Shown here one piece after another: positions 1 to 64,000 of a stretch of DNA of 64,000 bases. The translations under genes and the position numbers were made by a program. This stretch comes from Protoeuglena noctilucae. Lineage: Eukaryota. Below the pieces are notes generated by a model, which saw nothing but the letters and a program-made list of their open reading frames with translations, did not search any database and was not told the origin of the DNA. Where the stretch lies: assembly GCA_958009085.1 (NCBI GenBank), contig OY253677.1, positions 558,001-622,000 of the forward strand, written 5' to 3'. Each line of letters starts with the position of its first letter. Positions within the stretch are counted from its first letter, which is position 1.

Positions 1-1023
1 GGTTCCGGCCCACAATCAGGATCGGGGAGATGATATTTGCGTTCTCGTCCTGGACTTCGTACTCAAAGACCCGCAGGAGGTGTCCCCGCTCGCGGAGCAG
101 CTGGAGAGGTGGGAGAGGGACGTTGTTACGAACCTTGTGGCGTGCAACGACTCGCCATCGACAACCAGAAAGCAATCTTGTTCGAAATGAACGCGGAGGG
201 CGGCTCCTTGCAACGAGGGGGCAACAGGGCAGTGCGAAAAGGGGTCGGTTGCGGTCGCCAGCGGACGCCGGCCCCCGCGGCCGCTTTGGACCCTGATACC
301 TCCACGAGAACAGACTAATTGTCTGAAACACTCACGTTGGCGAGGTAGGTACACATCGCCGGGTCCGTCAGGGAGAACGGGCGCTGGCGAGACCCTGCCG
401 ACATGTTCGAGCGATTGCAAAGCGCTGCTGGTAATATGCTGCTTCGATGATGCCAATCGGTGCAATCGCGGTCCCTCGCTCGTCGCCCGTCACGTCGATT
501 GCGCTCCGTGTGCCGTGGGGACGGACCACAATGGCCCGAGTAGCTTCCCCTTATGAGGGAAGTTATCGTGGCATCTCGCGGAAGACCTTGCTGTATAAAT
601 GCGCCGGCACTGGTCCGACCTGACCGACCTTTTGTCTGACAAAATTAGACCAGCTCACGTGCACATGTCGGCGTCATTCACTGGTTGATTATCTGCCCAA
701 TGAACGTGATGTTTTCTGGAACGGCTGGCTGGGTCGACTTTTGATGGTTAGCAATCCCGCGGCCTCCGCGACGGCCGCGAGCTCCCACGGATAGCAGGTG
801 TGACGCTTTTTCATGGCATTAGGCCCCATGAAATGTGCCAGCGTCGCCGGCGCGTGGGTGTCCCTGGGTGATCTGTCCGCGGACGCTGCACGCGCACAGC
901 ACTTGTTCGGAGACGGCGCGCGTCGTGTTTGACTCTCAGGGTCGAAGCTTCGCAGGGCTGGACGGGCGGGCGCCCAAGTCGCCGCCAATCGCCCGCGCAG
1001 GGCCGCGAGTGGTGACTGCGGGC

Positions 1024-2326
1024 ATGGGGCCGGTGAGCGCCGCGCGGGAGCGGATCCGCGCCGCGGCGACGGGCGCATCCGCTACCTGTCTATCGATCCA
1101 AGTGCTCCCCTTGCGCTCGTGGCATCTCGACGCGTCTTCTGCCCGCAGGCCCAGGCGGCCCCGCCTCCGAAGGCGTCCAGCGGCGACTTCCCCGCGAAAG
1201 GTGCGAGCGCATCCGGCGGCATCGTTCTTGCTTTCCATGCGATGCGCGCGCGGGTGGGTAAGCCAGGCAAAGGCGCGGATCCCCTGCAGGCGGGCGATTC
1301 CTGGACCTCGACGATGGGGCGTTTGTGGAGAAGCGCGCCCCTTTCCTCAGCAGGAAGAACTGGCCGAGTCTGCTCGCCACGCTGGGCCTCGCGCTCGTCG
1401 CGTCGTTCGTCCTGCGCGCCCTGAGCGGTGAGCGCCGCGCTGCTGGCCCCCGTGCGTGCCCCTCACACACCCCTCACACACCCCCGGCTTTGCCCGGCGG
1501 CTACGCGGCACGGCGACCCACGTCCCGCCCCGCCGCTCCCGCAGCTAGCGTCGCGAGCAAGGACCGGGACGTCTTCTTGGTCCCCGACGCGCCCGGCATC
1601 GAGCTGCACTGGCTGCGGCACAACGCGACGAGCCCATGTCACCTCAAAGTCCTGGTGGCCCAGACGGTCGAGCCGGGCCCTTTCAAGGCGTTGCTGGACG
1701 CCAGCCTGCCCGTGAACCAGGCGTACGCGCAGGAGCGTGGGTACGACTACGTTTCGCTGACGGGCGTGGCGTACGGGGGCCTCAACCGCATGGCGACGTT
1801 CAACAAGATCTTCCTGCTGGACATGGTGGAGCGCATGGGGCAGTACGACGTGGTCTTCTACCTCGACGCGGACGCCATGGTGGTCAACCCGGGGCTGCGG
1901 GTCGAGGAGGTCGCTCCCCCATGGGCGCTCCTCACCGCCAGCCGCGGGCGCAAGGACCGGCGGTGGGACGTGAACGCGGGGGTGTTTCTGTGGAACCTGC
2001 GGCACCCGCGGTCGCACGAGTTGCTGGGGAAGTGGAAGGACGCGGCGGTGGCGGGAATCCAAAGGGGGGCGGCTGACGACCAGAAGTTGCTCCAGCGGCT
2101 GCTGCGGAATCTGAGCCGGGCCGAGCAGCAGCTTATGCTGCGCACGTACATGGGCGCCGAGTACAACTACATTAACTACGACGGGCCCAACGTGCGTCAC
2201 TTCCTTCGCATGACGTCGTCGAAGGACTGGTCGGCGAGCACGGTAACTGACCGCGTCGCCGCCATGCAACGCGTCATCGAGGAGCTCCATCTCAAGCAAC
2301 TGCCGGCAGCCCCGCGGCGGTGTTGA
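1024..2326 (+). CDS. Type II membrane glycosyltransferase, GT34/MNN10-GMA12-like (multi-exon)
   Basis: Phase-consistent exons ~1024-1032, 1149-1200, 1290-1427, 1545-2326. N-terminal TM (SLLATLGLALVASFVL), DxD motif YLDADAMVVN, NAGVFLW and DDQ motifs. Confidence 0.75.
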
Positions 2327-2512
2327 CAGAACCTCCTTGCTGCCCAGCGCGTGCGACGCGCGTGCGACGCACGTGCGGCATGCGAGGTTCGTGCGAGGCC
2401 TGCCATGGTGCCCTTCCGATTGTTGCGTTACTACTCCAAACTACGCTCCATTCCTTGCGTTTCCTAGGTTCGCAGCAGTCTCATTTCAATACCTAGCAGT
2501 GCTGACCCGACC

Positions 2513-5500
2513 TCACGACTTGCCCGCGCCAGGCACCCCCGACCTCCTCCCAGGCACAATGCTCGACGCAAAGCCCCTGCGCAAGACACAGGAAGCAAAA
2601 CAGGTTACTCTCGCATCCGCGTTGCTCCCACATCACCCTCGGCTGAGCTCCGGGAGGGTGGTGCCCGCATTGGGCGACAGTGCGAACGTCGGTTGCGATG
2701 TCACACGACTAGAGGCATGGCACACGCGTGACGAGAACGCGCGAGTGGGCACACACAGCACAGTCCCACCATCTCCCTCGCCTGCTGTCCGCGAAGTAGC
2801 TCTTGGTGCCGTCCTGTGCGTCGGTGGTGCGCGCGTTGGGGTTGACGAGCTCGATGCCTTGCACGGGGGTGAAGGCCAGCGACGTGGCGATGCCGGACTT
2901 GGCACCCGCGCCCGCCTTGAACGCCGGCGTCTTCTCCACCTTGCGCTGGATCGCCTTGGTGACCTTGACCCGCTTCTCGGCAGCCATCGCCCTGCGGAGG
3001 CACGGCAGCGGCAGTGGGCGGTCGACACCGTCAGGGCAGCAAGGGGTGACACGGCGGAGGCGCAATGGATAGTGCCAGGCGTGGGGCTTACAAAGGCACA
3101 CACGCATGCTTACACGCTCGCTCACACACTAACACACGCTTGCGTACACGCTTGCGCATGCGCTCGCACACACGCTCGCTCACACATTTGCGTTCCCCAC
3201 CGTCCCCCACGCACGCGCAGTGCAGTGTGCAGCACAGTGAAGTGTGCAGCACAATGCAGTGTGCAGCACAGCACGGCGTCTCTCACCGGATGCGCCCCGA
3301 CCCGTCCTTGCCCAGCATGCCCACCCCCACGAGCTCATCCCCGTCCAGGATCTCGTCCTCGGCCTCGTTGAACTTGACGCGGTTGGCCAGCTTCTGGATC
3401 TCTGCGATCATCGGCAGTGCACGGGGGCATTGGGAGCGTGAACAGGGACTTGTGAAACTCTGCGGTGATCGGCAGCATGCGAGGGCATGGCAGGCGTGAA
3501 CGGGTGCGGAGGGCAGCGACAGGCACGGTGTCATGTGGGATGGCTGCGTATGTCGTCATCAACCCGATGGTACAGCTTTGCCCAATGGTACAGCGTTGCC
3601 CAACAGTACAGCTTACAGGCCCGATGGCGCAGCTCGTCTCCTCACCCGTCAGTCCGTATCGCTCCTTCATCTTCCGGTACCGCTTGCCGCCCCTCCGCTT
3701 GCGCGCGTCCGCGTCCGGCCGCGGCAGCGGCTTGACGATCTTGGCGGGCGGCGGCTCCTGCCACTTCTCAATCTGCGATGGGGCGAGAGGGGGCGTTGGA
3801 AGCGTGTAAGTCAACTGCAACATCCTAGTCAATTAGGCATCCATGAAGCAAGCACGACCCTAAGCACTTTCACACGCTCCCACCACCCAAACGCCTATCA
3901 CCTTGCCAAGCACCCACTCCCAGCACGCAGCACCTTGCCAAGCACCCACTCTTAGCACTTACTCTTCACCCCCCAGCATTCGTCACCTTGGCGAGCACCG
4001 CGGCCCGCATCTGCCTCCCCGTCTCCCCCGTGGGGTCCTGCCCGTAGGCGTCTGTGCGTGCCAGGAGCGTGCACTTCATGGCGATCAGCTTGGCCGCCTT
4101 CATCCGCCACGACTTGGGCGTCTTCTGAACAACCTCGCAGTCGTACACGAATCCCTGGTGGGGCTCTGCGGGGCAATGCATGAGTCAATGTTTGGGCAAC
4201 GGAGCTTGGTAAGGAGCGAGGCGAGAGGCGGGGAAAGTGGCAGGGCGAGGGGTGCGGAGCAGGGCGAGGGGTGAGGTGTCATCATAGCAAGGGGCGTGCT
4301 TGAAAGGGTGGCGAGGTGCAAGTCACACCTGTCTGCTTGGAGGACATGCCGATGACGACCTTGCGCTTCTGCCCCAGCACCTGGACGTTGCATGCGGGGA
4401 TCTTGGAGAGCGGCACGAGCCCACCTGCCACGCCCATCAGCTTGGCGGCGACGGTGGAGCCCTGGGAGGGGGAGAGAGGGTCGGCGTCACGCACGGCCTG
4501 ACAGCTGACAATCAAGCCTTGGGCTGTTTATGTGAGCCATGGCCACGCGATGAAGCCCCAGTGAGCCGTGCAGGTACCCTTCTTACCGAGCGCGGGCCAC
4601 AGCTCACCAGGAGTACGGACAGGTTGGGCGCCATGAGGTTCATCCGCGCCTCGACCAGCTTCAGAATGGCCTCCTTGTCGGCCTCGAGCTGCGAGAAGAT
4701 TCAAAAGAGATGAGTTTACGTTTCACTAAAAGCACAGCACGACAGCACCACGCGCCATGTGCGCTCAAGCGATGCCGAAGGCCCGGGGCTCGTGACAGAG
4801 CCCAAATCGATCCAACGCTTTCTCACGAATTTCAACCCAAACACAAACACAAACACACACAACAACACACCTGTAGGATGTGGTCTGCCGCCTCCATGAC
4901 CACCTGGAGCTGCTGCGCGTCGAGGGGCTTGCCGACGGTCGTGGTGGCCGTCACCGTCACCACCATGATCATCGAGTGGCTCAGCACCGGCTCCAAATTG
5001 AGCTTCGTCAGGTCCTCCTCGTTCCCAATCGCCTTCACTGCGGCAGCGCAGCCAGGGACCCGGTCGGCAGCGCCCATAATTGTACTGTACTGTCCACGCA
5101 CGCCCGTGAGACGGCGCACACGACATCGATGAGTGTGATCAGTACAAGTACAACGGGCGTGCGCGACGCGGCTGACCAGTCAAGTGCCCCGCGAGTGAAA
5201 CACCCACCAGTTAGCACGCCCCACCGCACCTGTGCGTGCGTAGTCCAGGGGATGGTGGATGAGACTCTCGAGCTCAGGGAATTTGGACCGATACTTGTCC
5301 TTCAGGAAACCATGGACGGCAGCGACCTCGTTCTCGATGTCGACAGCCAGGGCGTTGCACTCGACCAGCAGCTTGTATGTCGGGTCCTCGTCACCCTGCC
5401 ATGCCCTGCGGAGTGCGCAACTGGGGCGCGCGACCATCACAACAGATGGGCAGAGAGGTGGCCGTAGCTGACCCGCATGGGAGCCGCAGACAGATCACGG

Positions 5501-5834
5501 ACTCGCCTGGGAAGGTCCCCCTCGGCCCGCGCAAGCTCCTCGCGCACTTGGGAAATGACGCGCTGGTAGCGCTCGGAAGACGCCAGCTTGGCCACGTCCG
5601 AAAGCTTCTCGTAGGAAACGCGCACCTGCTCCCGAGTGCCCTGCCCCTCGTCCACCTGCGGAAGAGGCCGGCGGACCGCGGGGTCGGGCGGCGGCGGTCG
5701 GCAGAGCCCGCAGAGCGCGCGACAGCGACGTCGGCCCCTCCGATCACCTCCACCTCCTCCAGCTCTTCCCGGACGACCTCGTCATCGGACAAGTCGTTCA
5801 AGTCCTCGAGGAAACTCTCTGCCAGCGTCGCCAT
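2513..5834 (-). CDS. PRP31: U4/U6.U5 tri-snRNP protein Prp31 (multi-exon)
   Basis: MATLAESFLEDL start; Nop-domain motifs KYRSKFPELESLI, VAAKLMGVAGGL, IPACNVQVLG; RKRRGGKRYRKMKERY; SGIATSLAFTPVQGIELVNP. Last intron 2577-2781 has a GC donor. Confidence 0.95.
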
Positions 5835-6420
5835 GGCGCCCCGCCTTCACCCTGCGGCCTCGACGAAACAGCACGCGCGTTCTGCGACCCAGATGTGCGC
5901 GTCAGGGCGCTTGAACGCCCTCCCACTTCTTCTGTAGGTAGATTAACTTTGACATAATCCATGGGCCATAGCAAATCCGGAGATGCCATCCCCGTCGGGT
6001 CGCTCAACTCACCGTGACGCCCCACGGGGCTCGCCAGCGCCCGCGATGAGCGCGGCCCCCTAGCTGGCGTCGCCAGGACCGAGAACGTAGGCACTGCAAG
6101 CCAACCGAGGGTGTCCCGCTCCGGCGCGCCGAGCTGGGGCCGGGAGGATGCGTCGCGTGGCTCGCGCAGAGCTGGACGCCTCAGGACAGCGCTATATGAC
6201 ACAGGTCCGCGTTCATGTCGTGCTTCCCAAACACCGAAGCCAAAGCGAGCGACTGAAGCAGCTTTGGGCCCCAATCCAGGCGAACCGGCGAACTTGCTGC
6301 CTGAGGTCAGGTCAGACATAGCGCCACCGCCGCGACGGCCGCGATGAGGCCCGCCCCTGCGTGCCCACTGCCCTTTCTGCGCTCCCTGGGTCCCTCCCGT
6401 CCGAACCGAGCGGCCGAACC

Positions 6421-7324
6421 ATGGTGCGTTCCGCGCGCCGGCCGCCGAGCGTCCGCGCAAAGCGCGGGGCCTCCCCGCGGCCCTGCGCCAGCGCTCACGA
6501 CTGGATGTATTTGCCGCATGTCGTGTCCGCTCGCGGATGCGGTCGCGGGGGAGGCCTCCCTTCCTGGCGGGCTGGGTTGGCCCGCCCCGCCCATGCCCGG
6601 TCGCGCCGCGTCGCCCGTCTGCTTTCTGGGGCCTTGGAGTGCAAGGGCGGACCGGCGGTGTCCCGCGGGTCGCCGTTGCTGAGCAGCAGCGCCCTGTTCT
6701 CGCACGCAGGGGCGCGTCCGCACCAAGACGGTGAAGCGGTCCTCCCGCCACCTCATCGAGAGGTACTACAACAAGCTCACGCAGGACTTTGACACGAACA
6801 AGCGCGTCATCGACGAGGTGGCTGTCGTGCAGACCAAGGCGAGTGCCCCGCGCCGCCCGGGCCCCGCAGCGCGAGCGTCCCGCGCCCCCTGCGCTGCGTT
6901 CTCGTCTCTGGTGCCCGGCGACAGCTCGCGCCCTCCCTCGCCGCAGCGCCTGCGGAACAAGATCGCGGGCTTCACCACGCACCTGATGAAGCGCATCCAG
7001 CGCGGCCCCGTGCGCGGCATCTCCCTGAAGCTGCAGGAGGAGGAGCGCGAGAGGCGCCTGGACTTCCTGCCGGAGACCTCCGCCATCCAGACGGAGAACA
7101 TCGAGGTGCGGCAGCCGCGGCGGGGGCCTGGCTCGGAAGAGGGCCCGCGCGCGACGCGGGCGGTGGGCGGGCTCCATCTGTGTATGTGGTTCACTCATCG
7201 CCTCTCGGGCGCGCAGGTGGACCGCGACACGCTGGATATGCTCCGCGCCATGAACATGGGGTCGCTGCCCGGTGTCGAGAACCAGCGCTTCCGGGGCGCC
7301 TTCCGCCGTCGGCAGCAGGAGTGA
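6421..7324 (+). CDS. RPS17: 40S ribosomal protein S17 (eS17), 4 exons
   Basis: ATG-only first exon, then GRVRTKTVK...[37 protein letters not shown]. Intron 6839-6946 is GC-AG. Confidence 0.97.
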
Positions 7325-7859
7325 GCGGCTGGGTCGGGCGGCGCCAGCGTCGCGGCCGCTGAGGGGACGCGCAGCGGGCGCACAGAGCATGGCCCGGGCC
7401 TCCGTGGGACGGTGCCCGCGCGCGAGCCGCGAAGGCCCTCAGCGGAACGCGCGAAGTGTTGAGCCCGGCTGATAGGTTGTGGGGATTGGGGGCTGTTTGG
7501 GGGTTGAACGTGTGCGTTGGCTTCCTTCCAGCCAGGCCGCTGTGCAGCCGGGTGCCCCGCGCCGCCGTGCGCCACTCCGCAAAGCCGTCGCGGCAGTCCA
7601 CCCCAGCTGGCGAGCCGCGCGTTGTGGGGGAGTTCTGACGGCTGTAGGACTCCCTGCTTCAAGGAGAGGAAAGTGGGCCTTGCTCTTGACGAAATTGTGG
7701 AAAGATAAGCGCAGCTAGCAAGACGGCATTCCGAGACGGAGCTCCATCGCAGCGCCGGTCGCACCCCCGCGCTCGCGGGCCCAGCGTCAGCCCTCGCAGG
7801 GCACGCGATTGTTCCTGTTGCTCATATAGGCAGGCGCCGCCTTCGTCCGGGCTGCCGAA

Positions 7860-9185
<1,326 letters not shown>

Positions 9186-9229
9186 GAGCTCACGCCGGAC
9201 GTGGCTGCGATGCCTGCGTGTTATATGCG

Positions 9230-11472
9230 TCAACGCGCCCTGGCCGGCTGCCGCGTGCTGCCGAGCTCCACCCACACGCTCTCAAAGTCTCTCTCCGCCT
9301 CGGCCACCAAGGCCTCGTCCGTCCAATGGTCGCGGTACGCCTCTGGGTTGCTACGCTTGTTCACCCCCGTGGCTTTGTACATGGCAGATCGCCAACTGCA
9401 ACCAAGCACAGGTATCGACATGAGTCATGTCTTGGGTCCTATCTTGTTTATCGCGACGCCGCATGCCGGCACCATAGACTCCGTTGAAAGACATGCATTG
9501 CATGCATTGGACGCTGTGCCGAGACATGGTAGAAGCAAACACGCACCGGCGCTCTGCCAAAGGGCGAGTGAGACTTCGCATGCGGTGCGATCGCAAGACC
9601 CCAAGGGAGCCAGGGCACACTCTTAAGCCAGCAGCCGCCATCCTAACGACGCACCTTGGCAGCGGCGCCTCCGTCCCCCCGCACATGCGCAGCAATCGGT
9701 TGTTGTAGTCCCACTGGCCGTCGCCCTGCATGTGCGTGTGCCGCCGTGGCCTCCCCTCCGCCTCCAGCGCACGGTATCGCTCCTCTGTCCGGCGCTGCAT
9801 CTCGTCCGCCGACGGTAGCACCGCCCGGCCGCTGAGCGCGCGTGCCACCAGCCGCGCCTGGACTTGGAACTGAGGGAAGGGCACCACTTTCCACGGGAGG
9901 CCGATGAAGCTCAGGAATGGCCCCAGCTGAGGCACAAAGATGTCCTCGAAGAGTGGGGCGACACGGTTGTCGTCCACTGTCACTGGGGCCGCCGTGGCCG
10001 GGTCTGACTCCAGGAATGGGAAGCGGTACTCGTAGCCTGCGGTTGGGCAGTCGTGCAAGCGAGCTCCTGTTACCAAGGAGCCCCGCAGGCTCTCGCCAAT
10101 CATCGACCACATCGGCTCCTGGCATCCCGGCATGCATGCCAGAGCTCCCGCGTCCAACCAGCCCCAGCGGGCGGAGAGGTGACGGGCAAAAGCCGCGTGC
10201 GCACCCGTGCAATAGACGACGTGGTCGACGGCCTCTGGCGTGACGGACCCGTCGTCGAACTCAACCCGCCCGTCGGCTCTCAAGACGCGCACGGTGGGGC
10301 GGCGGTGGAGGTTGGCGCGCTCCCCGACCGGCGCCGTGTCGAAACCCCACTGCGGGTTCTGCCACGATCGTGCACACAGGTACACCTGCCTCGCGCACGT
10401 TGCCAGCTCCCGCGAAATGTCCTCCCCCGAGCTCGACGCGCCCACGACCACCACGACCTTGTCTCTGTGGGGGGTCCAAGAGGGGGGGTTGGTGCATGTG
10501 GGCCCACAAACACGACACCCGGGCTGCCACCTGACCCTACCCGGCTAGCACGCCGGCCGACACAAATAGAGGCCCCAGTGAGCCAGGCGGTGCTCGCACC
10601 TGAATTTCTCTGGCTCGCGGTAGTTGTGGCTGTGCATGACGGCACCCGGGAAGCCCTCGTCACGGACGTCCTCAGGGACGCGTGGGCGGCTGTAGTGTCC
10701 GTTGCACACCACAACTGCGTCAAACGTCGCCTCCTCGGTCTCCACCGAGTCGCTCGGCCCGTACACCACCCGCCACGCGACGCCCTCCTGGCCCTGGCCT
10801 GCCCTGCAACATGCAGCCACGTGCGTGCCGAAGGAGACGTGCTGTTCTAGGCCAAAGTACCTCGCGTAGGCCTCCAAGTATCTCTGGACCTCCTCGTGGC
10901 TGCAGAAACGCCGCTTATCGACGCTCTGCGACCGGGGTGGGTGGGTGGGCTCAGACAGGTGCCTTGCTAGTATGCACCCTTCTGTGCATGGCCAGCGCGC
11001 GAGCAAAAGAACTGACTTTGAACCCGGGCGTGGCTGGGTGGAGGGGGAAGTCGAGGAATCCCATGACTTCTCGGGGCAAGTTGGTGCGAAGGGAGGCGTA
11101 CATGGACGAGTGCACACGGCGTCGGGGGGCGAGGCCCAGAGGGTCGCTCTCCGTCTCAGGGTCGTAATCCCAGACACCGCCGACCCGGACCCGCTGCTCA
11201 AACACCCGTACGGCGTGGCCTTCGCGGAGGAGCTCCCTGCACGCAGCCAGCCCCGCAGCGCCACCCCCGATGACGGCGACGTGCTTGGCCCCGTCCGACC
11301 TGGCCTGTGCCGATCGCGAGGAACTCGGGGACCCTTGGCGGTCGAGCTCGGCATGAGCCGGCACTCCTCGTGCCCTCGAGACCTCCGATGGACGCATCGG
11401 AACCCGGGAGCCGCGGCAGGAAGTTCGCTGGTCATGCCATCCACACGCGGTCACTCGCGTCACTCCGCTCAT
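9230..11472 (-). CDS. Flavin-containing monooxygenase (FMO GS-OX-like), multi-exon; start approximate
   Basis: FAD motif [31 protein letters not shown] signature [16 protein letters not shown] motif [11 protein letters not shown], and [12 protein letters not shown] after splicing. Confidence 0.92.
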
Positions 11473-11850
11473 CCTCGCCTCCCGCACTGCACCCCCATCC
11501 CTTAATCCGTTCGTCTGCGTTCCAACCCCCAATCCCTGGCCGCTGGACGCCCGTCGTGGAGGAGAGCCAATGCTCGTATTGCTCAAGCAAGCAGCGAATG
11601 CGAACCCAAGCGCCCTCGCTGCCAATATTGCAAGTTGCCCGTTCGAGCCCTGGACATCGACCTCATCTACGGCGCCCAGCCCTAACGACGGTTCTGACGC
11701 GAGGTGCTGCGCCAGACTCGGTCGCGGCGGGCCAGGCCGCAGACTTCCCGTCCCCGCGCGCCCCTGCCGCGCCCTTTCCCCCTCTGCCCGACCCGCGCGC
11801 AAGGGAGGGCTTTCGGAGGACACCCTCGCGCAGTCCGGAGCGAGGGCGCG

Positions 11851-12801
11851 ATGCCGGCCTCCACCTTCTACAGGTCCGGGCCCGCCCGCGGCACGCTGCG
11901 TGCCGTTTCGACCGTAGGTATCGGCGGGCCGTCCCAGCCGGGCGTGGGGGGGCGCGCGTCGATCCCTCGGTCCCCGTCCGGCCCCGCAGGAACTACAAGA
12001 AGTCGTTCAGGCGGCCGCGGCGCCCCTACGAGAAGGAGCGGCTCGATTCCGAGCTCAAGGTGCTGGGGGAGTACGGGCTCCGCAACAAGCGCGAGCTCTG
12101 GCGGGTCCAGGCTGCCCTCTCCAAGATTCGGAAGGCCGCCCGTACGATGCTGACGATGGACGAGAAGGACACGAAGCGTATCTTCGAGGGCAACGCCCTG
12201 CTGCGCAGGCGAGGGCCCTGCCGCGCTCCGGAGGGCCGGGCGAGGCTGCCGCGCGCTGCGGGGGCCCGGGGCGCCGGCGGCGCGCCGCGCGACGGCCGCG
12301 GCCCCGCCCGTTGCAGGCTGACGCGCTACGGGCTGCTGCCGGAGGACAAGAAGGAGCTCGACTACGTGCTGTCGCTCAAGCTGGAGGACTTCCTCAACCG
12401 CCGGCTCCAGACGATCGTGTGGAAGCTGGGCCTGGCCAAGTCCGTCCACCACGCCCGCGTCCTCATCAAGCAGGGGCACATCCGCGTCGGGAAGCAGATC
12501 GTCAACGTGCCGTCCTTCCTGGTCCGCGTGGACTCGGAGCGCCACATCGACTTCTCGCTCACCTCGCCCTTCGGCGGCGGGCGCCCGGGCCGCGTGAAGA
12601 GGAAGTCGCAGAAGGCCAAGGTGCGTGCGGTGGCCGCGCGCTGCCCGGGTCGCGCAGAGCACCGCCGCGCAGGGCGGCGGCACTGCCGCTGCTGCGCGCG
12701 TGTTGCGACGGCTGGGACGGGCGCCGCGGCTCGACAATCGACTTGTGCGAACGTCCGTCATTGCGTTCCCGCAGGCCGGCGGCGGTGACGACGACGAGTG
12801 A
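11851..12801 (+). CDS. RPS9: 40S ribosomal protein S9 (uS4), 4 exons
   Basis: [59 protein letters not shown]. Intron 12209-12316 is GC-AG. Confidence 0.97.
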
Positions 12802-13222
12802 AGAGCTGGCTGGGGGGGAGTTGGGGACGCGCACTTTTGCGCCGGGATGCGGAGCTGTGCCGTGCGACGCGCTTCTCTAGCCCTCAGTGTGGTGCTGGTG
12901 CCGTCGCGGGGATGGCGCAGCGTGGGCTTCGAGTTGAAAATGCTCGTGGCGGCAGACGCGCCTGACTGACAACGCTGCAGCTCCCTCTGCGAGCGGCGGG
13001 CGATCTCCGCCGCAATTTGCACGGTCCATAGACGGTGGAATTCCGGCATCAGCGATATCGCTGTCCGAAGGCCTGACCCGCCGGGTTGGAACGGGTTGCA
13101 TCTCTCTAATCTGTCTAACATCTCCGCCGAGTGAAGATCCCAATGAAGGGTCGGGAAGGGGGCGGACGAAGCGGGGACCCGGGGCGGGGGAGCGGCGCGG
13201 GGCCGGTGGGCTTTTCGACGCC

Positions 13223-16200
13223 ATGGGTCTCCGATGTCGACTCCGACGGTGCGTGATTGTGCGTGATTGCCCGGTGCACGCGCTCCTCCTGCCGCCTGGA
13301 TGGTGCCGCGACGAGCGGGCGCGGCGAGCCGATCGCGTTGCCGTCGTGGTTGGGCGGGAGGCAGCGCACATCTGGACTCCTTGCAGCGCAGCTGGGGCGC
13401 GCCGGCTGGCCCGACATCCGCATCTGTTCGCACCATGCAGCCGTATTGCTTTCCGTTGCCCAGTGGAAGCGCTCGGTGGCCCGTCAGGTGTCCGGGCGGC
13501 TCATCCTGTCCAATGCCCTCCCGCAGCTTCCGACGTCGTGGAGAGCGAGCTGCAACTGGGCTACCTGCCTCCACCTGACGGTCATGATTTTGCCGCTGCG
13601 GTGCGGCACTGGCACGCGGCGGGCGTGGAGGCGGGGCTGTTCCAGGATGGGGCACCGGGGGTGCCGACGCTCCTGCTCGAGCGCGACAGGCTGCGGCGCG
13701 CGCGGCTTTCTGGAAGCCGCAGTAGGAGCAGGAGCCGCAGTCGGGGGCGCAGCCGGAGCGAAAGCGTGCCCCGCCGCGGAGGGGAGGAGCCCGCGACCCA
13801 ACCACGCGTGGACGAAGGGCTTGACGAGGAGGGCGCGCAGCAGGGCGAGGAAAGTCCCAGTCGAAGGGCTTTCCCCAGCGAAGAGCAGGCGAAGGGACCA
13901 TCGCTGCCGACGGCTCCGGAGCCCCAGACGTGGCCAGCCAAGGCGAGCCCGTGCGCGACCTGCGGCACGTGTCGCGCTGACCTATGTGCCCTGCTGTCGG
14001 CAACGTGGCGACACAGGAGCAGGAGCTCTCGTTTCGCAGGTCCAGGCCTCGCGGATGACGTTTCGCAGGCGCCTCGCCCAGCTCGTGGTGGACCTCACGC
14101 TCAAGGGGTGGGACCTCCGCATGGACACGCGCTTGAAGATTGCCATCCCCATGGCGGTCATGTGAGCTCGCCGGCCTCATGCAGCGCGTTGGGCTTGCGG
14201 CGATCCCCTCAGGCGCTCCCAGCACGCGATGCGGGCCTCGGACCTGCTACCTGTGACCGTTGCTGCTGCCCTGTGACATGGGGTGAGGGGCGAAGGTCAG
14301 CATTCATAAAGCCCGCCGACACCCCCCCATGCAGGGTCGTGTTTGGCCTCGTGAGCAACACGCGCGCCCACGCTGACCAGTTCCACTGCGACGACCTGAG
14401 GTCCCGCAGGCTGTGGGTCACGGCCGGGAGCGTGTCGTGCGAGGTGGCCTCGCGCATCAACATCGCGTGGATGTGCTTCCACACCAGCATGGACGTGGCC
14501 CGGCTGGTGCTGGCCCTCTTCCCGCAGACGCTCCCGCTCGCCATCCGGTGGCAGCCGTGGCTCACGGTCCTGCAGTTCATGGTGGTGTCGTACTACCACG
14601 GCATCGGCATCATGACGGGCCTCTTCACGCTCCTCATCCCCATGAAGCCCCCTCCCCAGTTCGACAACAAGTCGAGCGCCATCGTCTTCCAGTGGTGCGC
14701 CAGCCTGGTCATGATGGCCATCGGGTGCACCCTCTGGATCAACACGGGCATCCATATCTCCCCGTGGGTCGAGTGGGGCATGGCTTTCCTCACGGGCCTT
14801 CCCTACTGCGTCTCCCTATTCTGGTTCTGTTCCGTCATCCCTTCCTACCTCGACAGGCTCCCGGCAAACTTCCAGACCTGCTCCGACATCGACTACGCGG
14901 GCGCGGCCAGCGCTGCAATCATCTACCCTGCCACCTACCTCATCTTTTCCAAAATCTTCCACGGAGGCGTCGTCTCCGAAGTCAACACGGTAACGGCGGC
15001 GCCACGGCTTGAGGCATGTGCTTCTAGGCGGCTGGCGGAGGTGGCTTGGCGGCAGACCCACGCGTGGCGACCGCCCCTGTGCTGCAGCCGAACAACGGCC
15101 CGGTCGACAAGGCCGAGGGCCTCTACAAGGCGGCGTTCGGCATCGTTCTCTGCGCCGTCTTCTACGTGGTTGGCATGCTCATGGCCATGTACACACTCCT
15201 CCTGCCACCCGAGGGGCGGAACCTGACGCTGGCGGAGAGCATCATTCTATCCCCCTTCGCTCGGAGCCTCTTCATCGTCGTGGCCGCCCCCATGGCGTCC
15301 ATGGTGATGCGCAGCGCCACGCAGATATCGCAGTTCTCGCGGGATTTGATCCTCGGCGAGATCCTTCCCAAGGATGCCGCGCTGGCGGTGCTGGGCAACG
15401 TCACGCGGGCGGAACTGGCGGGCAAGAAGGGCTCGGAGTCCGATTCGGCCACGACCAGCGGCGCCGAGACCAACCGCGTGCGCCAAGTGTCAATAGACGG
15501 ACGTGAGCGCGAGGGTGTGGGCAGAAGTTCGGGACTCTGACTGGACTACACGGGGAGCACTGGATGCATAAACGAGATTCGGCGTGCCTGCTTGCAGGGC
15601 AACAGTACGCGGCGGTGCGGTACATGAAGCAGGTCGGCCGCGTGGCGGCGGTGGCCGTGGACGTGCCCGAGCTGTCGCGGCTGCTGGCGACACACGACGT
15701 GGCGGCTTGCGTGGACCTGGCGCACAAGGTGGACGTGCTGGTGGACGCCATCCTGGACCGCAGCCGCGCGCGGCGCATCGAGTCGGGGTCGCCGTCGATG
15801 GTGCTGGCGGTGGTGAACGCGGAGGGGGGGGTGGCGGACCCGGAGGAGAAGGGGCTGGTGAGGGGCGATGGGCGTGGGTGCGGGCTGGGGGTGGCAGTGG
15901 CAGGCAGGCTTGGGATGGGCAGTCCGCGAGGTGGCCAGTGATACGCTTGGATTGCCATGGATGCTGCTGTTCCACCGCATGACAGCTGGCCCGCGCCCTC
16001 GCGCCGCAGATCATCGCGGAGGCGCTGCACCTGGGTCTGCTGGACCTGTCGAGCGACCCGTCGTCGGCGAGCCTGCTGTCGCAGTCGCGGACGCTGCGGT
16101 GCCGCGCGGCGGTGGCGTCGTGCGACGCGGCGGTGGTGGTGACGGGGGTGAAGCGGCCCAACCTGCGGGTGCTGGGCCCGATCCAGGCCGTGCAGGGCAT

Positions 16201-16580
16201 CCTGGGGACCGTCACGCCAGGTGCGGGACACAGCGGGGGTGTCGTTGGCGGGGCGGGGATCGCGCAGCTGCCTGTGCCAGCGCGCAGCAGGCCATCGCCC
16301 AGCGCAAGGGTGCTGGAGCGCAATGCACCCCCGCAGGCCAGCTGTGCGTGTCGGCGCGGGCGTTCAAGATGCTGGGGGCGGACATCAAGGCGATGGCCAT
16401 GCCGCAGTCGGTGTTCTCGAAGGCCAAGCGATCGGAGACGGTGTACACGCTGCCGCTGGCGCAGGGGCCCACGGAGCCCACCGTCGCCAAGGTCGTACTG
16501 GCCCGCTCCATGAGCGGTAGCTTCGCAACGTCGTCTCAGCAGACGACATCGCGCATCCGTGTCCTCCCGCCGATGCATTA
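13223..16580 (+). CDS. Multi-pass membrane protein with a C-terminal degenerate class III adenylate/guanylate cyclase-like domain; start uncertain
   Basis: About 8-9 hydrophobic helices (14130-15310), then DLILGEILPKDAA (cyclase helical domain), VAVDVPELSRL, LRCRAAVASCDAAVVVTGVKRPNLRVLG, PGQLCVSARAFKML and KAKRSETVYTL, colinear with the cyclase consensus. Confidence 0.65.
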
Positions 16581-16762
16581 GTTCTGAGGGACTGGAAGCA
16601 TTCTGGTCTCTCTGACGTTTGTGTAGCGCCACTAGCGCCTGTTGTGTTCCCATTGCGAAGCAGTCGCAAAACTCCCGTAATACTCTGTGATTTTGCCTGC
16701 TTTAAAGCGTGCTGAAACGGTCCACCGAAGTCCGCCTCGCTTTTTTATCACCAGCGCACTCA

Positions 16763-17325
16763 ATGGCGCGGTCAGCGGCGGGCAAGGCCCTTCACGAAGA
16801 GCTCCAGTCGAAGCTTGAGGAGTCCGGCGTGCTGGACCAGCTGAGCCAGCAGCTCCACGCGAGGCTGGTGGACTGTGGGTGGAAGGAGGTGTGTTCCTGG
16901 CGCGCTCCCGGATCTGTGCGGAGATTTGCTGGCGCACGTGCATAGTTCGTTGCTTTATCCACAGCAGATAGGTGCCCTTCCGCCCGCCAGGGGCGCCTTG
17001 ACGCTGCATCCTGCCGTCCTGTCCCCAGTCGATCAAGAACCGCTGTCGCGAGCTCATTAAGGCCAAGGGATTGTCAAAAGTCACCGTGGTAGACCTTGTG
17101 CAAGAAGTTACGCCCGCTGGGCGGGCTAGCGTGCCGCAAGCCATCAAGGCAAGTGCCGGGCACGCGCCAAGGTGCCTCGCAGCCCTGCAGCCGCGTCAGG
17201 CACGCGATCGATACCCCCTCGGAAGAGCCATGCACCTGCTGACGCCATCGCAGGCGGAGCTTCTGCAGCAGGTGAAGGCGGCGATCGAGTCGGCGCAGCA
17301 GCCCAAGGGCGAACCGCGTTCCTGA
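16763..17325 (+). CDS. ENY2: Transcription and mRNA export factor ENY2/Sus1, 3 exons
   Basis: KLEESG...[24 protein letters not shown]...[31 protein letters not shown]. Intron 17149-17253 is GC-AG. Confidence 0.92.
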
Positions 17326-17407
17326 AACGATGCGACGCCCCTGACCTCCGCGCGACACCGCGAAACGATCTTCATCGACCCACGCGTGCGACGGGGCCGG
17401 CGGGACG

Positions 17408-20400
17408 ATGGCGCTCGCGCTGCAGGGGCCCGCGGGGCCAGGTTCGTCGTACCTGCGCGTGGCCGACGGCCCGTGCGCCTTCCCTTCCCCGACTCCCGAC
17501 GCTGCGGTGCCCTGGGATGACGCTGCGGGGCTCATTCTGGTTCTCCACGCGGGCCTCTCGTTCCTCCGCGCGTTCCGGGGCCCAGAAACTCCGTGGCCAT
17601 CCCGGCCTGCCCACGCATCTTTGCCCAGGCCCCCTAAGCCCTCGAAAGCTGCAGCGAGCGAGCGCCGGCATGGGCCCTCGCCTTCGCTTGACGACGCGGG
17701 CGGGGCCGCGAGTGCCGCAGAGGACGCGGGTGCCGGGCCAAGCTCAGCGGGCGTGAGTGCGCCTGGCACGGGCATGGAGGGAGCGGGGGTGGATGAAGCT
17801 GCGTCCGACGAGACAGCGCCGGTATTTTCCCTCTTGCTCGAGCCGGAGGCTCGCTTGGCGCCCACCGCAGCACAGCAGGCGACGCGACGGGTGTCGGGTG
17901 AGATGAGGTGCCATGGCATGGGGCGCGTGGTGCTGTGTCGCTCGCATCATTGCCCGGTACATTACATCATCGTTACGCGGAAACGGTCTCATGTGTGTTT
18001 GTCACCCTGCAGATGGCGACAGCAGCGCGTCAAGCACGGCAACCCTGGTTCGCCCACCCCTGTCAGGCATCGCCGTCAGCCGCACCCACGCACTCGTCGC
18101 GGTCTCCCGAACGGGCTCTCTTCACGTGGAAGTCCTCGTTAGGTCGCAGGGCCGTGCCATGCCCCGTGCGCGCATCACGATGCCTTGCGAGGGGGGCACG
18201 GTGTCACCTCAGCGCACGGGTACTGCAGCTGCACCGACGGTCCAGGCCATGTGCTGGGGTGGCGGCGGCGACTTGTGCATCGTGGCGGCGGAGGACATCG
18301 CCATGTACAGGTGCGGGGCGGGGTGGGTAGGGCGGGGTGAAATTGGGCGGGATGCGTGGTGCGGGGTGAGGCGGGGTGGGGTTCGGTGGGGTAGTGCAGC
18401 ATGGGCCATGCTGTTATCGTCACTGGTGATTGCCGTCCACCACAGTGACCTGGCGACCCCATCTGACAAGGCATGCGACTTTGGATGCTATCACCGCCCC
18501 CTGTTGCCCTCCACAGGATCGAGCACAGCCCGGTGGGTGTCGCCAAGCTGTGGGGCTTCAGAGAGAGAGTCCCATGGTGCAGAGTCTCGCATGCAGCAGG
18601 CGTGGTGTTCTTGGGATCATCGGCACACGCACCGGAGGGGAGGGGGGCCGAGGCGCGGGCGACGGGGGCGAGAGGTCAAGGGCACGTACGGGCCTTGGCT
18701 GTGATGCCGCATGGTGAGTGGGTGGGGTTAGTAACGCTGCATGTCTGTGTCTCAGTGCTCGCAGCGTCGTCTTTTCTCCCCGCCACTCTCACCCCGCCAC
18801 TATTGTCGCCCCGCCACTATCGTCGCCCCGCCCGCAGCCGCCCGGTGCCTCCACCCTCATAGACCAGCCTCCTCCGACGCGCGCCCCGTCCCCGCCACCA
18901 TCCCCCTCTCGCACGCCCTGTCAGGCATCACACCGAGCCCTGCTGGTGGAGATCCGCGTGACTCTACACACGCCACCGGTTACAACGGACACCACCGCAA
19001 CGGCTCCGTGTCTCTGCAAGAGCAGCCCAGTGGGGTTGGCAGCAACGATGATGGCCTGGAGCGCGGTATAAGCCTCGGCCTCACCTTCAGCGCCAACCTG
19101 GTGCCACCCGCAATGCCAGCAGTGCAGGCAATGCCAGCAACCACCTCGCCGCTCAGCCCGAGCCTGGGGTTGGACACCACGGCGCTTGCTTCGGAACCAA
19201 TGCCTCAGTCTGGGCATCAACCATGGCCCCAGCCATTTGCGTACCACGCGGGCCCGTCCCATGCCTCCCCGCCGCTGTTGGGCGATGCCGGTGCGGTGGA
19301 GGTGGCCCCGGGCATGCGCCTGCTCGCTGTCGAGGCCCACGTACGCCGCGGCTCCGTGTGCATGGCGTGCGTGGTGGATCGGGGCTCGCACGGGGTGTTC
19401 CTGACCACTTTCGACGCCTGGCAGGGCAAGGTGCAGTGCACGGGCGTCGTGCGACTGGACCCGCACCTCCCAAAGCAGCCTGGTACGCGCGGGGACTCTG
19501 CGGTGGGGCGCATTGCGTCTCCCCGGGTGGCTGCCTCACCGGTACAGCCTGCTGTGGCAGATGCCGCTGCAGCACTGGGCGATGCCCCAACACAGCAGGC
19601 CTCCACAGACCCTGTGCTGTCGGTAGCGCTCGTCTCAGCAGACCCCGTCTCAGGAGAGCCCGTCACGGCACTGCCCGTCTCAGCACAGAGAGATGCCCAG
19701 CCGCCCCGCAGCCCGGCCCCCTCGCGTGGCCCCGCCCGCACTTCCTTCAGTGCTGCCCCCGCTGCACTCGGCGCCCCGGGTGCCCCTCGATCCAAGCCCT
19801 CGTTAGAGCACTGGCTGGACATCGGGGCGTCGCCAGGCACACCGGATGGGGCCCGCGCACGCACGCCCTCCCTCAGCCGCCCCGCCACGCCCACCATCGA
19901 CACCCCCGTGCTGCACCTGCCGCCCACGCCGGACCCCGCCTGGGCCCCCGGGGCCTCGGATCTCTTCCCAAATGGGCCAGGGGCAGTCACGGGCCTCGAC
20001 AGCAGAGAGCTGGTGGGGACCGTCACAGGCGCTGCCCACACCCAGACCCCTGCATCAACTCTGCCACGTGCATCGGACCCCTCGCTGCGCCTGCGCGCCA
20101 GTCTGACCTTCCTGGACGGCCTGGTCGTCCTGGTCATGTCGCAGCCGGGCAATGCACCCGGACTCGTGATGGTGAGCGTGCTTGGGTGTCTGCCTGGGAC
20201 GAGCCACGGCCAACCAGGCCCCACTCTCTCACCAACAAACCCAAATGGGTTAGAATTTCCAAATGCTAAGTCGACCCTGCTCTCTGCCCTCCTTCACTCC
20301 TCCTCTTACTCCCTTGTCCCTCGCAGCTGTTCGACGACGGTGTGGCGCCCTCCCAGCTCCTCTGCGCCCCGCAGCCAGCGCTCCTATCCCTCCCCCGCCC

Positions 20401-23400
20401 ATCAGTTCTTAAATCAAGCTTAATAGAGGCGATGAAGAAGGACTCACGGCCATTGGTGCTGGGATCAGAGTCGCTGCCATTCGCGATGTCGCCGTCGGGC
20501 GCGGTGCTGTGCCCTGTGGCGGGGGTGGCGGCGCGCGTGTGCCTGGACCTGCGGGGGGTGTGGGGCGCCACGAGGTCCACGGCGGAGGCAGCTGGTGAGA
20601 GATAGTAAGGGATGAGCTGATTGGCAACAGTGCCAGAGGTAGCTTACCTACACCAGTGCCCTTTACCACCCCACTGACGCCCCATTCTCCCTCTACCCCG
20701 CAGGCTTCCTCCTGCGCCGCTCGCAGCCACTCCCGAGCCCAGCACTGCCACCCTCCGGCGCCGAACCCCACTCCCCTGCCCCGCCTCGCGTCGCTCATGA
20801 AACTCAGGACGGCCAAGCAGAGGTGTCGGGAGCTTTGGATTCAATCGTGGCCCGCGAAGCAACGGTGAATGGAATGGGAGACGAGGGGTTGGCGGCGAGG
20901 GGTGGCGGTGACAGGGGCTGGGCGGTGAACGGGGGTGGCGAGGAGGGTGGCGTGGCGGTGGGGGGCGAGTGGGGCTGGGTGGGGAGCATGGAGCATGACA
21001 CGCCTCGTGGGTTGCTGGTGACGATGCTGAGAGACATGCTGCAGAGGAGAGAGGGCATGGTGAGGGGTTGGAGGAGGTGGGGTGGGGTGGGGTGCGGGTG
21101 TCTTGGGCGAGTAGAGAGGTGGGGACTGGCCCATTTGCGAGTTATCAATCGGACCTCGTCAGGCGACCTCGTCAATCCCCCATGCCTCATACCAACCACT
21201 GACTGACTCGATTGCTAACATTGCCACCATCGCAACACTCCCCACCTCCCACCCCTCCCCCTCACCCCCCCCACCACAGGCCTCCCTGTCCCGCGTGTAC
21301 CGCCAGATCTGCAACGCGGCCAACTGGGCCCGCGACCACGCATCGCTGCTGGGGGCGGCCACGGTGCCCGTAGTCACGCCCGAGGAGATGCTCAGGGAGG
21401 TGTTCCAGTGGGTGCGGGCCCAGAGTGCCAGCCCATGGGTGAGAGGAGAGTGGGGGCTATGTAGAACATCAAGCATATCTGGCATATGTAGCATGCATAG
21501 CATATGTGCATGTTTGGAGTGTTCCAGTGGGTGCGGGCCCAGAGTGCCAGCCCATGGGTGAGAGGAGAGTGTAGTGGTGGAGCATGCTAACTAGGAGTTC
21601 TCCTACATTACCTCGGTTGCCACATGTTGACTCAGATGCCCTTCGTCCCTCCACCCCTTCACGTCCTCTGCCCGCAGTCCCACGGCGGCACGGCCATGCC
21701 GGTGGGATTGGTGTCCGGTGCCCCCGCCAGCCCCGCATCGGCGGCGAATGGCGTTATCTCTGACACCGCGGGGGTGCACGTGCGGGTGCATGACAGGACG
21801 TGGGTGCGGGAGGTGAGGGGTGGCATTGGGGGATGAGGGATGAGGGTGGGGGTGGGGTGCGTGAGGGGGTGTGGGTGCGGTTCCCCCCTTCTCATGACTG
21901 CATGACTGCGTTGCTCATTGCAACACAATGTCCTCACCCCCGCACCACTTCCCATGACTGCATTGGTCACTGTCCAGCTCTTACCCCCACCCCCACCCCT
22001 CCCCCCCCCTCTCCAGGCCAGCGCCCCCCCCACGGCCGCCCTGACATTGGAGGAGCGTGCAAGCAACTACCTCGCCTCTGCTCTATTGTCGTGGATCCAT
22101 GCTTGCCAGGTTTCAAGCATTCCCGTGTCCCCATCGATGGCCGTGGAGGCGGTCGAGCTGATGGCCCGGGGGGGGGGAGCAGGGGGCGGGGCAGGTGAAT
22201 GAAGGGAGGGGAGATGTACAGTATTTGATAATAACCAAATATTAATAATACTTACGTTTAGAAGTGTTGAGAGAAGTGGAGCTGATGGCCAGGGGGGGGA
22301 GCAGGGGGCGGGGCAGGTGAGGGTTGAGATGGGTGTGTGTGTGCGTGAATGGTTGGAGACTGTTAGAGTTGTAAGATGGGGAGGGTGATCGTGAAAGGTT
22401 TTGTAGCAAAGCGAGGCTGTGTCGATACCTCGATGCATAGCTCTCAGCAACCCCGTACCCTTTCACTCGTTTTCGCACCCTCAGATCCCCGCGCTCGTCT
22501 CTGCGGGCGGCGTCATGGCCCATCGCGCAGTGGCAGACTGCCTGATGGACCTGTGTCAGTCGGGGGCGTACCCGGCGGGGGCGGCTGTGGCAGCGCCGCT
22601 CTTCCACAGGTGTGAGGGGGGTGGGCGTTGTAATGGAATGTTTATGTTTATGTGTTACATGCACAGCCTTGTGCAGCATCGCTCATGCGCAGTTGAGACT
22701 GAGGTTGGCGAATGGTGGTCTATGCCTGTGCTTGCAACCTGTCCCACCATGCCAAGTGTTCGTAAGTATGCTTATGACATCAGTATTGACATGGATCGTA
22801 TAAACCAATAAACCATCGCCTATCTCCAACCCCCCCCCCCCCCCCCCACCTGGGCCAACACGCCAGGTGCTCACAATATGTTCATCATATGCTTATGCTG
22901 TTATGATAGCTATTTTATTGTCCCCCCCCCGCAGCCTGGGCCACCACGCCAGGTGTTGCGTGGCGCTGATCGCGGACGGCGATGTGTTGGGGGCGCTGAG
23001 GTACGCACGGCAGTGGGGAGTCACGACCGTGCCGCCCGAAGCGTATCTCAAGGTGGGAAATGCTCATTCATCTATATCTATGTATGGATATTGATGATAA
23101 AGGGATCGATCACTTTATTTATGTATGCCCCTGCCTGTCCCCCATCCCTCTACACCCCTCGCAGCCATGCTCCTTGCAACCCCACCAGTCCCATTGCCCC
23201 CCCTAACCACATCCATTGCAACCCCATCGATCCTCATCTTCCCCTCACGCCCCACATGCACAGGCCATCGACGGCATCTCTGACCCCATGACCCGCGCCT
23301 CCGTCCAGCGTTTCTTCGCCGACCATCTGCGGGGATCGGACGCCGCTGTGGGGCGACTGTGGGCGGCCGTGTCTGCTCCCACGCGCATGCCACCACGCAA

Positions 23401-23419
23401 CCCCATGGCCAGGCCGTGA
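17408..23419 (+). CDS. RMC1: Regulator of MON1-CCZ1 complex (RMC1/Mic1)-like, multi-exon
   Basis: N-terminal WDDAAGLILVL; C-terminal Mic1-like helices NYLASALLSWIHAC..IPVSP..VELMAR and LIADGDVLGALRYAR. Long low-complexity insertions. Confidence 0.65.
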
Positions 23420-23592
23420 CACGTAGCCTTGGCACAGACTGGCTGTTGCCAGTTATACACTGACACTTGTGTTCGTTGTTCATGTAGTACACACACTAGT
23501 GACGACGGACGCCTTGAAACCGGTGACAGCGACACGAGCGAGTCATGTTACGCGTATTCAAATGCCGATGGCAACACATTGCAAGTGACTAG

Positions 23593-26258
23593 TCACAACT
23601 TCCCACGACAACAAACGCACCACACCCACCCCCACGATCCCTCGCCCCTCAACCCCGCAGCCGCTTCTTCCTTCCCCCCACATCGCCCGCTCGCACATTC
23701 GCAACCCCACCACCCTCCCCACCATCCACCAAACCATCTCTCCTCGCACCCCCCGCTCCGCACCCCACCCCTGCCCCTCTCCCTCTCCCCGTCCCTCACC
23801 CCCGCTTCCCGCTTTGCCTTGCTAGAGCTGCCCAGTCTCTTGTCACCCTCCCTACCACCGCCACTGTCATGGGTCTTATCACCCCCACTGTCACCCCCCA
23901 TGTCACCACTCACGCCACCCGCCTCCCCACCCCCACGGCCCTTCCTCTTGCCACCCTTCACAGCCCTTATCACCTCACCACCCTCTTTGGCACCACCGCC
24001 CCTTTTAGCCACCCCCTCGCTCTCACCACCCCCCTTTGCACCACCACCACCGCCACCCTTACTCGCCACCTTAGCACCCCCCTCACCGCCACCCCGCTGC
24101 GCACTCTCCACCCCCTTCTTCCGCCCCTCCCCACCCCCCCTCTTGCCCCGCTTCACCCCACTCACGCTCTCAGCCAACGCCTCCACCACCGCCTCCGTCC
24201 ACTCCCTTGCATTCATCCCCGCTGCACCCTCCTTATTAGAAATGCCAGATTTGCTTGGATCGCCATGACTGTTCGAATCGCCACGACTGCTTGCAACGCC
24301 AGTGACCTGCCACCCCGCCAGTTTGTGGGCGTAGGATGCGACGGTCGATGCGGCGTCCATGGCTGCCTTGTAGAGGGACTGGGCTTGGATCTGAGAGGGG
24401 AGATGGGGTGGGTGGTGGGTGGTGGTGAGGTGAGGGGTATTGAAGACTGGGCCTGGATCTGAGAACAGAGGAAGGGTGGCGAAGGGTGGCGGATGATGGG
24501 TGAGTGCGAACGTGTCGTTTTTGTCCACACCATGTCACAGGACAAAGCAACGGATGCGCATCCCCTCACACATCACTCGCCTCGTTGTTGGCTGTGTCGC
24601 ATCCATGCACATTACTATGACAAGCAATCATAGCAGTAGATGCGCATCCATCATGCATCACTCGCCTCGTTGTTGGCGGTGAGTCCGTGGATGGTCAGGA
24701 AGTGCCCCACCAGCCGAGACAGGAAGGACCGGCATGCAGAAGGGAGGTCGCCTGCGATGTATGGAAACACACAATCCAATGTACACAATCCACAATGTGC
24801 ACAATCCAATGTAGGTGATCAGACAAGTTACATGACTATGTGACATAGTATGATATTGCAACCAAACCCCGCCAATTTTTCGTTCAACATACCCATTCAT
24901 CCAACTCCCCCAATGCCCCTCACCCGTGGCCGCCTCGTCGGACATGTGCAGGATAGCGTGGTTGCACACCATCTGCTGGTACGCTCTTGGCGATGCGAGG
25001 ACGCGGCAGAGGGGGCAGGCGAACACGGCACGGTCCATAACGCATCGACGATGGGTGAGGTTGACAGTGAAGAGGGCCAGGGGTCGGAGGGCAGAGTCGG
25101 GGTCCTCTGTGAAGGGGTAAAGGAGAGAGAGAGGGAGTGTTGTGAGGGGGGAGTGTTGTGAGAGTAGGGGAGTGTTGTGAGAGTGGGGGTGTGAGGGGGA
25201 GGGGGGGTGAGGGGGTATAGAAGAGAAGGGGGGGTGTGGGAGGGCGGGTGGCAGCGCAGTGAGGGGCCTCACCGCACCTCCACCCCTACCCGCACCTCCA
25301 CCCCTACCCGCACCCCACCATTGCTACCCGCACCTCCACCCCTACCCGCACCCCACCACTGCTACCCGCACCCCACTGCTACCCGCACCCCACCACTGCT
25401 ACCCGCACCCCCCTGCTACCCCCGCCCCACCACTGCCACTCACATCCCACCTAACCCCCCCCTCACCCGTCCCAGGCTCGTTGGTTGCGATGGGGAGGTC
25501 GTGGATGCGCACGCCCAGGCGCAGAGAGCCATCACGACCGCAGATGCCTGGGGGGGATAGCGTGGACAGTATTATTTATCATGTTAGGGATTGGGGTAGA
25601 CAGTAATGGTCAGGGTCAAGTCTTATAACACGATCACCGAAACTCCACCCACCCATCAGGCGTCGCTCACCGCATCGCCCGGGGGTCCCGGGTTCGAATC
25701 TCTCCAGCAAAAGCTTGCGGAGGAGCTTCACGGCCTGAGGGCCCTTCGCCTTGGGACGCAGCACCGGGTCCGGGTCGCCGCCGCCTGCAGAGAAGATCAG
25801 AAGATGAGGGGCATGGGTCGCATCTCACTGCGCACGCTTTGTCGGCCCTGTGTGAGCTCTCAATAATAATCGTCTCGCCCTGACTGGCCCCCCAGCGCAG
25901 CATGCTGCACTTGCCTAGCATATGCGCAGTGGCCCACACGGACCCTTCCCCCATATCCGCGTGCAGCATGTTGGGGCAGAGGCCAGGACACAGCTCCCGC
26001 ACGCGCCCCGCCAGCTCGTCCCACGCATCGGTCGCCGCGCTCTCCGGCCATATCCTGTGCGCGTAGATGCAATAAAAGAATGCGATGCGAGAGCGGCAAG
26101 ACGGCGGGAGCGCGCGCGGGGGCGCGGGGGCGCGGAGAGAGAGCCGAGGCTGCAGGGCGCGTTTGCGACGCCGCTGCGCACCGCCGGGGGTCCTTGGCTG
26201 CGTCATCGGGATCGTAGAATCGCACTTCTACATGCCGCGCCGGCTCATCGTCCGCCAT
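23593..26258 (-). CDS. Hypothetical protein with a divergent HNH-like zinc-binding (CxxC...CxxC) domain and Gly/Lys-rich tail, multi-exon
   Basis: Phase-consistent exons give KLLRKLL...RC|GICG...ACPLCRVL...LVGHFLTIHG...AAMDAASTVASYAHKLAGWQV. GC donors at 25914 and 24665. Confidence 0.5.
25274..25430. repeat. Degenerate intronic minisatellite, ~18-20 bp unit
   Basis: Tandem units CACCTCCACCCCTACCCG and CACCCCACCACTGCTACCCG read directly from the sequence. Confidence 0.8.
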
Positions 26259-26624
26259 GGCGGCGGCGGGGAGGAGTCGCGGCTGCACGCAGAACGCTCG
26301 AGACTGCAGCTCCCAGGGCGGCCGGCGGAGCAAGAGGGCTGTCGTGTGGTGAGCAACAGAGACGTCAGATGATGACGCAGCGACGGCTTGGTAGAAGAGC
26401 CTCGCGCAATGATGAATTCTGGCGGCGACGGAGTGCCGGTTGGCGTGCCGCAGCCACCGCCAGCTAGTGCGGGCCAGCGCGGAGGGAGCGGGCCAGTCCG
26501 CGTACGCCAAGGTGACACTCACATAGCGAGCTACCTCTCGACTGCGTTGCCCTGCCGTCCGCTTGCTTCCCGGGTCGCGAAAGGCCGTGGAAGCCGGGGC
26601 CCTGCGCGGGCCCCGCCGGGCGCG

Positions 26625-29600
26625 ATGCAGAGGAAACGCAAGCAGCTGCGCCTCACGGCGAAGGAGGAGGCTTTGGAGATTGAGCAGCTCGAGCGCGTAC
26701 TGAAGGAGCACGCCCCGGGTGCGCGCGGCGGCGAGCGGGCGGCGCGGGTCCTGCACGGCTCCCGCGCCGCGTCGGCAGGGGTTGTTATCTTGCTCCGCCG
26801 CGTCCCCGCTGCGCAAATGTTTGCGAGTAAAACGTCTCGCTACGTTTCCCGGCCGCAGCCGCGGGGACGAACCCGCTGGCGGTGGAGCACCCGCCTCCCG
26901 GGTCCTTTGTGGGCGTGAAGCGCTTCGACGACCTCCCGCTGAGCCGCTACACGAAAGAGGGGCTGCGTCACCTCAAGTTCAAGTCCATGACCGCCATCCA
27001 GCGCGCGACGCTGCCGCACACGCTGTGCGGGCGCGACCTGCTGGGCGCGGCCAAGACGGGATCCGGGAAGACCCTCGCTTTCCTCCTGCCGCTCGTCGAG
27101 AGGCTCTATCGCCTCCGTTGGAGCGCCATGGACGGCCTCGGGGGCCTCGTCATCACGCCGACGCGCGAGCTCGCGCTGCAGGTGAGGGTGTAGCTGGGGC
27201 AACAGGGGCAGGGGTCTGGGTTGTGGTTATAAACGGCCAAGTGCAGCTCGTGCGGCTCTTTTCACTCTCCGTTTGGTACTTCTCGGTGCGGTTGGCTTCT
27301 CTATTGCTTGGTTTCGGCAAGTAACCAGGTGCAGCTGGCCTCTCTCTCGCCCGCACGCATTCCTTCGCGATTTTTACGCCGAAATCCCCGTCCCGCGCTT
27401 CCCTGCGCAGATTTTCGAGGAGCTCCGCAAAGTGGGGATGCACCACACCATGTCCGCGGGTCTCCTGATCGGCGGGAAGGACGTGAAGGAGGAGGCCTCC
27501 CGCATCGCCCGCCTCAACATCCTCGTCGTCACGCCGGGGAGACTGCTGCAGCACATGGGTGAGTGACTGATAGCGATCGGTGTTTGGATGTAGCATTACT
27601 GGGCGAGCGCAGCGCAGAGCAGGGCGTATGTGCCAACGTGAAGGGACCAAAGCTATCTCAGGGCTGTCTGTGTCAAGCCCATCTTTGCTTTGCTGCCAAT
27701 CACTGCACGTCCTGGTCATGACACCCACATCACTCACTCACTCACCCTCACCCACTCCCTCACTCACTCATTCACTCACTCACTCACTCCCACCCCCTTC
27801 CTTCCCCCCTGTTCAGACGAGACCCCCCTCTTCGACGCCACGTCCCTGCAAGTGCTTGTCATGGACGAGGCCGACCGCATCCTCGACATGGGGTTCCGAG
27901 AGACGCTCACCGCGATTGTGGACAACCTGCCCCGTCGAAGGCAGACGCTTCTCTTCTCAGCCACGCAGACGCGGTCGGTGGGGGACCTGGCGCGGCTGTC
28001 GCTGGAGAGCCCGGAGTTCCTGGCGGTGAGGGGAGGAGGGTGTAGCGACATAATTATGTAACAGTGTAATAATGTAATGATGTAATGGTACAGAGGATTG
28101 TCCATGCCGACTCTTCTACCGCCACCCCCCTCACTCGCACACCCTCACCACCACTCTACCACCACCACCCCTTGTCACCCTATCCTCTCACTCACTCACT
28201 CACCCCCACCCTTATCCACTCCCCCCCAGGTGCACGCCGACAGCTCCACCGCCACCCCCCTCAAGCTGCAGCAGGCGGTCACCGTATGTGCCGCACACGA
28301 GAAACTGGACGTGCTGTGGTCGTTCCTTAAAGCACATTTGAAGTCCAAGGTCATCGTGTTCCTGTCCACGTGCAAGCAAGTGCGGTTCGTGTTCGAGGCG
28401 TTCCGGTGAGGGATGCTGTGATATATGAGTGTTATGAGTGTAATGAATGTGATTGGTGTTGCTATTAGTATTGTCATTGTGAAATGGCATGGTAGGTGAG
28501 GGTCGTGTTCGAGGCGTTCCGGTGAGGGGGATGTTGTGATATGAGTGTATAATTTTGTGTTATTAAATAGGTAGTGTTAGTATTGGCAGTGTGTAGCATG
28601 GTAAGTGCGATTCGTGTTCAAGGCGCTCCAGTGAGGGGGTGTTGTGTGGGTGTTATGAAAGTGATTGGTATTGCCATTGGTATTGGTATTGGTGTGGCTA
28701 TTGTTATGTGGCACGGCGAGTGTAGTGTGCTTCACCCCTCACCCCCACTGCCACCCTCATTACCACCCCCACCGCCACCCCACCACTAACCCCCCCTCAC
28801 CTCCCCCCCCCCAGCCGCCTCCGCCCCGGCATCCCCCTCCGCGCCCTGCACGGCAAGATGAAGCAGCAGAAGCGACTACTGTGCTATTACGAGTTCTGTG
28901 AGGCAAAGCACATGTGCCTACTTGCGACGGACATCGCGGCGCGTGGTTTGGATTTCCCAGCCGTCGATTGGGTGGTGCAGTTGGATTGCCCCGAGGATGC
29001 GGCGACGTATGTGCACAGGGTGGGGAGGACGGCGAGGTGAGGGGGCTGTGGGGGGATGGGGTGGGGTGGGTGGGGTGGGTGAGGTGAGGGGTTGGGGGGG
29101 GAGGGTGACTGGGGTGAATAAGGGTGACACCTCATGCCATCTTTGTTGACCATCAGCAACTAAAACTGAATACAGTTGCGCACCCCACAACCCATCGCCC
29201 ATTGTCACTTCCTCTCCCTCACCTCAGGTACACCAACGGCGGCCGTGCTCTGGCGGTGCTGACTCAGCGCGAGTCCCAGGGCCTGCTCCCCGCGCTTGGG
29301 GAGCGGAAGATCCCGGTTCGAGTCATCCGGATGAACCCGGAAAAAAGGCAGCCGGTGGGGCCGGCCCTGGGGGCGCTGCTCTCCAAAGTGCCGGAGGTGA
29401 GAGAGGGAAGGGGGTGTTGATGAGTGCAAGGGAGGGCAGTGATGGGAGTAGATAAGAGTGGGGCTGATGACGTATGTTAAATCCCTCACCACCTGCATCT
29501 CTTACCCCTCATCTCAAATTCTCATCAATTATATCACCATGATTATACCAATGCCAATACCCCACCCCTCCCTTCCCCCCCAGCTCAAGTCCTTTGCCCA

Positions 29601-31782
29601 GGGCGCCCTGTCTGCCTATCTCAAATCCGTGCATCTGCAACCCAACAAAGCCATGTTCGACGTTTCAAGCATCGACGCAGCTGAACTGGCGCTGTCGATG
29701 GGGCTGGCGTCACTGCCGCGATTGCGCTTTCTGCGAGAGAGGGGGGGGCGCATCATTGAGGGAGGGGGGGAGGTGGAGGGTGGGGATGGGAGTGGTGGGA
29801 GTGAGGGGGGTGGGGGGAGCGAGAGTGGGGGGAGTGAGGGGGGAGAGGGGTGGGGGGTGGGGAGCGGGGGGGATGAGGATGAGGATGGGGATGGTGATGG
29901 GGATTTGCTGGCGGTTAAGCGGACGCATCGGTGGGATGTGGAGGTGAGGGGGAGGGGGTGATTGATGAGTGGGTGGGTGTGTGGTGGGATGTGAGAGGGA
30001 AGGGGGAGGTGGGTTCGTGGCGAGGGCAGTATCAGTCGCGCTCATGAATCCCGTACTATTCAGTAGTATGTATTTCTTATCACTCACTCATCCTGCCCTT
30101 TCCACCCCAGACCGAAGAACCCCCCGGCATGCCTTCTTACCCCACCGCCCCCGACGTCGCCGTTTCCGGCGCCGCCCCCTCCCAGTCTGACAAAAAGAAA
30201 AAGAAGAAAAAGAAGGATCGATTGAAGATAGATAGGACGTATTGGGATTATCCAATCGGGTGGTGTTCACGGATGATGGGCGGGCAGTGGCTGGGCTTGA
30301 CCTGTTGGGGCATGTGGGGGGTGACGGTGATATGGGTGGTGGTGCTGATGGTGGTATGGGTGGAGGTGGTGGTGGTGGTGGTGGTGATATGGGTGATGGT
30401 GGTGGCAATGTGGGTCGACATGCAAACCCCAAAGAGGGTTTGGATGTGGGGGAGCATGGGACGGCTGCCGAGAGGTTCCTGCATGCGAGGCGGGTGCTGA
30501 TGGAGAGGGACAAAGCCGACAGGGAGATGCAGGTGAGGGGGTGGGTAGTGGGGTGGGGGTGTGTGGGGTTGTGGTGGGTATGGGGTGAGGGTGTATGGGG
30601 TTGTAGTGAGGTAGTTAAGTTGAGGTGAGGTGAGGTGGGGGCTGAGGGTGTATGGGGTGTGGGGGTGGTGTCGTGGGTTGTGGTGCTGGTGCTGCTTATG
30701 AACTGCTGATTGGGTTTTCAAAAGCATGCCTAAATTTTCTTCCCCCCCCCCATCTCCTGTTTTCAAGAGCATGACTGAGCTTCCATCCCCCCTCATCCCC
30801 CCCGCAGCGTCAGCGATTGAAGGAGCGCCGATTAAAGAAGAAAATGAAAGAGAGGGAAGGGGATGACGAGGAGGTTGGGGCGGTGCTGGGGGGGAGGTGC
30901 GTTACTCATGGGGGATTGTGCGTTGTGGTGGTGTAAGGGTGTGCGTGGGGGTGTGGGGTGGGGTTGTGCATGGGGGGAGGTGCGTTGAGGTGATGTGGGG
31001 GTGTAGGGTGGGGATGTGGGGTGGGGCGGTGCTGGCGGGGAGGTGCGTTGTGGTGGTGTGGGGGTGTGTTTGGGGGTGTGGGGGTGTGCGTGGGGGTGTG
31101 GGGTGGGGCGGTGCTGGAGGGTAGGTGCGTTATTAAATGAGTGGGTGGCTGTTGGGGGAGGGGGTGAGCTGCATTGTGTGGGAGTGGTGTGGTGGTGTGG
31201 GGGTGTGCATGGGGGGAGGTGCGTTGGGTGCGGGGGTGTTGGGAGGTGAGTCGTTCTCAGCACTTCTGTTCACTACCCATTCTCTCACCTGCCCGCAGCA
31301 GCGATAGTGGCAGCGACAGTGGCGGTGGCGGCGACAGCGAGAGTGACGGTGGGGCTGCGAGGGCCGCTATCGGTCGCCGTGGCTCCCAGCAGCGCAGGCC
31401 ACACCCCACATCGTCGTTAGAAAACAGCGACGACTCCGGCGCTTTTGATTCTGGCAACAGCGACGTTTCTGACGATGACAGCGGGGGGGCGGGTGTGGAG
31501 GTGGCGTGTGCGGGGATGGGTCGGAGGGACAAGGGGGAGGGGGGATTTGGGTTGGGTGCGCGCGAGAAAGGTGGCAAGCGGGGGCGGGAGGCTGTGGGAG
31601 TGGGGGCGGATGCGGGTGCGAGGGGGAGGGAGAGGGGCGGTGCGAAGCGAGGGGGGCTGGCGGTGGGTGGGGGTGCGGGACGGGGTGATGAGGCGGGGGT
31701 GCGCAAGAGGGCTAGGAAAGTGGTGGAGAAGCTGAGTCTGGCAGAGCAGGAGGCTTTGGCGTTGCAGCTTATCGGAAAGTGA
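26625..31782 (+). CDS. DDX10: DEAD-box RNA helicase DDX10/Dbp4, multi-exon
   Basis: Q motif [67 protein letters not shown]-terminal [11 protein letters not shown]. Confidence 0.95.
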
Positions 31783-32117
31783 GAGTTTGTGATGGGTGGG
31801 GATTGCGGTGGTTTGGCAAGTGAGAGAGGGGGCGAAGGGTGGGTGGGTGGGAGAGGCGACAGCTATGCTCGTGTGATGCTGATGTTGCTGATGAGGCTTC
31901 TCTTTCTTTCAGAGTAGAATTGCTCTCTCGTCATGCCTCACTGCGCTTTCTTCAATGATACAACCATCGCATTTTGAAAGTCTCCTCATCACGCTCTCCA
32001 TCACGCGGCTCTGAGTCTGGATACAATAGTTGAGTCTGGATGCGTCGTGTGACGTGACCCTCCCTCTCTCGGCCTTCACTCGTCACGCGCCCCTCATTTA
32101 AATGGCCTTAACCACGA

Positions 32118-33178
32118 TCACTTGGCCTTGACCGCCCCCCCCGCCTGGTCCGCCACGATTCCCTTGCCGACAACCACCAGCCCCAGCGCCACGATCCCCG
32201 CCTGCCACGCCGTGGTGTACGCGCCCTTGTTCATGTTGGGGTACGAGACGCCGAAGAAGGCCACGACCAGGCCGAGCAGGAAGGTGACGAAGCCGAACTG
32301 GCTGCGAAAGGAAGCCACCTTGCTCACTCACTGCTCGTTCCCGTAATGGCACCGTGCTTGATATGTTAAACATGGCACATCATATCATCCACGGTTCATC
32401 ACATCATCAAATCACAACCCCCCTCCTCACCGGTGGCGCTGCTTGATGACGCCCTGGACGGAGCGGGGGAGGAGGTCGAACAGACCCAGGCGCTTGAAGG
32501 CGAAGGCGCCCCCGACAGAGGCGCCCACCGCGAGGATCACAGCGGCGAGGCCGACCTTGGCGTGCGGGGAGACGAAGTGCGGGTAGCCGAGCTTGTTCTT
32601 GTTCATGTAGATGGCCGCGAAGCCGCCCAACGAGCACACGATGCCGAGGTTCTGCAGCGCCGAGTGCGTGAAGATGCGCGACGTCCGTGCCTCGCCCGTC
32701 ACGCGGCGGAAGTCGATCGCCCTCATGATCCTGCGGTGCGCGAGCAGGTAAACGTGATCCTGCGCAGCGGGGCCACTGAATTCCGCGCGATCCCGCGCAG
32801 CGGGGCGGCTTAGTGTTGCGCATGAAGCGTCGCAGTAATCGGGGCGATTCGGACCGCGAAACCCGACCTTCCGCGGACCAAGCGGTTTGTTACAGACCGA
32901 TCGAAGCATTGCGCGTGTCTCAGGCGCAAGGGGGCCTCTCGGGGCTCGCGACCGTCGCTGAAGGCATCCCGCATGACGACGTAAGCGCGGCGGCCCGGCG
33001 CATCCGGGCCCGGAACGGCGGGAGCTCACCCCTGCGCCATCAGTGCCAGGAACCCGACGCTCATGAGCATGGGATGCCACGAGAAGAGCGACCCATCGTT
33101 GAACTTGTACACGATGGTGCCCGCGAGGCCCAGCGTGAGCGCGTGGCCCGCGACGTCCAAAGCGGTGGCGGCGTCCAT
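32118..33178 (-). CDS. Cytochrome b561 domain-containing transmembrane protein
   Basis: LFSWHPMLMSVGF, THSALQ, NKNKLGYPHFVSPHAKVG and KQRHR supply the four heme His ligands. Confidence 0.88.
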
Positions 33179-33357
33179 CTTTTCAAAGAGATGATAATCG
33201 CAGCAAAGGAGGAGTGCGGCCCAACACGCACGCCAGCTCTGGGAAAGCGCCCGCGCTGTCCGTGCCAGCCGTGTCGACCCCTGGCAGGCCTATCGCGGGC
33301 TATGCATGCGCCGATAGGCCCTGCACCAGTGTCAGTCGCATAGACAGCCCGCACCGG

Positions 33358-34641
33358 TCATTGGTAACCGCTCCCGAACCACTGCACGGGGCGGACGGAG
33401 CATGCGCACGATTTCCTCCCTGCAAGCCATCCCGACGAAGCGGCGTTCACCTGACACGTCAACGCTCACCTCCTCGACCTGCTCCGGAGTCAGGTCCAGC
33501 GGAATGGACACGGCCGTGCCCACCACTGGGCGAGCGGGCATCCCGTTGCGCGCCCTCGCCGGCTCATGCAGGAACTGCGCGACGGGAAACTGATCAAAAA
33601 GCGTTACGTCACGTTTCCAAAGCGGCGGATCCCGCGCAACGGTCGCGCTCGCGCAGCTGCAGCCAGCATCTGTTTCTCGCCTGCCGCACGCGCCCGGTCG
33701 ACTTGAGGAGGTCGAGCATCAGCCCCACGCCCTCGAGCTTCTCCATGTACGCGGCCTCCGTCAGCGGGAAGCTGCGCTGCTCCAGGTGCAGCCACATGAC
33801 GTTGAGGCTCACGATGGCCTTCCCCGGCAGGTCGCGGCGGACGAACGACAGGTCGCAGCTCTTGCCGTACTTCTTGTACAGCAGCTCCCGCAGCTCCGTC
33901 GCCGTCAGCCGCTGCTCGCCCTCCTCGTCGATGCTCCTCCCCGCGGCCACCATGTCGATCGATCGACGCAGCGAGTCGGCTATCGCACCGTCGTCCGCGT
34001 CCTCGAACGAAGAGCTCGCGGAGGGCGGCCCGCTCTCCGCCTCCGCCTCCGCGACCGGAGACCCACCGGCGACGCGCGCCTGGGAAATGCGCGCGGCGAG
34101 CCCGTCCAGGTCCAGCTTGCCCTCCTCCTCCCGCTGCTTCCGCTGCCTTCTCCTCCCTGCGATAGATGGGCATCGCAGCGCGTCTCGACTCGCATCTCGA
34201 TCGCGTCGACAGCACCACTGGCAGCAGCGCCGCACATCGCGACCGGCACACGGGCCGATGCGAGGCCGCTTCGCCACGCACCCCTGCCACTGCCTGAGAC
34301 GCCAGATGCGGCTCGACTTGGGCGCCCAGCTTTCGAAATCCATGAAGTCTCGCAGCGCATCTGCGGCAACGCGGCGGGGGCGCGCTCTGAGGCGCTCGAC
34401 CTGGGCTCGGCCCGCCCGTGCAATGCTTCGGCGCGTGGCGGGCGACGAGGGCCCGCGAGACGTCGCCGAGCTAAAACCGGTCGTTTGACGCCGCTGTGCA
34501 GTCACCTCCTAGGGATCGCGCGGGCGCGAGGCGCCCAGTCCGGCGCGCGTGCCACGCTTGGCTGGGGAGCTCCCTCCCGCTCGCGAGCCGCCCGATGGCC
34601 ATGCACGGCGGAAGCCCGCTGTGAATGCTGCAGGACTCCAT
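33358..34641 (-). CDS. DUF3067 family protein, probably plastid-targeted; start approximate
   Basis: ELRELLYKKYGKSCD, LNVMWLHLEQRSFPLTEAAYMEKL, RPVVGTAVSIPLDL...EE|WF. Intron 33575-33680 is GC-AG. Confidence 0.85.
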
Positions 34642-35314
34642 GGCTCCGTCCGCCCAAACCACCGCGACCGCTCCGGAGCGCTGCGCTGTGCTTGAGACCT
34701 CGTCTGGAGACACCTCGAGCGCGCAATGACTCCGGGATGACCAAGCGCCTTCACTCGTTGTTAATGTGAGGCCGGCGCAGTGTCGAGGACGACGTCTGCG
34801 GGTCGAACAAGATTGTCTGGCGCACACCAGCAGCGTCCGCGCTCGGACCGCTGGCGGCTCCGTGATTGCTTCAGCATTGTGGAGAAACCGTATAAAAGTA
34901 ACCCTTGCCGTGGACACGCGCGAAGTCTCTCCAATTACTTGGGAGCGCTCACGTTGCATGCGCGCATTTAGGGTTGGTAGATGGCTTGCTCGTGCGTTAG
35001 CGGATGCCGGCAACTAAATCAGGCGTCATGGACACGCGAAATAACCGATGCCAGTGCGCGCCCAAGACGGGGCCGCTCAGTCGCTCCGCGGGCCTCCGAC
35101 CACGCTGATGCGGGATGCAGTCCCGGCGCTGGCGAGTCCAAGACGAAACAGAGCGTGCGGCGAGTGGGACTGAGCAGTTCCGTCGCCCACTTCGTCGATG
35201 TCGGCGCGAGGTGCGTCGAGCAACTGTGACGACCCGCCCTCGACCAGCTTTGCGCTGGCCCCGCATCCCCGCGTCGCCGCGCGAGGGCTTAAAGCATGCA
35301 GATGACGACATTGT

Positions 35315-37074
35315 ATGGATAATATGACAAGGTATCTGCATGGACCGTTTGAGCCTCAATCCGCTCATAAGAGTCGCAGAGGGAAGGGGCCGTGCGAGCC
35401 AGTCTTTGACCGACCCCGCCGGGCGTCCAAGTCCCCCGGGAGCGGTCATCTGCACCTCTGGATCGACAGCGACGCCGGCGTCGACGACATCCACGCCATC
35501 CTCGTGGCCATCGCGCTGGTGTCGGGCCGCGCATCGTCGTCGCGTCCCGCGCGCCTTGAGGGCCTGTCCTTAGTCAATGGCAACATATCCCTTGAGCAGG
35601 GCATCGTCAACGTGCGACGCGCGCTGAGACTCTTCGAGGTGCGGGACGCCGATGCCAGCTGCCAAGCCACGCCGCAGGCACACACACGGCCCCACTCGCC
35701 AGTGCCACGTCCCGTGTTTGACGTGCTCCCGTTGCCCCTGTCCGGCACCACATCGCCACCTTCTAACGCTTCCTGCAGGGCGGCGAGGGCGTGCCAGTGC
35801 ACTTTGGAGCCGCGGAACCCATTATGGGCCTCGCCACGGAGCCCGACGGCTTCTTCGGCAGTGATGGTCTCGGGGACGTGCCGGCCCTGCACCCGGCTGT
35901 TACGGAGGACCTCTGCTGGCCCGAGCCCACCGGGGGGGCCGCAGCTGCGCCGGGGCCGTGGAGCCACGGGGCGGTGAAGCTCGTCGAGGTGAGAAGCGAT
36001 ACCGTTTCTGATGAAGCTGCAATGTGTTAATGGGTATCACATTCGTTGCACTCTGCAACTGAGACCTGATGCCGCACTGGGAGGTGAGGTGGCTGGAGCA
36101 CGTGCCACCCCATGCGCATGCCTCGAGCCATGACGCTATCCACTGGCCCTGCAGAAGGCACATGCGATGCCCGGGGAGCTCGTGGTGGTGGCCATCGGGC
36201 CGCTGACCAACCTGGCCCTCGCGAGCCTCTTAGAGCCCGACCTGCCGTCACTCATCAAGGAGGTCCACGTGATGGGCGGCGCCGTGGGGCCGGGGAACAT
36301 CACATCGCACAGCGAGTACAACTTCTATTTCGACGCCGAGGCAGCTGACGGTGAGTGGTTACCCAAAGCATGGGGTGTCGCGTGTGTCGGCGTCGTCAGC
36401 CCCCGCCCCTTGACGCCGGGATGACTGACACGGTGCGCGCAGTGGTTGTGCGCAAGTTCCACGGCCTCAAGCTCTACACCTGGGACCTGGCCAAGCGCGC
36501 CGTGGTGCCGTGGGGCGCCTGGGACCGACTGGCCGCCTCCAGCAGTCCCGCAGCACGATTCGCGACCGGGTAGGGCAACAGCGAGCATGTGCGCCTGGAT
36601 CGCAACTCCCATGTCACCTACTTACGGCGTTTCGCTCACCGTAGTGACACCTGCGCTGCCGCCCGCAGCATCGCTCAGGCGTCGATACAGCGGTCGGGCA
36701 GCCGCGCAGGGCCGGGCTACGTGCTGTGCGACCCTCTGTGCGTGGCGGGCGCCGCGCGGCCCGAGATGCTCCGTCTGTCGGGGCCCAAGGTGGCCAGGGT
36801 GACGGTGGGCGGGGAGGAGCACGGGAGGCTCGTGGTAGGGGACGCACCACCTGACAGCGGCCTCCCGACCATTCAAATCGTCGAGGTGAGGGCGATGGTG
36901 TCGGCTAGCTGGGAAGACCGCGACCTAGGTTGGGTTGCACTGAGATGTGGACCTTCAGCACAGCATCCGAGAGGTGGCTCGCAGGACGTGGACATGGATT
37001 CGCTGGTGGGGCTGTTCGAGGAGTCCCTGACTCAGCTCGTGGCGCCGCAGGGGCTGCAGTCCTTCTCGCCATGA
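35315..37074 (+). CDS. Nucleoside hydrolase (IU-NH family), multi-exon
   Basis: DxDxxxDD motif (IDSDAGVDD), VNGN, FGSDGLGDV, AIGPLTNLA, MGGAVGPGNITSHSEYNFYFDAEAA. Confidence 0.92.
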
Positions 37075-37233
37075 CAGTGGCAGCAACCACAATGTGTCGG
37101 GTGCTTGAAATGCTGCACATGACCGATCCAACCAGCATAGAGCAGTCGCAGAGCATGTTTCCACCCTAACTAATTGAAAATTCAATGTCAGTGCGTCCAT
37201 CGCAGCGGTAGCCTCCCATCCCCCCATGGCTCC

Positions 37234-39620
37234 TCATCGCGGCACCGTCGCCACGTCCGGCGGTGCCGTGCCGCCGCGCTTGGCCGTCCCAAAGGGCCCT
37301 TTTTCTCTCGCCTCCACGAGCTGAGCTAGCCAAGCCTGCAGCGTCGCGTCGCCCTTGTCCGCCGCCGCCGCCGCCGCCAAAGCGCACACGGCGGAGTGGC
37401 GCCACTGGCACAGCAGGGGCGCGGACTCTGCGCGGACGTCGCAGAGTCGAGTCACCAAGGGACCCGACGCGCACACCACGCGCGCGCCCCAGGGCCGCTC
37501 CGCCAGCGCAGTGATCAACCGATAGCACGCCACGCGCAGGTCCTCAAAGGGCTTGCTCAGGAACTGCAGGAGAACGGTACCTGCGGGGGTAAAAGGGCTA
37601 TGTTGCAACTAAATGTCGCAACTTACGTTCGCTCCCCTCACGGTCCCACATGCCGCGACCACCGCTCACCGACCGCTCCCCCCGCATTGCCGTCCTCTGC
37701 TGCAGCCGCATGCAGCGCCGCGCTGGCCACGTCTTCACAGGACTCGGGCAGCCCTGTGCTCTGCGACCCACTCTGTGATGTATGCGTGCCCGCACCCGTA
37801 CCCGCACCCGCACCCGCACCCGCACCCTCGTGCGCACCCAGCAGGGACGCCAGGGCGTGCAGCGCCGTGACGCGCGACGACTGCGGCGCCTGCGAGCCCA
37901 GCGCCCACTCCGCCACCGCCACAGCCAGGCCCAGTCCTGGCACGAGGGCCAGGGCGGCGCCCTCCCGGGTCATACCTGCAAGAAACACGGGCAAAAGAGA
38001 TATCAAGCACTGCTCGCGTGCACCGCCGTGGCCCATGCGCACAGCGAGCACACCGCCACGAACGTGACAACCGCCTCACACCCCGCCCAACACACGAGCA
38101 CCCCATCGCACGACACCCCGCGACCACCACACCATCCGTGGCTCACCGAGCCCCCCCGCGGCGTCTAGCAGAGCGTCCCTCGTCTCTGCGGGCGTTAAAT
38201 CGTCCCGGAGAGCCCCCGCCACCATCTCCAGCAGCTTGTGGGGTGCGCCGGGCGTCGCCATGTCCGGATGGCCCGCGTGTGCCGCCGCCGCAATGAAGGC
38301 CGCCCCGGCAGACACAGCCGCCGTCTGCGGGGGGCACGGTGCTGTCGCGATCACACCAATCACAATTCACCATCCTTGCACTCGCTCCTTCACTGAGCAG
38401 CCTACCCTGACCCACCCAGGGGTCCTCGCCCATTGACGATGTTAGTTGTCAACTAACACCCTCGCTCCCTCCTCCCCCCGCCGCTCACCCGCGTCATGGG
38501 CTCAGCGTCGGGGTGGTGCACGAGCCGCACGACCCGCGGCATGAAGATGTCGTAGAGGTGCCTGCCGGCCTGGCCAGGCGAGGCCTCCGCCATCGCGCGC
38601 GCCTGCTCCATCGCCACCGCGCAGGCCAGGGCATCCCCAGGGCCCCCCTCCGCGTCCAAGCGGTCCAGCTCCGCAGCGAGGCCCTCCAGGAGCCCCCGGC
38701 TGCGCGTCGCGGCCATCCCGGCGGGGGAGAGGGCGGCAATGCGGGCCACCACGTCCGACGCTCGCGCGCGCACCTCGGCACGGGCGTCCTGCGTCAGAGC
38801 GCGCAGGTGGTCGCCCGCGCCCGGCGAGGGGCCCAGGATGAGCTGCATGTGCGCGTCCGACGCCGCGGCTGCGGAGGGGAGGTTGGGACTCACTCAACTG
38901 GGAAGGGGGCGAGGAGGGCCGGCCGCGCAGCCTGGGCGAGGCGAGCGGGGCGCACCTGCGTCGCGGAGGGCGTTCGCCGCTGCGGACGCGACCCCGGGGT
39001 CCTCGTCCCGGATCCCATCCACGCACAGCTGGAGCAGGGCGCGGGGGGGCCCGGACGACGCAGCCGGGTGCGCCAGGACGGCCGCGCCGGCCGCGTGCAC
39101 CGCCAGCCGACGCAGCCTGTAGTCCGGCGCCTCGGAATCCCGACAAAGCGCCGCGGCCAGCTCCGCGGTGGGCCGGGCGGCGACGTCCGGGTCCGCGAGC
39201 ACGACCGCCAGGCCTCGCATCACTGCGGGAGGGGACGGGGGGGTCTCTCAGGGGGGAGAGAGACTCGCGACGAAAGCATTATGGTGTGAAGACAAAGATC
39301 CGATCGCCGCGCCGGGGATCGCCGCGAACGCGGGGCCGGCCAGCCCCCGGCTCGCCTGTCTCCATCTCCCCCTCGCGAATGTCGTCGTCCCGAAGGCCCT
39401 CCAGCACCCCGCCCACCCGCGCGATGGGCCATGACCGTAGGAAGTCCTGCGCACTTGCGGGGACGGCCTCGGGATCGGCAGTCGCGGGGAACTCGCTCGA
39501 CAAACGCTCGCGTGGGCGCGCCCGAGCGCGGCGCACCTGCACGCGGTTCTCCCCGGCCGAGTGGGCCAGCTGGACCATCTCGCAGGCCTCCACCAGCTCG
39601 GCGACCTCCGCGTCGGGCAT
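37234..39620 (-). CDS. PSMD5: 26S proteasome assembly chaperone PSMD5 (S5b)-like, ARM-type, multi-exon
   Basis: C-terminal KPFEDLRVACYRLITALAERPWG...WRHSAVCAL...EKGPF; helical repeats upstream (EVRARASDVVARIA). Confidence 0.8.
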
Positions 39621-40042
39621 CGTCCTTTTAGAAGGAATTCTAAGCCCTGCTCTCAATACAAAAGCCAGCCAGCGCGCGTCTTGTATTCGATTCTCCGTTT
39701 CGTCCCGCCTCGTCTCGACCCTGGGGAGAGCGACTGATGAGCAGCGATGTCCGCGATGGCTGCGACGCTTTTCAATGGCACACGCCGTCGTCGTGGCGTG
39801 TCGCGCAACGACAGTTGCCGCGTGATGCGAGCGCTGCTCCGCAGAGAGACAGCCACATGCGTTTTTTAAGTTTAGTAAACGGGTGCCCCGACCCAGCTGG
39901 GGCCCGGCACAGCGCTGCGCGGCGCTCGGCGGGCCCAGCAGCATCCTGATCGTCGCTACTGTACGTGAGCGCCCCGCGCATGCACCTGCCTGGCACGCCG
40001 CGCAGCTGCCGCAGGGAGACCCCTGCACGTGAACCTGCTGCC

Positions 40043-41075
40043 AAAAAGCCCGCAGCCGATCGGAGCGGACACGTCGACACCTGGTGCGAGACGCGGGTGC
40101 CTCTCCACCTAGGTTTCCTTGCGGGCACCCCGAGACGAGCGCCGACGGGCAGCCGGCTGTCCCGCGTGGCCGAACCCGGGCTTTAGGACCCTGGAGGGCC
40201 GGCGACCTTGAACTCCTGCACGTCCAGGCGATACCGCAATGTGAAGTACTCACCACGTCCCGCGCATGCGCGAGCAGGCCACCCACACCATGACAGGAGT
40301 GCCATCCAGCAGACCCGGTGGGGCGCACCTTGCCGTGGCAGCCTATCACGCCCCCCGCCAGCAGAAGCTGCACAGCTGCGCCATGACAGAGCGATGCATG
40401 CAGAGGGCGCCATGGGATACGCTGGCGAGCCCTCACCTGTTGCGGCCTCACCTGGGACTTACCTGCGCGGCGGCTGACACTGCCCCTGGGACGCCCTCCC
40501 ACGCGGACCTGCCATGCGGACCCTCACGGCAGGTCACGCGGCAGCCGGGAAGCCTCCCCACTCGAACCTGCCGCCATCTGCATGGGCGCGGACGAGCCGG
40601 TCCCCCCGCTCCCCCAGCAGAGCAGCAAGGATGATGATGATGTGCAGTTCAATAGCTGAGGGTGCTGAGGTCCATCAGGATACTCGCGGCACGAGCTAGG
40701 CCCGCGCGACAGGGGCGCCTTTCCCCGGGGCTGCCGCACCCCGGGGGTTCCATTATCGCAGTGCATATGGCACTTGGCCCGCCCCCGCTAGGTCCCCCCA
40801 CCCGAAGGCTATGGGGCCGCCGCCCCGGGCTCCAGCGCCCCTAGCCCCTTCGCCGAACCGCCGCCCCTGCCGGGACGAGCAACCGCAGGATGCCTCGCGA
40901 GCGGGCCCCTGGGAACTAACACAACAACGAAGCAACGAAGCAGAGACAAGCCCCCATGCCGCGGCGCAGAGCACTTTCGCCCCATGCAGCAAGGAATCCC
41001 TGTTTTGACTGACAATAAAAAAAAAAAAAAAAAAAAAAAGCCCGCGGCGGGATCGGAGCTCGACACGTCAGCACC
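40043..41075 (-). mobile_element. Fragmented repeat-element copy (downstream region of the LINE-like unit)
   Basis: 40112-40630 is a direct repeat of ~44952-45474, near-identical from ~40250. 40631-40745 resembles 44289-44390. Shared junction motif at ~40059 and ~41052; A-run 41017-41039. Confidence 0.8.
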
Positions 41076-41237
41076 AGAGTTTTGCCTACCCCTCGGCCAT
41101 GAGCCGGCCGGCTGCGGCCATCTGCGGAGACAGGCCCCCCCCCCCAAGACCACTGGCAAGCCAGGCAGGCAAACGCTGCCTTACTGTTTTGTGGTTTATA
41201 TAGCGTCATTTTCGCGCGAAGCGGCTCGGTCGCCTTG

Positions 41238-41309
41238 GGCTCTGTCGTCCAGAGGTTAGGACGCCTGGCTTTGAACCAGGAAACCTGGGTTCGATTCCCA
41301 GCGGGGCTA
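41238..41309 (+). tRNA. tRNA-Gln (anticodon TTG)
   Basis: Cloverleaf GGCTCTG/CGGGGCT, D arm GTCC..GGAC, CCTGG-CTTTGAA-CCAGG, CTGGG-TTCGATT-CCCAG. Upstream TATA-like sequence ~41196. Confidence 0.93.
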
Positions 41310-41330
41310 GGTGTGTGCGATATTGTGCCC

Positions 41331-41336
41331 TTTTTT
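41331..41336 (+). terminator. Pol III oligo-T terminator of tRNA-Gln
   Basis: T6 run ~21 nt downstream of the tRNA 3' end. Confidence 0.65.
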
Positions 41337-41408
41337 GCGCGGATGATTAGCGATCCAACACAGCGGGAAAAGCATCCCGGCAGTGTGCGAACCTGCAGCG
41401 GCAAAAGG

Positions 41409-41520
41409 TGGGGTAGGAGGGGATCGAACCCTCGACCTCAGGATATCTCATCGCCGCGCGGGATTGAACCCACGTCGTTTGCTATGAGACCTGCGCTACT
41501 ACCTACTGAGCTACCACCCC
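41409..41520 (-). tRNA. Elongator tRNA-Met (CAT) with a ~38-nt intron at 37/38
   Basis: GGGGTGG/CTACCCC acceptor stem, CAGGT-CTCATA[intron]A-TCCTG, GAGGG-TTCGATC-CCCTC, then TTTT. Resembles plant intron-containing elongator tRNA-Met. Confidence 0.9.
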
Positions 41521-42617
41521 ATATGGAGCACATTGCTCCTTTGGGGGACACCTCACGTCGAATACTGGTTGCAGCGCAACTAGGTGGGCCAGAGTCGGAG
41601 GAGCTGCCTCGTGAAAGCAGGCGGCCGCTCGATCAAATCTTTGGCCGGACCCATTTTTCATGTTTTTTTCCGGGGCCAGCCCGCGGTTTAACATGGCGCT
41701 TAATATGGCCAGGAGCCGTGGCCTCCGAGGTGCTGGTGGCGTCGTGGTGCGGGCGGCTGTGGGGCACGCGCTGGGAGCGGCTGCTGCACCTTCGCTTGGA
41801 CGACACGACGTCGGCCAAGGACCCCGTCAAAAGGGTAATAATCCAGGTTTGCAAGGCGCTGGAAGGGCTGGGCGTGCCCGGCGCGCCTGTGCCTCCCCGT
41901 GCCAATGCCAGCCGTGTGGTGCTTGAGGGCGTAGCTGAGCAGCTCGTGGGTATCCTGATTGTATGGGACCCTTGGCAGGGCCTGGTTCTGTCCCCTGCGG
42001 CCTGCGGCTCCCTCCCTGCTCACCTCCGCTCCCTTGCCGCAGGCCAGGTTCCCCCCCGGCAAGGGCGGAGCACGCGCTGGCGGCTTACTGCGCGCAGCAG
42101 GACTCTCAACTCCTCCCCCGTCCTTCCCGCCCCCAGGCCGCGCCGGTCGCTGTGCGCCCTGCCCCCGAGCCCGCGTGGTGGGCGGAGCTCAACCTGCCCC
42201 TTGTCAACCCCTCCACGCAGTGGGTCCTCGAGCCTCATCGGCGCCCCACTGAAGTGCCCGTCCCCATTCCGCTTAAGCAGTACTCGGTCGGACATGCGGT
42301 GGGGGTGGCCTTCGACCGGGCCACCATCACCTCGCGGCTCGGCCGCAAGGTGGAGCAGTGGTCCCGGGCCGGGGCGCTCGGGGAGGCCCAGGACGGGCCG
42401 GACGGGGTCACGGCGGCGGGCATGCATGCCGCTCTCAAGACCATCAACGCTCTCCCCCTGTCTCCGCAGATGCACGAGGCGCTGTGGCTGACGCTGGCCG
42501 ACGCGCGCGCCACCGCATCGCACTGCTACTGGCTCGACCTCACCACGTGCCCCCTCCTCCGCAGGGACGGCGAGCAGTGCTCCCACGAGGACACGGTCGC
42601 TCACGCCTTCTGGGCCT
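41427..42617. repeat. Left arm of a 1191-bp inverted duplication (right arm 45758-46948)
   Basis: Mirror-image ORFs in the track (41963+ / 46412-, 42604- / 45771+); one substitution noticed. Confidence 0.95.
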
Positions 42618-43115
42618 CATCTGGCGCCGCAGGTCGCAGCTGCGGGAGAACTGGCACTGATTCTCCCCGTGAACACCTGCAGGCCTCTATGCTCACCTGG
42701 GCGCCATCGTGGCGGCCGAGGTCCAGGACACACTGGCTGTCACGGAATTAGAGCGCCTGGCCGCACTGCTGGGCAAGCAGGGTCCTGACAGGCTCGTCCT
42801 CGCCCGCGCCGATGGCAGCAGGTTCATGCGGGTGGTCTCCCTGCGGCTGCGTGAGCGGGGCAGGTAGGTGCGAGGCAGGTGCTTGTGAGCGGACACATGT
42901 CGCCCTCTGCACCTTGGCCCAGCTGCGCCTGTCACTGGTTGCCAGGGGGCATGGCAGAGTACCGCGGCAAGGTGCGCCACACCGGGGCCGCCGGATGGCA
43001 GTCCTGTTATGGGGTGGGTAGCCTGCTCGCGCGTGCGCGGGACGTGGTAAGTACCGCACATCTCAATACTCTTTGGATGGGCTGCAGTCCAAGGTCGCCA
43101 GCCCTCCAGGGTCCA
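41963..43115 (+). mobile_element. 5'-truncated, internally deleted LINE-like ORF2 3' fragment plus downstream region
   Basis: Zinc knuckle C..C..EDTVAHAFW broken at 42617; a diverged continuation matches the reverse complement of ~45030-45610. Confidence 0.7.
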
Positions 43116-43119
43116 TGAC

Positions 43120-43690
43120 GCACCACGGCCCGCACTTGCAGCGCCGGGGAGGATGCTGGTCCTGGGGATGTGTGCCGTGGCTTGCGTGCACGACATGCAC
43201 GCGTTCTCTCGCGGCAAGGCTGAGCAGGAGAGGCACGTGCAAGTCCCTCGTGCTGCAGCAGCTCTTGGCTGGCAACGGGGGCCCGGGTGCACTGCAAGCT
43301 CAGCTCATGAGGAAGCGTGTGTTTGGCAGGAGCTTGCTGAGGTTCCCTGCCCACCGTGTGACGGCAGGCGGCGCGACGCCCCTTGCGTCCGACGTCCGGG
43401 CCACTGTGTCGCGGCCAGCACTCAGGAGTGTGACAGAAAGGCAGGCGCTCCTCGGCCTCGTCAATCACGTCAGCCCCTGTCTCGGTCCTGCCTGACCCCA
43501 AGCTGCCCTACGTCGCGTCGGCGGATGCCAGTGAGATGGGCATCGGACCCATGCTGGCTCAGCAGTAGCCGAGGGGATGCGGCGTGCAGCGTCCTCGTCG
43601 CGCAAGTTGGCGCCGACAAAGCGGAAGTGCGTGTAATGCATAGGACCGAGGGGCACTCCGTGGCCGCAGTGCACGCGGTTAAGCCTCTGG
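43120..43690 (+). mobile_element. Degenerate Ty3/gypsy pol relic (RT C-terminus plus RNase H), copy 1
   Basis: VACVHDMHAFS (~VYLDDILIYS), RKRVFGRSLLRFPAHRVT, ALLGLVNH, LPDPKLPY..SADASEMGIG, AAVHAVK; frameshifted. Confidence 0.75.
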
Positions 43691-44288
43691 TTTGAACCAA
43701 CTGAGTTTGAGCAGACCTACTGGGCAGATTTGGGGCCCCTGGCAGAGATGCTGCGATACCCGTCGCAGAGCAGAGCAGAGCAGATGTCGCAGCTTCCGAG
43801 TGGGCCCAGACACGGACGAACAGGTCCAAAATCAACTCCGAGCGGCACGGACGAAGATGGCTGGTGTCGGCTCGCGTCAGAGTATCAGCTAGGGCAACAC
43901 CTGAGTCGGCGTGGGGTTGATCGCCCAGATGGCGCTCCGTAATGACGAGTTGCTACCTGTGCCGGGCCCGCGAGATCCTAGCCAGTGGGGGATTGAAAGC
44001 TTGTTCACTAGAGTACCAGCCAGCTGTTGCGGTCCGCACGCGGAGCAGGTGACCCACACACCCCGGACGTACGTCAGCCATCTGACGGGCCTGCGGGGGC
44101 AAGGAGCTGTCAGGGAGAGGCCAGACCCGTGGCCGTGTCCGCCAGCACCCCCCGCTCCCGCACGTCGGTGAGGGAGCAGACCCACGCGTACGTCTTCTGG
44201 TGCGGTTCTTTGAGGCCCGGAGCAGGCTGGGATTGGGGCTCCGCAGGGACTGGGGAGGCACGCTGGGGCGAGGCCACGAGGCGGGCAC

Positions 44289-46735
44289 GATGATGATGAG
44301 CGATTCAACAGTCGAGGTGTGCTATGACTCTCAGAGCCATGCCTTGCGGAAGAAGTGCCGTCCCCCGGGGCAGCTGGCACCCCGGGGAGGCGGGCACGGG
44401 CGGGGACCGCTGGAACAAATCCAAGGAAGCAGGTCTCGGGGGCATGAACAGCAAGGGTCGACGTCCCGGGCCCACGAGCCAGAGACGCATCTGTGCGCCA
44501 TGTTGAGCTGCGGGCTGCCCCCGGAAAAAAAATAAAAAATCGGAGCCCGACATGTCAGCACCTGGTGCCAGACGCGGGTGCCGCTCACTTCTCTGGACAC
44601 CAACCGTGCCCCGTGAGGAACCACGATCTCGAGCTCGTCATTTCCCGCCGCGGGTGCCGGGCACAGGGGGGCGAACCCCCCCCACTGGCCCCTTGGGAAC
44701 CACACTCCCAGAGTGCGCGGGGGCTTCGCAAAGCGTCCCGGGGGCGGCAGCGTCGTTAGGCCACCTGAACGCGTGCGGTGAAGGCAGCGGCAGCCCCAAG
44801 GGACTGGGGGGACCGGATCTCGGGGACCTGGGTCCCCCGCTCTGTCCCACAAGGGGGCGCCAAAGCCGTACCAACACTCCGAACATGACGTGAAACCCTC
44901 GGCCACCGCCCCCGACTCTGCTAGGCCCCCGCCCGCCAGCGCCCGCCCGAGTTTTCCTTGCGGGCACCCCGGAACGAGCACCGACGGGCAATAACAACTG
45001 TCCCTAGAGACCGAAGCCGGACTTTGGGCCCAGGAGGGCCGGCGACCTTGAACTCCTGCACGTCCAAGAAGCACCGAAAGAACATGTGCAGACTCACCAC
45101 GTCCCGCACATGCGCGAGCAGGCCACCCACACCATGACAGGAGTGCCATCCAGCAGACCCGGTGGGGCGCACCTTGCCGTGGCAGCCTATCACGCCCCCC
45201 GCCAGCAGAAGCTGCACAGCTGCGCCATGACAGAGCGATGCATGCAGAGGGCGCCATGGGATACGCTGGCGAGCCCTCACCTGTTGCGGCCTCACCTGGG
45301 ACTTACCTACGCGGCGGCTGCCACCGCCCCTGGGACACCCTCCCACGCGGACCTGCCATGCGGACCCTCACGGCAGGTCACGCGGCAGCCGGGAAGCCTC
45401 CCCACTCGAACCTGCCGCCATCTGCATGGGCGCGGACGAGCCGGTCCCCCCGCTCCCCCAGCAGAGCAGCAAGGCGCCCTGCCCCAGTGACAGCCAGAGT
45501 GTCTTGGACCTCGGCTGCCACGATGGCGCCAAGCTGGGCATAGAGGCCTGCGGGCGTCGACGGGGAGCGCCAGTTCTCCCAAAGCTCTTGGCGGCGCCTC
45601 CAGATGAGCTTGAAAGCCGCGCCCACGATGAGCGCCCACGAATACTGCGAGAAGTTGCTGGAGGGAGGGGGAACTAGGAGGAACACCGCCCGTGCCGAGA
45701 GGGCCGGGGCCCGCGCGGCCGCCTTAACCGCCTCCCACACCTCCTGGGCCCTGTCACAGGCCCAGAAGGCGTGAGCGACCGTGTCCTCGTGGGAGCACTG
45801 CTCGCCGTCCCTGCGGAGGAGGGGGCACGTGGTGAGGTCGAGCCAGTAGCAGTGCGATGCGGTGGCGCGCGCGTCGGCCAGCGTCAGCCACAGCGCCTCG
45901 TGCATCTGCGGAGACAGGGGGAGAGCGTTGATGGTCTTGAGAGCGGCATGCATGCCCGCCGCCGTGACCCCGTCCGGCCCGTCCTGGGCCTCCCCGAGCG
46001 CCCCGGCCCGGGACCACTGCTCCACCTTGCGGCCGAGCCGCGAGGTGATGGTGGCCCGGTCGAAGGCCACCCCCACCGCATGTCCGACCGAGTACTGCTT
46101 AAGCGGAATGGGGACGGGCACTTCAGTGGGGCGCCGATGAGGCTCGAGGACCCACTGCGTGGAGGGGTTGACAAGGGGCAGGTTGAGCTCCGCCCACCAC
46201 GCGGGCTCGGGGGCAGGGCGCACAGCGACCGGCGCGGCCTGGGGGCGGGAAGGACGGGGGAGGAGTTGAGAGTCCTGCTGCGCGCAGTAAGCCGCCAGCG
46301 CGTGCTCCGCCCTTGCCGGGGGGGAACCTGGCCTGCGGCAAGGGAGCGGAGGTGAGCAGGGAGGGAGCCGCAGGCCGCAGGGGACAGAACCAGGCCCTGC
46401 CAAGGGTCCCATACAATCAGGATACCCACGAGCTGCTCAGCTACGCCCTCAAGCACCACACGGCTGGCATTGGCACGGGGAGGCACAGGCGCGCCGGGCA
46501 CGCCCAGCCCTTCCAGCGCCTTGCAAACCTGGATTATTACCCTTTTGACGGGGTCCTTGGCCGACGTCGTGTCGTCCAAGCGAAGGTGCAGCAGCCGCTC
46601 CCAGCGCGTGCCCCACAGCCGCCCGCACCACGACGCCACCAGCACCTCGGAGGCCACGGCTCCTGGCCATATTAAGCGCCATGTTAAACCGCGGGCTGGC
46701 CCCGGAAAAAAACATGAAAAATGGGTCCGGCCAAA
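44289..46735 (-). mobile_element. Non-LTR retrotransposon (L1/Tx1-like) fragment with zf-RVT CCHC domain (ORF 46412-45378)
   Basis: CPLLRRDGEQCSHEDTVAHAFWACDRAQEVW...KLIWRRR fits the C-terminal zinc knuckle of L1-type ORF2. No RT or endonuclease domain is present. Confidence 0.75.
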
Positions 46736-46948
46736 GATTTGATCGAGCGGCCGCCTGCTTTCACGAGGCAGCTCCTCCGACTCTGGCCCACCTAGTTGCG
46801 CTGCAACCAGTATTCGACGTGAGGTGTCCCCCAAAGGAGCAATGTGCTCCATATGGGGTGGTAGCTCAGTAGGTAGTAGCGCAGGTCTCATAGCAAACGA
46901 CGCGGGTTCAATCCCGCGCGGCGATGAGATATCCTGAGGTCGAGGGTT
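45758..46948. repeat. Right arm of the 1191-bp inverted duplication
   Basis: Reverse complement of 41427-42617. Confidence 0.95.
46855..46948 (+). pseudogene. 3'-truncated tRNA-Met(CAT) copy
   Basis: Matches the 41520 tRNA up to GAGGGTT in the T loop, then unrelated sequence; no 3' T stem or acceptor strand. Confidence 0.9.
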
Positions 46949-47503
46949 TGGTTTGTGATCGGCTCGCCTGGGCAACGAAATCTCGCTGCGTGCCGCCCGC
47001 CATGCAGGCCTCAACAAGCGCAGCCAGCCGCCACCTCAGTGCATGCGCTCACTCACAAAGGCGGCGGGTAGGCGGAGGTGCGGAAGGTGGAGATAGCCAA
47101 ATACAAGTAGAACGGCCTTTGAGTGAATGCGTCGGTGAAGGCACCCTTACGCACACCATGTGAACAGTGTCGGAATGTGGGTCAGGATCCCAGAGCAGTT
47201 GCTGAAATGATGCCTGGAGGTGAGCGTGCCACGCTTTGTCACGCATAGCACGCCCTCCAAGACTCAGCAGATGCCGGGACACCCACTCCGTCTGCTTGCA
47301 GACATAAGGAGGCGTGTGTCGCTGCAGGAGAAACCTGATGACAAGGCGGTATGTGGGGAACATGGAAGTGCGTGCGTCGGCTAGGGCCTGATTCACGTGC
47401 GCTGGGCCCCTGACTGCTCGCTCGTGGGTCACATCCTCTGTGAGAGCTTTACGCTGCCGCCAGGGCCGCGCCTACCAGTGCCTACGCGGCCTCCATGCAT
47501 GCG

Positions 47504-47597
47504 CTTTTCAACAACAATCCTCAGCCACCACTTGCGCGATCTGTCTGCCTCTTTTCAACAACAATCCTCAGCCACCACTTGCGCGATCTGTCTGCCT
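47504..47597. repeat. Perfect 2 x 47-bp tandem duplication
   Basis: CTTTTCAACAACAATCCTCAGCCACCACTTGCGCGATCTGTCTGCCT occurs twice in tandem. Confidence 0.95.
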
Positions 47598-49067
47598 TGT
47601 ACATACACCACGGAGTCCCCAGCACGCCCCTCTGCGAAAGAGCGCTGCAGCTGCCCCTTCCTTGTCCCCAGCGTGGCTATTCCCAGCCCGGTGCATCTGT
47701 CATGTATCTCTCCCGCGGCTGGCGTCCCTCGCGAGGCACCAGAAAGCGCCGCCGCGCGCGCACACGCCAAACTCCACCACGCGTGCTGTGCAGACCGCAG
47801 CGCGGGTCGTCGTCCTCGCGCGACGCCGCCAGAGAAAATGAGTCTCGATGTTTAAGCGAAGCTACTCGTGCCCTCATAATCGTAGCGGGAGCCGCGCGGC
47901 CGCGTCGCGCCAAGCCCTGGACCGTCCTCGATGTGCAGACGCGACACGGCCCGTGCTAAGGTCACCACAGCATCTCTGCCGCCGTGTGCATGTTATGCAC
48001 CCATCCATGAAGCTGCAAGCCCTATCAGTCGGTGGCACCGGCCGCTGGAGGTCAGAAACTTGCATCGCGGTCAGTGGGCCCGCGCCGCCCCACCGTCGCA
48101 GTCTGCGGCAAGCGAGGTCCACTAGCAGCCGGTTAGATGTCTCAGACGTTCGGTCTTGTAATTGTCGTCCCGCTTAGCAGCTTCGAATCTCCGCGGGGGA
48201 CTCTCTCCCCTTTGCGGTTCCCGTCCTGGCGTGGGGTGAGTGGCCGCGATGTCCATGGCTTTGCTTTCCATAGCAAATTATCACCGCAGCGGTGGCGCGC
48301 TCGGAAGGCCCTGCGCGCGCGACCACCAGCACTAGTCTCCCTGCTTCCATCCTCGTGGGGAGCGAGGCAACGTGACCCAGGCGTCCCGGTTACCTCATCT
48401 CACTCGCGACAAAGGGATGTGCAATAACGGGTGGCAGGCGGGCCGTCACGCGGCTGCCGCAATGCCGCTGGCCCCTCTCGCGTCTCCCTCGCGTGCTGTG
48501 CGGTGCGAGAGGAGCCGCCTTCATGTAAATTCCATGCCGACGCGTGAGCCACCTCTACATCCCTGCGTACGTCCACCTGCAGGACGCGACCGGGGCGCTT
48601 GGCTCGCCTCATGGAGGAGGACGGGGACAGGGACGGGGAGGCCCGTGCCCATCATTGAGGGTTGGGGTCCGAGCTCGAGTTTCCCAACGCACGCTGGCTG
48701 CTGTTTCGCGGAACTGTGGCACGCATGTACCCTACCCAAACCTGACCCTGAGCGTTGCGCAGCGGCAGGCTGAGGAGCTGCGGCTGCCTGCCGGCTCTCC
48801 GGGGCGCCCCGTGTGGAGCCCGCGCCACATCTGCTGCAGGACTAGACCCGAGGGGACTTGAGGCCCGCAGGAGGCCTTGGAGGGGGCGGATGCGGCGCGG
48901 GAGGTGCGGATGGTGGCCATCTAACGACTCGACGGTGCCGATGCCGGTGGGGCCCCCGCTCGCCAGGCGGGGGGCCCAAATCGCATCGCCTCCAGCGGCG
49001 CGGCTCGTGGCCGGGCTGGCCATGGCGGCGCTTGCGGACAGTGGCACCTGCCTCGCCCCATAGCGAA

Positions 49068-49418
49068 CCCCCTGCAGCCACGCCTTGACGCCCATGAGCG
49101 CCTTTCGGACGGTCCCCTGCGTGCCCACCGTGGCCGCTGCGCCCGCCAGCTCCCAGGCCGCCTCGGCCATTGCGACGTGCCCCGCCCGGGCCATCGGGCG
49201 CTTTCCCTCTTCTGTGTCCCCTGGGAGGGCACACCGCAGGGGGAAGGCTGCCAGCACCCCAATGCTATGCTATGCTATGCTATGCTATGCAACCCCAATG
49301 GGGCGCGTCGCGGTGGCGGAGATGGCGTGGGACCTGCTGGCGGGTGCAGCGGACGCGATGGGCACGCGGGGGACCGTCCGGGAGGCGCTCATGGGCGTGG
49401 AGGCGCTGCTGCGGGGGG
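49068..49418. repeat. Imperfect inverted repeat (~115-bp arms) with an ATGCT microsatellite in the spacer
   Basis: 49068-49183 pairs with 49300-49418; pentamer run at 49262-49290. Confidence 0.85.
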
Positions 49419-49904
49419 AGGGCGGGGATGGGGACGAGGGCGACGCGTCGAGGGCAGCCCTGCGGACGCTGCAGGCCAAGGGCTTGCTGGAGCTCCTGCA
49501 GGACGGGAGACGCCGCGAAAATCTTTCCTTACACCACGGCAAACTAGGCGAGGGCTGCCAGGGCTTGCCCCGGGGTCAGTTCTGCCTGGGACGGGTCCAG
49601 GCCAAGATACCCGCAGCGCCGCCCGTCATGCACATCGGTGATGGCCCGGTCGTCTTCGTATGTGGTTGTGGAGATGAGGAGGTGGGATAAGCTAGCAGCG
49701 GCCGTGGTGGACGGCTCGCTGTACCTGTGGAAGTGAGGGTAGAGGAAGTGGCTATCGGCGCCTGTGACAGACGGCCCCCTGGGCGGCCCCCTCCCCTCCT
49801 GCAGCTGCCTGGTCCGGGGCGTAGGTGGCCGTTGATCATGAGTTCTTACGCCGCGCTTGGCACGCTAGCTTTTTGAGGTTTGAAGTCTGCATTCCCTACA
49901 AGAA

Positions 49905-50030
49905 GACTGCCCGGGCAGGCCAGGTCCCCTCCCGCGCAGACCTGGCCAGGGCCGAGGGCGCGCGCTGGCGGCCTATTGCTCGCAGCAGGACTCAAGACCC
50001 TCCCTCTCTGCCCTTTTCCCCAGTCCTCTA
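49905..50030 (+). mobile_element. Short diverged third fragment of the LINE-like element
   Basis: GCAGGCCAGGT...GCGCTGGCGGCCTATTGCTCGCAGCAGGACTC resembles 42039-42125. Confidence 0.65.
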
Positions 50031-50319
50031 CACCGGTCGCTGTGCCCCGCCCCTGCGTACCACACTGGTGGGAGATTCACCGCGTACCGCGCGGTACACG
50101 ATTTTTTTCGCCTGCGGGGGGAACACCGGTGGTACACCGACCGTACGACCATGCACATGCAGCCGATGACACATCCACCTGTCAGCCGTGATGCAGAGGG
50201 CATGGAGCGACACCCCTCACGTGGCTCGGCGCAAGCGGGTCCGTGTTCCCACGGAGCCCCGCGCCAGTCGTCAGTGTCCCACTCTGTCCTCGTCAAACCC
50301 AGCGCCCTGTCCAATGACA

Positions 50320-50885
50320 CACCACGGCCGGCACTTGCAGCGCCAGGGATCGGAGGAGGCTGGTCCTGGGGATGTGTGCCGTGGCTTGCGTGCACGACAT
50401 TCACGCGTACTCCTGCGGCAAGGCTGAGCAAAAGAGGCACGCGAGGGCCGCACTGCAGCAGCTCTTGGCTGGCAAGAGGGGGGTGCACTGTCAGCTGAGG
50501 AAGCGTGTATTTGGCAGGAGCTTGCTGAGGTTCCCTGCCCACCGTGTGACGGCAGGCGGCGCGACGCCCCTCGCGTCCGACGTCCAGGCCACTGTGTCGC
50601 GGCCGGCGCTCCGGGGTGTGACAGGAACGCAGGCGCTCCTCGGCCTCGTCAATCACGTCAGCCCCTGTCTCGGTCCTGCCTGACCCCAAGCTGCCCTACG
50701 TTGTGTCGGCGGATGCCAGTGAGATGGGCATCAAAGCCATGCTGGCTCAGCAGTAGCCGGAGGGGGTGCAACCTGCGGCAATCTTGTTGCGCCATTGGAA
50801 CGGTGGTGTGATGCGTATGACTAGAATGCACTCCATGGCCGTGGTGCACGCGGTTAAGGCATGGCAGCACTATTTGCTTGGGCAA
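50320..50885 (+). mobile_element. Degenerate Ty3/gypsy pol relic (RT plus RNase H), copy 2
   Basis: Diverged direct repeat of 43120-43690; LPDPKLPYVVSADASEMGI and AVVHAVKAWQHYLLG RNase H motifs; in-frame stop. Confidence 0.8.
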
Positions 50886-51368
50886 GCGATGAGTACTGGC
50901 TGTAGGAAGGCCACACCGTTGCTCAACTCAACACCCTTCACACAGCAGCAGCAGCAACGCTCAGGCTGTCCCCCAGCAGCTCATGCACCTCACTAGAGCT
51001 AGGTAACAACATTCAAATTCAGCCATGGAGGCGCCACTGGATCCTGGGAAGTGTCCGCAGTCACCACTCCTCCCCACTCGCGCATGGCACGCCGCCCGCT
51101 GCAATTCGTGCCACCAACAGCGTCCCTGCGGCGGGTATCAAGTGCGTTGCATATCCGGCCCGTATCTGTCCGCGTGCCACGTTTCAAACGCACGCGGTCA
51201 CCGAAGGCCGGGGGCCGCCCCGCATCGGGGGCCACCTCGCCGTCTCGGGCGCGGCGGTAAGAAGCGTGAGAGGGAGATAAGGAAAGCCTCTGACGCCCGA
51301 CACGGGCCGCTGCGCCCTGTACATTACATGGCAGCGCACGCGACGCTCGCGCGCTCCTCACCTCGCCG

Positions 51369-52240
51369 TCACTCGGTCCCCTTGGGCTCCGCCCATCGCG
51401 CCAGTCGCTCCCAGAGCGCCTGGGCTCGCAGCAGCTCCGGCGGGGCGTACCTCGGGTCCGTCGCGCTGCGCAGGGGCTGGTTTAGGGCGTCGCCGGGGAC
51501 GAAGGAGCGCGGGCGCTTGCCGAGGAAGGGCTTGGGCCAGTGCTCGGGGATGCCGTCCTCAAACATCCACCCGGCGGACGTCAGCGAATCGGCTTTCTTG
51601 CCGGGCGCCGGGGGCGGCGGCACGCGGCGAGGCAGGCCCTCCCAGCACGCGGCATCGTCTTGGAAGTACATGTGCCGCCGCGAGCCCGGAGCGGGGCTCA
51701 GGGACCACGCCGCGCCGGTCGGATCCGGATCCCGCAAAAACGTCTCCTCGACGGCGCATTTGGGGCACGGCACGGCGCCCGCGCCGACGCAGGTGCGGCA
51801 GCGTGCCATGCCGACAAAGAAGGCCCGGCCGGCGCCTCCAGGGGCCGTCTGCACGAATCCTTCGCCCTCGCAATCAGGGCACCGAAGCACTCCCTGCGAG
51901 TGAGGGGAAGCGGGGGCTTGCCGGCGCGACAATTGTCCTGCGCAGCTCTCGTGGCAAATAGGCTGCCGCGCCGTACCTGGCCGTACTGGCAAGACGTGCA
52001 CCATCGCGGCTGGTGGCCATTGAGCTTGATCCCCCTCCGAGCGATCTCCAGCAGCTGCTGCCCCGGCTTCAGGGCGCGGAAAGTCGGGTCTGTGTAGTCC
52101 ACGCCACCCGCGTTCACCAGGTCCGGCGTTTCCGCAAAGTAAGGGTGGCGGGCACGGCAAAGAGTTTTGATGCAACTAGAGGAGGCGCAGTTGCGACGCG
52201 GGAGCCCCGCCCCTGCCACCCGCGACCCAGCAAGAGACAT
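51369..52240 (-). CDS. DnaJ/Hsp40 cysteine-rich zinc-finger domain protein without a J domain
   Basis: CTSCQYGQ|GVLRCPDCEGEG...CRTCVGAGAVPCPKC (CxxCxGxG repeats); transit-peptide-like N-terminus. Confidence 0.7.
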
Positions 52241-52505
52241 CCCGGCGCCCCCAGCGGGGCGCGGGGCCCGCGAGGCTCGCTTCGGATCGCCAACTGCGCC
52301 GCGGTGGGCCAGCATCGCCCGCTAAACGGTGCCCGGCGCAACAGCCCCTCCGACACGGGGACCCCGCGCATTTCGTGCCGCACTGCCGCACCCTCACGAC
52401 ATCGCGATACAACATGTCACCACGTTCGCATTCAAACACACGGCGACGGTCGTCGCACGCCTGCTAGCGCACAGGCGCGCTGGAAAGGGAGCAGGCCCCC
52501 GCGCC

Positions 52506-53226
52506 TCACGACCGGCCCCGCCCGCGGCCCCGGAAGCCCCCTCCTCCTCCCCTCCCTCCGCCGAACCCACGCCCGCCACCCCCGCGGCCGCCCCCACCTC
52601 CACGCCCGAACCCCCCGCGCCCGAAGCCCCCGCCTCCGCCCCCGCGTCCCCCCCTTCCAAAGCCCCCCCGGCCCCCGCCCCGGCCGCCGCCGCGGCCCCC
52701 GCCGCGCCCGCCCGCGGAGGGGGCGCCCTTGGGCCTCGGCAAGAAGCGCTCCAGCGGCAGCAGCTTGTTCGGGTCGATGTGGAACTTGTCACCCGACGCG
52801 TACGACACGGCCTGGATGCCCTCGGCCATCTTGATGGTGAACATGGCCGCGTTGATGGGCCCGAAAATCTCATCGACCTTACCGATCTGCGGGCGGGGCG
52901 CGGCAGGGCCAGGCGCGTCGCGGGCGGCGAGGACAGCGCGCGGCGGCGCAGCGGCGTTGCCGCCCCCGCCCAGGCCCGGGGCGCACCTGGGTCTTGTTCT
53001 CGAGGAAGATTGGAGCGTTGAAATAGGGGACCTTCTCGTTCGTGAGCTTGCAGACGGCCTCGCCCTCGCAGGCGTGCGAAAAGATGCCGACCTCGACCAC
53101 CTCCTCGGGCGGGCCCTCGGGCTCGCGATGGAAGCCCCGGCCCCCGCCACCGCGCCCGAAGCCTCCGCGCCCGAAGCCGCGGCCCCCGCCGCGGCCGCCG
53201 CCGCGGCCGCCGCCGCGGAACGACAT
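52506..53226 (-). CDS. GAR1: H/ACA snoRNP subunit Gar1, 2 coding exons
   Basis: RGG tails flank [54 protein letters not shown]. Confidence 0.97.
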
Positions 53227-53963
53227 CTGGGGGCACGACGGCGCCGACCTGTGTGTTTGCACGTACCCGCGCGAGGCGGCGGGCCGGTAGCCGGCGCAGT
53301 GCGATCCCGCTACTAGCAGAGCGCAGAACGCCGCCAACTCAGGGCCGCTGCAAGGTGCCTGCCGAGAGGCAGCCCCATAAGAAAAGGGGACGGCTCACCG
53401 AAGGCACTCCCTCGCGGACCAGAGAACGGCCGACTTACTCAAGCAAATCGGGACCTCTTGACGCAATAAGCCTCGCCGTTGCTCTCCTCAGGAGCCGTGA
53501 ACAAGTCAAAGGTCATCCCGCGCGACAGAGCGACTCTGGGCGGACTTCTGGCCAGTTCTGCAGTCGAGAACGGCAGCTCGTCACGGTCAATCGCAGCGAC
53601 GGACCGTTTCCCCGTTGCCAGTGACCTACCTGTAAGGCCCCGCGGACCGCGGGCCCGTCCGGCCAGCGGGGTGCCGATCTCCCGCATTCCAACGACCCTC
53701 GCCGCCCAGATCGTCGTCGCGGCAGTCCGTGCGAGCCAGGAAGTCACAGGGTTTTTTTCTGGATTGCAGCAACCCCCCGCTCGTGGCGCGCCGTCGCTCG
53801 CCCAGCGACGAGATCAACTGCCAGCGTCTGGGGTGGCATCCTCCGAGCGGGGTCCACCGCCTGGGCAAGCCCCCCGTCCCCGGGTGTGTGGGGTTGGGTT
53901 AAGGGCGGCTCTCGTGGCCGGTCCCGGCTAGATCCCTTCCAGGAGGAGCGGACGCCGACGAAG

Positions 53964-56900
53964 ATGAGGATGTTTAGCGAGCAAGCCCGGCGCGCACGCG
54001 ACCGGGGCTGGGCCTGGGTCCTCGCGGCGGTCGCGGTCGCCGCGCTCGTCCTACCCTGGGCCGCGCGACCATCGAGCTGCCAGGCGGACTTGAACACGAG
54101 CACGATCGACCCTCAGATCTTGAGGGACAACCAAGCGGACGCGAGCAACCAATCCGTCGGTGAGTCCGCCGCAGGCAATGCGGCGCGCATCTGGGGGCCC
54201 TCCCGCGCGCCCCGCAGTCGTAACACCGGCCTTGCGGCTTCTCGCGAGTGCGTATCGATCGTTTCGATGCTTCCGCAGGCATCGTCTGGGCGATGGAGTT
54301 CCTGAACAACGGGCAGGCGGACGAGGTGGTCTTGACCCTGATGACCGGCAAGCGGGTGCGTTTGGCCGCGCCGCCCGCCCTCGCGCGACCGCGGCAGGCA
54401 CCATTGAGATCCAATCTACGTCCGCGAGCGCAGGACGAGCCCGGCGGGCGTCTGTGGCGGTCCGCCCAGAACGGCGCCCCGGGCACGTGGCGCGACATCA
54501 CGGCTTTGCTCGACGGGGCCCTCTCGGCGGATCCCAAGGATCCCAAGGGCATTTACGAGCTCGTCCCGCACCAGAGAGACAGCAACCGCATCATCGCCCG
54601 CGGCATCGACGCTAGGTATTGGGTGTCGGACGACGCGGGCGCTTCTTGGACCAGCCACCGCCTCCCCGAGCCATACACGAACCTCGGGTGAGGCCGCGGG
54701 ACCCCAAACATGCTTTGATTTCTTCCTCCCTTGCCTGCGCGGTCCTTGCCTGTGCCATTCATCATGCGCGATGCGACGCGAGGCGTGACAGGTCGTCCGC
54801 GCCTCGCCGCCGCTCGCAGGGGCGAGATCTACGCGCACCCGTACAACCCGAACATGGTGGCGATGCTGGCGCGGCGGCGGGACTGCGCGGGCGCGGGCCA
54901 GCCGGAGCAGAAGTGCCCGCACACGCTATTGGTGCACGAGAACTTCGGTCACGACGACACGCAGTGGAGGGACCTGGTGGCCCTGTCGGACGAACGCATC
55001 TTCGGATTCCTGCAGTTTGAGTGGGGCGCGCTCACCGTGCAGCACGCGAGCGACCCCTCCCAGCTGGCCCAGAACCGGCGCATCCTCGCCACCGTCATCG
55101 TCCGCAAGGCCGACAAGGCGGCGGGTTCGAAACTCGACCCGGACGAGATCCAGTTCGTCGCGTCGGACAACTACTTCGACGACCCGCACGAGCTCCTGCT
55201 GCCGTGCGTGACGCAGTTCGTGGTGGTGGACGATAACATCGCGGTCGCTGTGCCGGCCCAGTGCGCCCCCGACGATGCCGCTGCGCTTGACAAACACCAC
55301 AAGCATCCGATCGAGCCCGGTGCCGCCGTGCGCAATCTGGTGCTTTTCGTTTCCGAGGACGAGGGCCGCACGTTCCAAGAGGCGTGTATTCCTTCGATGG
55401 ACATGGACATGATGTTCGCGCTTTACGACCTCGAGGGGCTGGGGGGGACCTACGCGGGGCTCATGCTCGTCACAGGTGAGGGGTGGGGGGGATGGGTTGG
55501 GTGGGTGGGTAGTGCAGGGGGGATGGGGGTGGTGGAGTGCAGGGGGGATGGGGGTAGTGCGGGGCAGGTGGGGGTGGTGCAGGGCGGGTCTGTCGATGCG
55601 GTGAGGGTGGGATGGGGGTAGTGCAGCTCTTACTTGCTGACCCTCATCTCAAATGACCCCTCCCTATGACCCCTCTTAGTAAACCCCTCTCTCCCCAGAC
55701 CACGACGAGGAGGACGACGTGCTCGCCTCGGCTCCCATCGGCAACGCGTACGTCTCCGGCCCCGCCATGGCCGTCCTCAGCAACGCGCTGCGGGGGGTGT
55801 TCTGGGAACAGCCCATCTTCGGGTTCCGCGTCACGCCGGACCTGACGCCCGTGGCCGGGTTCCCGGGCACCCTCATCGTCAACGCCAAACCTCCGGAGGT
55901 GAGGGGGGGGTGGTAGCGGGAGTGAATGTGAAAAAAAGAGTGTTGTTTGATGTGGATAGTGGGTTCTTGAGGACCCTCATCGTCAACGCCATCCCGCCCG
56001 AGGTGAGGGGGGTGATGGGTGGAGGGGTAAGCAATAATGGAGGCGATGGGTGCGGGGTTCACAAACGCTCACGTAAGCAAAGTCATGTACCAATCCATCA
56101 ACCACACCCCCATAACACCATCACCACGCATCCATCGCCACTGCATCCACCTCACCGCCTCCACCCCACCCACGCCCCCCACGCCCCTGCCCCCCACCGC
56201 CTGCACCCACCACCCCCACCCCACCCACCCCAACTCCCCACCCCTCCCCCCAGATCCTAGACAACAACACGGACGGCAACAACTTCGCAGAGTATATCCA
56301 GACGTGGCACACGACCAGCTCCGGCGCCGTATGGACCCCTTTGTCCATCGGCGAACACGCCGTGCCCACCTCCCACGACGCCAGCTGCAACCGCTGCCCC
56401 ATCGGCGCCGACGGGTGCTCGTTGCATCTCCACTCCAGCAGCGGGTGGTTCTTCGCCGATCACCCGCCCCTCTACGCCCACCCCGGCGCCCCGGGGCTCG
56501 TCATGGGGACCGGCAACTACGGCGACTATCTCGATTATTCCCACGACGCCGTTTGCACGTATTTGTCCAGAGATGGGGGCATCACGTGGGAGGACGTGCG
56601 CGTGGGGTCTTGGATTTACGAGTACGGGGACCACGGGGGCGTGATTGTGATGGGCCGGCACCAGTCGATCGGTCCCGCCGACCAGCTCCACTTCTCCCTC
56701 GATTACGGCCGCACATGGAACGCCGTCGAGCTCACCACGGCGTTCAATTTGGACAATATTCGGCTCGAGCTGGGCGGGCGCGGGTCCCTGTTCATCGCCT
56801 ACGGCACCACGTGCACGCCAGACGACAGCGTGCCGCAGTCGCAGGCGAGGGGGTGGTGGGGTGGGGGGTTGTTGAGGGATTGAGTTACTTATATGGGTGA

Positions 56901-58628
56901 TTTCTATCAGAGTCGCAGGCGAGGGGGTGGGGGTGCGAGGGGGAAGGTTGTTGACCGATTGCAGTCCCTGACAGCTGTGGAGGGTTGTATTTCGATGGCA
57001 GATATGCCCTGTGCTTTTATCTCTGAGACAAGCGACCTCTGTAACGCTCTGCGTCCCTGCCCTCTCACCCCCAGACGTGCACCGACACGGGCAACTACCC
57101 CCCCACCACCGTCATCTACGCCCTGGACATGGACCAGATGCTGAGTGAGTGCAGTGACTGATTGCTCGATCGTTCTGCTCATCGCGACTTATTGCCACCC
57201 CCAACCCCACCACACCAACCCCACCCCCATACTTACCCCCAACCCCCCCCCCCCCCCCCTTACAGAGAACTGGACCCCCTGCCTGGATTCCGACTACGAG
57301 ATGTGGACGATGCCCAAGACCTACACCAACGACGACGGATGCCTATTGGGCGCCAAGTACGCGTTTCACCGTCGGGCCGAGGAGGCCTGCTGCCAGAACA
57401 CCTTCGACTTCAAAAGAGATAATCACATTCAAGGGAAGTGCCGGTGTTCGAAGCTGGACCTCGAGTGCGACTTCGGGGCCTACATGGTGTTCAACCACAC
57501 GATGGGGTGGCCCGAGGGGCTGTACTGCAGGGACGACGCGCAGGTGAACAAGAGAGGGGTGTTGATTGGGGGCGGATGTTGATTGAGAAGTAGTAGTAAT
57601 GAGTAATTATTGCTGGTTCTCAACTGGTGAGGGGAGGGGAGGGGAGGGATGGGTGCTGTGTTGTGATGGGAGGGGCTGTGCTGTTGGGGCGACGCGCAGG
57701 CGAGAGATGAAGGGGGGTGGTGGTTAGATGGGTGTTAGATGGGTGAGTGCTGTGATGGATCTGTACTGCAGGCGAGAGTCACAGTGCTCATTGCGGGGTT
57801 CAATGGGGCCACTGTGTGCACATGGCATCGCCGATCGTAACCCCTCCCCACCCTCCCCCCCAGATCCCCTCCTCCTGGTGCCCCAGCATCACCAACAACC
57901 AGTACCACACCTCCCGCACCATGCTGCGACTGGTGGCGGGAGACATTTGCGACGAAGCCACCCTCCCCGATTACATCGACGATACCGACGGAAAGGGCAA
58001 CGTATTACCACCCCACAAGGGCGGCAGGGGCGGCGGCGGGGGCGGCAGCGCAGTCGCCGCCTTCTTCCGATTCCTATTCATCCTGTTACTAGTCCTAGGC
58101 CTATTGGCAGCCGCCGCGTTCGCCGTCGTCCGCATCGGCCCCACCGCGATCGTCGACCGAACCCTCGCCGCCCTCTCGGCTGCCAAGGCCGTCGTGCTCT
58201 CTGCTTTCGCGTCGCTGCGGGGGTCCGCGGCCCCGCGCAGGCGCTCCCCGGGGTACTACACCCGCGGGCTGGAGCCCCTGGGGCCGGACGACGACTTTGC
58301 GGGTGCGGGGACCTACCAGCCCATGCCGGCCGGACCTGTGGCTTATGGTGGCGCCCCGGCCAGGGCTATGGGGTCCGCGGGGGCGTTTGGGGGCGGGTTC
58401 GGGTCGAGCGGGTACGCGGGCAGCACGGGGAACGTGAGCAACGCGGGGTATGCTGCGGGGTTGGCGCCGACGGGGCCACCACCGCCGTTGGCGGGACCAC
58501 CTTTGGGGGCGAGGGCGGGGCAGGGGGGGCAGGGTGGAGGGTACGTGCCCCCGCTGGCGAGCCAGGCGAATGAGGGGGACGCGGAGGACGGGCAGCTGCT
58601 GCGGAGGGGGCCGAACAGCGGGGAATGA
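53964..58628 (+). CDS. VPS10: VPS10/sortilin-family sorting receptor, multi-exon
   Basis: Signal peptide; Asp-box repeats SDDAGASW, SEDEGRTF, SRDGGITW, SLDYGRTW; 10CC region CLDSDYEMW..CLLG..CSKLDLECDFG; TM helix and cytosolic tail. Confidence 0.9.
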
Positions 58629-59135
58629 GGGGGCGGGGCGGTGGCAGTAGAAGGGGGCGGGGTGGTGTGGACTGGAAAGGGTGGCAAGCTGTACCGACTG
58701 TGGGAGCTGGTATGAGCGCGAGAAAGGCGATGGATAGCAGATGATACGTGATGTGAGTTCCTCCCAGCGTGTATTGGGATGCGCGCGATGTGCCTTTATC
58801 TATGCAGCGGTGGGTTGAGGGCCGTAGGGGCACACGTGCGCGTGCACGGCAGGACCGTGTTTGGCAGAACACTTGGCACGAACAACACGAGAGTTTTTTT
58901 CCCTTTTGAATGATGAGGCATGTGCGAGGCATCGTGCTGTGTGAGGGTCACTGTATGCAGCGCTGTGGCGCAGCCCACACCTGTTCTGACTCAGTCAAAC
59001 GAGGCAATGCACTGAGTCCATGCATGGCCCAACAACGTCTGTCACTTCTCCCATGCCGAGGTCATCTCGGTGCCATGTGACGCGCCTGGTTCAAAACAAG
59101 TTTTACAACCACACTAACAACTCAGACGACCCTCC

Positions 59136-61075
59136 TCAGTTCTCCCATATCGAGATCATCTCGGTGCCCCGCGCCCCCCGCGGCTTGGCGCTGAAGTCCT
59201 CCCGGGGCAGTAAGTCGCACTGCGCCACGTGGCGCATCAGGTGGTCCGCCAGGGTGAGGGCCACCATGGCCTCCACTGCGAGGGGAGGGGAGAGTGACGA
59301 GAGGTGAGATGAGGGAGTGGAGCTGTCATGATGGCATGATTACAACTGGCCTGGTCGGCCAGGGTGAGGGCCACCATGGGCGCCACGCACGCATCGCCTT
59401 CCACTCTTTGCATGCCCTCACCCATCGGCACAGCCCTGGGCACGACGCAGGGGTCGTGCCGCCCCCTCGCGCGCAGCTCCACCTCCTCCCCGTCGCGCGT
59501 GACCGTCTGCTGCGCCTTGCCGATGGTCGACGTCGGCTTGAACGCCACCCGGATGACAATGTCCTCGCCGTTGCTGATGCCGCCCTGCACGCCCCCGCTG
59601 CGGTTCGCCGTCGTGCGCACGCGGCCATCCACAATGCGGAAAGGGTCGTTGTGCTCGGACCCCAGCATCTCTGCCCCCTTGAACCCAGAGCCGATCTCGA
59701 AGCCCTTGGTCGCCGGCTGCGGCGCGGGACGGGTTGCAATATGTAAATGGCAGGTCACAAATGCGGAATATGCAGCGCGGCGGTGTCGTGCAGGTGCATA
59801 TGAGGTGGATGGGGCAGCTGCAGCACCGGCAGCAGCAGCACCAATCCTGGTGCTGCGCCCCGCTCACCAGCGACAGCATGGCCTTGGCCAGATCGGCCTC
59901 GAGCTTGTCGAACACGGGCGCGCCGAGCCCCGCGGGGACGTTGCGCACCACGCACGTCACCTCCCCGCCACACGACTCGCCCCGCTTGCGCACCTCGTCG
60001 ATGCAGTCGTACATGCGCTGCGCCGCCTCCGAGTCTGCGCGCGGCGAGTTGTCACAAACTTCTCGCATGCGTCGGCGCTGTCGTCACGCCGCAGAGACGG
60101 CGCACAAAGCGTCGCGAACTCACCCGGGCAGCGGACGGCGTTGCTCTCGACCTCCTCGAGGGTGAACTTGGCCAGGTCGACGTTGCTGGATATATCGCGG
60201 ACCTTGTTGACGAACGCGAGGACCTCGGTGCCGTGCAGCTGGCGCAGCAGCAGCTTGGCCACCGCGCCCGCCGCCACGCGGCCAATCGTCTCGCGGGCCG
60301 ACGAGCGCCCGCCGCCCGCGACGGCGCGGATGCCGTACTTGAAGTCGTAGGTCGCGTCCGCGTGCGACGGGCGGTACGCCACCTGCATCTCCGAGTAGTC
60401 CTGGCTCTTCTGGTCCTTGTTGCGCACGAGCACCGCGATGGGCGTGCCGAGCGTGACGCCGTCGATGACGCCCGAGAGGATCTCGCACTTGTCCTCCTCC
60501 TTGCGCGGCGTCGTGATCACCAACTGCCCGGGCCGTCGGCGGTCCAGGTCGACCTGGATGTCCTCCTCCGTCAGCCGCATCCGCGGCGGCACCCCGTCAA
60601 TCACGCAGCCCACGCCCTTGCCGTGAGACTCGCCGAACGTAGTCACCCTGCGGACGCAACCGCCGGAGGGGAGCGCGTCGCGGGGCGGGGGCAGGCGGGC
60701 GCGGGGTCCGTTGGATCACGTCGAAAGGCACGACGTGGCTCGGCTGCGACAATCCCGAGCCCCGCGGTGGAAGCCCGAAGGCCCATTGTGTGCCACGCTG
60801 GAATTACACTCGCGGTGGGCGCACAGGGCGGCCTGCCTTGTCACCGGTCGTCAGGCAGAGGCCGAGCGACGCGGGTGGGCCGCCGCAGATCGCGCAGGCG
60901 AGCGGCGAGGTCCGTTTCTCGGCGCACCCGCATCCTCAGCTGCCATGGACGATTGTCACCTGAACAAGTGGCCGTACGTGTTGCCGGCGCGCGCCACGAC
61001 CCCCCTCCGGCCCCCCGCTTGCCCATGGCCCACCCCCGCCTGTGCGCGCGAGCCCGCGGGCAAGGCGGCCCTCAT
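59136..61075 (-). CDS. aroC: Chorismate synthase, plastid-targeted, multi-exon
   Basis: [63 protein letters not shown]. Confidence 0.97.
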
Positions 61076-61469
61076 ATGCAACCCCCACTGCACAAGCGCA
61101 GGTAGCGCTGACCAGATGTCGCAAGCCTTGCTCGGCGCCGGAACGACTAGGTTGTAGCGTGCTAAATGCGCAGGTTTTCGAGCGATGCACGTATAGCGAC
61201 GGAAGGCTCGCGGAGTGATGCGGATTATGCAGCGATGGCGGGTGGAGAAACGTAGTTGACTGCGCGTGTGGCCTGTTCTCGCGCCAGTTGCGCGCCGGTC
61301 CACGCCGGGGCTGCGCACCCGGCCACCACTCGGCGACCGGTGCCTCGGCGATGCGCGTGGCGTGACCACTGAATCGCACGGCGAGAGCTCCAAACCCCTT
61401 GTTCAACAGCAGCGGCGGCGCAAGAGCAGCGGGCGTGCCGACCACCCCAGCGCCGCGGCGCGCGTTGTC

Positions 61470-62140
61470 TTAGCCGAACAGGTCCAGGCCCATCTCCTCC
61501 TCCTCGGACTCGGGCTCGGGCGCCTTCTCCTCCTTGGCGGGAGCGCCACCGGCCGCAGCGCCACCTGCGGGCGTGAACGCAGGGGATGCGAATGACACGG
61601 CGGATCCCGAGGCTCAACGAGGGAACACCCGCGCGCCATGACCTCTACACAGAACACCGCTGCGCGGCATGGCGCCCCACGGTCGAGCGCGGCGGCACAG
61701 CAGCTGCGGCGGCAGCCACGCACCAGCGGGGGCCCCAGCAGCGACGGCGACGGGCGCGCCGGCGCCGACGTTGGTGATGAGGTCACCAATGTCCTTCTTG
61801 GCCAGGACCTTGGCGAAGAGCGAGGGCCAGTAGGGCTCCACGGTGATCTTGGCCGCCTTGAGGATGGCCTCGATCTTGTCAGCCTGCGAGGGGCGCAGCG
61901 CCGCGTCGAGATTCATCAGAATCTCCACGCCGCGAGCGGCGCCATGCACTGGAGGCCTGGGCGGCTGGCGGCGCGGGGAGCGCCACCCCCGCGCCCCGTC
62001 CGCCTCCGCCGGCCACCGCCGAGCCCCACCGGCGCGCGTGCAGATACAGGACCCGATCCCGCTTCACTCACCGTCACCTCCACGCCATCGTCGTGGAGGA
62101 TGAGCGCGGCGTACGTGCAAGCGAGCTCCGACTGCGACAT
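61470..62140 (-). CDS. RPLP1: 60S acidic ribosomal protein P1, 3 coding exons
   Basis: [34 protein letters not shown]; Ala-rich hinge; acidic tail [10 protein letters not shown]. Confidence 0.96.
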
Positions 62141-62529
62141 CCTGCGGCGAGGAGCGGATCCCCTAGTTTAGTCAAGCAATCACTCGGCGTCCTGCCAAGG
62201 GTGGGGAGCGGGAGTCCAGCTGGACCGGAACGTCCTCCGCTGCTCACCTGAATGATATTAAGCCGGTCCGGCACAAACAGGGCTTGTCGCCACCAGGGAA
62301 GGACGTGCGGGGGTGCGCGCGAGGCCAGTTGAGCGTACCGGTTCCAGTCAGACTGGGTCAGCGTCGGACCCGCGGGGCGCCGACTCTGGAGGACCTGCGA
62401 CACGCGCGCTGGCCAATTTATCTGACCTTTCGCGTCATCGTGGCTGACGATCGGCTGCTGGGGCCTGGCATCGCGCGGGAGGGGTTCCAGACACGCATCG
62501 CGGCCCTGCGTCGGCAGGCTGCGCACACG

Positions 62530-63524
62530 ATGGCGTACCGTGGCGGCCAGCGGGGTCGGGGCAGGTCCGGCGGGCGCGGGCGGGGTGAGAGCGGGGGGGA
62601 CCTCCGTGCTCCGTGCTCCGGGCCGCTGGCGGGGCAGAGGCGGCATCCGTTTGCCCTCCTGATATCCCTGCGACGATCCTTCGGATGCGCGGGCGCGATG
62701 GGGCGGCTCCCCAGCCGTTGGCGCCAGTCGCGGAATGCCGCGCCTGTGGCGTCCCCGGCCGAGCTCGGACGGCGGAGTGCGTAGGGGACAGCGCGACGCG
62801 TGCTCCGGGCGCCGCGGCCTCGCCGACGATCGGCGCGCAACGACGGGGAGCCTCTGCACGGCGCAGGGAGACAGGTGGTGACCGTGGTGAAGGGCCGCGG
62901 GTCGGGCGGGAACGCGGGTGGCGTGAGGAAGGGAGGTAGGGGGCGCGGAGGCAGGGGCGGGCCCCGGCGGGGCAGGGGCCAAGGGCGCGGGCGGGGGGAG
63001 GACCGGCGCCCGCCGAGCACGGACAAGCTGGACGACGCGGTGAGCGCCGGGCCTCGCCGCTCCTCGTCGCCCCGCACGATGCGCGCACTCTGCGACTCTG
63101 CAAACACCCAAGTGCTCCCCGCGCCCCGCAGCTCACCTCCTACTTCGCGGGCGACGAGGAGCTCAAGGCCCACCACGAGAGCCTGCAGCAGGAGCTGAGG
63201 AAGCAGAAGGTGAGGGGCTCCGTGTGGTATTCATGATCCTTGAGTGTCTCTCCTGTGATTTCGAAGGCTTGCTGCCCACTCTTTTTTGCACTCGGAGGGG
63301 GCCGGCCCCAACACGGGCCGCACTGCCGAGGACCAGAGCTACTTTGGGGGCAGAAGAGCCGCGCAGTCCGCCGTGGGTTTGCGTCTGAGTTGGACTTCGC
63401 TGTTTCTTTGTTCACGCAGGCCCAGAAGGAGCAGTCCAAGCTCGACAAGGAGCTGGAGGGGTACTTTGGCAACGCCGATGACGAGGACGAGGAGGCTGAG
63501 GCTGAGGCCAAGGTTGAGGCGTAG
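62530..63524 (+). CDS. RGG-rich protein with a duplicated C-terminal LDxxLxxY motif (CHTOP/FoP-like), 4 exons
   Basis: MAYRGGQRGRGR...; STDKLDDA|LTSYF and SKLDKELEGYF. Confidence 0.7.
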
Positions 63525-64000
63525 GACGGAGGGAGGCCGCACATGGCGACCGCGGGCTGCGGTTTTATGACGTCTGCGCCGCGCACGCGTGATGGTTTCT
63601 GTAGTTTGTTGAGGGGGTTCTCCGCATTTTGACGTTGGCTTCGGAGCTAACGGTCAATAACAGACCTACCTTGGCAGCCGCAATGCCGAATCGTTTGGCA
63701 TTGCGCGATGTGCCTGGCGTCAGCGCCAGCCTTCGAGGTTTCTGCCAAACAAGAGGCCGGACTTCCCCGAGCCTCCGCACATACGCACTTACTCACGCAT
63801 AATTCACGTTCGTTGCATCCGCCGGACTTCACGCGGGTCTTGTAGGCCGAGGGCCGATGCTGAGCTGGAGCCGGGGCCTTTCCGACCTCTCGTCTTCCGT
63901 ACCCTTCGCCGACTTCGTCGCTGATTATGTGTTTGGGCTGACGACGACTGGACCGTCCCAGTCCCGGGCGCAGGGCGCGCCAGGGAAAGAGGGTGCGGAG

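Follow-up and report, generated by a model that had tools for sequence, protein, structure and literature searches.

An expressed eight-exon gene of Protoeuglena noctilucae encoding an orphan membrane domain joined to a putative catalytically dead cyclase-homology domain

The window analysed is the whole stretch of 64,000 nucleotides of contig OY253677.1 of Protoeuglena noctilucae (positions 558,001 to 622,000), and all coordinates are counted from its first letter. The gene lies on the forward strand and has eight exons (Table 1). Its seven introns are borne out by RNA contigs from marine metatranscriptomes (three runs of one study, X2-X4), and a loose poly(A) end is found behind 16716 in run X1. 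Once joined, the exons read through 809 codons as one open frame that begins at ATG 13143 and closes with the TAG. The gene is real and its model is beyond chance; its spliced transcripts occur in marine communities in nature. A first-pass annotation of this DNA had described a frame that stays intact over many exons, and this holds across all seven introns. It had also considered that the true splicing might restore the catalytic residues or divide the locus into two genes; the RNA-supported splicing does neither. The start that it had placed at ATG 13223 is abandoned here, being out of frame with the RNA-supported joint of exons 1 and 2 and meeting a stop after 25 codons. The gene would be a nuclear one, and its host is probably a marine, GC-rich, plastid-bearing picoalga of the green lineage.

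Table 1. Features of the gene and their coordinates in the window
Feature	Coordinates	Strand	Basis	Remarks
Gene	13143-16581	+	RNA contigs and open spliced frame	Eight exons
Exon 1	13143-13248	+	Joint 13248/13527 in RNA	Contains the first in-frame ATG (13143), start uncertain; GC3 0.80
Exon 2	13527-13942	+	RNA joints	Low-complexity, RS-rich, residues 36-174; GC donor at its end; GC3 0.76
Exon 3	14040-14161	+	RNA joints; hydropathy	Arg-rich juxtamembrane stretch, M180, beginning of TM1; GC3 0.95
Exon 4	14335-14989	+	RNA joints	Core of the orphan membrane domain, end of TM1 to TM6; conserved Cys, Trp and Pro motifs
Exon 5	15088-15502	+	RNA joints	TM7, TM8, handle ILPKDAA (15361-15381), variable low-complexity linker from about 15430
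Exon 6	15598-15857	+	RNA joints	N-terminal part of the cyclase-like domain; GC3 0.97
Exon 7	16010-16220	+	RNA joints	Middle of the cyclase-like domain, belonging to its C-terminal half; GC3 0.97
Exon 8	16337-16581	+	RNA joints	PGQLCVS to TVYTL, Ser/Thr-rich tail, TAG 16579-81; best local HMM match
Introns	13249-13526, 13943-14039 (GC..AG), 14162-14334, 14990-15087, 15503-15597, 15858-16009, 16221-16336	+	RNA contig joints	
3' untranslated region	16582-16716	+	Loose A's behind 16716, run X1	

The N-terminus is less certain than the rest of the model because exons 1 and 2 (residues 1-174, RS run included) have a low GC3, between 0.76 and 0.80, and lack codon periodicity. An in-frame stop (13116-18) precedes the first ATG. 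Exon 2 is either weakly constrained coding sequence or a piece of a long leader. Translation may instead begin at M180 in exon 3, and the protein would then have about 630 residues rather than about 809. The RS-rich N-terminus proposed earlier is therefore kept in part: the RS run is present in exon 2, but residues 1-174 are less certain as coding sequence. This segment would be of low complexity, RS-rich and probably cytosolic.

The membrane domain is placed by hydropathy at residues 206-507, with about eight TM segments, close to the eight or nine helices counted before. No Pfam family is found on the membrane exons. Among 1.84 billion representative proteins, exon 4 has one relative, P0001, with 56% identity and a matching exon end. 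The membrane domain, in which the first-pass annotation saw a sensor that it could not recognise, is with this single relative an orphan. No relatives of the exon 4 region are found among proteins of 419-1334 residues, and a scan of JGI metagenomes with two exon 4 peptides gives 583 pattern matches, 0 of them confirmed. The AF2 model of exon 4, built from a two-row alignment, contains five long helices at low confidence (pLDDT 42.9). The eight-helix domain may represent a family so far seen only in the host alga and its close relatives. A reading of the protein as a rhodopsin-cyclase was rejected, as no rhodopsin is found by Pfam on the membrane exons or among the 1.84 billion proteins. A microbial rhodopsin has seven TM helices and a retinal-binding Lys in the last of them; here the sole conserved TM lysine, K421, lies by inspection at a helix end and is followed by polar residues.

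The end of the membrane domain is shared with a second protein, P0003, which is identical at 92 of 114 positions (81%) over residues 434-547, the stretch of TM7, TM8 and handle, and at 5 of 20 (25%) in the linker. The handle region itself (residues 510-547) is conserved, with 33 of 38 residues identical (87%). P0001 and P0003 indicate that ENA assemblies contain orthologues or paralogues from related marine green picoalgae. When an HMM of the handle motif is made with 33 class IIIa-like bacterial cyclases, it matches the 809 residues at a single place (525-531, ILPKDAA; -2.4 bits, equalled by 13 of 500 shuffles), and this match adjoins the last TM helix on its C-terminal side. The conserved segment would be a short handle helix with the ILP motif that class IIIa/b nucleotidyl cyclases typically carry.

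The domain beyond the linker is not recognised by routine searches. Pfam PF00211 (gathering score 21.9 bits) gives no match at E up to 10 in six stop-to-stop ORF pieces that cover all exons (the domain is split over four exons, which lessens the weight of this negative), and phmmer with exons 6, 7 and 8 taken separately gives 0 matches in the PDB at E up to 10. Our own cyclase HMMs score the spliced domain at -0.4 and -2.0 bits (E 0.027 with 20 sequences and 0.1 with 50), and their matches to single exons are trivial. Together with hhalign they reach P values of 0.03-0.1, which is no recognition. In the Atlas, searched among named clusters only, exon 7 has no usable match. The single-sequence AF2 model of exon 6 alone is all-helical (pLDDT 63.9) and without strands, and says nothing on whether the whole domain has the class III fold (beta-alpha-alpha-beta-beta-alpha-beta-beta-alpha-beta-alpha-beta-beta). 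The relatives of the exon 6 ORF are only the window's own protein and a variant from the same species.

Below these thresholds, a resemblance to cyclases can be measured. The six motif strings quoted in the first-pass annotation are all present in the spliced protein and in the order given. Residues 573-775 were compared by phmmer with 51 bacterial PF00211 domains. The mean of the ten best scores, a statistic picked after the first results for a hypothesis picked by eye from the same sequence, comes to 3.13 bits (null -0.25 ± 0.72, z 5.10), a value reached by 1 of 1500 shuffles. Targets scoring above 0 number 15 against a shuffle mean of 2.9 (7 of 1500 shuffles reach 15), and 46 of 1500 shuffles equal the best single score. 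When the sequence is reversed it scores 1.06, and part of the signal is therefore due to composition or periodicity. The decoy families give z values of -0.43 (GGDEF), 0.09 (Response_reg), -0.23 (GAF), 2.24 (Usp), 1.08 (Pribosyltran), 0.47 (DJ-1) and 0.64 (HAD). Judged by these scores, the resemblance is specific to cyclases among the eight families tested; the GGDEF diguanylate cyclases, of the same fold class, were rejected on this value.

The alignments are also colinear. One diagonal (offset 580-590) holds 15 of the 17 best multi-residue alignments, from both halves of the domain. The signal comes mainly from the C-terminal half, which alone has a z of 5.2 (1 of 400 shuffles reaches it). 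For the N-terminal half alone the score lacks significance, being equalled in 83 of 400 shuffles, and 7 of the 10 best alignments of this half lie on the diagonal of the C-terminal half. Similarity to PF00211 members is beyond chance and colinear over the whole domain. By hhalign, 203 columns are aligned in the register of the first-pass annotation, with P values of 0.08-0.10 and 5 of 120 shuffles scoring as high. The Atlas gives PF00211 clusters for exon 6 at scores of 0.87-0.88; among its named sets, two clusters bearing a cyclase name stand at ranks 8 and 23 and DUF2652 at rank 9, all below 0.9. The membrane part, the ILP motif and the cyclase-like order of the layout proposed at the outset were re-obtained by hhalign and phmmer, but the layout stays far below all database thresholds. 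The cyclase layout would thus go beyond chance, though weakly, and the alignments lend statistical support to cyclase homology.

From these comparisons, a highly diverged, catalytically dead cyclase-homology domain carried on a new membrane domain is the likely reading. A four-part protein, made of the N-terminus, the eight-helix membrane domain, the handle and then the linker with the dead cyclase-homology domain, is probable to a somewhat lesser degree; the fold, topology, dimerisation and function are those that we infer. The C-terminal 230 residues might instead form an unrelated lineage-specific alpha/beta domain or a partly disordered tail, with a cyclase look arising by chance from a composition rich in Ala, Val, Arg and Gly, and the protein would then be an orphan transporter, channel or receptor. 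The negative outcome of every threshold-based search (Pfam, PDB, own HMMs), the hhalign P of about 0.1 and the blank Atlas result for exon 7 are in line with such a domain. So are the weak score of the N-terminal half, the generic signal given by the reversed sequence and the Usp decoy, and a hypothesis chosen after sight of the sequence. On the other hand, the cyclase z of 5.1 exceeds the seven decoys by about five standard deviations, the observed score is attained by 1 of 1500 shuffles, both halves fall on one alignment diagonal, the sole ILP-handle match stands where a cyclase would have it and is 87% conserved in P0003, and named Atlas clusters listed for exon 6 are cyclase-related. An unrelated domain is considered improbable, although it is the most serious competitor of cyclase homology.

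The catalytic positions were read from the same alignments. D593 (15660-62) occupies the position of the first metal-binding Asp, as the first-pass annotation had claimed, and is the sole metal Asp kept. E633 stands at the base-reading position and is a Glu of the guanylate-cyclase type. The second Asp falls on S636 or P637 (15789-94) in all alignments by hhalign and phmmer. The transition-state helix corresponds to Q717-G721 (16184-98), with Q717 or A718 at the Asn and G721 at the Arg by both methods; the loss of these three residues, noted earlier, was re-obtained in this way. The phosphate loop (Gly-Phe-Thr) is replaced by Pro-Glu-Leu-Ser in every phmmer alignment, and R711 stands at the second base-reading position. 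Five of the six catalytic positions are lost; the pair of metal-binding Asp is absent, and so are the transition-state Asn and Arg on helix alpha-4. Going by these aligned residues, the domain cannot synthesise cAMP or cGMP, whether paired with itself or serving as one or the other half of a heterodimer, because the second Asp, the phosphate loop and the transition-state Asn and Arg are gone.

Loss of catalytic residues would also be seen if the gene were a formerly active membrane cyclase in decay, either transcribed without selection or being the broken one of two recent copies. The RNA contigs contain an extra C after 16364, which breaks the frame of the last strands of the cyclase-like domain. 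In X4 the whole contig depth carries this C, in X2 and X3 about half. Some contigs diverge into another 3' sequence after 16506, and no relative of exons 6-8 is found. However, all 809 codons stay in frame across the seven introns, and the X1 contigs are without the extra C. GC3 in the model frame is 0.88-0.97 over exons 3-8 and 0.90-0.97 in exons 6-8. After 16365 it is 0.89, and the remaining two frames have 0.52 and 0.57; the frame of the window is the one shaped by codon bias, since GC3 is high there and low in the alternatives. The membrane domain and handle are moreover 56-87% identical in relatives, with the same exon end. Decay is very unlikely.

It is generally known that supposed pseudoenzymes may have their catalytic residues at shifted positions (PMC10211241, abstract). 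An active cyclase or other nucleotidyl transferase working with non-canonical residues could draw on the retained D593 (metal) and E633 (base-reading), but it is hardly credible against the changes found in every alignment (second Asp to Ser/Pro, Asn to Gln/Ala, Arg to Gly, phosphate loop to Pro-Glu-Leu-Ser, second base-reading residue to Arg). We know of no class III cyclase that works when these five features are missing.

If the dead cyclase-homology domain is accepted, the most likely mechanism is one in which the ancestor of the protein would be a membrane cyclase of the guanylate or adenylate type. Its handle helix and dimer-forming cyclase fold would be retained as a conformational output or scaffold, and a change in the membrane domain would act on bound partners, or on an active cyclase, in place of catalysis. 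The protein may be the receptor or regulatory partner proposed in the first-pass annotation. In a more detailed and rather doubtful form of this proposal, the eight-helix domain would be a new membrane sensor or transporter of a small clade of marine green picoalgae that has taken over what was once a guanylate cyclase domain for a purely mechanical output. This domain, though dead, would dimerise, might bind a nucleotide through D593 and E633, and would convey the state of the membrane domain to partners without a second messenger.

The capacity of algae for cAMP/cGMP signalling is inferred from how many "cyclases" are counted in their genomes. Receptor cyclase-homology domains that are fully dead may be missed by such counts, as here, or may inflate them. 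In this protein, a membrane domain that has almost no relatives is combined with what appear to be the worn remains of a signalling enzyme, and the protein is a cautionary example of how intron-split, fast-evolving domains are missed by Pfam-style annotation. If the homology is true, it offers an entry point to non-catalytic cyclase-fold signalling in picophytoplankton. Within the part of the literature covered by our search, no published account of a fully dead membrane cyclase in algae was found.

Class IIIa membrane-anchored cyclases, such as the mycobacterial Rv1625c and each half of the mammalian membrane adenylyl cyclases, consist of a six-TM anchor, a handle helix (the 'cyclase transducer element') and a catalytic domain. 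The present protein is similar in having a polytopic anchor, directly behind it what may be a short Leu-x-x-Ile-Leu-Pro-x-x-(Val/Ala)-Ala helix, a pattern shown by 33 bacterial cyclase sequences, and then a putative cyclase-type domain. It differs in the eight helices of an unrelated orphan domain, in a variable linker of about 30-40 residues between the handle and the first strand, and in the loss of five of the six catalytic positions, with a similarity far below the Pfam cut-off.

Half-degenerate sites are known from the heterodimeric cyclases, namely the C1 and C2 domains of mammalian adenylyl cyclase and the alpha and beta subunits of soluble guanylate cyclase. These likewise include a cyclase-fold subunit without some of the catalytic residues, which still serves dimerisation and regulation. 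Their subunits, on the other hand, each keep the half-site that is missing in the partner, whereas here neither the Asp pair nor the set of Asn, Arg and base-reading residues is present. As neither half-site is kept, the domain would not complement a partner in the classical manner.

The rhodopsin-guanylyl cyclases (RhGC) of Blastocladiomycota consist of eight TM helices, a coiled coil or handle, and a guanylate cyclase. The present protein is comparable in its eight predicted TM helices, putative handle and putative cyclase-type domain with a base-reading Glu. The role of the handle helix in cyclases, and the handle and N-terminal extension of RhGC in particular, are discussed in PMC7384201. 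The present protein departs from RhGC in having no similarity to rhodopsin and a domain that appears catalytically dead. Receptor pseudokinases may provide an analogy for the proposed receptor pseudo-cyclase which, if true, would place such a protein in abundant ocean phytoplankton.

The gene lies on the + strand and comprises eight exons. RNA contigs from four runs (X1-X4), marine metatranscriptomes that contain this stretch, were placed on 12900-16900 and define seven splice joints (table below); the first joint is supported by two runs and each of the other six by three (X2-X4). Intron 2 is of the GC..AG type with a GC donor (GCGAGC..CAG) and is supported by contigs of three runs. Once spliced, the exons read through 809 codons without interruption, starting at ATG 13143 and ending with TAG 16579-81. 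The start placed at ATG 13223 by the first-pass annotation is out of frame with the exon 1/2 joint observed in the RNA and runs into a stop after 25 codons. Codon bias agrees with the frame in exons 3-8 (GC3 0.88-0.97, GC2 0.41-0.53). Exons 1 and 2 (GC3 0.80 and 0.76) lack this support, which leaves the RS-rich N-terminus (residues 1-174) less certain and makes M180 a possible alternative start. Contigs of X2 and X3 agree with the window from 13179 on and carry 138-255 unlike letters before it, and one contig links 13200 to 15122 through 17 letters of other sequence. These contigs may represent the 5' end of a relative or be chimeric, which leaves the transcript's own 5' end tentative. No second copy of the gene was found within the 64-kb window.

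Exons and introns of the gene, with the chorismate synthase exons of the same window
Feature	Positions	Strand	Evidence
Exon 1	13143-13248	+	
Intron 1	13249-13526	+	RNA contigs
Exon 2	13527-13942	+	
Intron 2	13943-14039	+	RNA contigs
Exon 3	14040-14161	+	
Intron 3	14162-14334	+	RNA contigs
Exon 4	14335-14989	+	
Intron 4	14990-15087	+	RNA contigs
Exon 5	15088-15502	+	
Intron 5	15503-15597	+	RNA contigs
Exon 6	15598-15857	+	
Intron 6	15858-16009	+	RNA contigs
Exon 7	16010-16220	+	
Intron 7	16221-16336	+	RNA contigs
Exon 8	16337-16581	+	
Chorismate synthase exons	59240-60715	-	

Ordinary eukaryotic nuclear genes with short introns occur throughout the window (G+C 0.58-0.71 per 2 kb). Among them are PRP31, RPS17, FMO-like, RPS9, ENY2, DEAD-box helicase, cytochrome b561, DUF3067, nucleoside hydrolase, Gar1, sortilin/VPS10, chorismate synthase and acidic ribosomal protein genes. 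RPS17 has plant ribosome entries as its top eight matches in the PDB. The chorismate synthase exons are at most 69% identical to homologues of Nostocales (heterocystous) cyanobacteria, which fits a plastid-derived nuclear gene. Taken with the marine RNA runs, these genes identify the source as a green-lineage alga from the sea that carries a plastid and has a compact genome. Gene spacing around the feature is very tight (12954-13143; 16691-16764). The RPS9 transcript upstream has its poly(A) at 12954, 189 bases before the ATG, and the loose poly(A) end of the feature gene in the RNA contigs, at 16716, is 48 bases before the ENY2 ATG (16764); the ENY2 contigs start at ~16691-16700 and thus overlap with it. 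Directly behind the DEAD-box helicase exons, 30001-32000 shows a strong local GC skew (0.44), an AT skew of -0.15 and a lower G+C (0.61), and Pfam on the ORFs scanned within it gave no match.

Hydropathy peaks are placed at residues ~206-226, 298-316, 330-354, 365-383, 449-467 and 485-507, and two weaker hydrophobic helices were recognized by inspection near 257-277 and 400-424. The best count is therefore about eight membrane helices, in line with the eight to nine annotated initially; the AF2 model of exon 4, of low confidence, has five long helices. Pfam gave no match for the membrane domain, and HMMER against 1.84 billion representative proteins retrieved one relative, P0001 (217 residues, 56% identity), which stops at the end of exon 4 and continues into apparent intron. 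The cysteines in loops 1 and 5 are invariant in this pair of proteins, which would fit these loops lying outside and both termini inside the cell. Exon 5 is matched by P0002, a same-species variant (99%), and by P0003, a relative (73%).

The C-terminal domain is probably a true cyclase homologue, a judgement reached with the reservations that the statistic was picked after a first look and that the hypothesis derives from the same sequence. Pfam on ORF pieces gave no cyclase match, with the domain split across exons and the queries unspliced; phmmer on the PDB with exons 6, 7 and 8 separately gave no matches at E up to 10, and the Atlas features of exon 7 gave nothing. Modelled on its own by AF2, exon 6 comes out helical, with low confidence. 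Among the named sets in the Atlas, exon 6 retrieved a PF00211 cluster at rank 8 (0.88), DUF2652, which belongs to the nucleotide cyclase clan, at rank 9 and a 'guanylate cyclase fragment' at rank 23, all scoring below 0.9 and thus leads only. The hhalign comparison of the domain reached P 0.08-0.10 (score equalled by 5 of 120 shuffles), and at low stringency it covers 203 columns in exactly the register proposed beforehand.

Residues 573-775 were compared by phmmer with 51 domain-only PF00211 sequences; the family sets exclude loci truncated at contig ends and those whose match contains a stop. Positive scores were obtained for 15 targets, against a shuffle mean of 2.9 (15 reached by 7/1500). 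The ten-best mean of 3.13 bits (shuffles -0.25 +/- 0.72) is reached by one shuffle in 1500; the best single score, 5.7, is reached by 46 of 1500, and the reversed sequence scores 1.06. An unrelated tail resembling cyclases by chance is rather unlikely. With 150 shuffles per family, z was 5.10 for cyclases, against 2.24 for the highest decoy, Usp (n=29); the others gave -0.43 for GGDEF (n=24), 0.09 for receiver (n=29), -0.23 for GAF (n=29), 1.08 for PRTase (n=28), 0.47 for DJ-1 (n=12) and 0.64 for HAD (n=27). With single-residue alignments set aside, 15 of the best 17 fall on one diagonal (offset 580-590), spanning residues 592-674 on target 12-89 through 685-746 on target 95-163. Tested separately, the two halves differ: z is 5.2 for the C half (1/400 shuffles) and 0.74 for the N half (83/400), although 7 of the 10 best N-half alignments are on the common diagonal.

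That the gene is a decaying copy is quite improbable. An extra C after 16364 is present in RNA contigs of X2 (depth 47.1/91.3), X3 (87.9/186.6) and X4 (18.2/18.2), accompanied by two substitutions (T>C 16394, T>A 16417), and throws the final strands of the cyclase-like domain out of frame; X1 contigs across this position (depth 7.21) do not carry it. Against decay, GC3 downstream of 16364 is 0.89 in the window's frame versus 0.52 in the shifted one, which marks the former as the evolved frame. A second copy, an allele or another strain may be the source of the variant. Some RNA contigs also diverge from the window after 16506. A joint with non-canonical ends (GG..CG), 15429 to 15615, occurs in contigs of three runs and omits 185 bases that run from the last part of exon 5 through intron 5 and take in 17 bases of exon 6, dropping 90 coding bases (30 codons) with the frame kept; it would correspond to removal of a variable linker together with intron 5, or may be a transcript with a different linker. 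The ENA protein P0005 (15540-15941) was rejected as a spliced form: it is a same-species variant with an indel inside intron 6, so that a gene caller ran on from exon 6 via the intron into out-of-frame exon 7.

In the hhalign and phmmer register, D593 lines up with the first metal Asp, the second Asp position is S636 or P637, the Asn position Q717 or A718 and the Arg position G721, which bears out the annotation of the first Asp as kept and the other three as replaced. Behind the first metal Asp, the targets have Gly-Phe-Thr and this protein Glu-Leu-Ser. R-I-E-S (631-634) stands opposite the targets' K-I-K-T, thus E633 occupies the base-reading position, where adenylate cyclases have Lys and guanylate cyclases have Glu; R711 stands at the second base-reading position. 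If of cyclase fold, the domain as aligned cannot provide either half of the active site. An active enzyme with non-canonical residues, for which E633 might be invoked, is highly improbable with the second Asp, Asn and Arg positions all replaced.

The putative handle, residues 510-547, directly follows the last helix and is identical to P0003 at 33 of 38 positions, compared with 5 of 20 in the linker behind it. A handle HMM (29 columns, region upstream of the catalytic domain) built from 33 class IIIa-like bacterial cyclases has its sole match in the entire protein at ILPKDAA (525-531), equalled by 13 of 500 shuffles. The ancestor of the protein was probably a membrane guanylate or adenylate cyclase, whose handle and dimer-forming fold would have been retained as a non-catalytic output, placed behind a lineage-specific eight-helix domain. 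In the cyclases, as described in PMC7384201, this short helix is the element through which the sensor's signal reaches the catalytic domain.

Follow-up and report, generated by a model that had tools for sequence, protein, structure and literature searches.

Can two genes that lie only 82 nt apart on the same strand of an alga be served by a single mRNA? This question is raised by a locus of Protoeuglena noctilucae (contig OY253677.1), for which an initial annotation had proposed that ENY2 and an RMC1-like gene form a bicistronic unit. ENY2 is a subunit of SAGA and TREX-2 and acts in mRNA export, and RMC1/MIC1 is a partner of the MON1-CCZ1 Rab7 exchange factor in endosome trafficking. All coordinates are positions in the window, i.e. 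the whole stretch of 64,000 nt that was analysed, and all features discussed are on the forward strand. Our analysis indicates that ENY2 and the downstream reading frame (ORF2) most likely share one mRNA.

Layout of the locus

ENY2 is encoded by three exons, which yield an ORF of 318 nt and a product of 105 aa. Exon 1 (16763..16888) and exon 2 (17029..17148) match PF10163 (E 5e-7 and 2e-7, respectively), and exon 3 (17254..17325) ends with the TGA stop; all three are contained in an RNA contig. The first intron (16889..17028, GT-AG) corresponds to RNA joint 16886-17027 (cut +2). The second (17149..17253, GC-AG, 105 nt; RNA joint 17146-17252) is in frame, stop-free and carries one ATG (17230). 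The spliced protein reaches 86.8 bits against Pfam EnY2 (cut-off 27; profile 2-82 of 83), which confirms the identity of the gene, and PF10163 matches nothing in the whole genome assembly except the two ENY2 exons of this locus. Identity to chlorophycean and Micromonas ENY2 is only 35-44%, and in the ENY2 tree the P. noctilucae sequence forms a long unplaced branch. RbcS of this organism is nuclear and intron-bearing and is located on two contigs, which supports only the assignment "green alga"; a PDB search with a ribosomal protein gave no information on its placement.

The 5' leader (16700..16762) comprises at least 63 nt without ATG, beginning at the start of the RNA contig, which is not to be equated with the TSS. 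As annotated, the spliced ENY2 coding sequence contains no ATG past its start codon. A run of 315 nt lacking ATG is present in 56 of 1263 CDS windows (4.4%), and among 241 predicted genes 5 begin with such a run. The ATG absence is a modest signal against chance and partly a trait of the family, since the core lacks Met in 51 of 148 ENY2 homologues.

The ENY2 stop at 17325 and the downstream ATG at 17408 on the same strand were correctly placed. ORF2 (17408..23419) consists of 12 exons (17408-17897, 18013-18310, 18517-18713, 18838-20171, 20327-20594, 20704-21059, 21280-21438, 21678-21812, 22017-22194, 22485-22609, 22935-23052 and 23264-23419); nine of its 11 introns are RNA joints and two are inferred. 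As read in RNA, the product has 1270 aa. A G run (22168..22177) is one base longer than in the RNA contig of run X2 and, as assembled, shifts the frame before the C-terminal domain; the extra G is an assembly slip or an allele.

Judged by sequence similarity, ORF2 is a probable, highly diverged RMC1/MIC1. A profile built from RMC1 of the Micromonas type and of Haematococcus matched residues 832-1027 (E 5e-5, 13.4 bits; best of 200 shuffles 7.0), and the N-terminus resembles RMC1 of M. pusilla along 50 aa (30%, E 0.023). In the RMC1_C family test (PF21029 and PF07035), one exon of 39 codons aligned to profile positions 182-220 of 248 with 12.8-14.6 bits, which is below the cut-off of 26.9 in this single-exon scan and counts against our main reading. 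RMC1_N was not matched in the Pfam scan of single ORF2 exons. The Haematococcus RMC1 piece alone gave nothing significant against ORF2, the homologue search with the C-terminal exon none among 17 candidates, and the ESM Atlas, searched with one ORF2 exon, only matches under 0.9 and no lead. An RMC1 family search of the genome assembly yielded no match anywhere, with controls that were equally silent.

RNA contigs across both reading frames

Record 12 of RNA run X2 (3219 nt, depth 20.2) joins 16700-16886, 17027-17146, 17252-17896, 18012-18306 and 18837-20170. Both ENY2 introns and the ORF2 introns are out and the spacer is in; spliced ENY2 was found on a 3235-nt contig. The X2 depth in the bins of 16920-17527 (7.99 and 18.4) is explained by record 12 alone (7.97 and 18.3), and therefore no contig of intron 2 and no side contig is seen. 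The transcript that ends with ORF2 has its poly(A) site at 23532, marked by an A-run loose end in X2, and none of the 16 loose ends listed is a poly(A) end in the vicinity of the spacer. These RNA data are short-read contigs, and a contig across two genes is not the same as a single transcript molecule. It also weighs against our reading that the junction is crossed in spliced form by only one contig of one study, in one of four RNA runs. Run X1 crosses the spacer unspliced, with its record 3, which is DNA or pre-mRNA, starting at 17239 within ENY2 intron 2; X5 and X10 have no cover there.

The gene upstream of ENY2 encodes a separate multi-exon membrane protein without Pfam match over the cut-off, and its stop codon (16579..16581) lies 181 nt before ENY2. 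At its 3' end (16701..16716, run X1), TTTAAA, a one-letter variant of TTGAA, lies ∼15 nt upstream of a loose end with poly(A) that follows 16716. Because the upstream gene has its own poly(A) end, a tricistron was rejected. This end (~16716) overlaps the start of the ENY2 contig (16700), and since transcript ends overlap in this way, assembly could merge overlapping mRNAs, a further point against the main reading. The same overlap limits the claim that there is little room for a 3' UTR and a promoter between ENY2 and ORF2: the gap is indeed short, but its shortness alone is a weak argument, since transcript ends overlap within 181 nt one gene upstream. Our gene finder predicted gaps of at most 100 nt in two of 51 tandem pairs (median 456 nt), and both look like split gene models. 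Other short tandem gaps were dismissed as bicistrons; of the 14 pairs with at most 200 nt, several clearly represent a single gene that was split, and every ORF1 has 2-26 internal ATGs. For the pair 54293/54764, the gap is intronic and belongs to a sortilin-like gene.

Polyadenylation signals

The spacer between ENY2 and ORF2 (17326..17407, 82 nt) contains neither TGTAA nor TTGAA. That TGTAA is absent, as the initial annotation had argued, is correct, but the argument is empty as evidence, because this genome shows no enrichment of the motif (134 copies vs 125 expected in 264 kb; 18 vs 17.8 in 3' flanks) and ∼98% of random 82-nt stretches lack it, so that its absence is not beyond chance. From the motif counts, P. 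noctilucae appears to use TTGAA (UUGAA) as 3'-end signal instead of UGUAA. TTGAA is present in 89 of 196 3' flanks (18.7 when shuffled) and shows a strand bias, with 24 sense vs 7 antisense copies in tandem flanks and 54 sense vs 261 antisense copies in CDS. UUGAA or TTGAA as an algal poly(A) signal was not found in the searchable literature.

With TTGAA the no-signal argument survives, whereas its UGUAA version had no power. On the plus strand no copy follows ORF1 (none in 16300-23513) and one follows ORF2, at 23514..23518. It is the only sense copy in 16300-24400, precedes the poly(A) site by 18 nt and is the probable poly(A) signal of a two-ORF mRNA. Against this stands that only 27 of 52 tandem genes have TTGAA within 400 nt, that the upstream gene uses a variant, and that the ENY2 stop itself reads CTGAA (17322), again a one-letter variant.

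Start contexts and access to ORF2

ENY2 and ORF2 each have their own start and stop and are out of frame; a read-through fusion was ruled out because the spacer shifts the frame by one base. An IRES-like or otherwise special spacer structure was rejected as well, folding being no stronger than in shuffles (z -0.09, 0.82 and 0.65; -0.09 for the spacer of the window). Among 210 predicted starts, a reference set from our own noisy gene finder, the ENY2 start (TCA-ATG-G) is at the 38th percentile and the ORF2 start (ACG-ATG-G) at the 92nd. The former has A at -1, G at +4 and T at -3, the rarest base at that position (13%). The ENY2 context had been called weak, which holds in the sense of middling under this noisy model, and the ORF2 start is strong as described. 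Such an order of start contexts, together with an AUG-free ORF1, seems to match the profile of leaky-scanning bicistrons, in which the ORF1 start is weaker than that of ORF2 (Duenas 2025; PMC11892635).

Beyond the ENY2 start, one AUG is met in the 463 nt before ORF2. It opens a mini-ORF of four codons (17330..17344), which begins 4 nt past the ENY2 stop and ends 63 nt before ORF2. The caveat that this mini-ORF could affect initiation at ORF2 was valid: its AUG (ACG-ATG-C) shares the -3..-1 context of ORF2 and is at the 84th percentile. Thus the mini-ORF AUG is not weak and the ENY2 start is only middling, and both points speak against the main reading.

With fair confidence we propose that one promoter drives a capped and spliced mRNA of ∼4.4 kb, which encodes ENY2 (105 aa) and a diverged RMC1/MIC1 (1270 aa), has one poly(A) site and allows access to ORF2 of the leaky-scanning type. 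The promoter would lie ahead of ENY2, and the single mRNA would end 18 nt past TTGAA. Most ribosomes would make ENY2, while a fraction would pass over its AUG, which has a short leader and, with T at -3, a middling context, and would meet no AUG within the ENY2 coding sequence. These ribosomes would bypass the mini-ORF AUG, or translate the four codons and reinitiate 63 nt further on, and start ORF2 at its strong AUG. Output of ORF2 would be low, and the mini-ORF may damp it further. We infer leaky scanning from this arrangement. Since ENY2 and RMC1 are not known to share a pathway, ENY2 probably serves as a coding uORF that has become entrenched and determines the dosage of RMC1.

It is unlikely that ORF2 on a bicistronic mRNA is reached mainly by termination and reinitiation, through the AUG 4 nt past the ENY2 stop, translation of four codons and rescanning to 17408. 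The position of this AUG, its good context and the 63 nt left before ORF2 would suit such a route, and spacer mini-ORFs that end ahead of the ORF2 AUG also exist in the metagenome loci L101, L085 and L089, at distances of 8 nt in L085 and 1 nt in L089. However, no AUG is present in the spacer of L082 or of L083. The L085 mini-ORF starts and ends like that of the window, a resemblance which may be taken as chance, yet the peptide of L089, from the same 90% cluster, differs from it, and a conserved mini-peptide was therefore rejected. Reinitiation after an ORF of 105 codons is inefficient. It correlates negatively with uORF length, and mutational tests of green-algal bicistrons at other loci favoured leaky scanning, although reinitiation was not fully discounted (Duenas 2025).

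Conservation of the gene pair

The ENY2-MIC1 pair is already published in tables of Gallaher 2021 (PMC7896298). Sheet "C. zofingiensis full" of Dataset S1 lists Cz05g03235 (EnY2) followed by Cz05g03230 (MIC1, PTHR12897), 155 nt apart, as fully polycistronic. Dataset S4 records the pair as colinear in C. reinhardtii (IsoSeq; Cre08.g370300/Cre08.g370250), D. salina and V. carteri (EST), with Volvox ENY2 unannotated and a blank Micromonas pusilla entry; related tables are Datasets S1, S4, S5 and S7. Text searches for literature on bicistronic ENY2 in algae matched no paper, and the pair was not found in the supplements of Duenas 2025. There, Cre08.g370250 is counted among the monocistronic genes, and the C. 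reinhardtii pair is in none of the searchable curated (exclusive) polycistron lists, which again counts against our main reading. Three ATGs lie in the spacer of the Chromochloris pair, so that a bicistron is compatible with AUGs between its reading frames.

Of 20 metagenome loci, 8 have RMC1 behind ENY2 on the same strand. These include exact matches to ENY2 of M. pusilla CCMP1545 (EEH55815; the neighbour cluster holds EEH55816) and of M. commoda (ACO65771), and the synteny that was to be checked in other chlorophytes is present in both species. Locus L101 was not counted, its downstream ORF being only weakly RMC1-like (E 0.006) and without profile match. In Haematococcus, a gene model fuses ENY2 with RMC1_N; a Pfam scan of 48 longer ENY2 homologues revealed no further merged model. 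The colinearity in M. pusilla, M. commoda and P. noctilucae is new here. Because Chlorophyceae, Micromonas and P. noctilucae share the linkage, it probably dates to early Chlorophyta. The bicistronic reading of the locus is supported by the spliced RNA contig over both ORFs, the polycistronic orthologous pair of Chromochloris and the colinear genes of Micromonas.

It is improbable that the locus is only partly polycistronic, with a short ENY2-only mRNA, cut near the stop-codon variant of the signal or further down, alongside the long two-ORF mRNA. CTGAA at 17322 could serve as signal, about half of the tandem genes having no exact motif, a short branch with poly(A) would be trimmed off in contig assembly, and the ENY2 stop upstream of 11 exon junctions would be an NMD-prone layout; moreover, the pair of C. 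reinhardtii carries an IsoSeq note yet is absent from the curated exclusive lists. Against a short mRNA, 3' flanks show no excess of CTGAA (20 sense vs 22 antisense copies), none of the 16 loose ends listed is a poly(A) end close to the spacer, X2 has no extra contig over ENY2, and Dataset S1 gives the pair of Chromochloris as fully polycistronic. Two independent overlapping transcripts, fused by short-read assembly only, with the ENY2 3' UTR reaching into ORF2 and the ORF2 promoter in ENY2 intron 2 or exon 3, are very unlikely: the end overlap one gene upstream, the X1 contig beginning in intron 2 and Micromonas spacers of 189-197 nt, which would be ordinary intergenic lengths for compact genomes, are outweighed by the missing X2 cover of intron 2, the missing signal for an ENY2 3' end, a smallest predicted divergent (two-promoter) gap of 276 nt, the long-read and EST support in four Chlorophyceae in the tables of Gallaher 2021, and a gene neighbour and order that agree between classes, which would be difficult to account for if no transcript were shared.

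For the shared two-ORF mRNA, we tentatively consider, at somewhat less than even chance, that ENY2-RMC1 is among the oldest eukaryotic bicistrons. One such mRNA would stem from the ancestor of Mamiellophyceae and core chlorophytes and would have been kept in Micromonas, where the published survey overlooked it, and in the deep, fast-evolving P. noctilucae while UGUAA gave way to an undescribed UUGAA as 3'-end code; loss of linkage in one picoalgal clade would coincide with the return of AUG in ENY2, and spacer uORFs would have arisen repeatedly as RMC1 dampers.

The locus confirms a known phenomenon and a known gene pair, and its value is comparative. ENY2-RMC1, recorded only for Chlorophyceae, now reaches Micromonas and a further lineage, and is a candidate marker for the age and stability of algal bicistrons, with the clade that lost the linkage as natural control. 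The locus draws attention to UUGAA as a probable poly(A) signal, and bicistron screens based on UGUAA fail outside UGUAA-using algae. Gene finders drop ENY2 or fuse it with RMC1: our own finder dropped it, the Haematococcus model is merged and Volvox ENY2 is unannotated.

Comparison with known bicistrons

The Chromochloris pair Cz05g03235/Cz05g03230, as tabulated by Gallaher 2021, has the same families, order and strand as the P. noctilucae locus, and its ORFs are also out of frame. It differs in spacer length (155 vs 82 nt), ORF1 (327 vs 318 nt) and number of spacer AUGs (three vs one). ORF2 comprises 793 codons in Chromochloris, whereas the P. noctilucae product has 1270 aa with large insertions; the 3' signal is UGUAA there and apparently TTGAA here, and Iso-Seq reads contrast with a short-read contig.

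Compared to the leaky-scanning bicistrons of Duenas 2025, with medians of 357 and 291 nt for ORF1, 183 and 40 nt for the spacer and 83 and 54 nt for the leader, the locus has 318, 82 and at least 63 nt. It shares with them an ORF1 start weaker than that of ORF2 and AUG-poor sequence ahead of ORF2, while its internal AUG is well placed in context and theirs are weak on average. CDC26-TTM3 of plants and green algae (Duenas 2025) likewise combines a tiny conserved complex subunit with a larger, functionally distant protein downstream, is deeply conserved, and has an upstream stop that makes the mRNA NMD-prone. CDC26-TTM3 spans land plants, while ENY2-RMC1 was compared here in algae, and ENY2 differs in being a spliced ORF of three exons.

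Structure of the ENY2 locus

The initial annotation had placed ENY2 immediately upstream of an RMC1-like gene, and the sequence bears out this anatomy. ENY2 (16763–17325, + strand) comprises three exons encoding 105 aa, its stop at 17325 is followed by a spacer of 82 nt on the same strand that contains a four-codon mini-ORF (17330–17344, +), and the second ORF (ORF2) starts with the ATG at 17408 in a frame different from that of ENY2. Pfam EnY2 matches exons 1 and 2 (86.8 bits for the spliced protein), and a family search of the whole genome (26.3 Mb, 27 contigs) returned solely these exons. Since its RbcS genes are nuclear and intron-bearing, the genome is that of a green alga. A folding check found no unusual fold in the spacer. 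Predicted tandem gaps have a median of 456 nt and are ≤100 nt in 2 of 51 cases, several of the short ones being split gene models of our simple gene finder. This finder was trained on 864 kb of the genome; its output is noisy, with ENY2 overlooked and ORF2 drawn wrongly in part. Intron 2 of ENY2 (17149–17253, +) is a GC–AG intron with a GC donor, 105 nt long, in frame and stop-free; its retention is predicted to yield a 140-aa ENY2 and an extra AUG ahead of ORF2. Yeast SUS1 is regulated also via non-canonical introns. Elsewhere in the window, two predicted genes (41905–42867, +; 45378–46470, −) share an identical N-terminal 80 aa and form an inverted duplication.

ORF2 is probably a diverged, insertion-rich RMC1/MIC1, as judged from similarity. 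A profile built from Micromonas-type and Haematococcus RMC1 sequences matches residues 832–1027 (E 5e-5), scoring above each of 200 shuffled sequences and above the reversed one, the N-terminus aligns with M. pusilla RMC1 (E 0.023), and RMC1_C weakly matches one late exon at the expected place (E 0.023–0.08, below cut-off). The Pfam search of single exons gave no RMC1_N match, the Haematococcus RMC1 piece alone as query did not match ORF2, and further identity searches (family search of the genome, homologue search, ESM Atlas) were blank. Nine of the 11 introns are RNA joints among those listed and two are inferred, one of them fitting the length of an RNA contig. At the G run 22168–22177 the assembly is one base longer than the RNA contig, which shifts the reading frame of ORF2 upstream of the C-terminal domain; this is probably a homopolymer error in the assembly, or else an allele. 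With the RNA reading, the frame of ORF2 stays open over 1270 aa.

Proposed translation of ORF2

Most likely, ENY2 and ORF2 would be carried on one capped bicistronic mRNA, with ORF2 expressed via leaky scanning. ENY2 would be translated from the first AUG, while a minority of scanning ribosomes would leak past it, traverse the AUG-free ENY2 CDS, skip the mini-ORF or translate it briefly, and then initiate on ORF2. We infer all of these translation steps from the start contexts and from the mechanism described in the literature. Among 210 predicted starts, ENY2 ranks at the 38th percentile and ORF2 at the 92nd. AUG depletion in ENY2 is only modest, because 56 of 1263 CDS windows of 315 nt are also ATG-free and 51 of 148 homologues have no Met in their core (2 of 150 were left out because of gaps). 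Termination and reinitiation through the mini-ORF, whose start context lies at the 84th percentile, could also deliver ribosomes to ORF2; mutation of such bicistronic loci, as reported in Duenas 2025 (PMC11892635), shows that they work mainly via leaky scanning, and we consider reinitiation unlikely here.

Transcripts and 3′-end signals

RNA evidence on 15400–24500 consists of assembled contigs from 4 of 13 runs, of which X1 and X2 cover the ENY2–ORF2 junction and X5 and X10 do not; figures for joints, loose ends and pieces rest on those listed, besides which there are 2, 29 and 155 more, respectively. An X2 contig of 3219 nt begins at 16700; it has both ENY2 introns removed, retains the spacer and extends past 20170 over ORF2 exons that are likewise spliced. 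At the contig level this shows transcript continuity across the spacer. For the two bins over the spacer and ENY2 intron 2, X2 depth is no different from that expected of this contig alone. A second X2 contig spans the 3′ exons and ends with an A run behind 23532. X1 contigs still contain introns (DNA or pre-mRNA); one spans the spacer from 17239, and an X1 poly(A) end behind 16716 marks the end of the upstream gene. At this tight junction (16582–16762) the ENY2 leader, which starts at 16700 or further upstream, overlaps the upstream poly(A) site (~16716), and the ENY2 promoter must therefore sit within the last exon or 3′ UTR of the neighbour.

The absence of TGTAA between the genes had been taken as support for cotranscription. 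In derived chlorophytes, Wodniok 2007 (PMC1868727) located UGUAA ~17 nt upstream of cleavage sites, and reported it absent from Pyramimonas. In 264 kb of our genome TGTAA is not enriched (134 observed vs 125 expected), and it precedes neither of the two observed poly(A) sites. The top 5-mer in 196 predicted 3′ flanks is TTGAA (89 flanks vs 18.7 shuffled; TGTAA, 18 vs 17.8), with a sense bias in tandem flanks (24 vs 7 antisense) and depletion in CDS (54 sense vs 261 antisense), and it occurs within 400 nt of only 27 of 52 tandem genes. Its sole sense copy in 16300–24400 (23514–23518) sits 18 nt upstream of the tail of ORF2. In the upstream gene, TTTAAA occurs ~15 nt ahead of the tail. Thus the motif first chosen was wrong for this alga, but replacing it by TTGAA leaves the answer unchanged, namely no intergenic signal. 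These counts make UUGAA the probable poly(A) or 3′-end signal of this alga. A convergent minus-strand gene has its own TTGAA (23557–23561) just past the ORF2 poly(A) site; the two 3′ ends nearly abut (23419–23560).

At the ENY2 stop the sequence is CTGAA, one letter away from TTGAA; this variant shows no enrichment in 3′ flanks (20 sense vs 22 antisense), and we regard it as improbable that the locus is only partly polycistronic. Overlapping neighbours occur in this genome, since the upstream gene end and the ENY2 contig start overlap by ~17 nt, and the spliced spanning evidence is one contig from one study, where a contig over two genes demonstrates no single transcript; that assembly fused two overlapping mRNAs is nevertheless very improbable, given the published C. 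zofingiensis pair, and the conclusion of a candidate bicistronic locus of ENY2 and an RMC1-like gene stands.

Conservation of the gene pair

The ENY2–RMC1 synteny sought in other chlorophytes is present in some of them. We scanned metagenomes with a 12-sequence ENY2 alignment and obtained 20 loci. At 8 of these an RMC1 gene lies next, downstream on the same strand, 7 have other neighbours, L101 is one weak case, and 4 end within 125 nt and are uninformative on the neighbour. The pairs are L082 (51–1055, spacer 189 nt, RMC1_N E 2e-13), L083–L084 (L083:5962–8459, 197 nt, RMC1_N E 2e-5), L085–L088 (L085:674–3838, 93 nt, E 4e-6 for L085) and L089 (4646–5263, 105 nt, profile E 6e-8), where RMC1 profile matches in L082–L088 arise by construction and Pfam matches are independent. 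L082 begins 50 nt ahead of the ENY2 ATG, a cDNA-like start. In L101 (2530–2864), CCCTAAA telomere-like repeats fill an intron or contig end just inside the gene after ENY2.

M. pusilla CCMP1545 EEH55815 has the same ENY2 sequence as L083, whose neighbouring gene falls in a cluster with EEH55816, and M. commoda ACO65771 matches the L089 ENY2 exactly. The order is found in Micromonas pusilla, M. commoda-type and one related alga. Judged by gene order alone, the Micromonas loci are colinear ENY2–RMC1 loci, and two Micromonas-type spacers contain TTGAA. A Haematococcus lacustris model (KAJ9529752.1, 401 aa) merges ENY2 and RMC1_N and probably reflects misannotation of the same locus. In the ENY2 tree the unlinked loci form one clade (100/99) within a Micromonas-containing group (99/98), which suggests that linkage was lost once. 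Five of six linked ENY2 CDSs have no internal ATG (L082 has one, in-frame, at codon 3), whereas all seven unlinked ones have 1–7; this association is only suggestive, as it sets one event against several and partly tracks GC3.

Comparison with known polycistronic loci

ENY2 acts in SAGA and TREX-2, and RMC1 acts with MON1–CCZ1. As we know of no pathway common to both, we favour an entrenched coding uORF over an operon as the interpretation of their link. The phenomenon and the pair are both already in print for Chlorophyceae. The sheet 'C. zofingiensis full' of Gallaher 2021 (PMC7896298) lists Cz05g03235 (EnY2) and then Cz05g03230 (MIC1), 155 nt apart, with ORFs of 327 and 2382 nt and three ATGs in the spacer. 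Its Dataset S4 records the two genes as colinear in C. reinhardtii (IsoSeq), D. salina and V. carteri (EST), the entries for Coccomyxa, Micromonas pusilla and Ostreococcus being blank. Searches of the supplements of Duenas 2025 did not find the pair, and Cre08.g370250 is placed there in monocistronic sheets. Our data extend the pair to Micromonas and to the lineage of this alga. Also new is the probable UUGAA 3′-end signal, of which we found no description as an algal polyadenylation signal in the literature searched; it is a G/U swap of the chlorophyte UGUAA.

Follow-up and report, generated by a model that had tools for sequence, protein, structure and literature searches.

Why are retrotransposon fragments stacked on the flanks of tRNA genes, pointing away from them? 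This question is raised by a locus in the window analyzed here, a 64,000-nucleotide stretch of the Protoeuglena noctilucae genome (GCA_958009085.1, contig OY253677.1, positions 558,001 to 622,000). The data support the reading, to which we assign a probability of about 85%, that the stacks are part of a system spanning the genome, in which two sister L1-type LINE families target Pol III genes: family A inserts upstream in the opposite orientation, and family B, together with its partner N1, downstream in the same orientation.

Organization of the tRNA-Gln/tRNA-Met locus

The tRNA-Gln and tRNA-Met genes form a tail-to-tail pair, the outer flanks of which are occupied by two stacks of 5'-truncated non-LTR retrotransposons (Table 1). 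In the tRNA-Gln stack, the internally deleted family-A copy is the outermost member, and the young stub has its 5' junction 162 bp upstream of the gene, in agreement with the distance of ~160 bp given in an initial annotation of this DNA. The ~120 bp given there for tRNA-Met had to be revised, since the 5' junction of the nearest copy (41709), which is directed away from the gene, lies at 188 bp; a distance of ~120–130 bp corresponds to the start of the duplicated flank. The 2128-bp copy retains the last ~450 ORF2 codons with the Cys/His knuckle, the 3' UTR, and the 3' end. Beyond the elements first noticed, copies of another LINE family (B) and of N1, its non-autonomous partner, are present in the stacks.

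Table 1. Features of the tRNA-Gln/tRNA-Met locus (window positions)
Feature	Position	Strand	Evidence
Old internally deleted family-A copy (3' UTR and 3' end; short T tail 40043-40047)	40043-40630	-	87-88% identity to full A copy
5'-truncated N1, (CAT)n tail	40631-40987	-	97.7% identity to 790-bp N1 copy on C13
Young family-A stub, 3' end and poly(T) tail	41017-41075	-	100% identity over last 44 bp of A reference
tRNA-Gln(UUG)	41238-41309	+	ARAGORN; Rfam 65.7 bits; TATA-like box ~40 bp upstream
tRNA-Met(CAU), ~40-nt intron	41409-41520	-	Rfam 47.6 bits; ARAGORN with introns
Inverted duplication, left arm	41427-42617	+	1 mismatch to right arm
Apparent duplicated target flank (T-tract + CCGGGG..AACATGGCGC)	41650-41699	+	86% over 50 bp to 44495-44543
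5'-truncated family-A copy, cut by rearrangement	41709-42617	+	93% identity to full A copy; ORF2 residues ~1023-1407 (tblastn)
Older diverged family-A fragments	42616-43115	+	77-81% identity to A
Repeat, second copy at 50309-50858 (84%)	43111-43683	+	Sequence self-comparison
Old family-A-like fragment	44019-44280	-	77% nt; tblastn to ORF2 residues 1011-1090
98-bp family-B 3' end, (CAT)n tail, 11-bp target-site duplication	44289-44387	-	96% identity to B
T tail and 3' copy of apparent duplicated target flank	44495-44538	-	Sequence comparison
5'-truncated family-A copy, 2128 bp	44539-46666	-	92-94% identity to copies on C4, C5, C7, C8, C12, C20
Inverted duplication, right arm	45758-46948	-	1 mismatch to left arm
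Truncated tRNA-Met duplicate, cut in T-loop	46857-46948	+	Sequence; no Rfam or ARAGORN call

The junction motif that had been described as shared among the units is present in three copies: GGTGCTGACRTGTCGRGCTCCGAT is exact at 44539-44562 (-) and 41052-41075 (-) and is found with 4 edits at 40059-40081 (-). Together with the T-tract, it is the 3' end and tail of the element, because copies elsewhere in the genome stop there. The other half of the described motif, CCGGGG..AGCCCGC..AACATGGCGC, was rejected as an element feature, as its three occurrences in 688 kb of element-rich DNA are all at the window locus. This segment appears to be ~46 bp of target DNA, duplicated on both sides of the copy 44539-46666 and since diverged, and the flank at 41650-41699 is a probable long, old target-site duplication (TSD).

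The earlier view that the two tRNA-Met cases are one duplication holds in that the two 1191-bp arms, which differ at a single position, make up one inverted duplication; the second tRNA-Met proved to be incomplete. The junction 42617/42618 is bridged by contigs in all four public runs examined, and single contigs of runs X2 and X5 span 46948/46949; since both junctions are bridged, an assembly artifact is unlikely. The translations of the repeat at 43111-43683, which had no Pfam match, resemble a decayed Ty3/gypsy pol.

Structure and kinship of the two families

Family A is 5.85 kb long, and the full copy lies elsewhere in the genome, the window holding 5'-truncated copies. The search for full-length copies with reverse transcriptase (RT) and endonuclease proposed in the initial annotation was thus successful, as several such copies exist; the full reference copy of A, which has a TSD, encodes one 1533-aa ORF (ORF2) with an APE endonuclease, an RT, and a Cys/His knuckle (Pfam RVT_1, E 1.3e-22; Exo_endo_phos, E 2.8e-7). 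The order of an N-terminal APE and a non-LTR RT in a single ORF is an L1-type feature, and among relatives of solved structure human L1 ORF2p scores best (E 3.6e-20; R2, E 2.5e-11), with query residues 119–791 aligning to it continuously. The zf-RVT of L1/Tx1 type that had been assigned to the units was not recovered as such, as ORF2 has no match to Pfam PF13966 at E<=5; what stands is a C-terminal Cys/His motif that aligns weakly with that of L1, and a C-terminal part matching Atlas clusters at a score of 0.94–0.96, with zf-RVT in 16–24% of their members. The AlphaFold model of residues 901–1533, made without an alignment (pLDDT 41), was uninformative on the C-terminal fold.

In three A copies, neither an ORF1 upstream of ORF2 nor a conserved ATG in the ~360-nt leader was found; these copies begin within ~60 bp of one another, ~330–370 nt ahead of ORF2, and may share a common 5' truncation. 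Family-A tails are either poly(T) (A1) or poly(G) (A2). Truncation at the 5' end is common among copies, and TSDs, for which a search had also been proposed, measure 8–17 bp at 18 listed insertions, both being L1-type features. A terminal stem-loop was not upheld, as the A1, A2, and B 3' ends fold no better than shuffles (z -1.24 to 0.0). Differences between long A copies are biased toward third positions (43 vs 20/17 and 76 vs 32/26), which suggests that family A was recently active under selection.

Family B (8.85 kb) has an RNase H domain in addition (RVT_3, E 1e-12), located before the knuckle, and a ~3-kb 3' region ending in a (CAT)n tail; no recognizable separate ORF1 was found in five long copies. 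N1 is the 780-bp non-autonomous partner of this family. In a FastTree phylogeny of 88 RT rows, which contained no curated clade references, A and B were sisters (SH 100), together forming their own long branch adjoining unnamed APE-RT elements. The 87 homologues found included no dictyostelid TRE sequence, and all non-self matches were <=34% identical. A metagenome scan returned distant RTs only (22–41% identity), with a tRNA gene at one of 56 loci; as this locus was on an unrelated AT-rich contig, the scan was uninformative on relatives.

Placement at Pol III genes

The proposal of a tRNA-targeted retroelement pointing away from its target is supported genome-wide, as stacks upstream of tRNA genes account for 28 of the 31 family-A 3' tails (21 loci, tails inside one stack not being independent), each directed away from the gene. 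Within 10.5 kb of a called gene, 25 tails are found in this arrangement, and three more lie in the same stacks past a large insertion. Random placement and orientation, named in the initial annotation as the outcome that would speak against targeting, are hence not observed: all 13 A1 tails are upstream of tRNA genes, 12 directed away and one inverted (C20:886147), as are 16 of the 18 A2 tails, which also point away; for two of the 31, no Pol III gene was called behind the tail. The insertions are situated ~135–190 bp upstream in the opposite orientation, with gene-proximal TSDs starting 134–165 bp from the gene and first-hit gaps of 80–226 bp. For both the A and B counts, the chance expectation is <=4% per tail, even assuming 100 target genes. 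ARAGORN-only calls within repeats (e.g., tRNA-Leu on C12 and tRNA-Thr with a long intron on C7) were excluded from the gene list.

B and N1 share the orientation of the tRNA, 5S, U6, and U3 genes that they follow, at a distance of ~35–195 bp downstream (first-hit gaps at lone tRNA genes, 34–195 bp), and also lie behind a permuted tRNA gene. Behind a Pol III-type gene and directed away are 36 of the 43 B tails, counted against a gene list that is partly post hoc, because the U3, U6, 5S, permuted, and truncated tRNA targets were found via stack heads. Stack heads without an ARAGORN tRNA are U3, 5S, and U6 (by Rfam) and a permuted tRNA-Ser. No Pol III gene was called behind seven of the 43 tail matches; of these, one (C3:1060402) was rejected as a chance match to the B tail, another is carried by a large TIR element, and at least one (C20:818282) is an insertion at an ordinary site with a clean TSD. 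Rfam in E-value mode gave weak miRNA-model matches only at seven loci, including five with unexplained copies. The permuted tRNA gene, which standard tools missed, was located through the stacks.

The two families keep to different sides: at lone genes, A has 9 insertions upstream and 0 downstream, and B/N1 0 upstream and 19 downstream (hand tally; Fisher p=1.4e-7). At tail-to-tail gene pairs, B and N1 occupy the outer flanks. Of 18 dispersed nuclear tRNA genes chosen on Rfam score alone, a copy lies within 250 bp of 15; none of the six tandem tRNA-Ser/5S units on C24 carries one.

We propose that insertion would proceed through target-primed reverse transcription, by an element RNA-protein complex for which Pol III and its factors (TFIIIB/TFIIIC/Pol III) or a neighboring positioned nucleosome may act as the anchor. 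The tether would thus recognize machinery or chromatin, not DNA sequence, and, with no ORF1 in view, would lie in ORF2. The newest copy would land next to the gene and displace older copies outward, and the Pol III flanks may serve as a safe haven.

An active tether would be dispensable if the LINEs inserted fairly broadly or where chromatin is open, and if purifying selection, acting on a gene-dense haploid genome, spared only the copies adjacent to tRNA genes. A few copies are indeed not next to Pol III genes (C20:818282, C5:249170, C21, C23, C12:372143), and unrelated large TIR elements also occupy the stacks, indicating that tRNA-gene flanks tolerate insertions. Survival alone, however, leaves unexplained the fixed orientation of A tails at tRNA genes (one inverted of 29), the family-specific sides, and the repeated use of one 20-bp window at tRNA-Asn on C18, where the TSDs of three successive A insertions, each falling inside the preceding junction, begin at distances of 134, 143, and 151 bp. 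We therefore regard selection without a tether as improbable.

Zepp-like nesting, in which elements insert into earlier copies, could also build stacks, the link to tRNA genes then tracing back to a small number of founding insertions that segmental duplication multiplied. Many TSDs do lie within older copies, and gene-plus-stack duplications exist (tRNA-Met in the window, tRNA-Ala on C20, 5S on C16). Against this, the stacks are located at differing tRNA isotypes with unrelated flanks on ~18 contigs, and also at U3, U6, and 5S genes, and new insertions take any sequence at the set distance, at varied positions of the older element; such self-targeting appears even more improbable than survival alone. 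Least probable of all is an endonuclease with sequence specificity, like that of target-specific Tx1 elements, whose cleavage motif lies beside Pol III genes by coincidence: the element is of L1/Tx1 type, but the 18 listed TSDs have no evident common motif and the flanks of targeted tRNA genes are unconserved apart from TATA-like boxes. The target DNA also has no T- or G-run able to template the tails.

Comparison with known systems

The division of sides between A and B/N1 mirrors that between TRE5 and TRE3 of Dictyostelium discoideum. TRE5 (TRE5-A, -B, -C), like family A, is described in the available text of a review as an L1-type non-LTR element with APE, RT, and a zinc finger, inserted upstream of tRNA genes in the opposite orientation; it also inserts at 5S genes (PMC5911963). 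Its insertions lie 40–54 bp upstream, its ORF1 binds TFIIIB, and it ends in oligo(A) (PMC5911963, PMC3159450, as available), whereas family A inserts ~135–190 bp upstream, has no ORF1 seen, and ends in poly(T) or poly(G). A/B/C modules are a further feature of TRE5. TRE3 (TRE3-A to -D) inserts 40–150 bp downstream in the same orientation; B/N1 likewise lie downstream in 19 of 19 lone-gene flanks, with first-hit gaps of 34–195 bp at lone tRNA genes. Unlike TRE3, B has RNase H before the knuckle, the ~3-kb 3' region, and the (CAT)n tail, and its targets extend to 5S, U6, and U3 genes and a permuted tRNA gene.

In the available text of two reviews (PMC5911963, PMC5006619), Pol III-targeted retrotransposons are reported for yeasts (LTR type) and dictyostelids only, the non-LTR and downstream-targeting kinds being confined to dictyostelids, as the former, from 2018, states for downstream insertion. 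We found no literature report of such tRNA-targeting LINEs in algae. A matched pair of this kind in an alga would mean that the solution known from TRE5/TRE3 has evolved anew in a different eukaryotic supergroup. As A and B are sisters, A/B chimeras could map the determinants of side and distance, and a single-ORF LINE inserting beside tRNA genes is a candidate safe-harbor insertion tool for algae.

A more far-reaching reading, which we offer tentatively and hold at somewhat short of even odds, is that an independently evolved sister pair of single-ORF L1-type elements splits both flanks of all Pol III gene classes in a photosynthetic eukaryote. Given no ORF1, the EN-RT protein itself would carry the targeting; the side would have switched with RNase H gain or loss or with C-terminal changes, and priming would start from U-rich or G-rich RNA ends, not poly(A). 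If true, this would provide a new route to safe-harbor insertion, and stack heads would flag unannotated Pol III genes.

Among RNase H-bearing elements, NLTR-A (D. purpureum) and NLTR-B (Polysphondylium pallidum) are, like B, tRNA-gene-targeted non-LTR elements; according to the available text of PMC5006619, they insert upstream (2–6 bp and 39–64 bp, respectively) and RNase H replaces the zinc finger, whereas B goes downstream and retains the knuckle. An L1-type ORF2 is likewise combined with an RNase H (archaea-like) in plant Ta11 and oomycete L1 elements, in which the CCHC motif lies upstream of RNase H and not downstream as in B; the available text of PMC5348765 does not describe Pol III targeting for them. 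Yeast Ty1, Ty2, and Ty4 resemble the present families in inserting upstream of several Pol III gene classes, at nucleosomal distances within ~1 kb, but are LTR elements, not LINEs, with an integrase tethered to the Pol III subunit AC40 (PMC5911963, available text).

Placement of two LINE families beside Pol III genes

Two sister LINE families, the L1-type family A and the RNase H-bearing family B, are associated with Pol III genes genome-wide, and this association is real and specific in side and orientation. The assembly searched (26.3 Mb in 27 contigs; window, C10:558001-622000) contains CCCTAA telomere arrays and two organelle-like contigs rich in tRNA genes. Taken with the Plant_U3 match, the tRNA-Met intron and the permuted tRNA gene described below, these features suggest that the host is a green-lineage alga. 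Tail patterns were searched across the whole genome, and the matches were compared with the positions of 47 Pol III-type genes in the regions examined. For A1, one of the two 3'-end types of family A, 10 of 13 tails pointed away from a tRNA gene and lay at most 10.5 kb upstream of it, two belonged to the same stacks (head-to-tail copies beside a gene) and lay past a large insertion, at 27-31 kb, and one was inverted, 166 bp upstream of tRNA-Gly. The 18 A2 tails comprised 15 within 10.5 kb, one at 30 kb and two without a called gene, one of which had a tRNA-like stretch directly behind it. The 31 A tails represent 21 loci, 19 with called tRNA genes, and chance accounts for at most 4% per oriented tail even assuming 100 target genes; the proposal in the initial annotation that these units are tRNA-targeted, as opposed to randomly placed and oriented, is thus supported. 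Among 43 B tail matches, 35 pointed away within 10.5 kb, one lay at 29 kb and seven had no gene (one by chance, one within a TIR element, one inverted at the end of a U3 stack and four unexplained).

Seen from the gene side, a copy lay within 250 bp of 15 of 18 dispersed nuclear tRNA genes, picked by Rfam score alone (63 of 452 candidates were scored), and of none of six tandem tRNA-Ser/5S units on contig C24. At lone genes, family A was found nine times upstream and never downstream, and B with its non-autonomous partner N1 never upstream and 19 times downstream (hand tally; Fisher p=1.4e-7); the C22 tRNA-Arg was omitted on account of its tRNA-like partner and the old B fragment lying upstream. 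The outer flanks of tail-to-tail pairs were taken by both A and B/N1.

At stack heads (the gene-proximal ends) where ARAGORN called no tRNA, Rfam gave U3 (Plant_U3), 5S, U6 and a truncated tRNA, a partial test of the prediction; one further head was a permuted tRNA-Ser(AGA), called by neither Rfam nor ARAGORN, and at the others Rfam found no gene. U3 genes of plants and protists are Pol III transcripts, according to the accessible text of PMC2784804. The gene-proximal A TSDs begin 134-165 bp from the mature tRNA. Beside the C18 tRNA-Asn, three successive A insertions start at 134, 143 and 151 bp, every new one falling within the junction of its predecessor, which shows that what fixes the site is its distance from the gene, not the local sequence.

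Coordinates of the genes and elements described (C, contig; L, examined stretch of a contig)
Feature	Position	Strand	Remarks
tRNA-Gln	window 41238-41309	+	tail-to-tail with tRNA-Met
tRNA-Met, intron-bearing	window 41409-41520	-	tail-to-tail with tRNA-Gln
Second tRNA-Met	window 46857-46948		truncated duplicate, cut in T-loop
Permuted tRNA-Ser(AGA)	C3:13416-13513 (L074)		3' half precedes 5' half; head of B stack
Full-length family A copy	C7 ~1270-7123		11-bp TSD; one 1533-codon ORF
Large TIR element	C8:151670-170947 (L039/L065/L040)		rve integrase ORF, Pfam E 5e-11
Large TIR element	C6:46078-70108 (L047/L080/L081/L048)
Large TIR element	C19:118205-146410 (L044/L072/L073/L045)		P-loop ORF
Large TIR element	C3:1595291-1613678		no called tRNA gene nearby

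The elements and the window locus

The junction motif initially reported was confirmed on the minus strand at 44539 and 41052, with a diverged copy at 40059. Since many of the 45 genome matches of the 2.1-kb window unit stop there, this motif is the 3' end of the element. A second motif, initially proposed as an optional part of it, was confined to the window locus in 688 kb of genome DNA examined and is not borne out as such; it borders the copy at 44539-46666 on both sides (86% identity between the two) and is most simply, if uncertainly, read as a long, old target duplication. The two tRNA-Met cases are a single duplication, as had been supposed: 41427-42617 matches 45758-46948 in inverted orientation with one mismatch. 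Its left junction was bridged by contigs in all four sequencing runs examined and its right junction in runs X2 and X5. Contig depth over 42559-47533 was ~2.5-3x that of nearby single-copy DNA in three of the four runs, hinting that this block may differ in copy number among strains. Positions 43111-43683 and 50309-50858 form a repeat pair (84% identical) without a match in a Pfam search; its translations resemble a decayed Ty3/gypsy RT-RNase H region.

The family A ORF matches Pfam Exo_endo_phos and RVT_1, and its closest solved relative is human L1 ORF2p (E 3.6e-20; R2 proteins, 2.5e-11). In ORF sense, the A1 tail is poly(T) and the A2 tail poly(G); no T- or G-run precedes the TSD in the target DNA. 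The zf-RVT initially assigned was unmatched in Pfam, although the ORF has the knuckle motif, and clusters with zf-RVT in 16% of members match its C-terminal 550 residues at a score of 0.96. Among long copies, mismatches fall preferentially at third codon positions. Three copies start within ~60 bp of one another, ~330-370 nt before the ORF, and share no conserved ATG in it. Just before this ORF, L034:1560-1645 holds a branch-point/pyrimidine/AG-like sequence; a CUG codon would likewise provide a typical endonuclease start.

Family B, found by protein search (38% identity to A over EN-RT), is 8.85 kb long, carries RNase H and ends in (CAT)n. N1 is non-coding and 780 bp long; its 5' end is defined, its 3' end resembles that of B (83%), and it has at least 18 long matches in the genome. 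In the RT region, A and B share 44% identity (other matches, at most 34%), and they form one branch (SH 100; FastTree, 88 rows without curated references, one of 89 sequences being left out for short coverage). A separate ORF1 was not recognisable in five long B copies inspected; a shared 5' truncation may hide an ORF1. In front of full-length B copies on C6, C15, C18 and C19 lies a short piece of B's own 3' end plus the (CAT)n tail, a structure that suggests transcription beginning in an upstream copy.

Possible mechanism and known systems

The structure, TSDs and truncation of the elements are observed directly, as are side, orientation and distance. Selection alone could be proposed to produce the distribution beside Pol III genes, as could self-targeting of the elements or a sequence-specific nuclease; none of these jointly explains side, orientation and distance. 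Judging from L1-type elements in general, insertion would occur via target-primed reverse transcription, and, by analogy, the elements might be tethered to Pol III factors or an adjacent positioned nucleosome. TRE5-A, whose ORF1 binds TFIIIB, requires the B box (PMC3159450), and Ty1 integrase binds Pol III, with insertion into nucleosomal DNA (PMC5911963). The presence of B at tRNA, 5S, U6 and U3 genes points to a feature common to all Pol III genes, and since no ORF1 was seen, the tether would sit in ORF2.

The A/B system works like Dictyostelium TRE5/TRE3 (PMC5006619, PMC5911963), but family A differs from TRE5 in distance, ORF1 and tail. The Pol III-targeting cases tabulated in the accessible part of PMC5911963 come from yeasts or dictyostelids only, and L1s carrying RNase H are already known from plants and oomycetes (PMC5348765). 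A literature search, with subscription papers mostly outside its scope, returned no Pol III-targeted LINE for algae or plants, and the host genome's own paper might describe one; none is described in the accessible portions of a review from 2026 on the tRNA genes of photosynthetic organisms (PMC13578239) or of the Auxenochlorella genome paper (PMC12633428).

Large TIR elements and unusual Pol III genes

The four large TIR elements, candidate Polinton-like viruses, are ~18-28 kb long, with AG..CT ends and an apparent 4-bp TSD; three sit within LINE copies flanking tRNA genes. Inside the C19 element is a complete B copy together with ~150 bp of flanking DNA that matches the C6 tRNA-Leu site at 99% identity.

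Like the window tRNA-Met duplicate, a duplicated tRNA-Ala at L092:719-786 (C20) is cut in the T-loop, and a duplicated 5S gene on C16 lacks its 5' half. The tRNA-Met intron (window 41440-41480) holds a T-arm-like hairpin, and five tRNA genes (C6, C7, C15, C20) carry a GGTTC(G/A) T-loop-like motif 5-20 nt before the mature 5' end; these features may be remnants of permuted genes or additional B boxes. C24 (15.9 kb; L056/L057) carries tandem 2.3-3.1-kb units, each with a tRNA-Ser, which lack A, B and N1; four of them (L056) have a 5S partner tail-to-tail with the tRNA-Ser, and many dispersed tRNA genes likewise occur in tail-to-tail pairs. The U6 gene at L096:5512-5614 (C12) has a B-box-like motif ~30 bp past its 3' end, and the B box of budding yeast U6 likewise lies downstream of the gene.
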